DNA of 64,000 bases from Phoronis australis (Eukaryota; Animalia; Phoronida), in the NCBI GenBank assembly GCA_002633005.1, contig NMRA01000219.1:57236-121235 (forward strand). The letters run 5' to 3'. The translations under genes and the position numbers were made by a program. The notes beneath the pieces were generated by a model. The model had not been told where the DNA came from. It saw only the letters and a program-made list of their open reading frames with translations, and made no database searches. Of the stretch, positions 1 through 64,000 are shown piece after piece. Numbering within the stretch: the first letter of the stretch is position 1; the number at the start of each line of letters is the position of its first letter.

Positions 1-517
1 CTTTCAGAGCGTCCTTCCAATTTGTACACGGAGGTCAGTTCGCGACACTAAAGACCTCTGAAATAAACTTAATTTCCCGATGTTGCGGAGCCGCGTGGCT
101 CCTCCATCAAGTTATTCAGCTGGATGAATGAGAACATCTTTCGTCTATACACATCAGTCATCTTAGCCACCCTTCCCCTATCTCGAATTCCTGAATACGT
201 CCCTGCTAATGTTTGGATATGCGACAGCGTGCGTGCTGTTCGGGTAGCCTGTTTAAAACTGCCTTCAAATTATCGCTAATTAGGCACGTCAAGCCGCCTC
301 GCAGCTTCAAATGGAATAAATTAAGACAGCGACGGTAAATCTTGCGGAAGTAACAAATGAACTGGACTAGGTCCATGATTTTGTCACGTGCAATTGGGGA
401 AGCTGGCGTGCACTGAAGTTCTTTTAAAAAGCACCAGTTTCACAGCATTTGTCATTCGCCATTGTATTTAGTGTTAAAGTTCGTCAAATATTGTTGCTTG
501 TTTTCCATGGTCAATGG

Positions 518-710
518 CAGGGGCAGATCCAGGATTTTGAGTTGGGGAGCAGGGCAGAGTATTAGCCAGGATTTTGACCGTTAGACATTTGCACCACCGA
601 ACTGCCAAATGGAATCTGGAAGAAATTTAGGGGGGTCATCAGATGGAATCTGGGAGAAATTTAGGGGGGGGGGTCATGGCCCCCTTGGCCCCCCTCTAAA
701 TCCGCCATTG
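518..710 (+). mobile_element. Non-autonomous CAG-ended DNA transposon (MITE), hAT5-like, 5-bp TSD
   Basis: Ends CAGGGGCAGATCCAG...CTAAATCCGCCATTG form imperfect TIRs; AATGG on both sides (513-517, 711-715); same internal sequence recurs at 3283, 15714, 52733, 52889. Confidence 0.8.
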
Positions 711-2619
711 AATGGTACAATAAAGAATGGTGAGTAGTTGCGTTCGTTGTGACATCTCAGTATTGAGCACGTTGTGATTCTTTTTTTCCTTTGAATATCA
801 GAGAAGCGCCGATATGGCACAAGTTTGTAAAAGGAACTCGATCGCGTGTTGGTGGACGTAACACACTCTGGCGCTGGGTGAATTCATTCCACTCATGTTC
901 GTGGAGCTAAGAAACTTTCAACTAAAGTCTCTTTTCTTCCATTTACTCGTTCCTGGGATATTGAATTCATGGTTGTGGTATACAGTGGCATAAAACTAGA
1001 ATTTTTAATTATGTTGACAATGTACACGTAGCGACTTGTAAACAAGGTAAATGGTGGTTTCAAGCACATGAAAAACCTAACGAAGTGTTCCATCCCAAAA
1101 CTGCTACAGCAATAGCTTTCAACTTCGTGGCGCTGCGTGGATTTTAATAAACATAATCTATCATGAGTGGATATATTAATGACAAAATAATGTCATTAAT
1201 CAAGAAATCATATAAATTATTGATATCAGTCTGTCGTTTACAGTTCATCGATATAAATCATCACGGATCATATGACGTCATACAAAATGTTATCAGAAAA
1301 GTACATGGCATACGCCATGAAAGAAAGCTGACTATGTTTACAGTGTAATGCGAGCTTCCCAGCTTCATGAAACCGTCATATATGGGAAGCCATGCTAACC
1401 TTCAAGATAATTAATCCTGATTTGATGTCCATAACTTCTTAGTGATAGATGTGCCATGCCAGGAGTGATCGATCGTCTGCCCCCGGTTAGTTTGCCCTGT
1501 AGACTTCTAATTCAGGAAGGATAGACGCACACAAAGACGTGCGAGAACAACTTGCTGCCTCAAATCAGTGCGTGTAAGCTTCATCCGTTTCACGTCTGCG
1601 CCGAATTAATTGATGTTTTCCGTTACACGAATCGGTAATGCGAATCTCTCACTTGTGGGATTTCTCGAACCCAAATCCTCAAAGTACGCCAGCTTCAAAT
1701 ATCCATGGTTGAAGAGCCTTGCTGGCCAAATGAAGCACACGCTCGTACCTGTGGCAACTGGGCGTGGTACTCTTCGCCTCCTTATACCCTTGAATAGGCA
1801 AAATGAGCTGAGTCGAACTCAATGTGCTTCAGCGCAGTAACGTTTAATGTGGCTGGAGATATTACCGACCTACCGAACCTTGTCCATCCAATGTACGTGT
1901 AGAACACGCCGTTGCCAGACGGATTTTAAGAAAAAATGTTTGCTGAAATCAAGCACTTTGCTGGGGAGTCGTGAAATAACCACCTGTAAGGCATACCCAG
2001 GTGGAATACCTTAAGGCATACCCAGGTGGAATACCGATAAAAATTGAAACAGTGAGAAATGACCCTGCCTCAGTAGTGACGTCATGGCAAGCAGAGGCTG
2101 CCAATAGAGTATCCTTCCCTGCATTGCAGAAGCCGCCAGAAAAAAAACTTTTGGATTGCGTTGAAGTTTGTCATTCCCCCAATAGAGAGACAATTAGGTG
2201 GCGGACTCCGTTTCTCGCCGGGAAGTTTCAACGACAGGGAGGGTCAGTCTGGCCACTGACGATAACCGGAGGAAGAGTATTCCCAGCCGATGGGGATCGG
2301 GAGGGGAGGAATGGCGAACGTGGGGGGGAGAAACCGATGAGTACTGGAGAGAGTACCCTCTCATTTTATACGCAACCCCCTTTCTCTCCCACACACACAC
2401 TAAGTAAAGCCTTTTTACGCAGAAATCTTAGGGGTAAAAATATCAAATTTCTGTTCTTCCATGGAATCAAGACCAGCTGTGATAAAAAGTATAAAATCCC
2501 GGTGTTGAAATACAGGTCCCTTTGAACTTAAATAACAATACCTTTACTCTCTGCAAAGGACATCACGCCACTAAAACATCTCGACAATTAAGGTTAAATA
2601 AATTAGACAATTTTAGAGA

Positions 2620-3990
2620 CTTGAATGCTAATACACGGCAACTCTTAGGTTAATTAATACAGTACAATTCACCAATATTTTGAGTTTTCGTTGAGCAATC
2701 GTGGTGTGAAAACCAACATCGGGTATTTTGAAATTAATTATAGGATGTGAAGCTATGAAAGCAAGTTTACAGTCATGTGTAGGTCTTCTTATTACTAAAC
2801 ATACCGATGTTACCACTAATCGAGCTACCCTCACGTTCAACTAACGCGTCCAAAAATGGCAATATGTTGCCTCGAGTTTAAATTTACTGAAAATTCCTGG
2901 GCTGACTGCTGATTTTCAATGTACAAAACATCATATATCCACATATCGTCGATAGAAATCAAGCCATGGGGACCAGTGTACATCATGCCGGCTAATATAG
3001 GGGCAAAAGCTATACCATCAATTTGGTAAAAAACCTTCTCATTGAATATTAAACGGGTTTTACAAGTGACAAATTTAAGTAGCTCAATGAGTTCAGCTCG
3101 AGTAATCTTTACACACACTGGGAAGGCCGGTAGGAAGGCAAAAATTATTGGGGGGCACAAACCATTTCGACGTCGCCAAATAACTCCCCCATCGCGACCA
3201 CCTCCGCTACCCCCCCGCCACCCCTTGCCCCCGTCCTCCCGATGCCACCATATTTGTACCGAATCTCCCACGTGGGGAGGCACAGTGGCGGATTTAGGGG
3301 GCCAAGACGCCATGACCCCCCTAAAATTCTCCCAGATTCATTTGGCAGCTTGGAGGTGCAAATTTCTGACTGGTAAAACCCTGGCTAATACTCTGCCTTA
3401 CCCCCCAACTCAAAATCAAGGATCCGCCTCTGGGACAATCCCGAGGATCCAACCATTAAAAGTTGAGTAACGATGAACCAACACGAACAAGAGTAACAAT
3501 GGGCTTAGGACCAGTACACTGACCTGTAGCGAGGAGCTGCCTCAAGTAGCTATAGCTGAGATCTAACAGTGTGAAAATACGAAATTCCCGATGAACTAAA
3601 GCTAATTGCTTGTCAGCTCGACTATGATTCACTTGGGACAGGCAGCTTAGCTCGTACCGGCCAACTGCGCTCGTTCTAAGGTCAAGATTCGTTTTGCTGT
3701 GATCCAGTTTCGGGAACACTTTATTTTATTATGGTCATTCTTTCAAAAAGATTTTTTTTTGAAAAGATGAGGCCCCGTACTCTCTGGTATAGTGCCTTTG
3801 GGGCTGTTTCAAAATCCCTAGTTGATACACGACCAGTAGTTCAGTTTCTGGTGGCTGGGGAAAAGGATAGTGTGCCCCAAAAGGCACACTTCCTGAATGC
3901 TTGCAGTTCAAGTTCAGTCCTTGTGGTTATCATTGAGAGTCTACTCGGCCTACTGCATGGTTACATTACGTCAATCAGGAAAAGCAATCA
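2620..3990 (-). mobile_element. Degenerate Penelope-like retroelement reverse transcriptase, interrupted by MITEs at ~3115-3432
   Basis: Minus-strand fragments in PLE RT order: FPKLDHSKTNLDLRTSAVG (cf. GLPKxHKxxxPLRPIxSA), LIELLKFVTCKTRLIFNEKVFYQIDGIAFAPILA (cf. FxFNGxxYxQxDGxAMGSPLA), RRPTH...FHSFTS (cf. YRKPTHTxxYxxFxS). Stops and frameshifts throughout; boundaries approximate. Confidence 0.7.
3283..3432 (-). mobile_element. Copy of the CAG-ended MITE family
   Basis: Reverse complement of 518-710 (CAGTGGCGGATTTAG...GGATCCGCCTCTG). Confidence 0.8.
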
Positions 3991-4940
3991 ATTCAGTTTT
4001 GAAGAAAAAAACTCATTACTCAAAACTACTGGAAGCTAAAAACACCATGGAACTGCGAAGACAACTTTTCCAAGAAATCAGCTTGAATTTATTTATTTAT
4101 TTTTCTATCTACGGCTTGTGTTTACGAACTTTATCAATGTATTTGAGAGTTATTTTAGATATGCAAAAATTGTCTAAGTGTACTTTACTATTTGGGGATA
4201 GGATTATAGAGTTTTTCCAACTTCAGGTAGCAATTAAATTCACTGAATTATCACAAGATTACATGTAGCTTCTAATTGACAAAAATCATCTATGAATCTA
4301 TTGATATTCGTAGATACATAAACAAGTAAATCAGAAACCAACGAATTTGTTTATCAAACAGGAATGTTATGCGCAATTTCCGCATGCCTGCTCGCAGACT
4401 TTTGTCGTAACCGGGGGAATATGGGAGATGGGGTATTCGTATTAAGGTGTGTTTTCAGAGGTACCTATAACGGTTCACGATGTAAACTTGAACTCCATTG
4501 ACAAAAAAAAAACGTTGAAATCTTTGTTTATGGTTGCGAAAGTTCTTTGAGTACCCCTTTCGACATGTACACGATCATTACAAATAGTCACAGTCTAGAC
4601 AGCAGTGTTTTCCACAAGTGGGAATTCCTTACAAACAACTCTTAGTAACCATCCTCAAAAGAGATATTATTCTTGTGATACTACCGGAAACAGTAACATT
4701 ATTTTATAACTAACCATCGGAAATAGTCCTTTTGTGTAATTCACAAGTAGCGGTCTTCACCTTCTTCAAAAATCCACCCTTTCGATGACGGCAATCCTAC
4801 TGTATTTTTTAAATTTTTGGTTGTTTGGGTCGAATGGCTGTGCTGTGCAAGAATGTTTTGTGTTTTTTTGATGAATTTGGAATCTCAGCTTCCCTCGTGA
4901 ATACTTGGCAGTGTCGGATTTACCGTTACAGGGGTTAGTG

Positions 4941-5095
4941 CGCTATTCTATATTATGGTAATGGCCATGGATTTAGAATGTCTATTTATGTAGCACGCTA
5001 TTCTATATTTATGGTCATGACCATGGATATAGAGTGTCTACCTATGTACCGCTATTCTATATTATGGTCATGACCACGGATTTATATTGTCTATA
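4941..5095. repeat. Tandem repeat, ~55-bp unit, ~3 copies
   Basis: CGCTATTCTATATT(T)ATGGT(A/C)ATG(G/A)CCA(T/C)GGAT...TGTCTA repeated three times. Confidence 0.85.
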
Positions 5096-6250
5096 TTTAT
5101 ATAGCGAGCTACGACAGTTAGTATAACCAAAAATAGGAAGTAGAGCCTGTACTTCGTCTACCTAGTGGGTGAGACGAACTCTTAATATAATATTTTTTTC
5201 TATTTGGATTTGATGTGTCTTACACCTTGAAGCTTGTAATGCACCAAGGCCAGTCAAAGAATGTATATTGTGTTTATTCAAATACTTTTAGGCAATCATT
5301 AGTTTTAGCAGAATTATTAAAGTTTGACTTGTGGCAATATTGCGTAGCGTTTAAAGACACATGTTCATATTGACGTCATTCAGCATTTTATTCCATGATT
5401 CATTGCGCCAACGCCACGGATACTCGTCAAGTTTGATATATGTAATCCCCCTCTTGTTGCAACAACTAACTACATATGGTTTCTAGAACGTTCTAATGTT
5501 TCAATTTACGTTTAGCAACTATAAGAGACGAAACGTGAAGTAATTACAGAAATTCGTCAGCAGTAATAGAATGGCTGCAGGACGGGATTGAACTGGAACC
5601 CTCTGGTGTAACACTTCAGGGCGGCAGGTGGCACCAGTGGATTATTAATTAAAATGCGTTTGCCTGACTTCCTTGAATGAATCTATGTAATATTTCTGAA
5701 GCTAAAATGTTTGGTACCGATGATCACAAATTGTTGTGTCGCCTCTCCCTCCCAGAAGTCCGTGCTCTGACTGTTGCATACTTCTGTATGCATTATACAT
5801 TGCTCCTTTCTAGTTCAAAGCTTTAGCTTTGCCCCTCATGTTTGCCGTCAATCTTAATGAAGTTGTAATTAACAAAATAGACATTGTGTACTGTTCGTCT
5901 TCTTCACTGTCTTAATCATATTTTCTAAATCTAGAATAAGTAATGCTTGTGTAAAAGTCTTGCACCTCCATTTTGGTTGATATGAATTCTGATGAGACTG
6001 ATCATCGTTCACATATATCAGTCTGATCATCGTTTACAGCATTATTCTTAGGATCGTTTTTGGTCAGTGAAAATAATTCGTATAAATTACTAGGGCTGAT
6101 GAAAAAACTTAGATCTTATGTTACACCATTCGTTAATATTAATTCTTCAGTATCAACATCTTATAACATGTCATACCATTCTTAGAAATAGTCGAAATTA
6201 ATATATTTTAAAGAATCATTTGTAATAAATTTTATCAACCATAATTGATT

Positions 6251-6352
6251 GTGCACACCTGTCGTGCACGCGCAGACATAGTGCCTGTGTACACCTGTCG
6301 TGCACGTGCAGATATAGTGCCTGTGTACACTTGTCCTGCACGCGCAGATATA
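6251..6352. repeat. Tandem repeat, ~36-bp unit, 3 copies
   Basis: GTG(C/T)ACACCTGTCGTGCACG(C/T)GCAGA(C/T)ATAGTGCCT repeated. Confidence 0.85.
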
Positions 6353-8095
6353 CATGTATATAGAGTAATATAAGGGACATTTACCCCGAACTGTTCCACT
6401 GAGAGATAACACGTTAAGATGAAAGGCTAAACATCATTAAGCTTGGAAAAAAGTGACAGTTCATTCCACCGTCGTGTGGTCCCAAAACGAGGCAGGGAGT
6501 GACCTCCTTGATGAAAGCACGAATTCACTAAAAACAAGTTAATAGAGGTAATCGATTCCAACATTGGGCCATCTCTCCGTGAGCGGCCCCGTAAGAATTT
6601 GTCAGTGAAACCACAAAAAGGTGGCCACTTGAATGTCATCAATGGCCTCCTTCACTAAGGGCGGGGCTCCTAAATATGAAAATATTTATATTTTCAGATA
6701 TCATGAAATGCGCAGCAATTGATGTTATCTGTCAGGTCATCAATTTTTCTCAAGTGATATACAGTTTCGAGAAAAAATAAAGCAAAAGTTGTCTCCGTTA
6801 TCCCTTGCCAGAGCGGGAAAATTATAGTTCAGTTTGCACATTCACAAACTTAGATTGACTTATTGAATTTAAACATCCAGTGAATTAATACTCTCCTCAA
6901 AAGCTTTGCTTAACAAATTTTCTCGATTTTTCGAAATATATGTGTGCGTTTAGACAACCTGCGCTGAAAAAGCGAAGACCCATACAACAGTGTCCTGGAG
7001 GGTCCTCAAAAGGTAAACCATGCACTGATGCAGATTTGTTAAATGTGCTGTTGAATTTTCTCTCTTATCCGTTTTCCGAAGTCTTTCTTTTCTCTACTGT
7101 CCCCGGCATCATGCCTATGTCCATTGCTACGGTTTAACCCAGACGCCTGAAAAATTTGGGGGGCGAGCCCCCCCCCCACCCCCCTGTCCCCCGGCCCAAC
7201 CGCTTCCCTCCCAGGCTGCTAGGTCCACTGCTGTCCTTTTAGCTGTGTGGGATCTGTTTGACACCTGAAACTTCGATACATCACTAAGAATTTCATTCAA
7301 AGTCCTGCAATAATCACCAGTTTGGATAAAGGGCAATTTAAAGGCCAATCTCATAACACCGTATTTAAAAACTGAGAGTGGTCTATGAAGTTGTGGTGGT
7401 GGGACCGTTGACTGGGTTTTTTGCCGCTAACTGATCCACCTTATGCCTTTGAACTGCGTAATATGTNNNNNNNNNNNNNNNNNNNNNNNNNNNNNNNNNN
7501 NNNNNNNNNNNNNNNNNNNNNNNNNNNNNNNNNNNNNNNNNNNNNNNNNNNNNNNNNCCCCCCCCCCCCCCGTCCCCCGGCCCAACCGCTTCCCGCCCTC
7601 ATGCTAGGTCCACTGCTGTCCTTTTAGCTGTGTGGGATCTGTTTGACACCTGAAACTTCGATACATCACTAAGAATTTCATTCAAAGTCCTGCAATAATC
7701 ACCAGTTTGGATAAAGGGCAGTTTAAGGCCAATCTCATAACACGGCGTATTTAAAAACTGAGAGTGGTCTATGAAGTTGTGGTGGTGGACCGTTGACTGG
7801 GTTTTTTGCCGCTAACTGATCCACCTTATGCCTTTGAACTGCGTAATATGTTTTTGTGCCCTATTGTCTATCCTTGCTTTTTAATTTGCTTTAGTTATAC
7901 CTATTTTAGTAGAAAAGCGTCCTGTTAGCGCTAATGTTGACTCTAAACCAAAGTTGAATTAACATTTAATTACGTGATTTCGGTTTTCTCAAATCTAGTA
8001 CTAACTTTCCTCGGCAGATGGCAAACATCTACCAAAGTGCAGCGCCACCAAGTGTGGAAAGTTATTCGTCGACGAAACGAGGAAATAACTGAGGC

Positions 8096-8125
8096 ATGTT
8101 GCGGTTAAGTGCACCCCTGAGGAAG
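8096..8125 (+). CDS. BOLA3: BolA-like protein 3, exon 1 (mitochondrial presequence)
   Basis: ATG...MLRLSAPLRK|GTAAAC; phase 0 matches exon 2; Arg/Leu/Ser-rich, acid-free N-terminus typical of a presequence. Joined model is 109 aa. This exon is inferred from phase and composition. Confidence 0.75.
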
Positions 8126-8431
8126 GTAAACTGTTTCCTTGTAGGATTTATGACCAATGAGTTCATCGTTACGTAAAAGTCGAACCGTATTTTCCTTGTG
8201 TTGCCAGTGATCTGTTTGTTTACCAGTGTCCACAAAGTTCTCCAACCGTTTAGCGTTCAATGACACTCATATGCTCGCAGAGAGAGGAGGGAGCACGAAT
8301 GGGGGACCTGGGGCTAGGCAATCAATCCTGTACACTGGAAGATTTTTTGTAAATCACGCTTAACGTTAGTCACGTTACTGTAATAACTACATTTATACGT
8401 GTAGATAGACCCTATTGGAGCCATGGTAGAT

Positions 8432-8691
8432 AATAATAAAAACATGAGCACAGCCCCAGAAATCGCTTTCGCATTATATCTGGGAGTAATATGTTTCATT
8501 ATAGTCTTAGATTATATCCAGGTTCTCATTCACTCCCCTGCACACATTCACAAGTAAGACCGTGCTCAGAGGAGTAGGAGACACCTTTGTGCAGTGCTTG
8601 ATTGTCAGCCAGTGAAGCCAGGATTTGAACTCAGGTCTCTCAAGTAGGAGTCCAGAGCTTTAACCACTGAGTCACACTGTCTCCTCAGGCT
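8432..8691 (-). mobile_element. tRNA-derived SINE in BOLA3 intron 1
   Basis: Minus strand: A box TGACTCAGTGG, B box GAGTTCAAATCC, 3' end in (TAT)n; 10-bp TSD CATGGTAGAT at 8422-8431 and 8692-8701. Confidence 0.8.
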
Positions 8692-9363
8692 CATGGTAGA
8701 TTATTTCAGTCGTTTAAAACATACCTCCCCAAGTTCAACTATATTCACCGTAACTTAGTTAAGTAAAAAGGGAGTGCTGCACTTGCTATTACAAAGATAC
8801 TTAGATGTGCTGAAAGTCTGGCGAGGTTGTGATGTGGGTGATTACCTTATGCTTAACCTTCGATTGTGGTCAGTCATTCTGATCGGTCAAGTGGTAGTTA
8901 AGCACCACAATCGACACGTGCATCACATAGTGGCAAGATTGCGTACCTCGACAGACTTCTAATGCGTTTATGTATCATTGTATTGGCATACATGCAATAC
9001 TCCTGTCTACTTGTATGCTGTATTCCCCTCTTGCGTGTAAGTATATCTCGCTATTTTCGCAAGCTCGCAAAACCAAGGCTGGCCATTCCACTTGCATTGA
9101 GATGGCTGAGTGTAGTGCGAGTTCATGGTGGTGTTATGAACACATTTAACTAGAGATTATGGAAAACAGATTCACAACTCATCGCCTTCGTACTAGTATG
9201 ATTCTGTGTTGCTGTCACCAGACTGAAGCTCTTCTCCAACTTTCATGACGAAATCTGATGTGGCAACTGGCAGAAAATTGAATACACTCTCATTCTTTGT
9301 TTCTATCCCGAACCATTTTACGATTACGATTTACTCAAGATTGTTAACATTTTAGTAAATTTA

Positions 9364-9555
9364 TTACACAGTGTAGCATAAAACGAGTAGCCTGGTTGCT
9401 AGGCGACACAAGACATTGTTTTGTCTAGTGGCACGAATCCATTCCTTTCTCAAGTCAGCATCACTAGGGAATGCATAAGAAGAAGCAGAATCCTTCTTTT
9501 CTTTCTTTTTGGTTGAGTTGTTGCTCAGTGGCACACAGCAAAACACCTTGATCAC
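9364..9555 (-). pseudogene. Degenerate THAP zinc-finger from a decayed DNA transposon
   Basis: MIKVFCCVPLSNNS...AFPSDADLRKEWIRATR...LVLC matches THAP CxVPxC...FPxDxxxRxxWIxAxxR...LCSxHF; second Cys and HF are lost. Confidence 0.65.
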
Positions 9556-10684
9556 AAACGAGCAGGATACAGAGCCTCGCTTTCGACTAAGATCATTTAA
9601 GGATGACGCAAATGTGCGAGTAGAGAATATTTATTGAGGAATGTTTTAAAAGATTGAAAGGAGCTATCCCTTGTTTGCAGGCAGCTGGAATCTTCAGTCC
9701 TTCCTGCTCGAATACTCCCGCAATCGAGCGTTTCTTCCGAATAAGAAATGTCCTTCATTCAGTCACTGAAATTGTTAATGTTTGGTGTGATGGGATTCCT
9801 GAGTATGTCTACAGCATAAATTCTTAATCATGTGGAGGTCGACCTCAGGAGAGAGCCAGTTACTAATGCACTGGTAGTGCATGATCCACCAAAATGTGGT
9901 TACTTGAAACTCTTGTAAATGGTTCACTGCTCTTGTTCCTGAGCTAATGGCATCTGTCAATGATTTCTTTCAAAATTGAAGAGATGTTTCAGACAGAAAT
10001 CTTAATTACCAACGCAATCATTCGAGTTGTAAGGATTTATAGACACCGACAGCCTCTAAAGATGGTCATTCTATGCTCGAAAAGAATTAAATAGCAACTT
10101 AACTTTGTTGGCTTAGCCAATTTGTGGTGTAATTTGCCAAATCACTTCCTCTGTACAGAGGCCCCTTGGCGTTGCTCTTTTGACTGCCCTCTGGGAATTT
10201 TGTATTTGTGAATATCAAATGACTTGCCTGCCCCAGGAAATTTGAAATCCTGAGTAAGGAGTGTCAAAAGGATGCACGTAAAATCACTAATCAAGCTCAA
10301 CAACTGGTTCGTCTTCTTACCAAATGTTGGTGTTAGTCAGGTGGTCCTCTTGTATCATCGTCTCATCTCCAGCAAGGTCAAGGTCAATGTATTCTTGGCT
10401 TATAGTGTTACTGGACAAGTGAGATGAGCTTTACAATTGTGCTGGAAAATAGAATACAACAAGTTTTACCTGTGTTTTGTTACTTGATATGGCCACAAGC
10501 AGCACCAGGGAGATGCATGTGTTGAGAAGTGCGAATTTACTCGGTATGATATTGGAATACATTGATGGTTTAGAGTTATGTTAGTTAATTCTCAAAGACA
10601 TAATGTGCTCTTTCCTATTTTGAAGTCGTGTACCTAATTGTAACCAGGTCCTGTTGATTGTGAAGATTCTATTCTGCTCTGCAG

Positions 10685-10820
10685 ATCAGACTGCAATTAT
10701 CAACAAGATGGCTGACTCAGACATCCGATCCGGCGTTGACACAGGGAGAAAAAAACCTTGAAGATACATTGAAACTGAAGTTCCCAGGTGCAACAGCGGT
10801 GGAAGTTAGAGATATTTCAG
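10685..10820 (+). CDS. BOLA3: BolA-like protein 3, exon 2
   Basis: CTCTGCAG|IRLQLSTRWLTQTSDPALTQGEKNLEDTLKLKFPGATAVEVRDIS(G)|GT; matches the BOLA3 pattern TxGE...LKxKFPxATAxxVxDISG. Confidence 0.95.
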
Positions 10821-11372
10821 GTTTGTTTGTAACGTACACACTAAAAATGATGAGGCAAAATGACACGGAATTGATGTCATGACTACTGAGCTCAAGCAAA
10901 ATTCACTGTCAGAGTTGCTACAATGACAGGTTGTACCAATTTCAAGTTATGGTATGTACTGCATGGTGGCAAGACTGTTTGCCAGCCAACGAATGCGTGC
11001 GTGTTTGGCTTAACACTCACCCTATAGTTTTTTAAGTGTAAACACTCATAAACAGAAAGGATGTTAAGTTCTGTGTCTTTGTACTTTGCTGATTTCAGCC
11101 CCAAAAATCTTTGCCCACTCAAGAGCAACACATCGTCTGCATTTTGCTGGAATTTTTAATTAAACCTTAGCTCGTGAGGTGGTTTAGACATAAAATGCAA
11201 CTCGCTGATGGTTAACGCAAATTGCTAGTTCAAGTAAATGCCGGCAATGACATTTTGCTTTTAATACCTGTTTAAATGCTTCAGTTGGCTGATTTGCTGA
11301 TTTTTTAAAATATTTTTTAACTTAAAAACTCTGAACTGAGTACTTCAAGTGTTTACTTCTTCATGTATATAG

Positions 11373-11461
11373 GTGGCTGTGGAGCTATGTATGAAGTATT
11401 CATAGAGTCCACAGACTTCAAGGGGAAAAGCATTGTAAATCAACACAAGCAAGTTAATCAG
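11373..11461 (+). CDS. BOLA3: BolA-like protein 3, exon 3
   Basis: TATAG|[30 protein letters not shown]|GTATGT; contains the SGGCGAMY signature with the Fe-S-ligand Cys. Confidence 0.97.
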
Positions 11462-14400
11462 GTATGTTGCCCAATTTAGGTGCTACCTTGTATGTGTGGC
11501 TTTTGGGCCTGTGCACTTCTTTGTGAAATTGCACCTATATTCAGAATTAGCACATATATGGAAAACACCTGAGCAAAAACCCACAATTGAGTATGTGCGT
11601 AATGTGCGTAAGTGTGTGCTTAAAAAGTGAATTTGCACTTTTTGTCCAACAATACTTACTATCTGCTGACACCTATGGGTACGTGCCTGTATACGTACAA
11701 TGTGCTGGCACCTATGGGTACAGGCCTGTTTTAACAGGTATACAAGAACCTCCCGTTTAGTAGTATCCCGTGCGTATTGACTCCATTTTTGTTTTAAAAA
11801 TTTTCTGAAAATGTCACCAGAAATCATCTACAGCAGGTGTAAATCAACATGTTTGAAGATGGGTGGGGGGTGTATGCCGAAAACAGTTTGTTTTGCATGA
11901 TTTTGGAAAGTATGGACTATCACTGCTTCTGTGCCACTTTTTTGTTCAGCGTGTCACCAAAGTTTTCTCATTTTTATCATTTTTAACTGCATGCTGTTTA
12001 CTAGGAACCCCGGATACGCCTAATTTTAAACGTTGTTTCACAAGTTTCACCTTGACACTAAACAGTAAGTTTCCATTTTGACAATAGGCGGCACTGCGAC
12101 ACAATACCTTTGCACTGATTATTGCATGATGCAATTTAAAGGTAATTGTTTTTTTTTCAAAGCTGAATGCTTTTAATACTTGAAATCAATGTTTGTATGA
12201 ACAAAACCCGTGACAGCAGTTTTGTCTCTTTACAACTTTAATGGGCACTCTTAAATTCGCAGTAGAATTGTCTATTCTCCACTCAGAAAAAGAATAGAGC
12301 AGATGTCCAAGAACTTAGTAGAATTGTTAGCTCTTTTTCAGTTTATTTACGCCTGAAGATGAGGTGTGGCCAGTCTGGAAATGCGGCTGTTTTTGTTTAT
12401 CTTATTTGTTATGTCTCTTGAATGATTGACAAATATACTGCCAGTTTGAGATAGTGACCTTCAAAACTGCAAACTGACTAGTGTCCTGCTGCAAGAGGAA
12501 CTGCTGCATACTGTAAAAATTCTCTATTTTGGGACAATGAAAAGTTAATTATTTTGGTCAATGTCTGAGCTCCTCCCAAATTCAAGAATCTTAAGATAGA
12601 CGAGTCTTGCAATGGAAGCTATTTTCATCGATTTTATCTCAGGCTTTGTTGATACAAATTGCGGTGTCTAATATTCGGGAAATATGATGACTGCCAACAT
12701 AACCCATAATCCCAATGTTCAGAATCAAGAAAATTCAATGTTGGCTTGCATTTGAGTGTCTCAAATGTTAGAGACTGTCCCAAACTGGGGAATTTTTACC
12801 ATACTCGGTATGAACAAAAAACAAGTTATTGGCAAATGCAGAAATGTTTAATTCTGCCTTGTGTTGCATTAGTGTATAGTGTGAGCACTTTCCCGAAAGT
12901 TTAGGCACATGAATGAGGATAAATTTCCTGAATACAGACCTATGGGTCTTGTTCCTGAGCCTTAATTACAATTTCTGTGCTTTGTACAAAGCGACGAGTG
13001 CCTGCAGGTATCAAACCAAAACAAGGCTTGATGTTTTCCTCCACAAGTTTTTAAATTTTCTCTGTTTCCTCCTTAATTAGATTGCAAATTGGATAAATCG
13101 AACCTCATGTGCAAACAGTTAGTGTGACCTGAGGTGTAGGAGAATATATTGGGACTACTTTCGTGTGACTGTGTACCTGTTTCTTGTATGACTAAATAAA
13201 ACATTTCTAATATTTCACTATTTAAAAACTTCCCACATTATGAGTTTCACATTTTCTACAAAAAACAAAGTTTATGAGGACTAACTTGTCACATATGTTG
13301 TACAGTAGATGGCACTGTAAATAACAGCATCAGCCAATCACAAACTGAGAGACCCATCTCTGGTAACAGTGGTAGATGAAGATTGAACATCCACTGCTAT
13401 AAAAAATCCTTGGCTGATAGGCAAAAAGTACCGTTGAAGGGGTTTAGCTCAAGTTACTAAAGTTGTTCACATTAAATCTGATGTGAAATTCAGACAATAA
13501 AATGTGTTTGCATATATAACCTGTTCAGAGTATGTTTTCGAAGTGTTTCCAGTGGTCTGGAAAAATATTTAGATTGCTGAGGATTTCAAGTGTATCCCAG
13601 AATTAAGAAAATGTGTTACATGTCTTGCTTTTCGAAACAATTCCAATTATTTTAGCACATATGAATGTAAATGGTATATATGCATGTGCCCAACATAATA
13701 AATAGTTTGATTGTTTGATATGACTACCATTCCTATATGTCCTTCAGTTGAACTAGCTTGAAAACCTAAATTAATCACCTGTTTCTATATGAGCCCTCTA
13801 GCTGTTTGTAATTTTTAAAAAGCAGTTTTATATCCTGTCACTAGGTGGCAGTGTGTTTTTAGTAAGCTCATTTTTGTGTCTAGTTTGGTTGTTCTATCTG
13901 TTTAATGTTACCAACAGTGTTTAAGTATTTTGGTTAAAATGTCTGAGATAGTATTTTCATGGATGATGGCCCATTATACACAAACTCTAAGTTTCAATGT
14001 TTTGTCATTTCACATTAGATTCATTATACAGTTTTAAAAATGGGGACTTTTTATGTTTGGAAAGTGCCCACTAACTAAAACTACAGGCGTAACAATAATG
14101 TTTTCAAAAAGGGCTGTGGTTCTTGGTCTCTGCCTATGTATAGCAGTTGCACATGTTTAGTTTTATTTATATCCTATGGGGTGTTTTGTCATGTTCGATC
14201 ATTTTAGTGGTCAGAGCTGGATTATAGTAGAATGAATGTGGTCCTTATAATTTGCACAGTTCAACCTCACTGTGTGTGTTTTGTCTGGCTTCTATGTTAG
14301 GGTTGATGCTGTGAGCGTCTAGGCTGCCTTATGAGACGGCAAACATTTTTTTTTCTGGTTTTATGACTCCCTAGTTGTTGAACATATTTAGAATGGTTAT

Positions 14401-15713
14401 TACAGCATGGTGTACGTGGCCTTATTTAACTTGGGTTTCGAGGCGAATGTTTGCATGAATTGAATCTGCTATGTGGGCTGTCACTTATCTGTATTGTTGT
14501 TCGTGTCTAGACACAATGCATCAGAAAACTAAGATTCGCTTGAATTATTTCTATAGCTTTTTCTACGGTAGCGCCCGTGAAGCTGGGATCCTGAAAGACA
14601 TCCTGTTGTTCTTCAAGCTGAGTGGTGTTTCTTTGGTGTTAAGCTCGTGCAGTTTGTGTGGGCTTTTGGTTAGTTAAAAATAAGGAATTACACACTTTTT
14701 TCCTTTCCTTCCCAGAAAAGCTCTTTCTTATGTGGTAAGGTTTATTGTTGCGGACTGGCGTCGTGTGATGTCTGGTGCGCATGTGAATGCCCAGACGTTT
14801 CCTTGTTCTTTCAACCAGTTGATTCAGGGCTGTTGCGCAGTCCCGGTGGGAAACATGACCCTGCACTTTTACATTAGCTTGATTAATATTTGTTCGTGCA
14901 TCACACGAACAATTTATGCAAACATGTCTTTGTAAAATGTCATTGTGGGCTTTTGATTCGCTTCACCTGCAACCACGTCGAAATGCGCCCCTATAACTTA
15001 AACTTGTTAATGCTATTCAAAGTCGATGCAATAAATAAATGTCGTTTTGTATTCGCGCTCAGAACAGTTCCGTGTTTGTGTTTGGCACCTAGCCAAAGAC
15101 AGCAACCACTCTGTGTTGCAATTTTGGTCATGCCTTGGCTGTAATCAACAACCTCTTTTGCCAGATTTGTTAACAAAAACTTGGTGACAGGTTTTCTTGC
15201 AAACATAGCAATAAAATGTTCTCCCTGGGCGTGAACAAGAGGTTTTTCAATACTTTGCCTTGCATGATTTATGGGTCGTGCAGTTCCAAAGTCGATTAGA
15301 AAGAAACTTAGATACCTTCTGTTTTTTTACGTACGTCACTGTTGGACGAAGTTCAGTTTTTATAATAGAATTTCTGTCTGTTTTTATATGTTATGTGTTG
15401 ATAAGTCGTCTGTTTGGTTAATGATTTCACTTGAGAAGTATTGGTTACAGCGTAACTGTGACGAATGAAAAATAGATAATCTCGGAGCAATTGGCGATAA
15501 ACTCATCTCTTGAATTCAGGTGAATAAATTGACACTGTTTCTACAAATATTGATCTGTAACCTGGCATGAAAATTTCATTTTACCATTGGCGTAACTGCA
15601 AGGGGACACCCTTGCAATCGCACATGATGTTTCTGTCTAAATGCTACATCGAAAGTAAAGCTAAAACTTATCTAGATAGAACAATCCATACAGCCTAGGA
15701 ATGTGGTAGTTTT

Positions 15714-15863
15714 CATTGGCGGATTTAGGGGGGCAAGGGGGCCATGCCCCTCCCTAAAATTCTCCCAGATTTCGTTTGGCAGGTCGGGATGCGAATGTCT
15801 GACGGGAAAAAGCCTGACTAATACTCTGTCCTGCCCTCCCCCACCAACTCAAAATCCTGGATC
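15714..15863 (-). mobile_element. Copy of the CAG-ended MITE family
   Basis: Reverse-complement match to 518-710; one end degraded. Confidence 0.75.
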
Positions 15864-18800
15864 TTGGGTGTGTTTTGTCTGTCGTAGGTGTTAAGTGCCT
15901 TGCTTACTCTCTTGTCAGTGCTTTTGTGCGTTGCAATGGCTGGAAGTTGGCGCTCTAAGTTGTCTGGAACAATTGAATGGCGCACGACGAATGGATTGGC
16001 TTGCATACAACTTCAGTTTTCCTTCTCTGTTTTAAGTCATCATTAGTGCTTCAAACGCAACACGTTCAGCTTACAATGCTGAAATTTCCCCCGTTTGTCG
16101 CTTTGACTGGACTACTAAACTAATTGAATTTCCCCTTGAATATATTTGTGCCTTACTCTTGGTTAAAAGCAGTATATGCAGTTAGTCACGTGTATGAAAG
16201 AATAGCGTCGGCCATAGTTTTATGTCCCATTTTGGTCCACTACCCAGGACCATGGGCATAGACAAATTCATGTACCGGCTTGACCCTCGGCCCAGGGCCA
16301 TGGGCATGGCCAGATTTCGGTTTTCGCCCTCAGCCCATGACCCTAGGTATAGGTTCTTCAAATTTCTCTATCATCGATTAGTGGTTACGATTAATTGCAC
16401 CTTTTGATAAGGAAGAAAAAAGCACAAGGCGCTAAAAAGCTTTGTAAACATTGAGGTTAGTGTGAACAAATAAAGCGCTCGCATTGATGCCTATTACATG
16501 CATGGTTCCTTGTCACCATTTTTTTATTTTTATGTGCTTTTCTTTTGTCAGAACCGATAAGATTCGAATATGACCTGAATGAACTAGAAGTGTGACTTTT
16601 CACGATTAGGTCCTCAACGAAACGATGCTTTTTGTGACAAAATTCTTCACGAAAAGGTGTCATTGTTGACCAAATTATCTATAAAATAATGCTCACTGTG
16701 GGATTTAAAAACTCTACAAAAGCTACCTGTTTACAGTGACATTAAAAACGCGGCAACGGAACAATATTTTTGTTATGTTTCATAAGTTAAACAAATTTTG
16801 AGGTTTTGATATCTGAAAGTTAGTTGAGTTATTCTAAGTGACATGAAACCATTGAAAAAAAAACGTCAAACAGGTACTAAATGAGTATATTGAAGTCATT
16901 GATAATCTTTACTATTTGAAAAAAGGAACTTATTTACAAAAAATATAGGCACATGACTAGCCAACTAACCTGGAAAGTACAGTACAGTTGCTTGACATGT
17001 AAGTTGGCGTTGTCGGCCTTGTTTCTGAAAGCAAGAATAGTCACTATCTCAAAGTTTTTGCTTTGTACTAGCTGGGAACTAGGAGCGCTAGAAAATGATT
17101 ATCTATTTTGTGGGACTTCATCCTATATCACGGACGAGGAAGTAATTTTCTTACAATTATCTGCGCAATAATGGCCAACCTAATCCGACTAATAGGCATT
17201 AGTGTATGATCGATTTCATCATTTTTCATGTTGAATTGCTTTAAACACCATTCTCCGCGTGGAATAAATACTTATTTCCAAAACTATGAGGCTAGTACTG
17301 CTGACGAAAATTCAATCATTAATATAGTTAATACAACACGTGCAAGAAATTTTGGATCAAGGAGTTTTGAATGGCGTTGCATGCGACAAATCAACAAATT
17401 ATGTTTTCCTGACCCGTGTCTTTCGCCATTAGCTCCGATTCACTCGATTCGCCTTTAAAAATGTGTAACGTTTTTGTCAACAAAAATGAAAGGTGATATG
17501 TGTTTCATTTCAAGGCCTATTACCTCCTAATTCACTGCCTAAATTATAAACTGCACATGGTAGCACAGTAGGTCATGATCGTTTCCTGGTGATAATGATA
17601 ACGAATTTCATCCCAGATTATCCAAGGCGTCAACTAGTAAAATGTATCAAGATCCATCACGTTTGAAAGGGTAAGCGGGCTTCCTCTTCCATTTACGTGC
17701 GTGTGCTCAGGTGTCATAGATTATAGACAACAGATTCGCAACTCCGACATTTTCTTGCGTACTACCCTACAAGAGATGTCACTCTCCTAAATTACCAGTT
17801 TCAGTTTCCGGTTAGTGTTTTGTGACGGGGAAATTCTTGCATCTATTTTACTGCCCAGTACAACGAAAAAAAATTTCGGCATTGAAACTTTGTTCAAAGT
17901 CTTCCAATAATAGATTTGTTGGTATCGTGAGTACTTCGGCATCCGACCGCAGCTGCCATCCGACCAGACCACCGACCATGATTAGCAGACGACGTACTTG
18001 CCGGAAGTAAAAAATGCTAATTTTGCTTGGTGTCGCTAGTGAATAATGACGTCAGGGCTTATGCGTAAGATCACACATTTCGTCCATTACAAATATACGG
18101 AGTTGGCGGTCCATGTACTATAGTCAATGGTTTCATAAGGACGCAAGGCAGAAATTTGATCTTAAGCTCCCATTTCACAATTGCTGAAAAAAGGTTTAGC
18201 CAAGTAATTATTAGGGCATCACCGTCTAGAAGTATTTGATAAAATTATCTCACTATGCTAGCAGTTATGTGTATATTATTAGCATTCTGATCCAGTGAGA
18301 TTTAATTATTTTTGTGAAATAGTTGTGTGAAGTGTAAGACCAAATTTCATGAAACAGGCGCCAGCCGAGTCTTTGTTGCAGCTGCTATGAGCTTTGTTCT
18401 GGTGTCGATTTTTTCGTAGGCGTATTCTTGAATTTTAAACCGTTGCGATATGAAACCCTGTGGTAAGGAACATATGGGCCTGATTAATAACGAACTGTCA
18501 ATTCTTTCAAATCGGATGTAATTACTTTCTAATATACTTTTACAGTAAGTGTCTAAGTCATTTTTTCACAAATTAGATGATTGTTCTATTGCCGCTTTTG
18601 TAGAGAAGAAATTTAGCTTTGACTGCTAACGTTTTGCGTCGGACGTGAAGCTATATTGTAATCGTGGTTGCAGTTTGGGTGATATCACTCTGTTCTTGTT
18701 TTAACATCCACGAAAATAATTTGAAAACAATAGTTGCGATATTGCCGTGGGTCAGCATTTGATGCATACGCGAGGAGTGTTGGTTTTGACATCCACGTGT

Positions 18801-20169
18801 ATTCAAACATCTGTGGATCTTCGGCGATATTTAATAACGGAAAGAGGAACTTTCACCGACACATCGGCAGCGTTTTTATTAGTACAGGTGGTGTCGCACG
18901 AACATCTAGGTCTACAGTGTGATAAGATGAGGAAATACTGTGTTATCGAGTTTTGAAATGAAGTGGCCTGGCTTGTTATTCGTTTTCATGCGTTTCTTAC
19001 AGCCTTGGTATCTTAGGGCAGAATCGGCACTAGTTAATTTTTAAGTTTCGTGTACTTCGTCTTGTAAATTCGAGGTAAATAATGAACAATGTTCTTGTTA
19101 AATTGAGTTGTATGTCAATTCATGCCAACATTTACTTCGTAAGCCAACTATATCGTATAGTCTCTTACTTTTTATTTTTTGTCTTAACGTGAATAAAGTG
19201 TATTACTACTAGTAGATCCGGCCAGCATTTTCAGACGCAAGAAGCACGACTTATATCTTGTAATATGGACAACAAAAGCAATGGCAAGCGTCCATATTTG
19301 CGTTTCATAACTGGGGTTCATTTTTTCTGTTTCCCTTTGTTTTAATTTGCTGAACTACTTTTGAGCGGACTCACGAAAATGTTTGGCACGGTTACGGGTG
19401 CACCGTTTCGTGGACGAGACGGTCCCGCGTTATAGTGACTGCTCACCGCTGGTTTAAATTATTTCAATCCTTTCAAGAATCACATCAAAATACTGAGTGC
19501 GTTGTGCAAGTTGGGTCTGTCAAACTTCCTTGTTTTAAGTAGTTACACGAATGGCAAAAAATGAAAGACTAAAATCCAACCCTCATCGTCTGCAAACGAC
19601 GCAAATGTCCCGGAAACTCGAGTCATGAAATGTTCCTTTGCCAAGGGTCTGAGAGTGCCCATGTGCGTGTGTCACGTGATACTGAGTGTCTACAATTTCT
19701 ATTTCTTATCGCCGCAGTTGGCTCTTCAAAAAACACTTCCCTGTGTGCGGATTTTCAGTGAGCACTTTTGACATTTGCCATATCGGAACGGCACGTGTGT
19801 TGGCGCACTGATTGAGACGTCTCATCCTATTTGGATTTAGCTTTTTGAAAACAAATGTATATATTGCCTTCCGTTACATTTTAAACCTTCGTTCATATAT
19901 TTAGGGAATTTGATTCAAGATCAATACCACGGCGGAGTTAATGATTTAAACTAGCACTTGTACGCTTATCGTTGTCGGTTCACTTTCTTAAAGCGAGGAA
20001 GACATTACCAGGAAGGGACGACTGCTTTGAAGCATTTTAACTTGTTTACAAATGTGATATAAAAAGGACCTCTTCAAGTTGCCTATGATCCAAACACTGT
20101 CATCTATTGTCGTTGAAGGCTTTACCTACAAAATAACACCAATTCGGTCCCTGAAGATCGCATATTAGC

Positions 20170-20467
20170 CAGGGGCGGAGATTTTTAGTTGGGGGGGCAA
20201 GGCACAGGAATAACCAGAATTTCGACAGACGCGCGCGCCCAGCCTAAATTGTAGGGATGCAGTGGTCTTGAATTTTGACTAAAAAAAACGGTAAACGGGT
20301 TTTTTCAGGGCCTATGCATTGTTTATTCACNCCCCCCCCCCCCCCCAACAGAGCTCCCCTGGTTGCGCGCATGTGCTACTCAGCAATTCGCACCCGAGCT
20401 GCCAAATGGTATCTGGTAGAATTTTATGGAACCATGGCTCCCTTGGCCCCCACTAAATCCGCCTCTG
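20170..20467 (+). mobile_element. Longer (~290 bp) member of the CAG-ended MITE family
   Basis: CAGGGGCGGA...CTAAATCCGCCTCTG; flanks TTAGC/TTGGC; internal sequence shared with 42136-42420. Confidence 0.8.
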
Positions 20468-23400
20468 TTGGCTGCGCCTGATTTTCTGTGCCCTTACGTG
20501 AGACGCCGTTTCACAAACATTTGCAATAGCGTGTGCTTATTGTGAGTAGGCCTACAACAAGATGACACTGGTGTGCAATGTGGTAGTGTCTCTTTGGCAA
20601 AAGTTTGTTGAAGTTATTCAATAATTTTGCAAATGTATATTGGTCATCCGATAAGTATCTTCAATTTAGACACCAACGGATTCACCAGGTAGTGGTTAAT
20701 TACAGAATTAAAATGTTTAATAGCGGTTGAGTCAAAATTCAACTATACGCTTTCGACCTTGCTTGAACTGTTGTCGTCATTTTAAGAAAGGATCCACACC
20801 CTAAACACGAACCCAATCAAATGGCATTGCATGATGTTTTGAACCCCCATGCAGTGCCCTCTTTGAAAACCATTGGTGTAAAACCCTTTGTTTTGTTTTT
20901 TAGCACGAGTAAATATGAAAACTCGTTGAATGGAGTTTCAACGGGAAAAAGACTAACCGTGCGAAGGCAATATTCCAATGTCATAACGTGTGGTTAGTCT
21001 TTTTTGCCCATGGTGGTCGCCCGTGATTGACAGGAGTATTGGATAGTTTCGACCTGTCTGTCAAGCTAATAATCGCAGCCAATCAGGTCAAGGAAACAGA
21101 TAAACGCAACGATAGTCCACCATCATTGTCTTACTAATATTGGTTTCTCACGAAAGCGTTGATGCGCTTGTGACTCTTGCAATGTAGATGAAAAGCATGT
21201 AATAGACTTCACGATCAGGCGAAATTACGCCTGCATAAACCGTAGACTACTATAGAGTATCTACTGATAAACAAACACCAAGTGAAAGAAATTCCCAACG
21301 TTTCACACTGCATTTCGCCCTTGCCCTTGATGTTTAGATGGCTGTAAACGAAATCGAACTTGGCCTTTCATCACTCTCATAAAATCGGTCTCACATGAAG
21401 TCTTGCCGTGAAAAGTTTCTATTTCCGTTACCAACGAGAACAGCGAAATCATGAAAGACCCAAGAAAACTTCAGAGTTTGGTAGAGGCCGGGGTTGGCCA
21501 ACTCTAAAATTGCGAATTCGAAAATGGCGAAAGTAGGTGCTGCCTTTGATTTTGGTTGGTAACACAAACAGGTTAGCCAACGAAGCAGGGTGCAATGCAG
21601 CTTTACAAGGATCATTGTGTGGATGATAGCGTGATTTACGGAAACGTGGCCTCTTAAACAACCCAAGACATATGACACTAGACCATCGGCGGGCACTAGG
21701 CTTTGAGTGCTCGTCAATAGGCTGGCGCAATATATGGATGGACTCAAGTACTTTGTATCGCGGATGTAGCATTCGTGCAACAGTCGTTCGCTTCTCTTAT
21801 GTCCTTTGTGATAATATAGTTCAGTATGGTTACAACTTCTTTTATTGAAATATGATTAAAACACATAGTTGAGAATCTGTTGCTGTAGTACCCTTGAAAA
21901 ATATCTCCGGCGCATTGGCTTTTCGTGTGGAACTTCGCAACGGTAACGTTGTGATGGTGGGTGTGACATGTCAATCAAGCTATTAATACCAACCAATCAG
22001 GGCGCAGAAAAATGTAAACGGCGCGGTTGCCTCCATTTTAGTCCCACAAATATGGGTTGTAAACGAAAGCGGCAAGACGGTCTTATACGATTGCAGGGTA
22101 CACTTAATTTGTAGATCAACGATTTACGTAGAACAAGCAAAGAAATGACTTGCGACCGGATATAAAAGCATGTAGCAGACCTTGTGATCGTGGGAATTTT
22201 TATGTTGGAGTAAATAAGTCTTAAGTAAAATAAATTCACATCAGTACATTTTTCCTCTCGCTGACAACATAAGACTCAGTAATGTATTCCCATCACTAGC
22301 GGTCATAAACAAAATTTACTGGTTGTCATTTCTATAACGAATAACGAGCCTGAGATGCATGTAGGTTTTACTACTACCAGAGTACTGTGCTGTTGAACAA
22401 CGTGCCTGAACTCAGGTGTGGAGCAAAGTAACCTTGCGATTAAGGCGTTGCCTGAAGGTCACTGGGCTCAACAGCTGGGGGGAAACCGAGAGTCACTGGC
22501 CTCGTTGATTATTGCAAAAAGAAAAGCACATCCACGTAAGAAACTCGAAGTGTTAAACTGTTCTCTGGGGTACTAAAATGGCGGGATCAAATTCTGTTCA
22601 GCTTAGCGCATTTTATTCATGAATCCTTGTCGCCAGTTATGTCGCTGTAATCGACCAGAACATTTCTTGGCTGCTTATAACTTCCTCAACACGTACATGT
22701 CTTAGTAAGTGCTGGATCAATCAGCCTAGGTGACGCCGAAACCTGGTGACAAACATGGAAATGCGGACCTGGTGTCGGAGAGGGGTGCTATCACGTTTTT
22801 TTCGCACTGAAGAAAACTTTCCTTCGCTTATGTTCACCTTTTTGAGGGTCCAACGGTGCGTCGGCGTTCCTTGTCAGCAAGTGCTTCCCTGTCAACCCCC
22901 ACCGCTACGCCACTTGAAAAATCGCATAATCATTTACACGGCTCCCCGCAATAAAATCGTTGAAGTTCACTATCATGTTTTGCCACTCATTAAGTACACG
23001 TACAGGTATCTGTTTCGTGATTACAGTAACACAAATCTTGCTTCAAGTTTCTTTGATATCTTAATCAATGTGGTCTAAAGTCAAGACTTCGTCGAAATGC
23101 AGCTTATCAGCTTCAATACTGCTACTAAGAAAACGTGTAGACATAAACTGTCTGCAAGTTAAGGAATTCTACTTCCCACACTTTGAACTGGCAGCTGGTG
23201 GTTTGAGTGCTTAATTACGAAACGTGCACCTCTCCGTTGTGTTGAGTCGCGTTCCGTCGTTTTGCATGGAAGCTCATTCTCTCAAGTTTCCAGCTTTCTT
23301 TGCATCGTATTATAAAACGATTGTTAACTTTTCCTGAGTGTTCCATTTAGAGTCTAAAATGGCTGTTACATTTCTGTGTCAGAGACAACGACGTAACGTC

Positions 23401-26400
23401 CCCTGGTAAAGTTAGTAATTTATCGTTTCGCGTTAGCCTGTTGTTTTAAATTTCACCTGGTTTTACCATATTACGCAATTTGAAGTACTTGTAACTGGAC
23501 TGGGTTGTGTGGCTAATACTTTAAAAATTGCCTTTACATTGAAGAAAATTGCCCTTACATGCTCCCTCACCACGAGCAACTCGCAGATCAGCTTTGGGCT
23601 GGACCCTACGTGTAGTTTTAAAGGTTGGATTCCCTTCCCTGTTCTTGTCCATTGACCATATTATCTCGTTATCGTGAATCCTGGGACTGCCGAATGTTTA
23701 TCGTTGTATATACTCGTTTCTAGGCGGATATTTTTATAAGTACGTGTAGCTAAAATTTAATTTCCTCGTTTTGACGTGTCCTTCAGCCTCCTCGAGATTA
23801 ATTTCTGTCGTTTATAAGATAAGAAATATATAGCAGCAGTCTGATATATTATCAATGATAAAAAATTGACAGAATCGTATCATGCCTGTTCTATGTTCAA
23901 TTATGGTATGGCCAGGAACGTGTTCAATAATTTGTGTGAATGCCCCGTTTTGTAAAATACGATACCTCGGAAGTTTGGTTTCGCTTGGAACAAATCTAGT
24001 AAAAATATGACATGATATATTTAAAATCCCCATCTGCTCTCAAGTCTCATTCTGTGGCAAGACTGTAGCGAGTGACCATGGCGTAAAAGCGGTACTCCTA
24101 TTGAAGGATGCTACGAACCCAGGTCTTTTGTCAAACCTTTTTTAGACCACTATCGTTTATCAAATTCGTCGCAAATTGTTCTTTACTCAGACATTCTGGA
24201 TTTGGGAAAGAAGTGGCAGTTGGTTACTACTTGAGGTCATCAGCCTGCTCGCCATTTAAAATAACTTGCTGTGCCAAGTCAAGTAACCTATTCTAGACTA
24301 CAAACCAACTGGTAGTTATTTTCAAGTCCAGGGATCTCTTATAATATCAGAAAGGTACTTTGACGTCAATTTTATGTGGCATAACGGTCTAAATCAAAGG
24401 CAAGCCTTTTTCAGAGGCTGGGTTCATAGCAGTTTTTAACGACCCTCGCCTGACTGATGCATAAAACGTGGTGTTAAAACCGAGGGTACACTCCTCATTT
24501 ACAGAATTAACGGGGGCACGGGGAAAACACTTCCCAACTTTTGTAAGTTCACCTCGTTCAGTTAGCGAAGAATCATTCATGTTTTCGCAGCCGTTCTACT
24601 GTAGGGTATATTCTTAACCAGCGATTGCGCCATGATAGATGTGTCTAATCTTCAGCCTCGTTCTTTTTTTAAAGTTAAATCGAAGCGAGCGCCTCCAATG
24701 AAATTTTAAAGACCTCATCTCAAAGGTTATTCTAGTTCAAAAAATGTATACGAAGTTAATATGTAACATGCTATAATGTTTCCTCATTAATTTGTTATCA
24801 CAGTTTTTATCAAGGCCGAAATAAAAATCATCGGCTATTCCCGTCTATTTCCGTGACCTGAGTTCCCTGTGCATCAGTTCAGGAACTGAATGACGGCCGT
24901 GTTGTCTTTGAAAACGTATTGATACCACCTGAGTGTATTTTGTTGTGTTGTTTTTCATTCACATTATGGTTGTTCTTATACAAATTTGGTTGTGTGTTTT
25001 CCAAACGTTTAAGGATTTGTTTGCATACTGTATGAAGCGTAACAAGTATTTATATAATTGTAAGCTGAAATGGTGAAGTCACTTCGACGCACTTCCTCAT
25101 CGCGCAGGTTCGGCAATTTTCATCTAAAAGACCTGGAAAAAGGTTTTCTATGTCTTTAACTGTATAGTTTTCTTCATCGCCCTATCATGAAACCGGGATT
25201 AAAATTTAGATGGAACTGCCCGGCAATTACTGCGGCTAACGACAGTGCGTGCTATAAGTTCGCATGGCTGCAAACACACAAAACGTACCAACGTTAAAAA
25301 GTTTGCAATCATTATTCGCCCATGTCTAAGAATAAAAGACCGATACTATTCGAAAACGTAAACTGGCCAAAAGGTGGCGCTTAACGAGACGGGTGTAGTA
25401 AAATGTAGTTTACTAGCTGAATGTCTTTGATGACGAACTGTTCTGATGTCAGGAGCGTAACGCAGTAATTCTATATTTTTTTGATCTCACAACTTTCAGC
25501 CACTCAAGGCTGGAGGGTATCTGTGTTCGTTCAGCGGCGCTAAGCGGTGTACTTCGTCGTGGTGATAGTAGCATATGCGAACACACCTGACGTAATAAAA
25601 AATTATTCCTGATCCTTTTAATCTCACTGACTATTAAAGTAATCATTTGCCTGTGTATCAATTTTTTCTTTCTGTAGTTATTGCGCCAACAGTTATATTT
25701 TAAGAACAAGATGGCGCTGACTGTTCAAGAACCCATCTGTCAAAAATAATAGGCAAATATGGATCGATTTTGAGGGTGATGTCAGGTCGTGCGGACCGGC
25801 GGAGAGCGACTTTGCTCTTCCGACCACTGATGTTTCTTAATTCTGATGTTTTCGTCTCGTACTCGATTAGAAAATTCTTACCTACTTTGATGCGCTGACA
25901 CGTCTGCTTGCTTTGTTGTCAAAGATTTATGGTTTCGTTCGTCTGATTGGTCAGATCGCGAATAGCAACATCTGACGTCTTGGCGAAATGTAATAGTCCA
26001 CGGCCTGGTCCGCCGGCACTTCCTCATAATGAAGTTATCGCACCGTGTTTTAGCCAATCAGAGGACAGTATGCATATCTATGATTGTGTTTTTTATTTTA
26101 AACTTTTTCCGTAATAAGCAGGTCTCAACAGTTGGTTTCTTACGCAGATTAAAAGTAATTTCTGGACATGGAAAAGAATGACTGTTCGTGGTTACTTGAG
26201 CCAAGGAGTCGACATTTCTTCTCTAGTTTAGAAATATCTTCGAATTTGAGTAAGAAACGATTGAACACTAATTCTGTGTCTAGTTAAAATCTCGAGACAC
26301 ATCGAGCAGTTTGTAAATTGAGTCTAAGGGCAATTTCTTCTACACGTGCGTGTGCATTTTCCTGTTTTGTAATTTGTTGCCAATTCCGTTTTCTGAAAAC

Positions 26401-27237
26401 GACTTTTTGCACAGTGACGCGTTCTATAAACATGTGTATATTTCAAGTATTCAAGGCCATGTGCCCAAGGTACAGTTACAACACAATAATGATGCAGAAA
26501 GTCATTTTACCACTATGAACCAGTCCAGACTAATGATGTCTTATTGCTGACCCTTCAAAACGTAACTTCACGCGCTTCACTTTAACAGCTTCCGGTTAGC
26601 GAATAAGCCAAGGTTATACTTGGGTCGTTACTTTTGGAGTAACTTTGCTTCCGGGCTTGCACTTGGAGATTACCATTTGACATTTCTCATGGTGTTTAGA
26701 TTTCTGTTAGCTGATTTAGAAAATATACGCTTTAAAGAGGCATTATCTGTTTTACAGCTCAAAAAATATTTTAGGGATTGTTGAAGTTATGAGCTCTGAC
26801 CAGGGGTGTAAAACAACACAATCCGTTACGTTTTTGTAATTTCATTGCAGATCTCTAATTCACGTCGTTGACTGCCAGACATTCACTGGAATAAAGTACG
26901 ATTACTTTTCCAGATACAATATTCTTATGTCATTCGGTAGAGGAGTTTAGCTCCACCAGTTACACTGCAACCTACTGAGAGTTGTGGGTTCCAGTACGGC
27001 GTTAGCTGGACAGATCTCAGCAGACCACTTTTTCTCGCCGACATTGCCGCTGTAATGCAGTTTTGTTCACCTTCTCACCTAGTCCGGAGTAAAACGTATT
27101 CTCTGAATCTGTGCCGTTTTGTCAGTTTAATACTTTTTCCGTGATTGATCTTAGAAATCATTGTTGAAGGGATGTATATTTCAGTGGTCGAAACGACCAG
27201 TTCAGACGACTAATTGCTCAACTAATGTTCATTTCAG

Positions 27238-27312
27238 GCTTTAGCAGACGATATAAAAAAGATGCACGGTTTAAGGATAACTACAGCTGTACCGAAAACC
27301 CCCGCTTCGTGA
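27238..27312 (+). CDS. BOLA3: BolA-like protein 3, exon 4 (last coding exon)
   Basis: ATTTCAG|ALADDIKKMHGLRITTAVPKTPAS*; matches BOLA3 C-terminal ALxxxIKxMHGLRIxT; phase 0 joins exon 3. Confidence 0.95.
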   Translation, partial: ALADDIKKMHGLRITTAVPKTPAS

Positions 27313-27685
27313 CCCGACATGATTGTAAAGGACTGGTGCTCAACTCAGTAGACAAATGTTTCGGGAATGTTGCTCACACGCGTCATGTAAAATCTTCCTT
27401 TCTGAATACGACTCCGATTTTCGATCACAGTTTCTACGAACATAGTTTCCACCATTTTAACATCCTCTAAATGATGGCGATGGTGATTATTCGTTAGGAA
27501 ATGTGTTGAGTTATGTACTGTTTACGTAGTGGATGAGTTTGAATCATTCTTAGCGTCCCCTGTTGTTGTGGTGTGTAAACCTCAGTGTAAGTTTGGTATT
27601 GCTGTTTTGTGTTGGAAAGGGTCATTTATTTTCACGACTCTGTAAGCCTGTAATATCTTGAAGCAGCGATGTAAGTTGAAAATAC

Positions 27686-27691
27686 ATTAAA
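27686..27691 (+). terminator. Candidate BOLA3 polyadenylation signal (ATTAAA)
   Basis: ATTAAA ~370 nt after the stop codon, followed by a GT/T-rich tract at ~27717-27750. Confidence 0.45.
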
Positions 27692-29210
27692 GCGATACAA
27701 ATATTGTTTGAAAGCCTTGTTTTTGTAGTTTTATGTTGGTGTTTATTTATATGGATGCAACGGGCGTATCGGGTATGTTACCCGATTATCAGATATCAGT
27801 GTTAAACTAGGGTTGTTATTTAGAGTTGTTGCGTGTTGGCATAGGCTAGTTAAAATGTTTATTTCTCCAAATCAATTTTATCCACCTGTCTACCAGCTGC
27901 ATGTCAGTTTTATTATGAAAAGTATCTCCAAAATAATGTAAAACAACTTTGAATGCGACCGAATGTAAGTGGTGCCCGTAGTTCAAAACTTGGTGCAACG
28001 TTCAAGTTGTTCATTTCAAACTTTGAAGATTTCCTCCGTATTCATTTGTTAGCTTAATTTTGTATTCCGCTTAGTTGTGTAGCTTTAGTCTCGGACGTGT
28101 TTAAAACACTGGTAAATGTTTTCCGACATACGCCCGCGCTCATTCCGGTAAGACATAAGTATGACAAACGTGTTGTTCAAGTACGTCATATATTCACTAT
28201 TTTAGCGGTCGCCGCCCTGTACTTTGTCGACGTCGTGCGATTAGAATCACGTATAAAGAAAGGGTCGATTTTTGCTTCAGTATTCTTTTCACGGCTTTGA
28301 TTGTTATGTTCAGTTCTAATTTTGTGTAAAGGTAATGCGTGTGTTATCGTATTTTCATTTCGTTTTGTATACAGTCATTGACCTAGGGTTCAATCTTTCG
28401 ATTTTCCTTTGTTGAACTTGCATTTTCCCGGTAAATAACTATGTGCTTAAAAAGTGGAACTGCGCTTGACAAAAAAGTATTACAGTGCTTTGTAGTTTTT
28501 TTTATACATTTACTGGGTGTCATTTGGCGTGTTCCCGTAGGTCTAAACGGGACTGGCCTCAAAGGTAAATTAAATGGGCCAAGTGTGTGGTATGATATGA
28601 AATCGCTAGCCACCTCAGTTTTTTGTGTATTGGGTGAGTGGCCTATTATGGAGAGTTATTTTTTACATTTTACTCTGAAATTGGCTTCCCAGCTGCGTGA
28701 AGTGGATTTTTTGGTCGTCAGCATATCAAGTCTTAGTGAAGCAGGGAGTTGTTGATAAGCTATTATTGAAGTAACTTCTCCAGTCATTGGGCCTGCAACT
28801 GCAGTTTCTTCCAGCGTTAGCCTATGAGAGTTTTTCGACGGGAGACTACGCTGTCGCATCCAGTTACTTCCCAGCAACGACAGGAACTCATTTTACGTCG
28901 CGACGGGGGAAACTCAGTGTAAGTTCCATGCTCAAGTACCCAACCACGTGAAAGCAGCAGCCATGATGAACCCGCGAACCGCTGAAGTTTGCAGCGAGTC
29001 TACATATAGGGACCTACTAACCTGGTCATACAGAGCACATTGACCGACTGTAAACATAAAGGAGCAACTGAAAACAAACTCTTGCTTGAATCCCATAGTA
29101 TTAGCAAATATACCGGCAATCGATTACGTGATTCTCATAACTAAGGAACTAACTCAACGATGGACAAGCAGACCGCATGCTGGGTCTTTCCTCAGTGACG
29201 GGACAAAGCA

Positions 29211-29290
29211 ACCAATCACAACGAACAAGGAAGTAAATAGTCGACGTGACCTATTTAGATGCTTGTGGTCAACGGAGTCGTGCTATAAAT
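29211..29290 (+). promoter_or_regulatory. Candidate core promoter of the TLC-domain gene (CCAAT + TATA)
   Basis: ACCAATCA at 29211 and TATAAA at 29284-29289, ~190 nt upstream of the ATG at 29475. Confidence 0.45.
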
Positions 29291-29474
29291 AGATGACGAA
29301 CCCGCATCAAGCGCCACTGCTATACACTTAGTATTTCCTTGATAACTGTGCACTCAGAACGGGGAAATTTATTGAACTATTTTCCTTGTATGACTAAATG
29401 GAAACGAGAGCTTTCTGTGACAATTCATTTATTGCAAGCTAGTTCACGAGAACACATCGATGCTGCATTAAAGT

Positions 29475-29659
29475 ATGGTTAACGTTTCTACCGAAGGATT
29501 ACTGACGGTGTCTGTTACTGCAAATGGATGTTGCCTGGTGTTTTTCGCGTCGAATGTCATTTTCAAGGTTTTGCTGCAACTTTGTGTGAGGAAAAATGCC
29601 AGCATGTGCAAAAGAATTTTGGAATTAAATTTTGACGAATCAAAGATCCTCAATAGAAT
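29475..29659 (+). CDS. TLC (TRAM/LAG1/CLN8)-domain membrane protein, exon 1
   Basis: MVNVSTEGLLTVSVTANGCCLVFFASNVIFKVLLQLC...ILNR-AT|GTAAGT; consensus donor; phase 2 joins the G at 35599 to make ATG in frame; encodes a first hydrophobic segment. Confidence 0.75.
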
Positions 29660-32600
29660 GTAAGTATTGTGTTAAAACGTTAAAGTTTTTAATTAAGTAA
29701 GACCGGGATTAAAAAATGCGTGCGGCAACCTTGAGCGGCGTTATCAGTGACGATGGTTTGATAGGACCGTTGAACGGTCACCGATAACTAACCTAACTAT
29801 ATTTAAAATAAAAAACAACACTGGCGCTTCAAGTGGCGTAAGCGGGGGACAGCTGCAGTTGGTGCATAAGAACGGCATGCCGTCTGCTTTTTTGGTGGTG
29901 TCCGCCAATGAGCTGTTCTGTTTCCTTGAATTTTGCGATGGATGACCTATACTCAAGTGGTGTAACGGGTTTCCAAAAGAAATTTATTTAGGTGGATCTT
30001 ACGAAAATGGGAAACGAACATCCGTTCTCTGAACGAACATCGTTGTTCTTTCTTTTGTAGCCCGTTTAATTATTTAGTGATTGGAACGTTCAATACGAGA
30101 AGTCAATGGAAGACGGTGCTTGAAAATTTTTGACAATGACGCATGCAAAAGGAGTTCGTATAAGCTACCAATAATTTCGTGTTAGATTTCATATTCATGT
30201 TTAGTTTCTAGGCGTTGAAAACGGCGTTACCCTTCAAATTGCCGCTCGTGGTTTCGGTTGGACAAAACATCGAAGCGAAGGGTAAAATGATATAAGAAAA
30301 CGGTTGGCTGGGTTTTCCCTTTCCTGGCTTGCAAACGCATGCAGTAGCGCTTACGAATAAAATTCCCTTTTAAATTTAAAATTTGACCGGGGAAGGATGA
30401 AGGGTAACGGACAAAAGAGATCTAGGCCAGTCCTCTCTCAGCAGCAATTGTAAATACGGACAGTGGAACATCAGGAAACATCCGAAATACCTCGGCTACT
30501 TTCGTGGCGTCAAGTTTCCCCTCGGGGCATTCGGAACACCTTGGCTATGTGTATAGCCTACGTCGAGTCAGAACTAGAGTTCTGTGGTTAAGTCTACAAA
30601 GTGCACGGTATTGTCCACCATCTTGAATATTTAATGTTGTAAACAGATCCATGCACGTGCGTGGGAGGCAATGTTTGCCTCGTATTTACCAAATTTCCTT
30701 TTCAGATAGAAAACAATGCTGCCCTTCTTTCTCGGAAACTGTAATGTGACAAAGTCGTCATGAAATGACGTCAGATTTGCTTCGTCATTGAGCGAATATA
30801 AGCAAAATGATAATTAGAATATTTAAAAGCAGTTATCACCTGTGAGTATGCAAGTCACAATAATCTTAATGCCTTCCATAACATGAATATTATAATGAAG
30901 CCCTGTTGTAATGTTGTTTATTGGTCAAGTGTAGTCAAGGCAATTGCATTGAAGAAATACGATGCGTGGAGGGATTTGTCGTCCTAACACAGTAATAGTC
31001 GACAATTACTTAGTGAGTATTTATTATTTACAAGCCACTTAGTAGCATGAGATCGATGGTGTAATTGTTTCAATTTCGTATTCATCGATAAGCACAAAAT
31101 CAATAAAGCAATTTCCTGATTTCATGTGAAAGATAATTTTTCTGGGTGTTCACTTGTTCAAAACTCATGACAAGTCCAGGAAATGTAGAGACGCAGAAAT
31201 TGCCGAGTGCCTCTAGGCGAACTTCTTTCGTTGCTATAGTGCAGTGTTGTAATCTAAGGAGGAACAACTGCATTGTTAGACAATGTATTAATTATCATAA
31301 TGTGCCGTGTCAACCGTTCATCCATTCGTCATCATAGGATAGTCGCTTCAATCATCATTCAAAGCTGAGCTAATTCATGCTTCTTGGAAAGAAAAACAAA
31401 ACGTGTTTGTGACAACACTGGGCATGTTCGTAGTGATTAATTACAACTTTTTGACAATAGTGAGGCAAAGTTTCGAAAAAATATTGTTTTAAGAACCCTT
31501 ACTCTCCCCTCCATTTGCTATGGAAAAGCGCGTGAACTGTTTTATTACGCTGGCTAATTGAATATTCAAGACAGTGGACGAAGTCTTGATTCGTGTATGG
31601 AAGCGCTGTACAGTTTTCACGCAGATAATGCCATGAAAGTTGTGAGTTGTTTCACCGCGAAAGCGCTTGATACAGAAGACGACATCTCCATTGAGGTCTT
31701 TCCAATTAAGTTCGCCAAGTTTCGCTCCTCCGAGCGCTTTCATTTTCCTTTCTCTTCCACTGAAAAAGGAAGCAAGACTCCGAAAAAAGTGGTAAAAAAC
31801 GAGCATTCAGCCCCAAATACCACTTCCTTGTTAATGCCGGACACGAATCAACACTCCAGATTCTGAAAGCAAAATTATTGCAGATTCCACGAATTTGATT
31901 CAAAAGTGCTGCCATCAGATGTTTTGCAATTCTGTGTTGTTTGAGTGCTGCCTGTAACTGCTGCAGATTCCTTGGTCGCTGAGCAGTAAAGCGACAATGT
32001 TACGGGGGGTACGCCATTTTGAAGAAAGGTTATCTTCAGCCGTATTAGTGGATTTTTTTCATTCTCAACATGTTCACAAGCATCAGTCAAACACATTCAC
32101 TTAACCTACTTGCAGATGATACTTGCCTCAAAACTGCGCAAAAACTGACGTATCCGTCAAAAAATACTTTATATTGAGTTGACAGATGTTCAAGAGCGTT
32201 TATTACATGGGGTGCGCGTGCGTGCGTGCGTAAGGTGGGGACTAAGCGATATCCGCCCAGTGTGCGAAATTTTCCGAAAATTCACACAGGGCCCATATTT
32301 GGGGAACATACGTACGGTTGAAACCTAAAACTCCCTGATTTCGGAGGAAATGTTCAGCAAAGCCGACCCCTCCTATGAAAATCAATTACTGATTTTGGCC
32401 ACTTAAGCCTACGGTACCGTTATAAAATCGGGAGTCAGATTACGGAAATGACTTCCAGGATTGGCAGTTCGTCATTGCTTCATACCAGTCTAATTAATAT
32501 TGTTTGTCTCGGTGGTTTCAGCTGCCGTAGTGTGATCGTCAGGTCGTATTTCAGCCATGTTATTACAACCTGTTTATTCAAAGGATGATGACGGCATTGT

Positions 32601-35598
32601 GAATGCGCCTTTCAGTGAATGCACCTTTCCATGACAGCGTTTTCCCGTCCAGTGACTTTACCAGACGTAGGGGGTTCTGAGCGTGTGATAATATCTAGCT
32701 TCTTTGTTTACTGCCAAACACACTCTTTTGTCTGTTTTGACAAACAATACCAGGCTTATTACAGACCACGTGTGAACACAGTCAAACTCAGAGTGAATTG
32801 GTGTATTGGAAAGAACAGATTGTCGTAACTTTGGTTGCAGTTGGGCGATTTTGGCGATTCAAAAGCTAAACATGGTCACCATTTGACGAAGATTTCAGAA
32901 ATGTTATTGGTTTATGTTCAAATATATTATAACTTAACTTTTATTTTTAACAGCACAGCTCAGTCAGGGCCGGTAGATATGATCTTATTGGAGATTAGAG
33001 AAAAAAGAGAGCTGGTCCTCCAACCATAAATGCCAGAATGGAGTTAATTAGTCGTGTAAGATATTGGCTACAGGGGTAAACTTCCCAACTTGTTGTTGGG
33101 CTATATAATCGAACAAGTTGGTAGAAACGCGGGGAACTCGGAAAACGCATGCGGAAAAAAGTTTCCGTGATAGCAGGACGTGTACGTGTTTAGCGGCTTT
33201 AACTTTTTCAATATCAAAATTTTCTTTACGTTTTTTTATTAAATAAACTATTCCTGTTACGGTATCTACGGTGTTCATAACGCTCAGGGAAGTTCCCATT
33301 TGATCGATAACCACTGCATTGAAACACCCGTGGGAGGTATATTCGGAATTTAAAAGTATGCTAAGGCGCATGGACATGACTTTTGGTCCCGGAGATGACT
33401 TCTACCAAATATTCGCTGTAAAATCAGAAAAAGTAAGAACGATCAATTAGCAATGCCGAAACTCAGTGAAACGTTCGACGACCCCGAGAGTGGAAATTTT
33501 AGTCAGACCATGTGGTACTAGGGATTGGAGAAAGCGCGTAGCCTAGACGGAATATAAAATTCATAAAGAAAAGAAAAGAAAAGGATTGTTGTTATGAAAA
33601 CGGTCCACAGTCTAGTCCTCCAATGCCGTGCTTTCGTCATTTCGCGGTTTCAATGTACATGTAGGCAATTTGATACGAGACCTAGTGTTTCTTGGGAGTA
33701 CTCGAGTCGAGTGCTTTCTTGACGGTAAGCCTGCGGCTTATAATTCTGTTCCTGGTTTACAGAGAGGTCAGTTACTGATATTTAAAACATAATAGGTCAG
33801 TGTAGTTTGCCAAGAGTTTTGGATTAAATTAGCCGGAGAAACGCTCCTTAATTTTAACACCCCTTTCACTCTGGGATGCAGCCATCCGTTTCATACAGTC
33901 TTGAACTGTTTAAAGTTATGAAATAACTAAATGCGATTTCCATGTTCAAGTTTGATAACACCGAACAGTAGCAGTTTAGTTGGCGTGGAGTGTTTTATCG
34001 GCATCCTGTTCCCTGTAATGACGATGGATTCGTTAATCAGCGAACCACGAACTCGGTACAAATCCTGTTCAGCATTTCTGCCGCTCAAGCTACTGTAGAG
34101 TACGTGTCGCCCGCGGATTACGCTCTTAAATTACGGGCATACTTCGGGATCGTAAATTGCGAGCTCAAATTTTACCCACGTCGAAACCACTGGTTTCAGA
34201 ATTCACAAATCAGCTATGTACAGTAGTGTGTTAGTAATAATCACCAAGATGGCGGGCGGGCAACTGAGCGAGACCAGGCGAATATTTTGTATTGGGTGTA
34301 GACAACTTTCAACCCTTCCTGTTGAACTGCTTATGCTAAACGTAATTAGATAGCAAGGTGTGTTTTCATTGAAAACCTCCGTCCAACCACGGTCACGGCG
34401 GTCACTCACGCTCCGCTCTCACCCGTAAACTAGTTAGGCCAAAAACACACTACAGTTGATGTTTTTTTTTTGAAAATTGAGTCGATGGTTCGGCAATTTT
34501 AGTTGCTCACTTTTTAAAAGAAAAAAGTCCACCCGGCACTAGCAAAAATGTTCTCAATTCTCGGCCTTACAATCTTTCCTCTGATACCGATGTACACAAA
34601 AATACGTAACATATGAAGCAAACGCCTGCGCACGTGCGATTTGACATTGAGCAATATTGCTCGCCTGTGGTCTAAAACGTTCAACTTGTCGCACCGTCGA
34701 TTTACGCTAGGCTTTTTACCACATATTAAAAACCCCTACATGCCTCATGCTGAGATTTCCTACGGCGGGTTTGTCCTGTTGATCAGAGCGACATCTAGTT
34801 TTGAGTTGAGTCATTCGAGATCATATTCCGGCAAAGCGATACGTCTGGATAAAGCCAAAAAAATCACTCTGAACTGTCATTCCGCGCATGGGCCTATTTT
34901 AAGAATTCCGGTAGTCGTTTTACCCACACTATTCGCGAGCAATGAATCGCGCGCGTGCGTACGTTTGGTTTATGAACTTTTGTGCAGGTCTGCACTTATT
35001 AGTGAAAGGAATGCGAAGCTGAGAATCGGGAAATTTTCATTTTTTTAATATCCGTTGTTTAGCAGCAAAAACCAGTCCGAATACATTAGAGGTGAATATC
35101 TTTTGTGCTCTGGGGGCTAGTGCTAGCCACGTTACGAGGAACATTGTATTTTCACTGCGGTGTTTTACCTTGGGCGTCGATTGCGGTACGCTCTTCTAAA
35201 AGTTTGTGTCCTTTGTTGTCAGATTTTTATAATGTACCCTCACGTTTTCATAATGGCAAAGATGTGTCTTTGTCCCAATTACCCTCTTTACTCGCTACAG
35301 CCCGATCTGTCTTTGGATTTAACGGTTACGCACGTTTAAAACACGGCGTGAAAAGTGTCTTGCCACGTCCACGGACCGTAATTACGGTGGTGTCACTTTT
35401 CCTCAAGTTCCAATAAAAACAACCAGGGAATATAACCCTTAGGAAGGTGTTTGCCAAATCTGCAATGTGTGTCATGACACTTGCAGCTACAATTTTTTAT
35501 GGAACGGACACGGGGCATTCTATTCTATAATTCAGACCACATTTGATGACGTTTTGGTTTATTTAATCAGTTGCATTTCTAATCTTTGTGTCTTTCAG

Positions 35599-36649
35599 GG
35601 CGGCTGAACACGTAGTTACCATAGCTACGGTGCTACTTGGGTTCAGCCTCTTAGTCATCGGAGATGTTCTGCGGGAGCCGTTTTTAACATTGGATAACTT
35701 CACTGTGATTGAAATAGCCTTCTGCATCAACATTGGCAAGTATTGCTACAAGATTCTACAGAATTCGTTTCTTTACCAGCATATGTCGCTGTACGCCATC
35801 CATCTTATTCATCATCTCGTGACTGTCACGTGCTTTTCGGTATTCGTCACGTACCACCAAAATACATTGCTCGGAGTTGTAGGGCTGACAGTTGAAATAT
35901 GCACGATCTGTGATGATGTGTCTAAAGTCATGAAAAAAGTGGGAATTGAAGTGCATGAGACGATATACACTGTCATCAGCGTGATTCATTGTGCGCTCAA
36001 TTTTATTTTCCGAGGACTTGTCCCTGTGTCGCTTCTCTCGTACGCTGTTGCTGTGCACAGTCCGTTTCAAATGCACTTTATACCGCTGTCTTTCTTTTTC
36101 CTCGCTGTGATATTTTATTCGGTCATTAACATGTGGATGATCAAAAATTCCGTTGATAACGTGAGAAAATCTGTGTCCGCGCGAAAGGAGTGCCTGTTGA
36201 GGAAAGCCCTCGATATTGCGATACCACACAGTAACAGAGCAAATTATTTAGCTACTGTACCACAAGACAGATGCGAAAAGCTTTATAAAAACAATTTTCA
36301 TTATTTAAAACCTTATTCGAATTTGAATATTGCTTCGAATGAACCGCAGCCACCAAATGTTCAACAAACAGACGTGGCAAAAGTCAAGAAAGTTCGATGG
36401 AGCGACCTCGTGTCACCAGCAGACGAGAAGTCCGACTACGTTACGTGCAAATATGAAAGAGGAGGTTCTATATCATCGACTGAGAGTTATACGTCTCCAA
36501 ACTTAGTGATTCCACACTGCGTGAACAGTAATGCTGGTGTTGCACTATCGTTTGCTCCCTCAAGGAGTGCGGTGACAGACAGCGTAGCCGGCGTGACAGT
36601 TAATAGCCACGTGTCACCTGACGTAATGTTGCAAACGACAGCTGTTTAA
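35599..36649 (+). CDS. TLC-domain membrane protein (TLCD/CLN8-like), exon 2
   Basis: TCTTTCAG acceptor; ~350 open codons with several TM segments and TLC hallmarks HLIHH, VEICT and FIFRG; ATTAAA at 36704. Confidence 0.88.
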
Positions 36650-38716
36650 TTGCAGAAGGTGCCATAAGTTAACTTGTCTGTTTGTAAACAATGTAGATTT
36701 TGTATTAAAGGAGAATACAGTGAAACGTAATGGTAATCAGTTTCAACAAAACTTAACCAGTCAGTGATACACTCATGACTACACGTACAAGGCGTTGGAG
36801 ATTGACAATGTATGCATTTTTACCTAATTATTTCGAAGGGTGTATGTGAAGCCGCGCCTTGTATTAAAAGACCACTTTTGATTTCTCTGATTCCTTGCAG
36901 ATTAGAAATGATATCTAGGTTGAGAAGAACTAGAGCCGAGACCAGACTGCTCGTCACGGCAGGTTCTCTTCAGTTGCCATTGCAGTGTGGCCGTCTGGCG
37001 ATTTATTGTGAAGGGAACGAGTTAGATTTAGCTTATTGTTGTAACCAAGTTCAATTGAAACAAAGGACAAGGCGTTGCTTTGGAAGTGCAACCAGAACAT
37101 GGTTTATAAAGTGACTTTGATAAATAACTCTTGGGAGTGTTCTCTGCTTAATTTGTTTTCTTTGTTACGTTGACTTTGTTATTGGATTGGAAGTGACTGA
37201 CATTGGAAAAAAACGATATTAGAATCACGCGACGTTTTAAAGGGGCCATAAAGCAGCACCACATACATGTCAAAAGCTAGCCTTGCCACCGAGACGGCTT
37301 GTTCAGTTGCACCATAATCATTCACATACTCAACATAGAGATGAAGACCGTTTCAAGCGAATCAAAATAAAAAGACGCTTACAAACCACAAATCTTACAG
37401 GCGCAGGGCCTTCAACCGAGCGTACGTGGGGTAGGCCTACTCCCAACGAGGCTGTTGAAATACCCATGGTGTTCCGTATGACGTTGTCAGACAATTGACT
37501 GTGGGTTTGTAGCTATGCTTTGAGAGACCATTTGTTCACGCCGATTACCAGATGGATGCTTCACAAAATGTTCTGATAGGCTGCAGAGCGTAGCTAATTT
37601 TGCGACAACTATTTTATGAAATCCATGGCGATACTACGAAGTCTAAGCATGTACCCGAATGGTAATGCGTGACCACTGATGCGCGTGACGTCAAATTTAT
37701 TCCAAAGACATAAGTGATTGGGCGAAACTTCTGCCGTATACAAGACACACATAGTTCATACTGCTCCCTCCCTCGATTTCATAAATGTTTGAATGAAGGA
37801 CCGTTACCAAAGTTTAGTAATTTTTGAGAAGTGGGGGACTCGTCGGAGAAATTTGTCTATGCATGGACGGCGCACCAGTGCTCCGCCTGTCGCCCATGGT
37901 CTATGGGCGGTGTACCACAGGGGTGCTGGGAGGCTTGATGCAGCGCCGCCCATGGTATGTCCTGTAGCAGCAAAAATTCCGCTAGTACATCAAGTGCTCG
38001 CGAAGTTGTGCATAACGTTGTTTTCTCCCTTGTATCTACGTAACACAGTCCTGTTGTAGAAAGAAATCACATCTTCTCAGCTAGAACATAAAGTCACCGC
38101 GCCACGCGGATTCTGAAGCCACATTTGTTTTTGAATAATCGTAAAATAGAAACCAGATTCTTTCGATGCACATCATTTGCACGAACTTTAGCGCATGGAC
38201 TTTGAGCGCCCGGCATGTGGACACTCAACTTGCGGTCGTATTGATAAAACCAAATGATGTTTGTCGATAGTTTTGCATTTGAAAACTCAAAACGTGTTTT
38301 CCAAAATATAAACAGCTGTCTCTTTGTCCATTCCTCCCAAGTACTCCTGGAAATTTCAATTTTTCCACAATGTTGAGGGTAATAAGCTGATAGCTGACTC
38401 GAACAGAACGAAAGCCCAAACGTAGCTTCCTTCCACGAATTACACTTAGCGGGTGTAATCTTTTAATAAAGCAATTATAGACGAAATTCACTTTCGGTCA
38501 ATAATACATTCATTTGGGGTCTGAAAATCAACATATTGAACTCGGTGGAAGTCAATGATTGTATGCTAAAAGCGAGCTTTACAGTTTGTGATTGAAGGTA
38601 TAGTCTACTCTTACCTGTCAACAGATCAATATATGAAGAGTTGTCACGGTAAACCATAATTCAGCTATCCTTTGTGCAATAGTTTGATTATTCTGATACC
38701 TGAATCTAAAAACAAG

Positions 38717-38873
38717 CAGTGCCGTAGTGATAAAATTCGAGCTAATTAGGCGCCCAAAGCCCACCGTATCACCTTGAGCACTGAACGTAACTTACGGTGC
38801 GTAAGCGCTACGTTCAAATGCCAAAAAGGTGGTTGGCTGCGCCTACGTGCGCCTACGCACCACTACAGCACTG
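38717..38873. mobile_element. hAT-type MITE, 157 bp
   Basis: TIRs CAGTGCCGTAGTG / CACTACAGCACTG; perfect 8-bp TSD AAAACAAG at 38709-38716 and 38874-38881. Confidence 0.85.
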
Positions 38874-40770
38874 AAAACAAGACATTTTAAGCTGAAAAAT
38901 ACGCATAGTTTAAGAGAAACGAGAACATTTGTGTACGGAGAAATGTCGCCTTTTCGAATCCGGGTGATACGCAAGACTTCAAACCCCAACAAAGTGTATC
39001 CTTACAAATGAAATATAAAATTTACACGCACAATGAAATGAATTACATATAAAAGTGGTCCGTGAATAGGTTTGCTCTTTTTGAGAGAGACCACACGTTG
39101 CTTCTCTTAAGAATACGTTGTAGTACATGTTTAAAATTGTTGGACATCTGAGGCCGGGATGGTAACCGTACTAAACTGTGGCCACGCGATGCGTCTCCAC
39201 CTTACAGTTAGTCAGTTTATGGCTGCTGAGCACCGAAATGTAACACTTTTTACACGCGCAGTGGCCTCGATCGGCCTAATATTGAATTTAACCTTAACCA
39301 AGTTTTATACGTGAGAGATTACGACAAATAGCAATCGGGGGTTATGAGTTTTGTGGTGAGACTGTGGTAGACCCATTATAAGGTGACAGAGATAATTTTA
39401 ATTCGTGGAAACACAGGCTACGGTGTGGTGATACCAAGAACTTGTCAGCTGTGACCACAAGCGGTTGGTTTTTGGGACTTTTAAGTGTTAAAAAACTCAT
39501 TTCCTCGTTATCGCGAGCTCCCACTAATTGACCTGTCGCCAAATTATGACTGACGACTTATCGGACCAATCAGAACGAAGCACTATTGACACACCTTCGT
39601 CTGCGTTTCCAAGCCGCCATTTTACCCGACAAACAATACGTTGTCGTGTAAAACATATTTTAGACTATAGCTCAGGAAATTGAGCGATAAGAATATTGAA
39701 ATGATGATGATATGGCGTGTGTAATTCTGATAGCCTTTATGCAGCTCGAGAAGAATATCCCGTCATTTTTGGGCATCTCCTAAGCCGAAAGGTGATGCGT
39801 TAAGGTGTAAACTATGCCTATGGATCAAAATATGCGAACGGCCACACGAGCAGCTGAACTTGGCATTGTTGCTTGATCGAAGTTTAAACACAAATATATT
39901 TGTTCCAAGAAACGCACTTTTCAGTTCGGTGGACGTGTAGGCCTATCTAATTTTGACTCCGAATTTCGATCGTCTGGCCGCCTTTGTCTCGGTACCTACT
40001 GCTGGATCTCAGCACTGTAGTGGTAGTCCCCGGAAATTGTTTTTAAGGACACTTTATTGCGACTTAATGGACATCGTTTTGTTTCGTAGCATTTTGTTAT
40101 TCATATACCCGTAGACTGGCGTTCAATTGAACTTCTCTCCAAAATTGAGCATATCGATCGGCACAGGGAGGGGCATTGGATTCAGTTACTGAACTCAAAG
40201 CCCCAGGCTTCTTCGAGCCGTTGTCACGAAAAAAATAAACAGTTGCATTACTTTTTGATGAGAACTTCTAGTATACACCTCGCCTGTAGAGTTAGCGAGA
40301 GCTCATTCTTAACTTGTTCAAACATGATATTTAGATTTATGACGCTTTCAAAGAATTAACGAGTTACTTTTGTAAATAGCCATTTTTTGTCACTACACCA
40401 TCTTTTGTAACCATACCACAGCTTAGTGATCATGCTACGTTTAAAATTAACTGAAAGCTATCTTTACGCAACGAAACTACAAAAAATGCGAACTTCATCA
40501 CAAGGTAGGCCTAACTTACATGTAAATGTGTTAATGGTGCAAAATTTACGGCCACCGAATTCCATGCATTAGGTTGACTTGGACATAGCCCGAGCTAAGT
40601 GCTTGCCTAGGACATGATGAGTGTGTGCTCGAGCTATGAACCTGAGTTTTTCAAGTTAATCAGAATATTTCGTTCGAAGATTAGAAAAGCGTAAACAGTG
40701 CTATCGACTCTACCTACTTTACTCGGGTAGTCCCACCAGTTGTGACCTACTTTTCATGATCTGGCGGAAT

Positions 40771-42057
40771 TGACTTATTGCCAGGCTTATGACTGGCGGC
40801 TTAACTAACCAATCAGAACGCAGCATTCTCGACACACCTTCGTCCGCCTTTCCAAGCCGCCATTTTACCCGACAAACAATGTCGTTGTCGATAAAGCTTA
40901 TTTTAGTCTATAGCTAAAAAAATTGTGTGGTAAAATGGTGAAACGGTGTTGATGTGGCGTGCGTAGTTCTGACTGTCGTTATACAGCTAGAGAAGAATAT
41001 CCCGTCATTTTTGGGCATTCCCTAAGCCGAAAACTGTCGACTATGTAAACGATGGTTCAAACTGTGAACGGCCGGCACACGACGCACGAGCAGCTAATTT
41101 TAACAATTTTGCTGGATTAATCAAAGGTTAAGCATAAATTTATTTATTCCAAGATACGTACTTTTCAGTTGGTGGCTATACTGTAGGTCTATCTGATTTT
41201 GACTCCGGAATTTTACTCGTGTTGCTGTGAGGGCACTAAATTACTGAACTCAAAACTTCGTTCGAGCTGTTGTCAAGAAAAAATTATTTTTTTGAATTAC
41301 TTTTGATGAAAACTTCTAGTATAAAATACGCCTGTAGAGTTAAGGAGAGCTCTTTTTGTAGTTGTTCAAACACGATACGTGGATTTATGAAGCTTTAAAC
41401 AACAGTTTAAGTTATTTTTGTAAATGACCACTTTTTGCCATTACACCAGACTCTTCATCCTTTGTTACCATACCACAGCTTAGTGATTTTGCTACGTTTA
41501 AAATTAAATGCAAACTACCTTTATGCAATGAAACTACAATACATACGAATCCTAACTTAAATGTCGTTATGGAGTACTGAATTACGGCCAATTCCATAAG
41601 TTAATTTGACTTTTGGACACAGCCCTAGACCAACCGGATATCGGCGAATCTTTACTGATTTTGTTCGAAATATCCTGAAATCCATGGCATCGTACAGATA
41701 GTTCGACTTTAGGTAAATATCCAGCTTTACATGAACATATCGGATTAGTGGCCTTGTCAGTTTTCAAGTGAAGGTGAACCCCGAGTGGGGTTCGGATTTT
41801 CGCTGGCTCCGAAATACTTTTCCTCGAACACTTTTTTCATCGTCGCAGCTTTACAAATTCCCAAGTCCTGAACGTACGATTCTCAGCTGAAGGGTACCGC
41901 CTGTTGTCTTTGTCAAAGCGTTTTCGGAAAGTGCAAAAAACGTCCATCAATTCCACCAGGAACGTCGTTTAACGACTGTGTATTTGCCTCTGACATCTTG
42001 CTTGTTTGTCGGGTGTCACGTGACTTTTCTCAAGGAAGCGGATCTTGCGATAGGTCA
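40771..42057. mobile_element. Second copy of the same ISL2EU-like element, nested inside the first
   Basis: AT|TGACTTATTGCCA...TGCGATAGGTCA|AT; + strand MVKRC*CG...FWAFPKPK...CKRW (THAP), - strand RSQRKSEPH...ICSCKAG (SWIM finger). Confidence 0.7.
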
Positions 42058-42135
42058 ATTTAGCAGACGACAGAATAAAAATATTGGTGAATCTTCACTA
42101 ATTTTGTTCGAAATATCCTCAAATCTATTGCATTG

Positions 42136-42420
42136 CAGGGGCGGATCCAGGATTTTGAGTTAGGGGGGCCAGGGCACGGGAATAACCAGAATTTCGGCCG
42201 ATGCGCGCGCCCAGGCTAAACTGTGGGGATGCAGAGGCCTCGAATGCAGACCTGTTGACTAAAAAAACGGTAAACGGGGTTTGTTCAGTTTGTTCAGGGC
42301 CTATGTGCTGCTTATTCACCCCCCACGAGCCCCTGCTTGCGCGCACTCGAACTCCCAAATGGTATCTGGTAGAATTTTAGGGGTCATGGCTTCCTTGCCC
42401 CCCCCCCAAATCCGCCACTG
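42136..42420 (+). mobile_element. Long CAG-ended MITE inserted in the outer ISL2EU-like copy
   Basis: CAGGGGCGGATCCAG...AAATCCGCCACTG; perfect TSD CATTG; the homologous empty site is visible near 41680-41700. Confidence 0.9.
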
Positions 42421-45400
42421 CATTGTAATTCGACTTTAAGGTACATATCCAGCTTTACATGAAAATATCGCATCACTGGCCTTGTAATTTGTCTGGTGTG
42501 GGGTTCTTCGGATTTTCGCTGGCTCCGAAATACTTTTCCTCAAACACTTATTTTTTCATCGTCACCTCTACAAATTCTGACATCATGAACGTTTGATTCT
42601 CTGGTGAAAAGCATCGCCTGTTTTCTTTGTCGAAGCGTTTTGGAAGAGTGCAAAAAACACTCATCGATTACACCAGGAACATTTGTTTGGCGACAATGTA
42701 TTTGCCTGCCTTTGACATCTTGTTTGTTTGTTTGTCGGGTGTCACGTGACTTTTCGCAAGGGTGGAGCTTGCGATAGGTCAAGTTAAACGTTGACACCAC
42801 GGTTGAGTGGTGTGGACGCACGAATAATGCAAAAACGCAAGATAGCACAAGACTTCGCAAAATACCGATATATTACCAGCAACAGTTGACTGTGGCACGT
42901 GATCACATTTCGCAATATTCCTGCGTTCACGGAGCTCAAGTCTGTTCCCGCGCTTTACTGAATCCAGCCAATGTCGAGACTCGATGACTTGAAAGCAGTT
43001 TAGTATCGAACACGTTGGGATCAACGGGAAAACACCGCGGGTCCCATATTGACTTTGGACGTAATTTTTGATAAGTTTCATGAAACAAAACTGAAGAGAT
43101 GAGAATCATTCGTTTCTTATCTTAGATGTGAGAGCGAAAATTCCTCCTGATTTGCTTCATTTTCCACCATACATTGTAATTGTATCCCTTTGTGCTAGGG
43201 CGGTTTTTTAAGACCTCACAAAATTGAAAAGAACCCCGTGAGTGTTTGGAAATATTGAGCAAACACTAGTTAAACAGAACATCGATTTCTCTGTCGTGGC
43301 CAGTGTTGTAGTGGTGAATTTTGAGGTACTTGTGCATCTACGCGCCGTTACACCTCAATTTACGGAATCCACCACCTTGAAAATGAAAAAGGTGGTACGT
43401 GTCCTGCGTCTACGTCCCACTACTGGTCATGGCATTTCCACAAGAGCTGTCGGACTTGTGAATTCGTCGACAAAAAGAATGAATGTGAATACTCAAGCAC
43501 GCCCTAGTATGTAGTATTCCTCTCTGGCGTGTGATCTGCTCACATTCAGGAGTCACAGGGGTGAAGAATCGTGCTAAACCATCTCAATGATTGCCCTCGC
43601 CCGATGGCACAGGCTGAGAAAAAATGGTGGGATGCCTGACCCAAACCCACAATAAAAGAGAATAGCAAATTATGACAAATGTTATTTCGAGCCAAAAGCA
43701 ACCATTATCTTTGAACTTTGTGCCACTACACTGCTGTTCAAATGGACAAGAATTGTAATTTTAGTTTAGAACTTCAGTCACGTAAGACCTTTAAAGTCGG
43801 TCCTTCAGCGTTAGTGACAACGATGTTAACACTGAGTCAGGGCTAGTGGTGGTCTATTCAGAGTTCATTAACATATCCAGTAATTGTAGTTATTACAAGT
43901 GATCAAGTCACCCAATAAAGCAAACAAGTTACTATTGAAACGTAAATTGAAGTTAATTTAGCTTGTTCATCTTTGTTGCAAGAAATATAGTGAGAATCCA
44001 ATTGTGATTAATATTCTCAATAATCAGGCATTTCAAGAATACATTAGGTCGTCATTTCCTCATGACACGTGACATAAATCACACCTGCGTACTACATGAA
44101 TTAGACTGGAGTCTCACCTTCTTGGATTTAACTTCTGGGCAAACGCCGGGGCCGTAGCCTGGAATTAACATGTTATGTCACGTACTTTACGGACGATCAA
44201 CGCTCGATGACCAGCAGACGACCGGGCGGAAAGTGCGCCCATGTGTACTCTCACTTGTAAACATGGGATGTACTAGTAACTATGTTGGTTCTTGCAACCC
44301 ATAGTGCCAATCACACGGCGTTAAGGATATTTCAAACCTTATTCACAAAAATTGGTAATTTTTACAATAGTTCACACATGTCTAGCAAAATACAGATTTA
44401 GCAGAACCACCTTGGAACCACACAACCGCGTGGAAATGTGTTAACTACTTATCCGAGGTCAAACTTTAACGGGGGATGTCACTGAAATGGAATCTCCCTC
44501 CTGGCACAGAGCAGTCGGGTTGTACCCTCATTCACTGAGTCGTGTACATATGATAGGAAGACATGCCAGAGAAAACGAAGACACTAGTTTTGATCCTGAG
44601 GGAGTTGTGTGTCTGCATGCATACGAACGTTGAGAACGATCAAGAATGCTACAAGTCGCCTCACCCCTCTGTGACTTTATTTTCACGAACACAGCAACTT
44701 GTGAGAAGAGATAAATCCTCACCCAAATTCCTTAAGTTGATAGATAATTTGACATTTCACTGTTTCGACCTCATGCTCGACCACTGACTTCATTTCTATT
44801 ACCCATTTTGTACTTGGCTTCGTATCAATCTCTCGGTGCGTGGTGTATAACAATGAACTGTTGACCTACTATAAAGTGGCCCACAATGCACCAGCTTGAC
44901 CCACTTTATATGTTGGCTCCACCCATGACCTAGTTGGACTGGATGCATAGGAAATTGACTTGGCTACTTAACCATTTTTGTGATAGCTAAGTTAATTACG
45001 CACTGAGAATTCCGTTGACATTCCACGTGAACATCGAAATAATGAACACGGCTGAGGGGTGCATAGGTTACATTGACCGAAAACAAGTTTTCACCGAATA
45101 ATTAACAGGAAAACTTTGAGATTTTCACATGTCCCAACTTAGTCGACTTTTTCTCGGCTTCAGCAAAGCGACTTAATTTCAACTTAGGAACATGAGTTCT
45201 CGAAAACAGCTAGGTGGATTTCGCTGACACTTTCCAAACTTAATATTCATTCATCTAAATCCTGTTAGGATTTTCGATATTAAGACCTAGTTTTGCGTAG
45301 TGTAACAAAGACGAATACGACTGCTATTTTTTACAAAAATTACTTACGTTTTGCGAGTTGATTTGTCTTAGAAACCAAACTAAAAGACTAATCAAAAATT

Positions 45401-46052
45401 CCTAAAACCGTTTAAGAGAAATCTGCTGAAGTTTTCTTTAATAAAGATTTCCTTAAAATCGACCGAGGGGTTATTTTGCTATGAATGTACCTTTCCTAAA
45501 AATGAAATTTCGACTTAAAAAGGTGTTAACGTAATAAAAATAACGGCACCTAATTATAAGACATATTTTTTATATTTCCTGATATTTTTTCTTTCATAAA
45601 ATATATACTTTTACGAGTTGACAAAGCACAGTTTTTTGATATACTAGTTAGAATGGAAGCCATTAAATAAGATTTGAGATAATCCTAAAGTTATGAGCTA
45701 TGGCCTTATCACCGTGACATGTTGGCTCCAAATGTGTCTGTTTCATTAGTGCATCGACCAGTCATTCAGGCCTTAAGTGTGTTGTGGTAGTTTTTATTAC
45801 CATGGATAGGGGAGGCATACCTAGATCTCGCTTTTTCGCCAAGACCACTTGCAGTATTAGTCACGCCTAATAACGCCACTAGGTTTCCTTCTATCTCCTG
45901 AACCGAACCCGTTCGCCCCTTATCATGAAATCACATAGCAAGCTCACGTTTCATCTCTGTATGACTTTGGTGACTTCAGTAGTGAGCCACGCATTTCAAA
46001 AACAGATCTGATGCCGAAATTTAAATGACACAATATCCTCCACTGAGAACAT

Positions 46053-46221
46053 TTACATCAAATGGCCAGGTTTTAGATGGACATCGTCACTCGGTCCCAA
46101 GTCCACCGACACCATTGTATACAAGTTGTGGATATCACGTGAAAGCAGTTGGTATGATAGTGTATTTAGTCCATCGTTTTCCGACAGGTCGTGGTCGCGT
46201 TGCGCGTGATAATGCGCTTTC
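46053..46221 (-). CDS. GT7 beta-1,4-GalNAc/galactosyltransferase, last exon
   Basis: TTTTTCAG|(R)KAHYHAQRDHDLSENDGLNTLSYQLLSRDIHNLYTMVSVDLGP...*; DGLNxLxY...LYTxxxVD is the GT7 C-terminal motif. Confidence 0.9.
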
Positions 46222-47306
46222 CTGAAAAATTCAATGTCCATGAATTACAGCCAACGTCTAAGGCGGCTTATATTGCAAATCTCATGACTACATTAACTCC
46301 ACTGTTTCATTGTTTTGAAACAATAGTATGGTTTCGGATAGAAATGTTGTTTGTACTGGAAGCAGGAAAACGCGTTACATTGGCTTCGTTTCAGAAATGT
46401 CGGGCTGATTCTAAGCATCATGTCGGAAAATGTATTTGTGAACACTTCTCGAGTGAATTCGACTTGCCGAGTTCTGCCGTCGGAGTTGCATCTCACAGCA
46501 CAGCAGTAAGATTGTGCTGGCTTTGGAAGGTCCAATATAGACTTAGCACAGTCTAGAAAAAGTCTAAAACCCCCAGAGAACTGCTTGACGGATCACTATT
46601 GTGGTTAAATACCGCGCGATTCAAGTGTCGTCAAAAGCAGAAATGGTCGCTTGGCATTGCTGTTTGATGTCCGATATTAAGATAAAGTCATGTTTTTTCG
46701 TCTGAAATTCCGCATGCGGAGATACCGGATTCGGCTAAGTAGATAAGACTCGCCAGTTTCGTCGTAAATCTTAATATCAACACTGGCGTATTAGATCCGG
46801 TCAGATACCTCCACATGTAATCGGATGGTGTATTGGAAAAAGGTGTGGCGTCATCTTGTCATATCGGGCATCAAAAGTAATGCTAAGTGACCATTTATGC
46901 TTTGGATGACTTTTTCTGCTTCCCTTTAACGTAAATTGTTTCTTTGCTGGATTACCCAGCGGCCACACGAAATGCCGTAGACTGGTACCATTGCACAGAC
47001 GTACTAGACGACTGATTAGTCGTAGAAATGACGAACGTAACTTAGCAACGAAGGCTGGACCTCTCAACAAGGGCACAGGTTGTTTTTTTATCTCATCACA
47101 ATAACTCTCGTTTAATTCAGTGTTGATGTCCAGTGGGTAACGGTTCCTTATTTATAGTTTCACTGCAGCGGTGTTAGTTCGTACTTAATTAAAGAAATAA
47201 ACATCCAGTAAAAATATTACATCAATTATTGCAAAACTAGATATGTTTATTTTGGTTTTATCTGAGAACTTTCGTGTTTGTTATTGTTAGATTGTAATTA
47301 TCTCAC

Positions 47307-47534
47307 CTCTTTTCATATTGCTCTTCGTTTTCCCTCTTTCGGTGACTGAGCATCGAATACGTAGCTATATCTTCAGTGGGTCGTTCTATTGCCATATTTT
47401 TGTGAAATGTTCTCCAATAGAAATCGTCGTCTTCACACCCCCAGCCGAAATAGAGATTGGAATATCCGTTTAGCCTTAGGAAATGTTTCGGCTTTATTGC
47501 CAAAACTCCACCAACTAATTCAGGGTATCTTAGC
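47307..47534 (-). CDS. GT7 beta-1,4-GalNAc/galactosyltransferase, internal exon
   Basis: LRYPELVGGVLAI...NGYSNLYFGWGCEDDDF...YSMLSH; canonical splice sites, phases consistent. Confidence 0.95.
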
Positions 47535-47785
47535 CTGCAATAAACAAAGCACAAGTCATGTGACTGTTCAGCATTCACATATTAATGTCGATGTTTATTT
47601 CTAATTATGTATTTACCAAATATTGTTGAAATAGATGTAAATAGAAATAAAGTTATCGACATCAGTTTGGCCGCCAACGTGGTAGGTATCTTTTTAGATG
47701 ATAGGAAATGCTTTAGGAATTAAAAAAGAACCTCAAACAAAACAAGTCCTCCAAGGGACGATTGCTTGCTCAGGACAATACTCAC

Positions 47786-47973
47786 TGGTAGTCGTGTTCG
47801 TCTATGGCTACAGACAAGTGTTTCGGATTGTCAGTACACGTGTAGAAGTTTCTGTCGTCTTCCGGAACAAGATCGACGTCATGGAAGATCAGGCAGTCAG
47901 GTTTGAATGTCTCACTGGATATGACGTATCCGACGTTTAATAACTTGGCTCTGTTGAAAAGACTTGTTCCCGG
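47786..47973 (-). CDS. GT7 beta-1,4-GalNAc/galactosyltransferase, internal exon (DxD)
   Basis: PGTSLFNRAKLLNVGY...DCLIFHDVDLVPEDDRNFYTC...PKHLSVAID; TTTTCAG acceptor and GTGAGT donor. Confidence 0.95.
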
Positions 47974-48572
47974 CTGAAAAGGGAAATTAGTAAGAGTAGG
48001 TTGATGTGTGGATTTATGTCTTTGTCTTTGTCATCTAGGACCGAAAGCAAGCATGAATAACCTGATTACGTCACGAAGTCATGCGCAAAATCTTCAGACT
48101 CACGTCACCATGCGACATATACAGAAGTTATTTCTTTTCAGTAACATCAAGGTGCCCACGTTTCCTGTCATCAGCAGGAGCTGAATGTTTTGAAGTCCCA
48201 TGCAGCCGAAGTCGCAAGTAGATTTTGTTGTTTTAAACAGATTTTTGGGTTACATGTATATGAATCGGAAATACGATTGTTACGATTCCCAAAGACGTCA
48301 TTCGGTGAGTAAACAGTTTCAATTCAACATAAGGTTCACTGAACCAGTTCAATCAACCAATATTGAGATTACAGTAAAAAAAGGTTTATAGGAATGGCGT
48401 CATTGTGAAATTTTGGACCCAGTGAGACGGCGTATGTGTTCTTATTTCCGGGTTCAAATTGCGTCATTTACTTCCATGATACGTCATCACTAAACATCTG
48501 AATAAGATTTCCCACGTGTAAAAGTTAAGACGCAACTAGCCGTTTTTCAATAGATAACGAATTTCTGTAATA

Positions 48573-49350
48573 CAGTGGCGGATCTAGGATATCACAAGGG
48601 GGGCCCAACATTTTGTCCGGCTGTAAGCATTTGCGCAAACTGATCCACGATTGTAGATGCGCGTAGCACCGAATGGGGGGAGGTCGCCCAGGAAATTTTT
48701 CTGTTTTTACCTCTAAAAATCAAGCATTTTCCTTGATTCCTGAAGTATTATCCAAGAAAAAAGGCAAAAAAAAACGGAGAACGTGTCAAACAGGAAAAAC
48801 TGCAAGTACCAAAGACTTGAACTCACGACCTGGCGGATAGAGCGCACGTGCGTTTCCACTACACCACGATTTAACTACTAATCTCATACTAAAAGACCTA
48901 CTTGGTTATGGTCCACAGCGTTTGCGCGCGAAACCTACTTCTTTTTGTAATGCTTATTACACGTTTTATATTTTGTGCCCTCAATTCTTAACAAATTTGT
49001 CGTATTTGAAATAGTCTTTAAATGCCCAAAAGACCAAATCCATTTTTCGTGTTGGCCAATGACAGGATTGCTTTGGAAATCGTCTTAAGATAAGGTTTGA
49101 CAAAGAGAGTATTGCGAGTTTCTGAATGATTCACTAAGGCTTCGATTAAAATTCACATCTTACCAGCAGCTTCTGTTTTTTCATCGTCACTCAGGTTCCA
49201 TTTTCTTTAAAAAAATGAAGTAAATTTTCTTCATTGCACAGTGGAGCAGACGACGGAAACGGAGTCGTAGTGCCCAGCGCCACCGCCNNNNNNNNNNNNN
49301 NNNNNNNNNNNNNNNNNNNNNNNNNNNNCCCCCCCCTAAATCCGCCTATG
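48573..49350. mobile_element. ~780-bp CAG-ended element related to the MITE family (contains an N-gap)
   Basis: CAGTGGCGGATCTAG...CTAAATCCGCCTATG; TSD TAATA on both sides. Confidence 0.7.
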
Positions 49351-50589
49351 TAATAATTATAATAATCACCTCAAATACGACTGCTTGCTTAATCACCAGC
49401 TTGCAAACCCGTGATTCCAAGTTACTCGGGTATGACCATCGGTCTCAACAATCCAAGGTGACATATTTTAATAATTTATAAAAATTATTTATGTCGCTAC
49501 TGACATCGCTATTTCGAAATTAAATAGGGATAGTGTGAAGTAAATTACTTTTTACCTGCCCGCATACTTGTGCAAAATGAGAGATGTTATAGTAAGGATA
49601 AGCTTAAAAGGCAATCTCATCGTATTCATGCAGTCAATTTTAGGACAGTCTACTGTTTTTACAATAAACAGAGCTTACATATGAAACAATTTCTTATTAG
49701 CCCGTACATTTGACAATAAGGTTTCACTTAATGAACTGTGTGGAAATCAAAATCACGACTATTACGATCGTTTTGGTCAAGGGAGGACTAACGACTTTTG
49801 ATGAAATAGGCCCCGAATGCAATAAATTTATTGCTCCACGGGTTATACATTGAAACAACAAAGTCTCGTACAAATTGAACTTTTTTGCAGCTAACCTAAA
49901 AGCATTCCTTGGGGATAAACATACAGAAACAGATATTCCAAATCTTGAGAACCTGAAAATTCATGTAAGGCTAATTGGACTCGTTCGACCTATGTGGCTC
50001 CTCTCGAACAAGTATATTAAATGATCGGAGACTGGCTGGACATCTAGCCATTGCTTTTCCTAGGGTATCAATCTGCATAAACTAAGTACTAAGAGTTGCA
50101 TATCCCACGAAACGTCTACTGTTCAACAACAAAACCTTTGAATTTTGTGTGAAACTCGTTAGTGAACTTTTCAATACGGCGTGTTTCAGATTATGTGAGA
50201 CCTAAAAATGTAGAATTCAACTCCGCAAGATTATATATTTTCTGAAAGTAGAAATGCCGTATAATTTGATTTTTGACTTCTAACCAATCTGCCAATAATA
50301 AGGTTACGTGACCATGCTTTTATGAAAATTGAGCAAAAAAGATACATTCATATCAAAACAACACGATCAACAACTTAGTCCAATTTCGTGTAATATACAC
50401 GATCAAGATATAATCTCAAAAGCACTCGTAAAGTTTTCTGAATTATCATTTCGTTTTCGTTTCATGCAACATTATTTTTTTCATTTTTTTTCATAAAAGT
50501 CGTATATAGTCTCTCCTGCAAAAGTAGACCATTGTAAAAAGATTCCCAAAGAGTTCTGGAAAATAGGTTCGTAATTGGTCTCTAGAGGC

Positions 50590-50736
50590 ATTATAGTATA
50601 AGATGATCACTTACTTAGAGACGTGGTAGATTGTTTGTAGACGTTTCGACCTGGTCCGCCAGGTCTTTGACAAAGGACGAAACGTCTGCAAACAACCTAC
50701 CACGTCTCTAAGTAGGTGGTCATCTTATACTACAAT
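50590..50736. repeat. Long inverted repeat (~59-bp arms), probable Penelope-type end
   Basis: 50590-50648 is the reverse complement of 50678-50736 with ~5 transitions; the spacer holds hairpin GACCTGG-TCCG-CCAGGTC. Confidence 0.85.
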
Positions 50737-51004
50737 CGTAAAGAGTTGTGGAGAACTGTGTATAAAGCATATTAGTTTTTGAATGTTTCATGTGAATCCT
50801 ATCAGCAATCTCTGAGATACGATGTTCCAAAGTCGGCTAAAATTGGACATGGTCCTAAATAACTTTAAAATTAAATACTTTTCCAAAGAGATGAATATTT
50901 TTGCGTCTCTATTTCCCGACGCAACCTGACTTATTCTCTTTCGATTTAGCGATTTTGACTTAAAATATGGCACACATGTTACCGCGCGTTCCTTTCGCAC
51001 TCAC

Positions 51005-51222
51005 CTGTTCGATCACAAAAACTTTGTAGTGTAGTTTTTGCCGTTGTAGCTTTGGATGTAGCTGCTTCATTAATATTTGCAAATGCTCCTTCCTGTTTCG
51101 ATATGGAATGATTATGGCTACACGTTGAGACGCAACACAGTCACTCGGTTTCCATTCGCCACCGAGAACGTTCAGGGATTTATTTAAGCCCCTGAGGTCC
51201 TTTATTACGGGACGTCTTCCTT
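51005..51222 (-). CDS. GT7 beta-1,4-GalNAc/galactosyltransferase, first recognisable catalytic exon
   Basis: GGEWKPSDCVASQRVAIIIPYRNRKEHL...LHPKLQRQKLHYKVFVIEQ|GTGAGT is the classic GT7 N-terminal catalytic motif. Upstream TM/stem exons not resolved. Confidence 0.95.
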
Positions 51223-52732
51223 CTGCAAGAATAGTAAAATATCTCTAGTACGGCAAGTCGATCTGGGAAGCCAGCGTGTTCTTTTGAGAACGAGTGCTTA
51301 GCAATCATTGCTGTAACGTGTACACGTGAATCCAGGAGTCGTTGAAAGAGCACATTCAGATAATAGTACAATGGTGCAACCCAACACGTTGCTTTGAGAA
51401 TGCGTGCATTGCACTGTTTTATACCTGTGCCTTTTGACCCTATCTTGCCCTGTGACAAAACGCCACCTTGAGTGGAAACATGATGAACGACACACGGAAT
51501 TCCGTGTGTGTGGGCATCAATGCGCATGCTTGGTGGGAAATTTATCGATCACATGACCACCACTTGCCCACGCCTTCAATGCACTGTACTTTTTGGGGTC
51601 GGGGTTCTCTTGATTTTGTTCACTTCAATGGCTGCTCGTTTTAATAAATTGCAAATATTCAACTCAAAGGTGGTTGCCATACTACGTAATAGTAAACTGA
51701 AAGGGGTTTGCCAAATTTCAACCGATGGTAATGACTGAATGTTATGACTTCGGTTTCATTACTTTAGCCAGTGAGAAGCCACGATAAACAGTATACCACA
51801 GTGCTACCTTTCGAAGCACTGTGAGTTGTAAACCTCGCTTTACAATTCACGCGCGAATGCAGAAGTCGTTGCTATAACATGCTGAGGTTACACACGGTGA
51901 TTCTCCCGAACAGGCCACAAACTTTTTTTCAGTAGAGGCAGGAACTTAGTTTCAAATTTATTTTAACTATTGAATTTGTATGTAAGTTGATGTTGAACGT
52001 TTTTTAATGCAAGTGTTTTCAGCGGCTTCAGCCTTTTTCCCGACGTTCGTTATATTTAGTCCAGTCAACAAGGATTGCCTAGTTGAGCTGAAAAGATCTA
52101 AGTCTAATTGAAGTAAAGGCTCAAGCACTTTTACAGTAGGTGCTTGAAATGTACACCGTAAGCATCTAAGTAAAACTCGACACGCCTTTCCAAACTGAAA
52201 AACACGTGCTGCTCTGCATCCGGCGAGCGCGCGAAAACAAAAATAATGTGCAAAGTTTCAGGTCAGTAGCCGCTCAATTAGATATGTTAGCCTATTTCGG
52301 GAAAATCCCCTTGTAGTACAATGGCCGTCAAAAACAAAGAATCTAGATTGTCATCTATTGTGGATATAGTCTAATACCAGAGGTGGAACAAACAGCCACG
52401 ATGAGAAGGATTTGTGATTCGCGTGTGCGTTCACTTGCCTTGAACAATAACGACTGCATTGCACTCTTATCAGCAATCCACTCACATGAACGAGTGCAAT
52501 GTACGCGATCCGAAAGAAATATTTTGGCATTCCATAATCGTTGTGGAAAACCAATGACAACGTCAGGTAGACCTTGGCGAGATCTACTCACAAAGCAAGT
52601 TTCTCTAAGATCCATCGAAGGGAGTCGGAGCTATAGTTTTGAAAACGGATAAATTGTAAACTATGATCACCACGGCGCCATCTTGCGTCCGATTTCAGAA
52701 CAAAGTGACTAGGTCTGATCAATTGACGAAGC

Positions 52733-52878
52733 GCGGATCCAGGATTTTGAGTTACTTTGAGTTAGGGGGGCAGAGGATTTTGCCCTTCAGAAACTCACAC
52801 GCCCGAAATGCCAAATGGAATCTGGGAGAATTTTAGGGTGGGCCATGGCCCCTTTGGCCCCGCTCTAAATCCGCCACT
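52733..52878 (+). mobile_element. Copy of the CAG-ended MITE family (left end trimmed)
   Basis: Matches 518-710. Confidence 0.8.
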
Positions 52879-52888
52879 ATTGTGGTTA

Positions 52889-53057
52889 CAGTGGCGGATT
52901 TAGAGGGGTAGAGGGGGGCCAAGGGGGCCATGGACCCCCTACAATTCTCCCAGATTCCATTTGGCAGTACGGGCGTGCGAATGTCTGACGGGCAAAATCC
53001 TGGCTCATACTCTGTCCTGCCCCCCGCCCCTAACTCAAAATTCTAGATCTGCCCCTG
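52889..53057 (-). mobile_element. Copy of the CAG-ended MITE family
   Basis: CAGTGGCGGATTTAG...GATCTGCCCCTG; perfect TSD GGTTA. Confidence 0.88.
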
Positions 53058-53495
53058 GGTTAGTCAAGCAAACAGAATATACGCAAAATTCACAGAGACG
53101 GGAACTTCGTATACGGTCTTTATTTCTCGACAAAATAGTGCCAGAGCACAGTTCCACTTGAAGTACACGACAGCCGGCCCAAGCATTGTCGCTCACTGCA
53201 ACACATATGATTAAGTTGGTATGAGCTTGGTAAATCGAGATTTGCAGTTTCTGCTATATTTTTCTTTTACACAATGGTAACTCACAACTTCGTGATACGT
53301 ATTAAAATGCACGCAAATTAAATTGTTTCCGAAAATTTAATGAACCGGGATTTGCACATCGATGCTACTAATAAAAATCCATTTAGCTCAGTTAGTATTA
53401 ATTCATCCTGTTTATGTAGTATGAATGTCCAGTCTCTACATCTGAAGATCAGGACAAAACGAAAGATGCTCAGTAACGTCATACATGTAGAACAA

Positions 53496-54048
53496 CAAGG
53501 GCCCTATTAGTAACCTGGGGCCTACTGGTGTAACCATGGGCCTATTGGTAACCAGGGGACTACTGGTAACCAGGGGCCTATTGGTAACCAGGGGACTACT
53601 GGTAACCAGGGGCCTACTGATATAACCAGAGGCCTACTGGTATAACCATGGGCCTATTGGTAACCTTGGGCCTATTGGTAACCATGGGTCTATTGGTAAC
53701 CAGGGGACTACTGGTAACCAGGGGCCTACTGATATAACCAGAGGCCTACTGGTATAACCATGGGCCTATTGGTAACCTTGGGCCTATTGGTAACCATGGG
53801 TCTATTGGTAACCAGGGGACTACTGGTAACCAGGGGACTACTGATATAACCAGGGGCCTACTGGTATAACCAGGGGCCTATTGGTAACCAAGGGCCTACT
53901 GGTATAACCAGGGGCCTACTGGTATAACCAGGGGCCTATTGGTAACCAAGGGCCTTTTGGTAACCAAGGGTCTTCTGGTAACCTGGGGCCCTATTGGTAA
54001 CCAGGGACCCTACTGGTAGCCAAGGACTCTACTGGTATCCAGGGGCCC
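53496..54048. repeat. Minisatellite of mixed 18- and 20-bp units
   Basis: GGTAACCAGGGG(C/A)CTA(T/C)T interleaved with GGTATAACC/GATATAACC variants; a higher-order block is repeated within ~53575-53840. Confidence 0.95.
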
Positions 54049-54691
54049 GTTTTATCCAAGGTCAGTAAAAGACTGTCGTAGCTTCAATTTTAATGTGAAA
54101 TCATTGACGTGACTGGCGAAGGCTGTATATAAGTTCGATCTAAAGCTACATTTTGCTGTGTTTAGCTGGCTACAAAATGAAAATCGAATTAGGTCTTTTA
54201 CTGCCTTTAATCGACAATGCATGCATGTTCCATTTTCCAAATCGCAGTTCTTGAGCAGTTGAAATGCTGGTGGCTTTGATGCTCTAGTTGTAACGACATT
54301 TCTTAAACCAGGCCTCAGTTCTGTAGATTTAATCCGTTTTTGGCCATAAACATGGCTTGCACGGTATGAAGCGTAATCAAACAGGCCTCGTATGCTTAAT
54401 CAAAACCTTGACCAGCAGGTCGGGTCCATTCTTTGACAATAGGGGGCGCTTGAAATTTCTCAGGTTGCTCTTGTGCGGCACTATACGAAAGCGATAGTGG
54501 CAATAGAACTTCCTTTCCATGGGGACCAAATGAAGTTTAATAAATATAAACATACACTATGTTTCATCAGAATGTACGACTCGTGATCTGTAGATACGGT
54601 ACGCAACGACATAAGCTGCTGTCGTCCCCAAACATAAAGCCTCATTCCAAGTAATATTATCTAAATGACTGAAACTCTATGTCATCATACA

Positions 54692-54697
54692 TTTATT
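54692..54697 (-). terminator. Candidate polyadenylation signal of the TSP1-TM-MTBD gene
   Basis: AATAAA on the minus strand ~50 nt after the stop at 54745. Confidence 0.5.
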
Positions 54698-54744
54698 TTA
54701 CAAATAAGACACCAAAAGTGTGAGTGAACGTCCGTGCATTGTCC

Positions 54745-56468
54745 TTACACTATATCAAAATAGTCCCACCTTGCTTCAGATGACAAGGCGCTGCTCTCAG
54801 AAGAATACACGGACTGGCCACTGGACTGGATATTTCTGTCCTTTTTCTTTCTCGTGCGCCCTTTTGAATGATGCTCTCTCAGCGCTTTAGCAGACGCCAA
54901 GAGGTCAGCCTGCCTCTTCCCTATAGCTGGTGTGGGCCTGTCATTCACTTGCAAAAGGCATTCCTCCGCCACTCCTATCGTCCACTGATGCAAGAATTGG
55001 GGGCCGGCACTAAGTCCCTTCACATCGTTTTCGGTGTATTTGTCGATAATATCTAGGACTCGCGATGCAATCTCTGGTGCTAAGTACGCAACTTTGAACT
55101 CTTTAATTCGTTTGAATAATCCAGGGTAGTCTTGTGACCACACCGTGCAGCACAATTGTCTACAAGCAGCCCAGTCGTATGTAGTAGTCTCGGCGTCACC
55201 AAGGATCAGCAAGGCGGCTATCACGACGTCGTGGATAATTCTTGGTGGCCGATCATACTCTCGAAGTTCGCCCAGTACAGCTCTGTCTAAGCTGAGAATT
55301 GCCTTTTTGAGCTTCTGAAATCTTTCCAAAGTTCCAAGCAGCTGTTTCGCTTTTTTTAGATCCTCTATTAACCTTACTGATACGTTCGCCCTTTCAGCGT
55401 CATGAATGGCCCTCTGCAATGGTTTGATTTTCCTTAAATATATCGCTCGCTCCAATCTTTTCTCGCAGATGTGAATTTCCAATTTCCTCTTTGCTTCTTC
55501 TAGAAGTCGTTGATCTGCTTGCACAGTGCCTTTCACGTCATGCAGAAAGGTCTCATACAATTGTATGCTGTCTTTTAGCTGCTTCGTATCTAATTTTTCT
55601 ACGGCATCGTGAAGGTCATTTTTGAGCTTTTCATGCTGTTCTTCGTTGTTACGGAGCGAGATAATTGACTCACATCTCTCCAATAGTTCACAATCAACTA
55701 AGACATACCCATCGTGGTCTTGACAAAAGTCCTCGTATGATTTCAGAGCTGTTGAGAGCTCTATAATGTTGGTAACATCCTTTGAGCAAGCTTCCTCCAA
55801 CTTTTCTTTCAGTTGTTCGTAATCTTCTGAAACTCGCCGTCCGTGAGCTTGTTCGGAAAGGAAACGCTCAGCCCTCTGCACAATTATTTTTTGTTTCGCA
55901 GTCAACCCCATTCCTGTCACGTAAATAAAATCGTCCAGTCCTGCAAGAATCCCTTTGATTGCCCCCTCTTCTCGATCCGCAATGGCCTCTAGGAGTTCGT
56001 TTAATAATTTCTTTACGTAGTTCTCTCGGCGCAACGTTGTCCGCATTTCGAACCACGTGGTGAGAGCTTCTCCTTGATCTATCAGTTTTCTGTCTGGGAT
56101 TGTAATAGGACCAGTAACCTGACAGAACTTGTTGTAGTGTGCCAGATAGATTTTCATATTCAGTTCGTCTTTGTTTGCAACGGCTCTCCTCAAGCCAAAC
56201 CTTATTTGTCCATGAATTCGTACCAAGTTCTGCAGTAAGATCTCCACTGGAGTGGGTGGTTTTGGTACACCTCCTCGTAGTCTGTCTTCCAAAGATGATA
56301 TCATGTGCAGGCTGCTATCGGACGGTATGATTACACGACCCGGCTCTGTTCCGTACTGTATTCTATATTCAATAAAAGTACGCCTGCGGCGACAGAAGAC
56401 GCACAATAGAATGGCAAGAAAAATTATCATGGTACTGATCGGTATGGCGATGAACATGGGCCAGTCCT
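54745..56468 (-). CDS. Uncharacterised single-pass membrane protein, last exon: TM + helical repeats + dynein MTBD-like domain
   Basis: 1724-nt open exon with CGTTTCAG acceptor; TM MFIAIPISTMIIFLAILLCVFC then RRRR; C-terminal AILSLDRAVLGELREYDRPP...LLILG...DW...LSAGPQFLHQW. Confidence 0.9.
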
Positions 56469-57788
56469 CTGAAACGATAAGAGCGGGGAAACACTAATTG
56501 GACTTTAAAAAATCATTATTTAAATTGTGGATGTATTTATAACGACTGACTCACAACCCGGTGAATAATCGCTATCACTTTAAGACTGATGTAAATTAAT
56601 TATGTAACTTTTCATGTAAATATTTACTTTGTGAAGGTTTTCTTTGGAGATTGACTCTGTTTACAAGCCGTTAATTTGTCTGGTTTGTAGCTAACGTCCA
56701 AAATATCATGTCACACTAATAATGGTCAAATTTGTTTCATGAACATGTCCGCCAGTGTTTTTAGGTTGATATGTATTCGAATTCTGTGAAAAAAACGTCT
56801 TGACTTAGACCACTGAGGTCCACTGTTGTTAAATCAGTTTTTCTTAAAGGACGTTTTCGGCTTTACGATGGAAAACACATTCTTTTGAATTATTGTTGAA
56901 TGCGATATACTTTTTGGAATTACTATCTTTAATCAAAACCATACAATAACAAAATCCGATGTTTTGTAATTTATTGCAAATGTGCCAGTTCTTGCCATTG
57001 TCTCTCAGTCGTGATATTCGTTGAAATCAAGGTCGGTAACTACTAGACAAACGAGCTTAAAATGTTACCCCAGCAGCGTGAAAGCGTTAGACTGCGACCG
57101 TTGGAATTAACTGCAGATTCCACGATTCCGGATCAAGCTGGTCAAGTCAGAAAATATATTTTTTTTCGTGGATAGTACCCTTTTTAGCACTGTCTGCACT
57201 TTCCGAGTTCTTGCGTACGACTTTTTAGTTCGAAAAGAAATGCCGACACACTTTTCTACGCACTCCGATTAGTTGTAGAAGACAGTGAAAAAGTAGTACA
57301 GTATAGAAAGGGTTTCACTTGGATTAAATTGTGTTATTTTTATCTGTTTTTACATTTATCTTTTTCATATGTTTATTCTTACTTAAGTAACACGATAATG
57401 CAAAAAGTGTATGGTTTTCATAAAGGCAAGCATTTCAGGCACAAATCAGTCAGTTTCCTGTCTGAATCACAAAATTAAAAGGAGTCCGTCTGCATTGAAT
57501 TTGACAAATTGATTTTTTGTAAAAATACATTATCAAGATTGTACTATTAAAAAAATCTGCTTTCAGGTGTTCAGTACACGCGAGACCATACATCCTTGCT
57601 AAATAGGGCTAAGCTGCGAAGCCGTGAAACTTTGAGTGACAGGTCATTAAAGGCCAACTGTTTGAACCTTGTCTCAAATTCCAACAAATTGTCATTTATT
57701 TTCAAGTCCAGACTTCACTTCTAAACGAGTAAGGAACACGTCGCGACCAGTTTTGTAACGGTGACTGGTCTAGATCAGCAACTCTTAC

Positions 57789-57938
57789 CGCTGTCCTCGT
57801 AGAGCAGTGTCTGCGCTTCAACGCTGCAAGGAGATAGCTGACTCTGGACTCTTGTACAACCGTCATCCGGGTTACACAAGCTGTATCTATGCTTCACGCC
57901 TTGCCTGCACGGGCCCCACTCACCCCACGTTGTAATGG
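57789..57938 (-). CDS. Same gene, TSP1-like ectodomain exon
   Basis: TTTCTTTTCCAG|ITTWGEWGPCRQGVKHRYSLCNPDDGC...SPC...EDS-G|GTAAGA; 150 nt, phase 1-1, in frame with 56468; WxxWxxC...GxxxR...C...C pattern. Confidence 0.82.
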
Positions 57939-58259
57939 CTGGAAAAGAAAATCAACTCCAAATTTTCACCTAATCTCGAACAATAGTGTTTAATCTGCGG
58001 TGCCGCGAGATGTTAGCCAAGGGAAAACTTTACTGAAATCTGCAGCTGTATCTTAGCAGTTGAGTAGGTTTCAGCTGTAAAACCGTTCGCTTTTAACAAT
58101 GTAAATCAGATTATACTTTTTTCTGCAGAATGAGCGTTGGTGGCTGCAACCTTTAAGTAAAACAATAGCATAGGAGGAATGTATCAAACCTAGTGGAATA
58201 TTTTGGACACAAAGACGTTTATATTTGGTGCATTTACCATGTCCAGCAAGTAAACTTAC

Positions 58260-58350
58260 GCTTGGTCATTCCAGTTGTTTCCTCTGGCTTTGCACTCGTG
58301 AGCGCCGGTGCTTGAAGGAGTCTGTCAGCCAATGAGCTTATTGGCGACAT
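58260..58350 (-). CDS. Possible upstream coding exon of the same gene
   Basis: Consensus GTAAGT donor below 58260; the phase-compatible frame gives MSPISSLADRLLQAPALTSAKPEETTGMTK(P), with an in-frame stop at 58405-58407. True 5' end uncertain; no signal peptide seen. Confidence 0.4.
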
Positions 58351-60769
58351 CTTTCTGTGGCGCAACAGTGGGAGACCGTGTGTGCACCAGGTGTTGGAAT
58401 GATGTCAACCAAACCAGACTAAACCAGCTCAAGTTATCTGTTCGAGAATACAATGCCGTTGACACTGTAATAAGACGGTTTTACCATAATGACAGCCAGA
58501 CTTCAATGATACTAAACATTCGGTTCTGTAAAACAATTCACGTAGCTAGTTCTAAAACATACATTTTAAAAGGATTTGGGAAGATGAGTACACTACGCCA
58601 TTAACTACTTTCATTTTATAGACTTATGTTTCTCCATCGAACTATGACCGAAGGCTTCGATCTCAATTTTACAAAAAAGCACCTCTTTTAACTAACCGAA
58701 TAAATAGGTCTTATCTGGTATAAAACGTAAACGGTTACCCTTACCTATGAATCAATCTAATCTAATCAATCAATCAAATCTAACCAGTAATCGAAAGTTG
58801 TAAAGACGTCGACAAAGTACGAAATGTCTTTGAAAGCGTAGTTGTCACTACCAACGGCAGTTGAACACGTAGTGACGACTTTTCTGACAGTGGATGACGT
58901 CATTGTTTTTTAGACGTTGATGCGTAAAGTTACGCACATAATTGTTACAAATACATAAAGTTTTCGCTTTTGACCTCTAAATATCTTGAACTTTCATTAA
59001 GATCGAATTTTTGCAAAGGTAAGGTTAGTCCAATATTATCTATTTAGTCATCCTAAGCATTAGTTCAAGCTTAGTCGGCAAATAAGTTTTACAGTGTAAT
59101 TCAAGGGGAAGCTCCATTTCACCTCATTGATATGCATACTCGACTAATTATCGGAACCCCAGGCTTAGAATTTTGCGTGATTTTCTTATTTTTGATCGAA
59201 ATCTAGTCACAAGGACCGATGAGTGAAAAAATAGATTGTTTTCATTTTCCGTCCCTTCCAATTTCTAATTCTCTTGCATGAACATGTGTGACAAGTGTTT
59301 TTGACAGAGAATTAAACGTGGCCTCTTCAACAACCCCGGAAACTTTCTTCATCTTAACACGACCCGCACCACTGGTCACCAGCAAGAGTTTTAAGCGCTC
59401 TCAATTGGTGGCAGTGCAGGTACGGCTTTCCATCAACATGTGCATGAAATAAGTCACGAGAGCACGTAGGTCAAGTCTTATCACTTATAATACAATATAC
59501 CAAACAATTGCAGTTACCTTCGGTTCCTGTATGAATCGACCAGAGTCTGTGAATTTGAAACCTGGCGTGTCCATTGAGCTGTCACAATCTGGACTCACGA
59601 CGTGGCGTCGTGGATATACGCAACATATCACTTCTCTTCCTTGGGACCCACTTTGATAACTAAGCTCCATGTGGTAATAGTCGAGTTTCAGGGAAATGTC
59701 ATAAAAGTAACACCGTAGAGAGTATTTGTTGCAGAACGTTTGGAAAGGACTTTAGTAACTTTTGCTTCACTATCAAGTGCGTTGGCTGAATACGTCTGTC
59801 AGAATTATCCATTTTATGGTATACCTTCAGCAGCAGTGCGTTCCGTCGGTAGACCAACTTTCTAGCGCGAAAAGCGACCTTGTGCAAGATCATACAAAAC
59901 CACGCGTGGGAAACTGAAGGCGAGTGTTTTGCGACTATGCTCAAGACCTTACTGGCACTCCTGGACAGATACAGAAATGCTTCGCCTTTTGCATGTCAAA
60001 ACTCGTCAACACTAAACTTTTATCAGATATAGCTATCGGTGCCTTCGAGGTTTTACTCGCTAGTTAAATAAATATTATTTAAGTATTAAATTATTTTATG
60101 TATGCTATACTGCTTCGTCCTCATTATTATATTGTTTGGATTCTCGGGTCAGTGACCCTCTTTGTTCTACGATTATTGGTTTAATTGTACCACGTGATCT
60201 ATTTGTCTTGTTGCAACACCGGGTCATCGTCCATAATTCTCTCCAATTTTCGAATTTTCAGTCAACTGTCTCCCACCTTTACAGCTCAACATATTGTATA
60301 ACTTTAGTATTTATCGATATCTGTAGTAGTTTAGTTTGTCATAATATATATGACCTTTTATCTCACCTACTCGTGTTGTTTCACTGTAAACTAGCTTCGG
60401 TATCGCTTCGCAGTTAGCGCACATAAAATTGTTTTTTTAGTTATTCAGAAACATGAAGCATTGAAAACTGTTATGTTTTTAACGCTAAGATATTTCTTTA
60501 CTTTTAAGTAAGATGATACGACAATAACAAACGTAAAAGTTTGCTATCGTCGTAGCACATATAGCGACTATAAAGCCGCCTTCCATCACAAAAACATTTT
60601 TTTCAATATCGCTGCATTTGACAACGCCTATTTCAAGTCAGATGTCCCGTTTAGCCATGTATAAGTCTTCGTAAGCCTTCCATTCTTCTTTTCTCTAGTT
60701 CATAATTACATTTTTGTGTTTAAAGTTACCTTACATATCGGTTAAATTTACCATATCTTGTAAATTATG

Positions 60770-60840
60770 TCCTCCCTCCCCTCCCCCCCTTCTCTCTCCC
60801 TCCCTCCCTTCCTTCCTTCCTTTCTCTCTCGCTTCCCCTC
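60770..60840. repeat. Low-complexity C/T tract
   Basis: Almost pure polypyrimidine (CCCT/CCTT/CT runs). Confidence 0.9.
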
Positions 60841-61724
60841 ACCTTTTAGTCAGATAACATCTCCAGCTACCTGTACCTTCATGCGCTGTAGCCCTTTTCA
60901 AACATTAATTGTTTCGTTTACGAGTGGACATACCTGACTGAAATGTCATATAATACGTGAACTACCAAATGAGGGTTGCATCTGGTTCGAGAAAGGTGTG
61001 TCAAAGGAGGCGGTATCTCAGGCAGGTGTTTAAATAGAGTATATAATTCTTCGTCCATGGACTGGTGGAAAATTTTTTCAATTCCAAACAGACATTAAAC
61101 CTTCCACTCATCTTGAAAGTCGCAGTCATCAATTGAACTTCGATTGCTAATTGTGCACAGAATTTGTCTGAGCTTGTCAGTGAGCTACAAGAAAACTAGG
61201 AAAGCTAGTTAACTTTCTGAAATATAATCAGGCCGTTGATAGTAACAATCTTTATTTCAGTACTCTGTTCGTCATCAGCACTTAATGAATTGTTCTAGGT
61301 TCAATCAGAATTGAATTGCATTTTCAAAAAACTGTTTCTTTTTAAAGGTTTTTTTGTTTTTCCTTAATTTCGAAAAATTTAAATCATTATGTATCTTGCT
61401 TTTGTGCGAAGTAAAAAATGTCAGACCCTTTTACTTTCACTTCAAACTAGCGTTTGGTCATCGAGGGCTCATAGCAATTCACCTGCTATCGATATCGATA
61501 CTACTGAACCATGCATTGGCCAGGGTTGAACGCTCGGTGTATGATATTCCAGTATAATAGTTTGTGTATGTAGGCCTCCGGTCACTACCTCAAAATTCTC
61601 ATTATTATGTGTAACACATGTAGCGATCATCTTTACAACCTTCGAGAATTTCAATGAAAAGTGCTAAATACAGTCATCTAAGACTAAACATTCTACAAAA
61701 GGGATCTCCGATTTTCAGCTTTAA

Positions 61725-64000
61725 AGGGACATTTGCGCCAAAAATAAAAAAAACATTATTACACAAATTAGCAGTACATGTAGCTCGGAGTCGGGCTCAC
61801 TAGCTGATCCAATCCCCATCCGTAGGTAACAGACTAGTTGCATATGGCACCGATTTTGGTTTCAGCGAATACGGTCTGACTGACCGACAACGGTGAGAAT
61901 TGTCGACTTGCAATAAAATCACAAAACACAACTGATTTTGTCGTTTTATGATTTTAATGAAAATTAGTAACTTCGAAAAGTCTATCCCATTTGACAACAA
62001 TCCCCACAGATCGTTCTTCGGCCCTAAAATCCGTAATGTTCCTTTGATGAGGAAATTTGCAGTGTTGCGTAATATNACTTGACTACTGCGCCATCTATAC
62101 ATCGACGGTAAAGCTTAAATACCCGTGACTGCGTGTGGGAAATTGCGATTGCGTGAGCTGAAGTCGATATTTTCAAAGTACAATTACACCACTGTTTAAG
62201 GTTGCAAATTGAGTTTTTTTGATATCCTTCTATAGAAAAAGCTTTAATCTCTCTGATGAAATCATCTATTTCCTTTTAAACGTAACTTAAGTCCTAAAAT
62301 TTGTCCGGGGAAGGAGGCCAAAAACGGCGGTTTAGCTAGTTGTCCCTTCCTGGTTATCTCTTCCTGGTAATATTCATTTGCGTATTGATTTCATGATCTT
62401 TCAGAAAGCATTTGTAACATGTTTGAGACAAACAACAGGCAAATAAAAGTCAGATCAACGTACAGCATACACACCAACAAACATGACGTTTGCCCTTAGC
62501 TAGTTTTAGTTCCATAAGTTGCAGTTGCCTGTGTTCTAGCAATGGTGAGCACTAATTGGTTGACAAGACTTATTAACGTAATCCTGTCGCTTATCAAGAC
62601 TGAGGTTTAAAGAATGCCACCCTATTTAATTAGTCTTTTTTACCGTCCTAATCGGTCTATATTCACATCGCCTCTTATACGATCGACCTCACCTTGCCGA
62701 GAGGTGTCGCGTTAACCTGTGAGGAAGGTGAGAAACGACGCAGCGACGTCAATGGTTCGTCTGCAGAGTGAATGCCGCTATATAGTTCCCGCTTGCCCGA
62801 ACTATGAAGCTGCGAAGAAAGCGAGAGCCCGAAATACATGGGAAGTGGCTCGCGGTTGTAAAGAAGATAAAAGGTACGCTGCAAGTATGAGGCCGTGAAA
62901 CATCTCCGTGTCTGTGGCCGGCATTTCATGGACATTGATTTCTGACAAATTCCGGCTTACCAAAGAACTATCCATACGTTCCGTTGCCTGTGCATGTTCA
63001 CGGCGCCTCTCTAGTATTTCTTGGTCAATGTATTCCGGTTCGAACTGATAGCCTGTGAAACCTAAAGATCCGACCCGTGAAGTCTTCGTCGGATGAGCTC
63101 TTGACTAAGTCGGGATTAGCGCCGGGCGAGTTGCCATGTAGACGTGCGTTCTGTTTCAAAATGAATTATTCTCGTCCTAACCAATGCTTATATAAAACTG
63201 AAGTCTCATTAGATACAATTTGTAATGTCTTTGCAGTACTCGTGAATGCAAATGTTGAGAAGCCAGCAATGAATAAACCACTGCGTTACCGGCTTTAGAT
63301 GACGGCAACAAAGGTAATTGACCGGGCACCGAGGCAGTGTGAGGGCATGCTAATTCAGTGCAGACAGAAAGCTGTTGTGAAACAATTACTCGATTTTATA
63401 TGCTATGGTCACATGTTAGGGGAATCTTTATTCAGAATACAAATACAATATTAAAGTCATTGTTACTGTACAATCTTTGCCATGACGGTCTGTGGAAGTG
63501 GAACCCGACTTCGCGGCCCCCAATAATTTTTCAGTTTTGTGGCAAATTCACATAAATAATTACGTGCACATTATTTCTTTGGCTCACTATTATAGTCTTT
63601 TCGTGACTGGAGGTTTAGTTTCCAACTCAAGCTGGTTTATATTCGTGCCAGTCCCGGCGGCCGCGACGGGCCTGATCAGGTTTTAGCCACTGGCCGGGAT
63701 AACAAGCGTTTTGTGTGTTTAGAACTCAAAAATCCCAAGTACAAACAACACAGATCTTGGTTCTCCTGTCTGTATTTCACGGAAAAACTTATGCTTCGAA
63801 TTTATCTCCGAACAGACCCCAAACTCCTGCTATGGACCTTCGTAAATTGGCCTGCCGAACTTTGTAGGCTACGGTCTGTCCAAATACCAATAAATCCGTA
63901 ACAGCGAAATAAAACAACACGTATTTATAAGAACTCGGTGTATTTTTAAGGGTTTTACATTGATACAAAATAGGTTGTTTTTGGGTGGCGTTCTCCTTTA
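61725..64000 (+). mobile_element. Probable Kolobok-like DNA transposon (left end only) with a degenerate THAP domain
   Basis: TTAA|AGGGACATT start; at 62773-62942 YIVPAC...KWLAVVKK, then frameshifted KHLRVCGRHFMDIDF (THAP RVCxxHF). Right TIR not in the window, so extent is uncertain. Confidence 0.45.

Follow-up and report, generated by a model that had tools for sequence, protein, structure and literature searches.

The window analyzed here, 64,000 nt of Phoronis australis contig NMRA01000219.1 (assembly GCA_002633005.1), holds a minus-strand gene whose large last coding exon (54745..56468) is intronless and encodes a predicted transmembrane (TM) helix together with the whole cytoplasmic part of the protein. 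The open reading frame runs from 56466 to 54748 and comprises 573 residues with no internal stop, and a candidate polyadenylation signal, AATAAA (54692..54697), lies 47 nt past the stop. Upstream of a predicted GT..AG intron of 1320 nt (56469..57788), with a GTAAGA donor and a pyrimidine-rich CAG acceptor, lies a 150-nt phase 1-1 exon (57789..57938) that has AG/GT ends and would encode a degenerate thrombospondin type 1 (TSP1)-like module and a short acidic linker. Splice-site sequences predict another GT..AG intron (57939..58259), which separates this module from a candidate, mostly untranslated 5' exon (58260..58525), proposed from a CAG acceptor, stranded read depth and a GTAAGT donor at 58259, the sole nearby phase 1 donor with a long open frame. 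Translation likely starts at an ATG at 58350, which we infer would give a stretch of approximately 30 Ser/Thr/Pro-rich residues lacking a signal peptide; none was found in the predicted protein. A possible signal-peptide exon, a hydrophobic frame that runs up to a weak donor near 60501, was rejected, since reads there come from both strands and the frame lies inside a neighbor's intron.

Transcription was evaluated with three raw-read RNA runs and one contig run carrying the same species label, with strand sense calibrated on a GT..AG joint of the opposite strand. In two of the three raw-read runs, the reads over 54408-58679 came from one strand. The large exon had a stranded depth of 4-12 in runs X1 and X2 and of 0 in X3, and the gene is expressed at a low transcript level. 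The implied depth of the TSP1-like exon in run X1 was 12.4 versus 9.6-12.1 on the large exon, and two bins inside the 1320-nt intron had stranded depths of 0-0.84; the stranded depth thus fits the use of 57789..57938 as an exon. The joint of 57789 to 56468 was absent among the joints listed (15 of 76), and none of those seen joined the candidate 5' exon to 57938; the bin with 58260..58525 had stranded depths of 3.83 and 1.71, implying approximately 7.7 and 3.4 over 266 nt.

The sequence-only reading had called the 57789..57938 exon TSP1-like, and this description holds in part: the exon has the WxxW-then-Cys mark of the thrombospondin type 1 repeat, its phase 1-1 ends and a fitting depth, but its match to Pfam TSP_1 (PF00090) stays below the cut-off (14.3 bits vs. 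21.6, E 0.046) and it has four Cys, not the repeat's six. On its own, the WxxWxxC motif has a chance expectation of 0.78 per window, and a structure search with the module returned no TSP1 match. The two absent Cys may be one disulfide pair, given the pairing that we assume for the repeat. The predicted TM helix comprises residues 4-25 and is followed by four Arg (56380..56457); residues 6-24 form the single strongly hydrophobic 19-residue window (Kyte-Doolittle 2.79, the next best elsewhere reaching 1.46). Acidic residues precede the helix and C-V-F-C plus the four Arg follow it, predicting a single-pass topology with the acidic side outside, the arginines inside and a cytoplasmic C-terminus; hydropathy and flanking charges thereby uphold, as a prediction, the earlier proposal of one positive-inside helix. 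The two Cys at its inner end may, we infer, be palmitoylated. The cytoplasmic part includes about four three-helix repeats of approximately 60 residues each (residues 153-384; 55315..56010), visible as helices in the model and to a repeat HMM that is clear on the last copy (E 1e-13 at 334-384) and weak on the first three (at 153, 218, and 280; E 0.009-0.38); one relative, P0151, has five clear copies. Residues 31-262 had no significant match among fetched relatives, and an ESM Atlas search with residues 1-270 gave no usable match. Past the MTBD-like domain described below, 54832..54930 holds a subfamily tail motif (residues 513-523) and a basic stretch, with a net charge of +8 over residues 506-545; the motif, a pattern defined after viewing the sequences, occurs in 8 of 29 members of the clade described below and in none of 78 others.

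Residues 372-503 (54958..55353) form a dynein microtubule-binding domain (MTBD)-like domain with short stalk stubs, as judged from profile, model and structure matches. Searched alone against PDB sequences, the protein gave a weak match to dynein (E 0.09), with five of six matches being axonemal dyneins. A profile of 85 family sequences matched the yeast dynein MTBD at E 4e-12, and the best 50 PDB rows for this profile were dynein-type heavy chains or MTBD constructs; an HH comparison gave a probability of 95.5 to a dynein heavy chain over 110 columns. PF12777, the Pfam MT family, matches 24 of the 85 alignment members at E<=0.1 and P0007 passes the Pfam cut-off, and 25 of 30 ESM Atlas matches lie in clusters carrying PF12777. 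The AlphaFold model of the domain (pLDDT 92.8) has a predicted six-helix MTBD fold, and its best structural matches are dynein MTBDs at Z 12-16 (rmsd 2.4-2.6 over 123-134 residues for three), among them 6l4p_B (VIA Z 13.2, rmsd 2.6 over 123 residues) and 6kio_M (Z 12.7, rmsd 2.4 over 125 residues); a single-sequence fold was poor over the domain (pLDDT under 50) and was left out of the analysis. By profile comparison the tail domain is homologous to the dynein MTBD, so that the proposal of an MTBD-like tail is confirmed by sequence family and by the structural match of the predicted model alike; Pfam MT gave no match to the query itself at the curated cut-off, but the family profile and the HH comparison do match dynein. 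One of the 50 PDB rows, a 4,583-residue chain, carries another label.

A Pfam search of the protein found no AAA+ ring, linker, tail or other dynein part, and two dynein queries against the whole window matched at the MTBD alone, bearing out the earlier statement that AAA+ motifs are absent. The flanking stalk helices are only approximately 25 and 22 residues long in the model, with no long antiparallel coiled-coil stalk, and the protein ends 70 residues past the domain. Of the 2270 pieces of reading frame in the window, a family profile built without the query significantly matched only the one bearing the domain, at E 4e-56. At 22549-22758, a weak tblastn match (E 0.28) contains stops and is not matched by the family profile; it was taken as chance. 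Homology to the dynein stalk tip would fit the remnant of a broken dynein heavy-chain gene, or an artefact of assembly, but that reading has next to no probability and is already contradicted by the searches: the dynein queries find nothing else in the window, the domain has identities of 19-26% to dyneins and lies far nearer to motor-less proteins (up to 39%, with E down to 4e-33), and the gene is covered by RNA and was free of N runs in a sequence scan.

With at least 278 relatives, counted as sequence clusters, the tail is part of a large motor-less family found in sponges, flatworms, molluscs, annelids, hemichordates, amphioxus and tunicates, in which the distance from domain to C-terminus has a median of 16 residues (66 proteins). 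Forty-six of 69 long relatives are KY/hillarin-like and carry Ig-like_KY, supporting a link drawn in the sequence-only reading. These proteins (Transglut_core PF01841 plus Ig-like_KY PF23265; e.g., KAK3098481.1 and ESO03382.1) share the helical-repeat plus MTBD-like tail, and that part only, at 24-38% identity, and many of them start with Met-Gly, likely a membrane anchor, whereas the P. australis protein lacks the transglutaminase-like and KY Ig domains and has a TM helix and the TSP1-like exon. The accompanying supposition that the tail is unknown on transmembrane proteins was wrong, with 7 of the 69 long relatives having clear TM helices, including EGF- and CLCA-type receptors. Taken with the 28 of 69 that begin Met-Gly (myristoylation-like), these show that a membrane anchor plus terminal MTBD recurs in the family. 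The Branchiostoma CLCA-like XP_035689228.1, the Saccoglossus EGF-repeat protein XP_077867321.1, and the Branchiostoma CD20-like XP_066272931.1 and CAH1240778.1 share with the P. australis protein an outer or membrane part, a TM helix, a helical spacer and a terminal MTBD-like domain, but they have other ectodomains, and none is named for the domain by its source. A quick tree, with 55 of 109 forks open and four DNAH6-like dyneins alone as outgroup, placed the P. australis domain on a branch of length 1.01 (median 0.51) within a clade of 30 rows (support 96) whose members are soluble or KY-type, and away from the other seven TM members; because the domains of the latter lie elsewhere in the tree, their fusions appear to be separate from that in P. 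australis. Of 38 short genomic matches, 29 carry the trace of an intron following residue 430; the P. australis gene lacks this intron.

A search of 1.84 billion representatives turned up no protein of this architecture. Word-indexed homolog searches returned nothing near full length and nothing for the domain among longer proteins, a profile search among longer proteins returned four dyneins only, and neither of two variants starting within the exon was matched in an exact-sequence look-up. Scans of metagenome contigs found no related locus, the alignment used lacking a stretch conserved enough for such scanning. Additionally, our literature search found no paper describing a motor-less helical-repeat plus MTBD family or a KY/hillarin tail; the only papers pairing “MTBD-like” with dynein deal with TTLL11, whose motif is unrelated.

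We compared the domain with tubulin-contacting residues of dynein. K3117, E3122, and R3124, the helix-1 salt-bridge residues of yeast dynein (PMC7042235), correspond by hand count on the profile-vs-PDB alignment to R395, E400, and R402 of the P. australis protein. All 107 relatives have an acidic residue at E400, and no other column among the 13 most conserved is charged; at position 402, 80 of the 107 have Lys/Arg. These counts are inflated by the gathering of relatives by similarity to the query protein. The Dictyostelium Glu matching E400 pairs with alpha-tubulin R403, according to PMC4298687. In helix 3, Ala433 and Cys440 take the places of the yeast contacts R3152 and R3159, and Arg436 sits mid-helix; Dictyostelium dynein also uses mid-helix-3 residues, according to PMC7042235. 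Helix-6 R3201 of yeast corresponds to Gly484, where 4 of 4 dyneins compared carry Lys and the family has Asp/Glu in 44 of 107 relatives and Lys/Arg in only 14; K483 adjoins Gly484, and 483 or 484 is basic in 67 of 107. The net charge of the domain is -2 versus +2 to +4 in four dyneins. The motif-by-motif alignment with the stalk head proposed earlier stands for the helix-1 ExR (E400, R402), but its “W-x3-R” residue, which is Gln in 74 of 107 relatives, is not at the yeast helix-3 salt-bridge position. Compared with the dynein heavy-chain MTBD (the middle of PF12777 “MT”; 6KIO, 6RZB, 6L4P, 3ERR), the six-helix fold, two flanking helices and helix-1 contacts are the same, whereas the P. australis domain has its helix-3 and helix-6 contacts off position, falls below the Pfam cut-off, lacks AAA+ ring, linker and long stalk, and sits on a predicted membrane protein.

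Our preferred reading, held tentatively and at somewhat short of an even chance, is that this predicted single-pass membrane protein with a motor-less MTBD homolog is a passive membrane-to-microtubule tether, likely originating by retrocopy and exon capture. Such a tether would hold the membrane against microtubules at dynein's footprint with neither ATP use nor movement, and many of the protein's invertebrate relatives, themselves little studied, may do the same. The small TSP1-like module on the outside, placed there with no signal peptide, might bind a neighboring cell or matrix, the four helical repeats could act as a spacer replacing dynein's stalk, and the MTBD would dock at the alpha/beta-tubulin interface via helix 1, aided by the basic tail; binding would probably be weaker than dynein's, given the lack of the helix-6 Arg. 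The gene may stem from the reinsertion of a spliced copy of a soluble family member, or from the loss of introns, with the TM helix and the phase 1-1 TSP1-like exon gained independently of the family's other membrane members. Known membrane-to-microtubule linkers include CLIMP-63 and the ankyrin tether of NompC; these do the same proposed job, a static link between membrane protein and microtubule, but their binding elements are unrelated and are not a motor's track-binding domain.

It is also conceivable, if somewhat unlikely, that the fold has been repurposed as the protein-binding module of a membrane adaptor with a non-tubulin partner, and does not grip the microtubule lattice. The off-position helix-3 and helix-6 contacts and slightly acidic domain favor this, as does the occurrence of a similar fold in chains other than full dyneins. 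Four motor-less chains have an MTBD-like fold at Z 8-11: the radial-spoke-1 chain 7jtk_C (Z 11.0, rmsd 3.7 over 145), which we take to be RSP2, 9fqr_Xl, 9ya2_L (Z 9.5) and 9e5c_2e. They lie in axonemes or the conoid, their Z scores are middling for a helical fold, they are absent from the profile-search listing, and they show no sign of membrane spans. The long C-terminal part of RSP2 reaches the spoke-head surface, according to PMC10774353, and the dynein MTBD itself binds light chain 1, going by the title of PDB 6l4p. Against a non-tubulin partner, the near-invariant acidic residue faces tubulin in dynein, and 9ya2_L is probably Toxoplasma ICMAP2, to judge from its length and numbering, a protein that binds microtubules with an 8-nm repeat, according to PMC12819142.

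The intronless cytoplasmic part, the absence of a same-architecture orthologue among the representatives or metagenome contigs, the low expression with none in run X3 and the long branch could together point to a young chimeric retrogene, transcribed with little or no function, its architecture an insertion accident behind a TSP1-like exon. We consider this quite unlikely, since 573 codons have stayed open though the domain shares no more than 39% identity with its closest relative, and the family core residues recognized by the profile built without the query are kept, a combination hard to get without purifying selection. Lastly, the protein might bind microtubules chiefly to regulate motors, as a mimic at the membrane that takes up the dynein/kinesin footprint or titrates MTBD-binding regulators and so damps nearby motor traffic. 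Dynein and kinesin use overlapping alpha-tubulin residues, according to PMC4298687, so a static MTBD with its helix-1 contacts kept would compete; nothing direct speaks against this, but low transcript depth makes competition by numbers unlikely except locally, and we hold the idea to be very unlikely.

To our knowledge, the dynein MTBD has been treated only as part of a motor. If the tether reading is true, a motor-less MTBD family whose domain often follows a membrane anchor would make up a new class of microtubule-associated proteins, and KY/hillarin-like proteins would gain a testable cytoskeletal partner. A bolder and, in our estimate, unlikely extension is that a large unnamed invertebrate family of motor-less dynein grips has been repeatedly fused to membrane anchors and receptors (TSP1-, EGF-, and CLCA-type), linking the outside directly to microtubules in parallel to the coupling of integrins to actin; in such a link, a pull on the ectodomain could move the two stalk stubs and switch microtubule affinity as dynein's motor does. 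The 130-residue domain is easy to express, making the key claim directly testable, and a failure to bind microtubules would still leave a clear instance of an adaptor made from part of a motor. The family also serves as a natural test of how much individual dynein contacts matter, with helix 1 kept and helix 6 changed.

Compared with dyneins by itself, the tail of the predicted minus-strand protein (the query; residue numbers count within its large last exon, 54745-56468) resembles them weakly (E 0.09, with axonemal dyneins in five of the six rows), and it gave no match to Pfam MT. A family profile, in which 84 of the listed relatives (the shorter ones, to ~740 residues) were aligned with query residues 262-515, reached the microtubule-binding domain (MTBD) of yeast dynein at E 4e-12; the best 50 of its 60 rows were dynein-type heavy chains or MTBD constructs, and an HH comparison with a dynein gave a probability of 95.5. 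The AlphaFold model with the MTBD-like domain (residues 372-503) has a pLDDT of 92.8. Foldseek with this model returned nothing at E<=0.001, though its top rows were dyneins at probability 1.00, and in VIA-align over 48,161 chains the top ranks went to dynein stalk/MTBD structures (Z 15.8, 15.8, 13.9, 13.2 and 11.1), with an rmsd of 2.4-2.6 across 123-134 residues against isolated MTBDs. The resemblance to the dynein MTBD claimed in an earlier sequence-only reading is thus borne out, including by the structural comparison of an AlphaFold model that it suggested, as is its description of the protein as motor-less, since the window holds no dynein part besides the MTBD-like domain. Taken together, the gene and its MTBD homology are real and the motor is absent; the query is neither a dynein nor a KY protein.

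The DNA of the window is animal-type and intron-bearing. On the minus strand, 56466-54748 runs through 573 codons without a stop, behind a pyrimidine-rich acceptor (CAG at 56469) and with AATAAA 47 nt past the stop codon. A 150-nt upstream exon (57938-57789, minus strand), with AG/GT ends and phase 1-1, would join this large exon in frame and reads as a degenerate TSP1 module with WxxWxxC and four Cys. TSP_1 was its sole Pfam family match, below the cut-off at E 0.046, and a structure search with the exon product found no TSP1 structure; because the window has WxxWxxC twice where chance predicts 0.78 occurrences, the motif is persuasive solely in combination with position, phase and RNA depth. 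A further candidate 5' exon (58525-58260, minus strand) carries a strong donor whose phase fits, and its ATG at 58350 is a candidate start encoding ~30 polar residues. No signal peptide was found in the stretch encoded from this ATG, and given such a start the single transmembrane (TM) helix would insert the protein N-out.

RNA came from three raw-read runs with the same species label (X1-X3, of each of which 18-19% was read) and a contig run (X4). Across 54408-58679, first mates in X1 and X2 are confined to the plus strand (<=0.05 on the minus strand), and X3 and X4 have no coverage there. Since the GT..AG joint of a plus-strand neighbor (59016 to 63235) is supported solely by first mates on the minus strand, first mates on the plus strand denote minus-strand RNA. 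In the two bins lying entirely within the large exon, X1 reaches a depth of 9.6-12.1 and X2 one of 4.2-4.5, against 0-0.84 in two intron bins, and the bin with the 150-nt exon implies 12.4 (X1) and 6.9 (X2) over that exon, a pattern that fits the exon model. The 57789/56468 junction is absent from the 15 joints listed of 76, however, so we infer rather than see the splicing of this exon. The neighbor, whose 4218-nt intron is backed by 24 reads in one run and 36 in another, lies with its 5' end head to head with the query gene; as minus-strand reads extend into 58680-59213, overlapping 5' ends or a shared promoter are possible.

Scanned in full with HMMER, 1.84 billion representatives yielded 278 relatives at E<=0.001, and the 150 listed all match inside query residues 200-544. 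Among the 69 listed relatives of at least 400 residues, 46 carry Ig-like_KY, often beside a transglutaminase-like core, confirming the KY/hillarin link drawn in the earlier reading; EF-hand, VWA, CARD, CD20-like, CLCA and EGF domains also occur, no AAA family is among their listed domain matches, and 28 start with Met-Gly. Contrary to the earlier view that such a tail is not known on transmembrane proteins, seven of the 69 have clear TM helices (P0010, P0053, P0056, P0084, P0144, P0151 and P0153), a count that leaves out three weak hydrophobic flags on KY-type relatives. P0144 (XP_035689228.1, amphioxus) combines a signal peptide, CLCA N-terminal domain, VWA, TM helix, spacer and MTBD-like domain, and P0153 (XP_077867321.1, hemichordate) EGF repeats, TM helix, spacer and MTBD-like domain; with these full receptor-type architectures, both are better suited than the query gene for functional work. 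They are annotated just as CLCA-like or uncharacterised. All relatives with a named organism (17 of 28 looked up) are invertebrate animals, from sponges to tunicates. Query residues 31-262 are unmatched among the relatives (best E 0.15), and Pfam detected TSP1 in none of them. The query is apparently a new architecture inside a widespread, apparently undescribed family, not a unique protein.

As to its origin, 29 of 38 listed matches of <=180 residues end at query 420-434, and Val directly follows the residue equal to 430 in 29 of the 31 short matches placeable by pattern; this Val marks a read-through GT donor and therefore a common family intron, which the query gene does not have. In a quick tree built on 112 domains (search unfinished, 55 of 109 forks open), the family split from the outgroup of four DNAH6-like dyneins with support 100, and the query grouped with soluble and KY-type members in a 30-row clade (support 96); the other seven TM members sit in other parts of the tree. 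A short tail motif is common to the query and 8 of 29 clade members (0 of 78 others). The simplest account would be a retrocopy or intron loss, followed by gain of the TM helix and the symmetric TSP1-like exon.

Yeast dynein forms six salt bridges, through K3117, E3122 and R3124 (helix 1), R3152 and R3159 (helix 3) and R3201 (helix 6), as given in PMC7042235; in Dictyostelium, the residues matching E3122 and R3201 are critical (PMC4298687). These positions were mapped by hand count on the alignment of family profile and yeast MTBD and tabulated over 107 full-length relatives, whose selection by similarity to the query inflates conservation at columns the query shares. In helix 1 they are R395 (Lys/Arg in 21 of 107, Gln in 51), E400 (acidic in all 107) and R402 (basic in 80). 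The helix-3 positions are Ala433 and Cys440, between which sits Arg436 (Gln in 74 of 107 relatives, Lys in 4/4 dyneins), and the helix-6 position is Gly484 (acidic in 44 of 107, basic in 14, Lys in 4/4 dyneins), adjoined by Lys483. Net charge is -2 for the domain (family median +2, dyneins +2 to +4) and +8 for the next 40 residues. The invariant Glu speaks for retention of a tubulin contact, the helix-6 change and domain charge for binding that would be weaker or different; the protein may work like dynein's grip.

Our preferred reading, offered tentatively at somewhat under an even chance, is a static, ATP-independent membrane-to-microtubule tether, in which helical repeats would be the spacer between membrane and MTBD-like domain, a small outer module would bind a ligand and the tail would hold microtubules. 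That the tail is instead an adaptor for a non-tubulin partner, which Gly484 would favor and E400 disfavor, is less likely but deserves serious consideration. Precedent from non-dynein chains cuts both ways between these readings: 7jtk_C 444-595 (radial spoke 1, Z 11.0), 9fqr_Xl 1180-1494 (bovine sperm axoneme, Z 10.3), 9ya2_L 1207-1457 (Toxoplasma intraconoidal microtubule, Z 9.5) and 9e5c_2e 115-423 (trypanosome axoneme, Z 8.1) have an MTBD-like fold, at Z values of 8-11, which for a helical fold is middling. The Toxoplasma chain 9ya2_L is probably ICMAP2; the globular domain resolved in that protein (10% of 1,678 residues) binds between protofilaments with an 8-nm repeat according to PMC12819142, whose domain assignments (Extended Data Fig. 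3) may already record the fold. No passage naming the likeness of these four chains to the MTBD was found in the accessible text, including parts of PMC12399478, PMC11779644 and PMC10774353.

A young gene with little function is improbable, and a competitor of motors slightly more so. A dynein fragment, which the fold recalls and the motor-less window speaks against, is hardly credible.

Full-text literature, mostly without subscription journals and leaving absence from print unproven, yielded no description of a motor-less MTBD-like family and no paper joining dynein, microtubule-binding domain and hillarin; a novelty-directed search matched yeast Cyk3, and among the papers listed by two others no title or opening of an abstract points to such a family. 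"MTBD-like" refers to the unrelated TTLL11 in PMC12366701.

Elsewhere in the window, a weak tblastn match to residues 363-432 (22549-22758, plus strand, E 0.28) contains stops, was missed by the family profile and is probably chance. A 360-codon ORF at 35567-36649 (plus strand) has a weak TLC (TRAM_LAG1_CLN8) match, below the cut-off at E 0.004. Deep reads on both strands at 48534-49601, 52806-53339 and 61884-64000, with many differences and loose ends, are typical of repeated elements. An exon-sized frame at 50960-51244 (minus strand) resembles what we take to be a beta-1,4-galactosyltransferase family exon. Additionally, the query's C-terminus (54748-54768, minus strand) is an Asp-x-Val triplet with a Tyr-based motif ahead of it, which could serve as a class III PDZ ligand or sorting signal.
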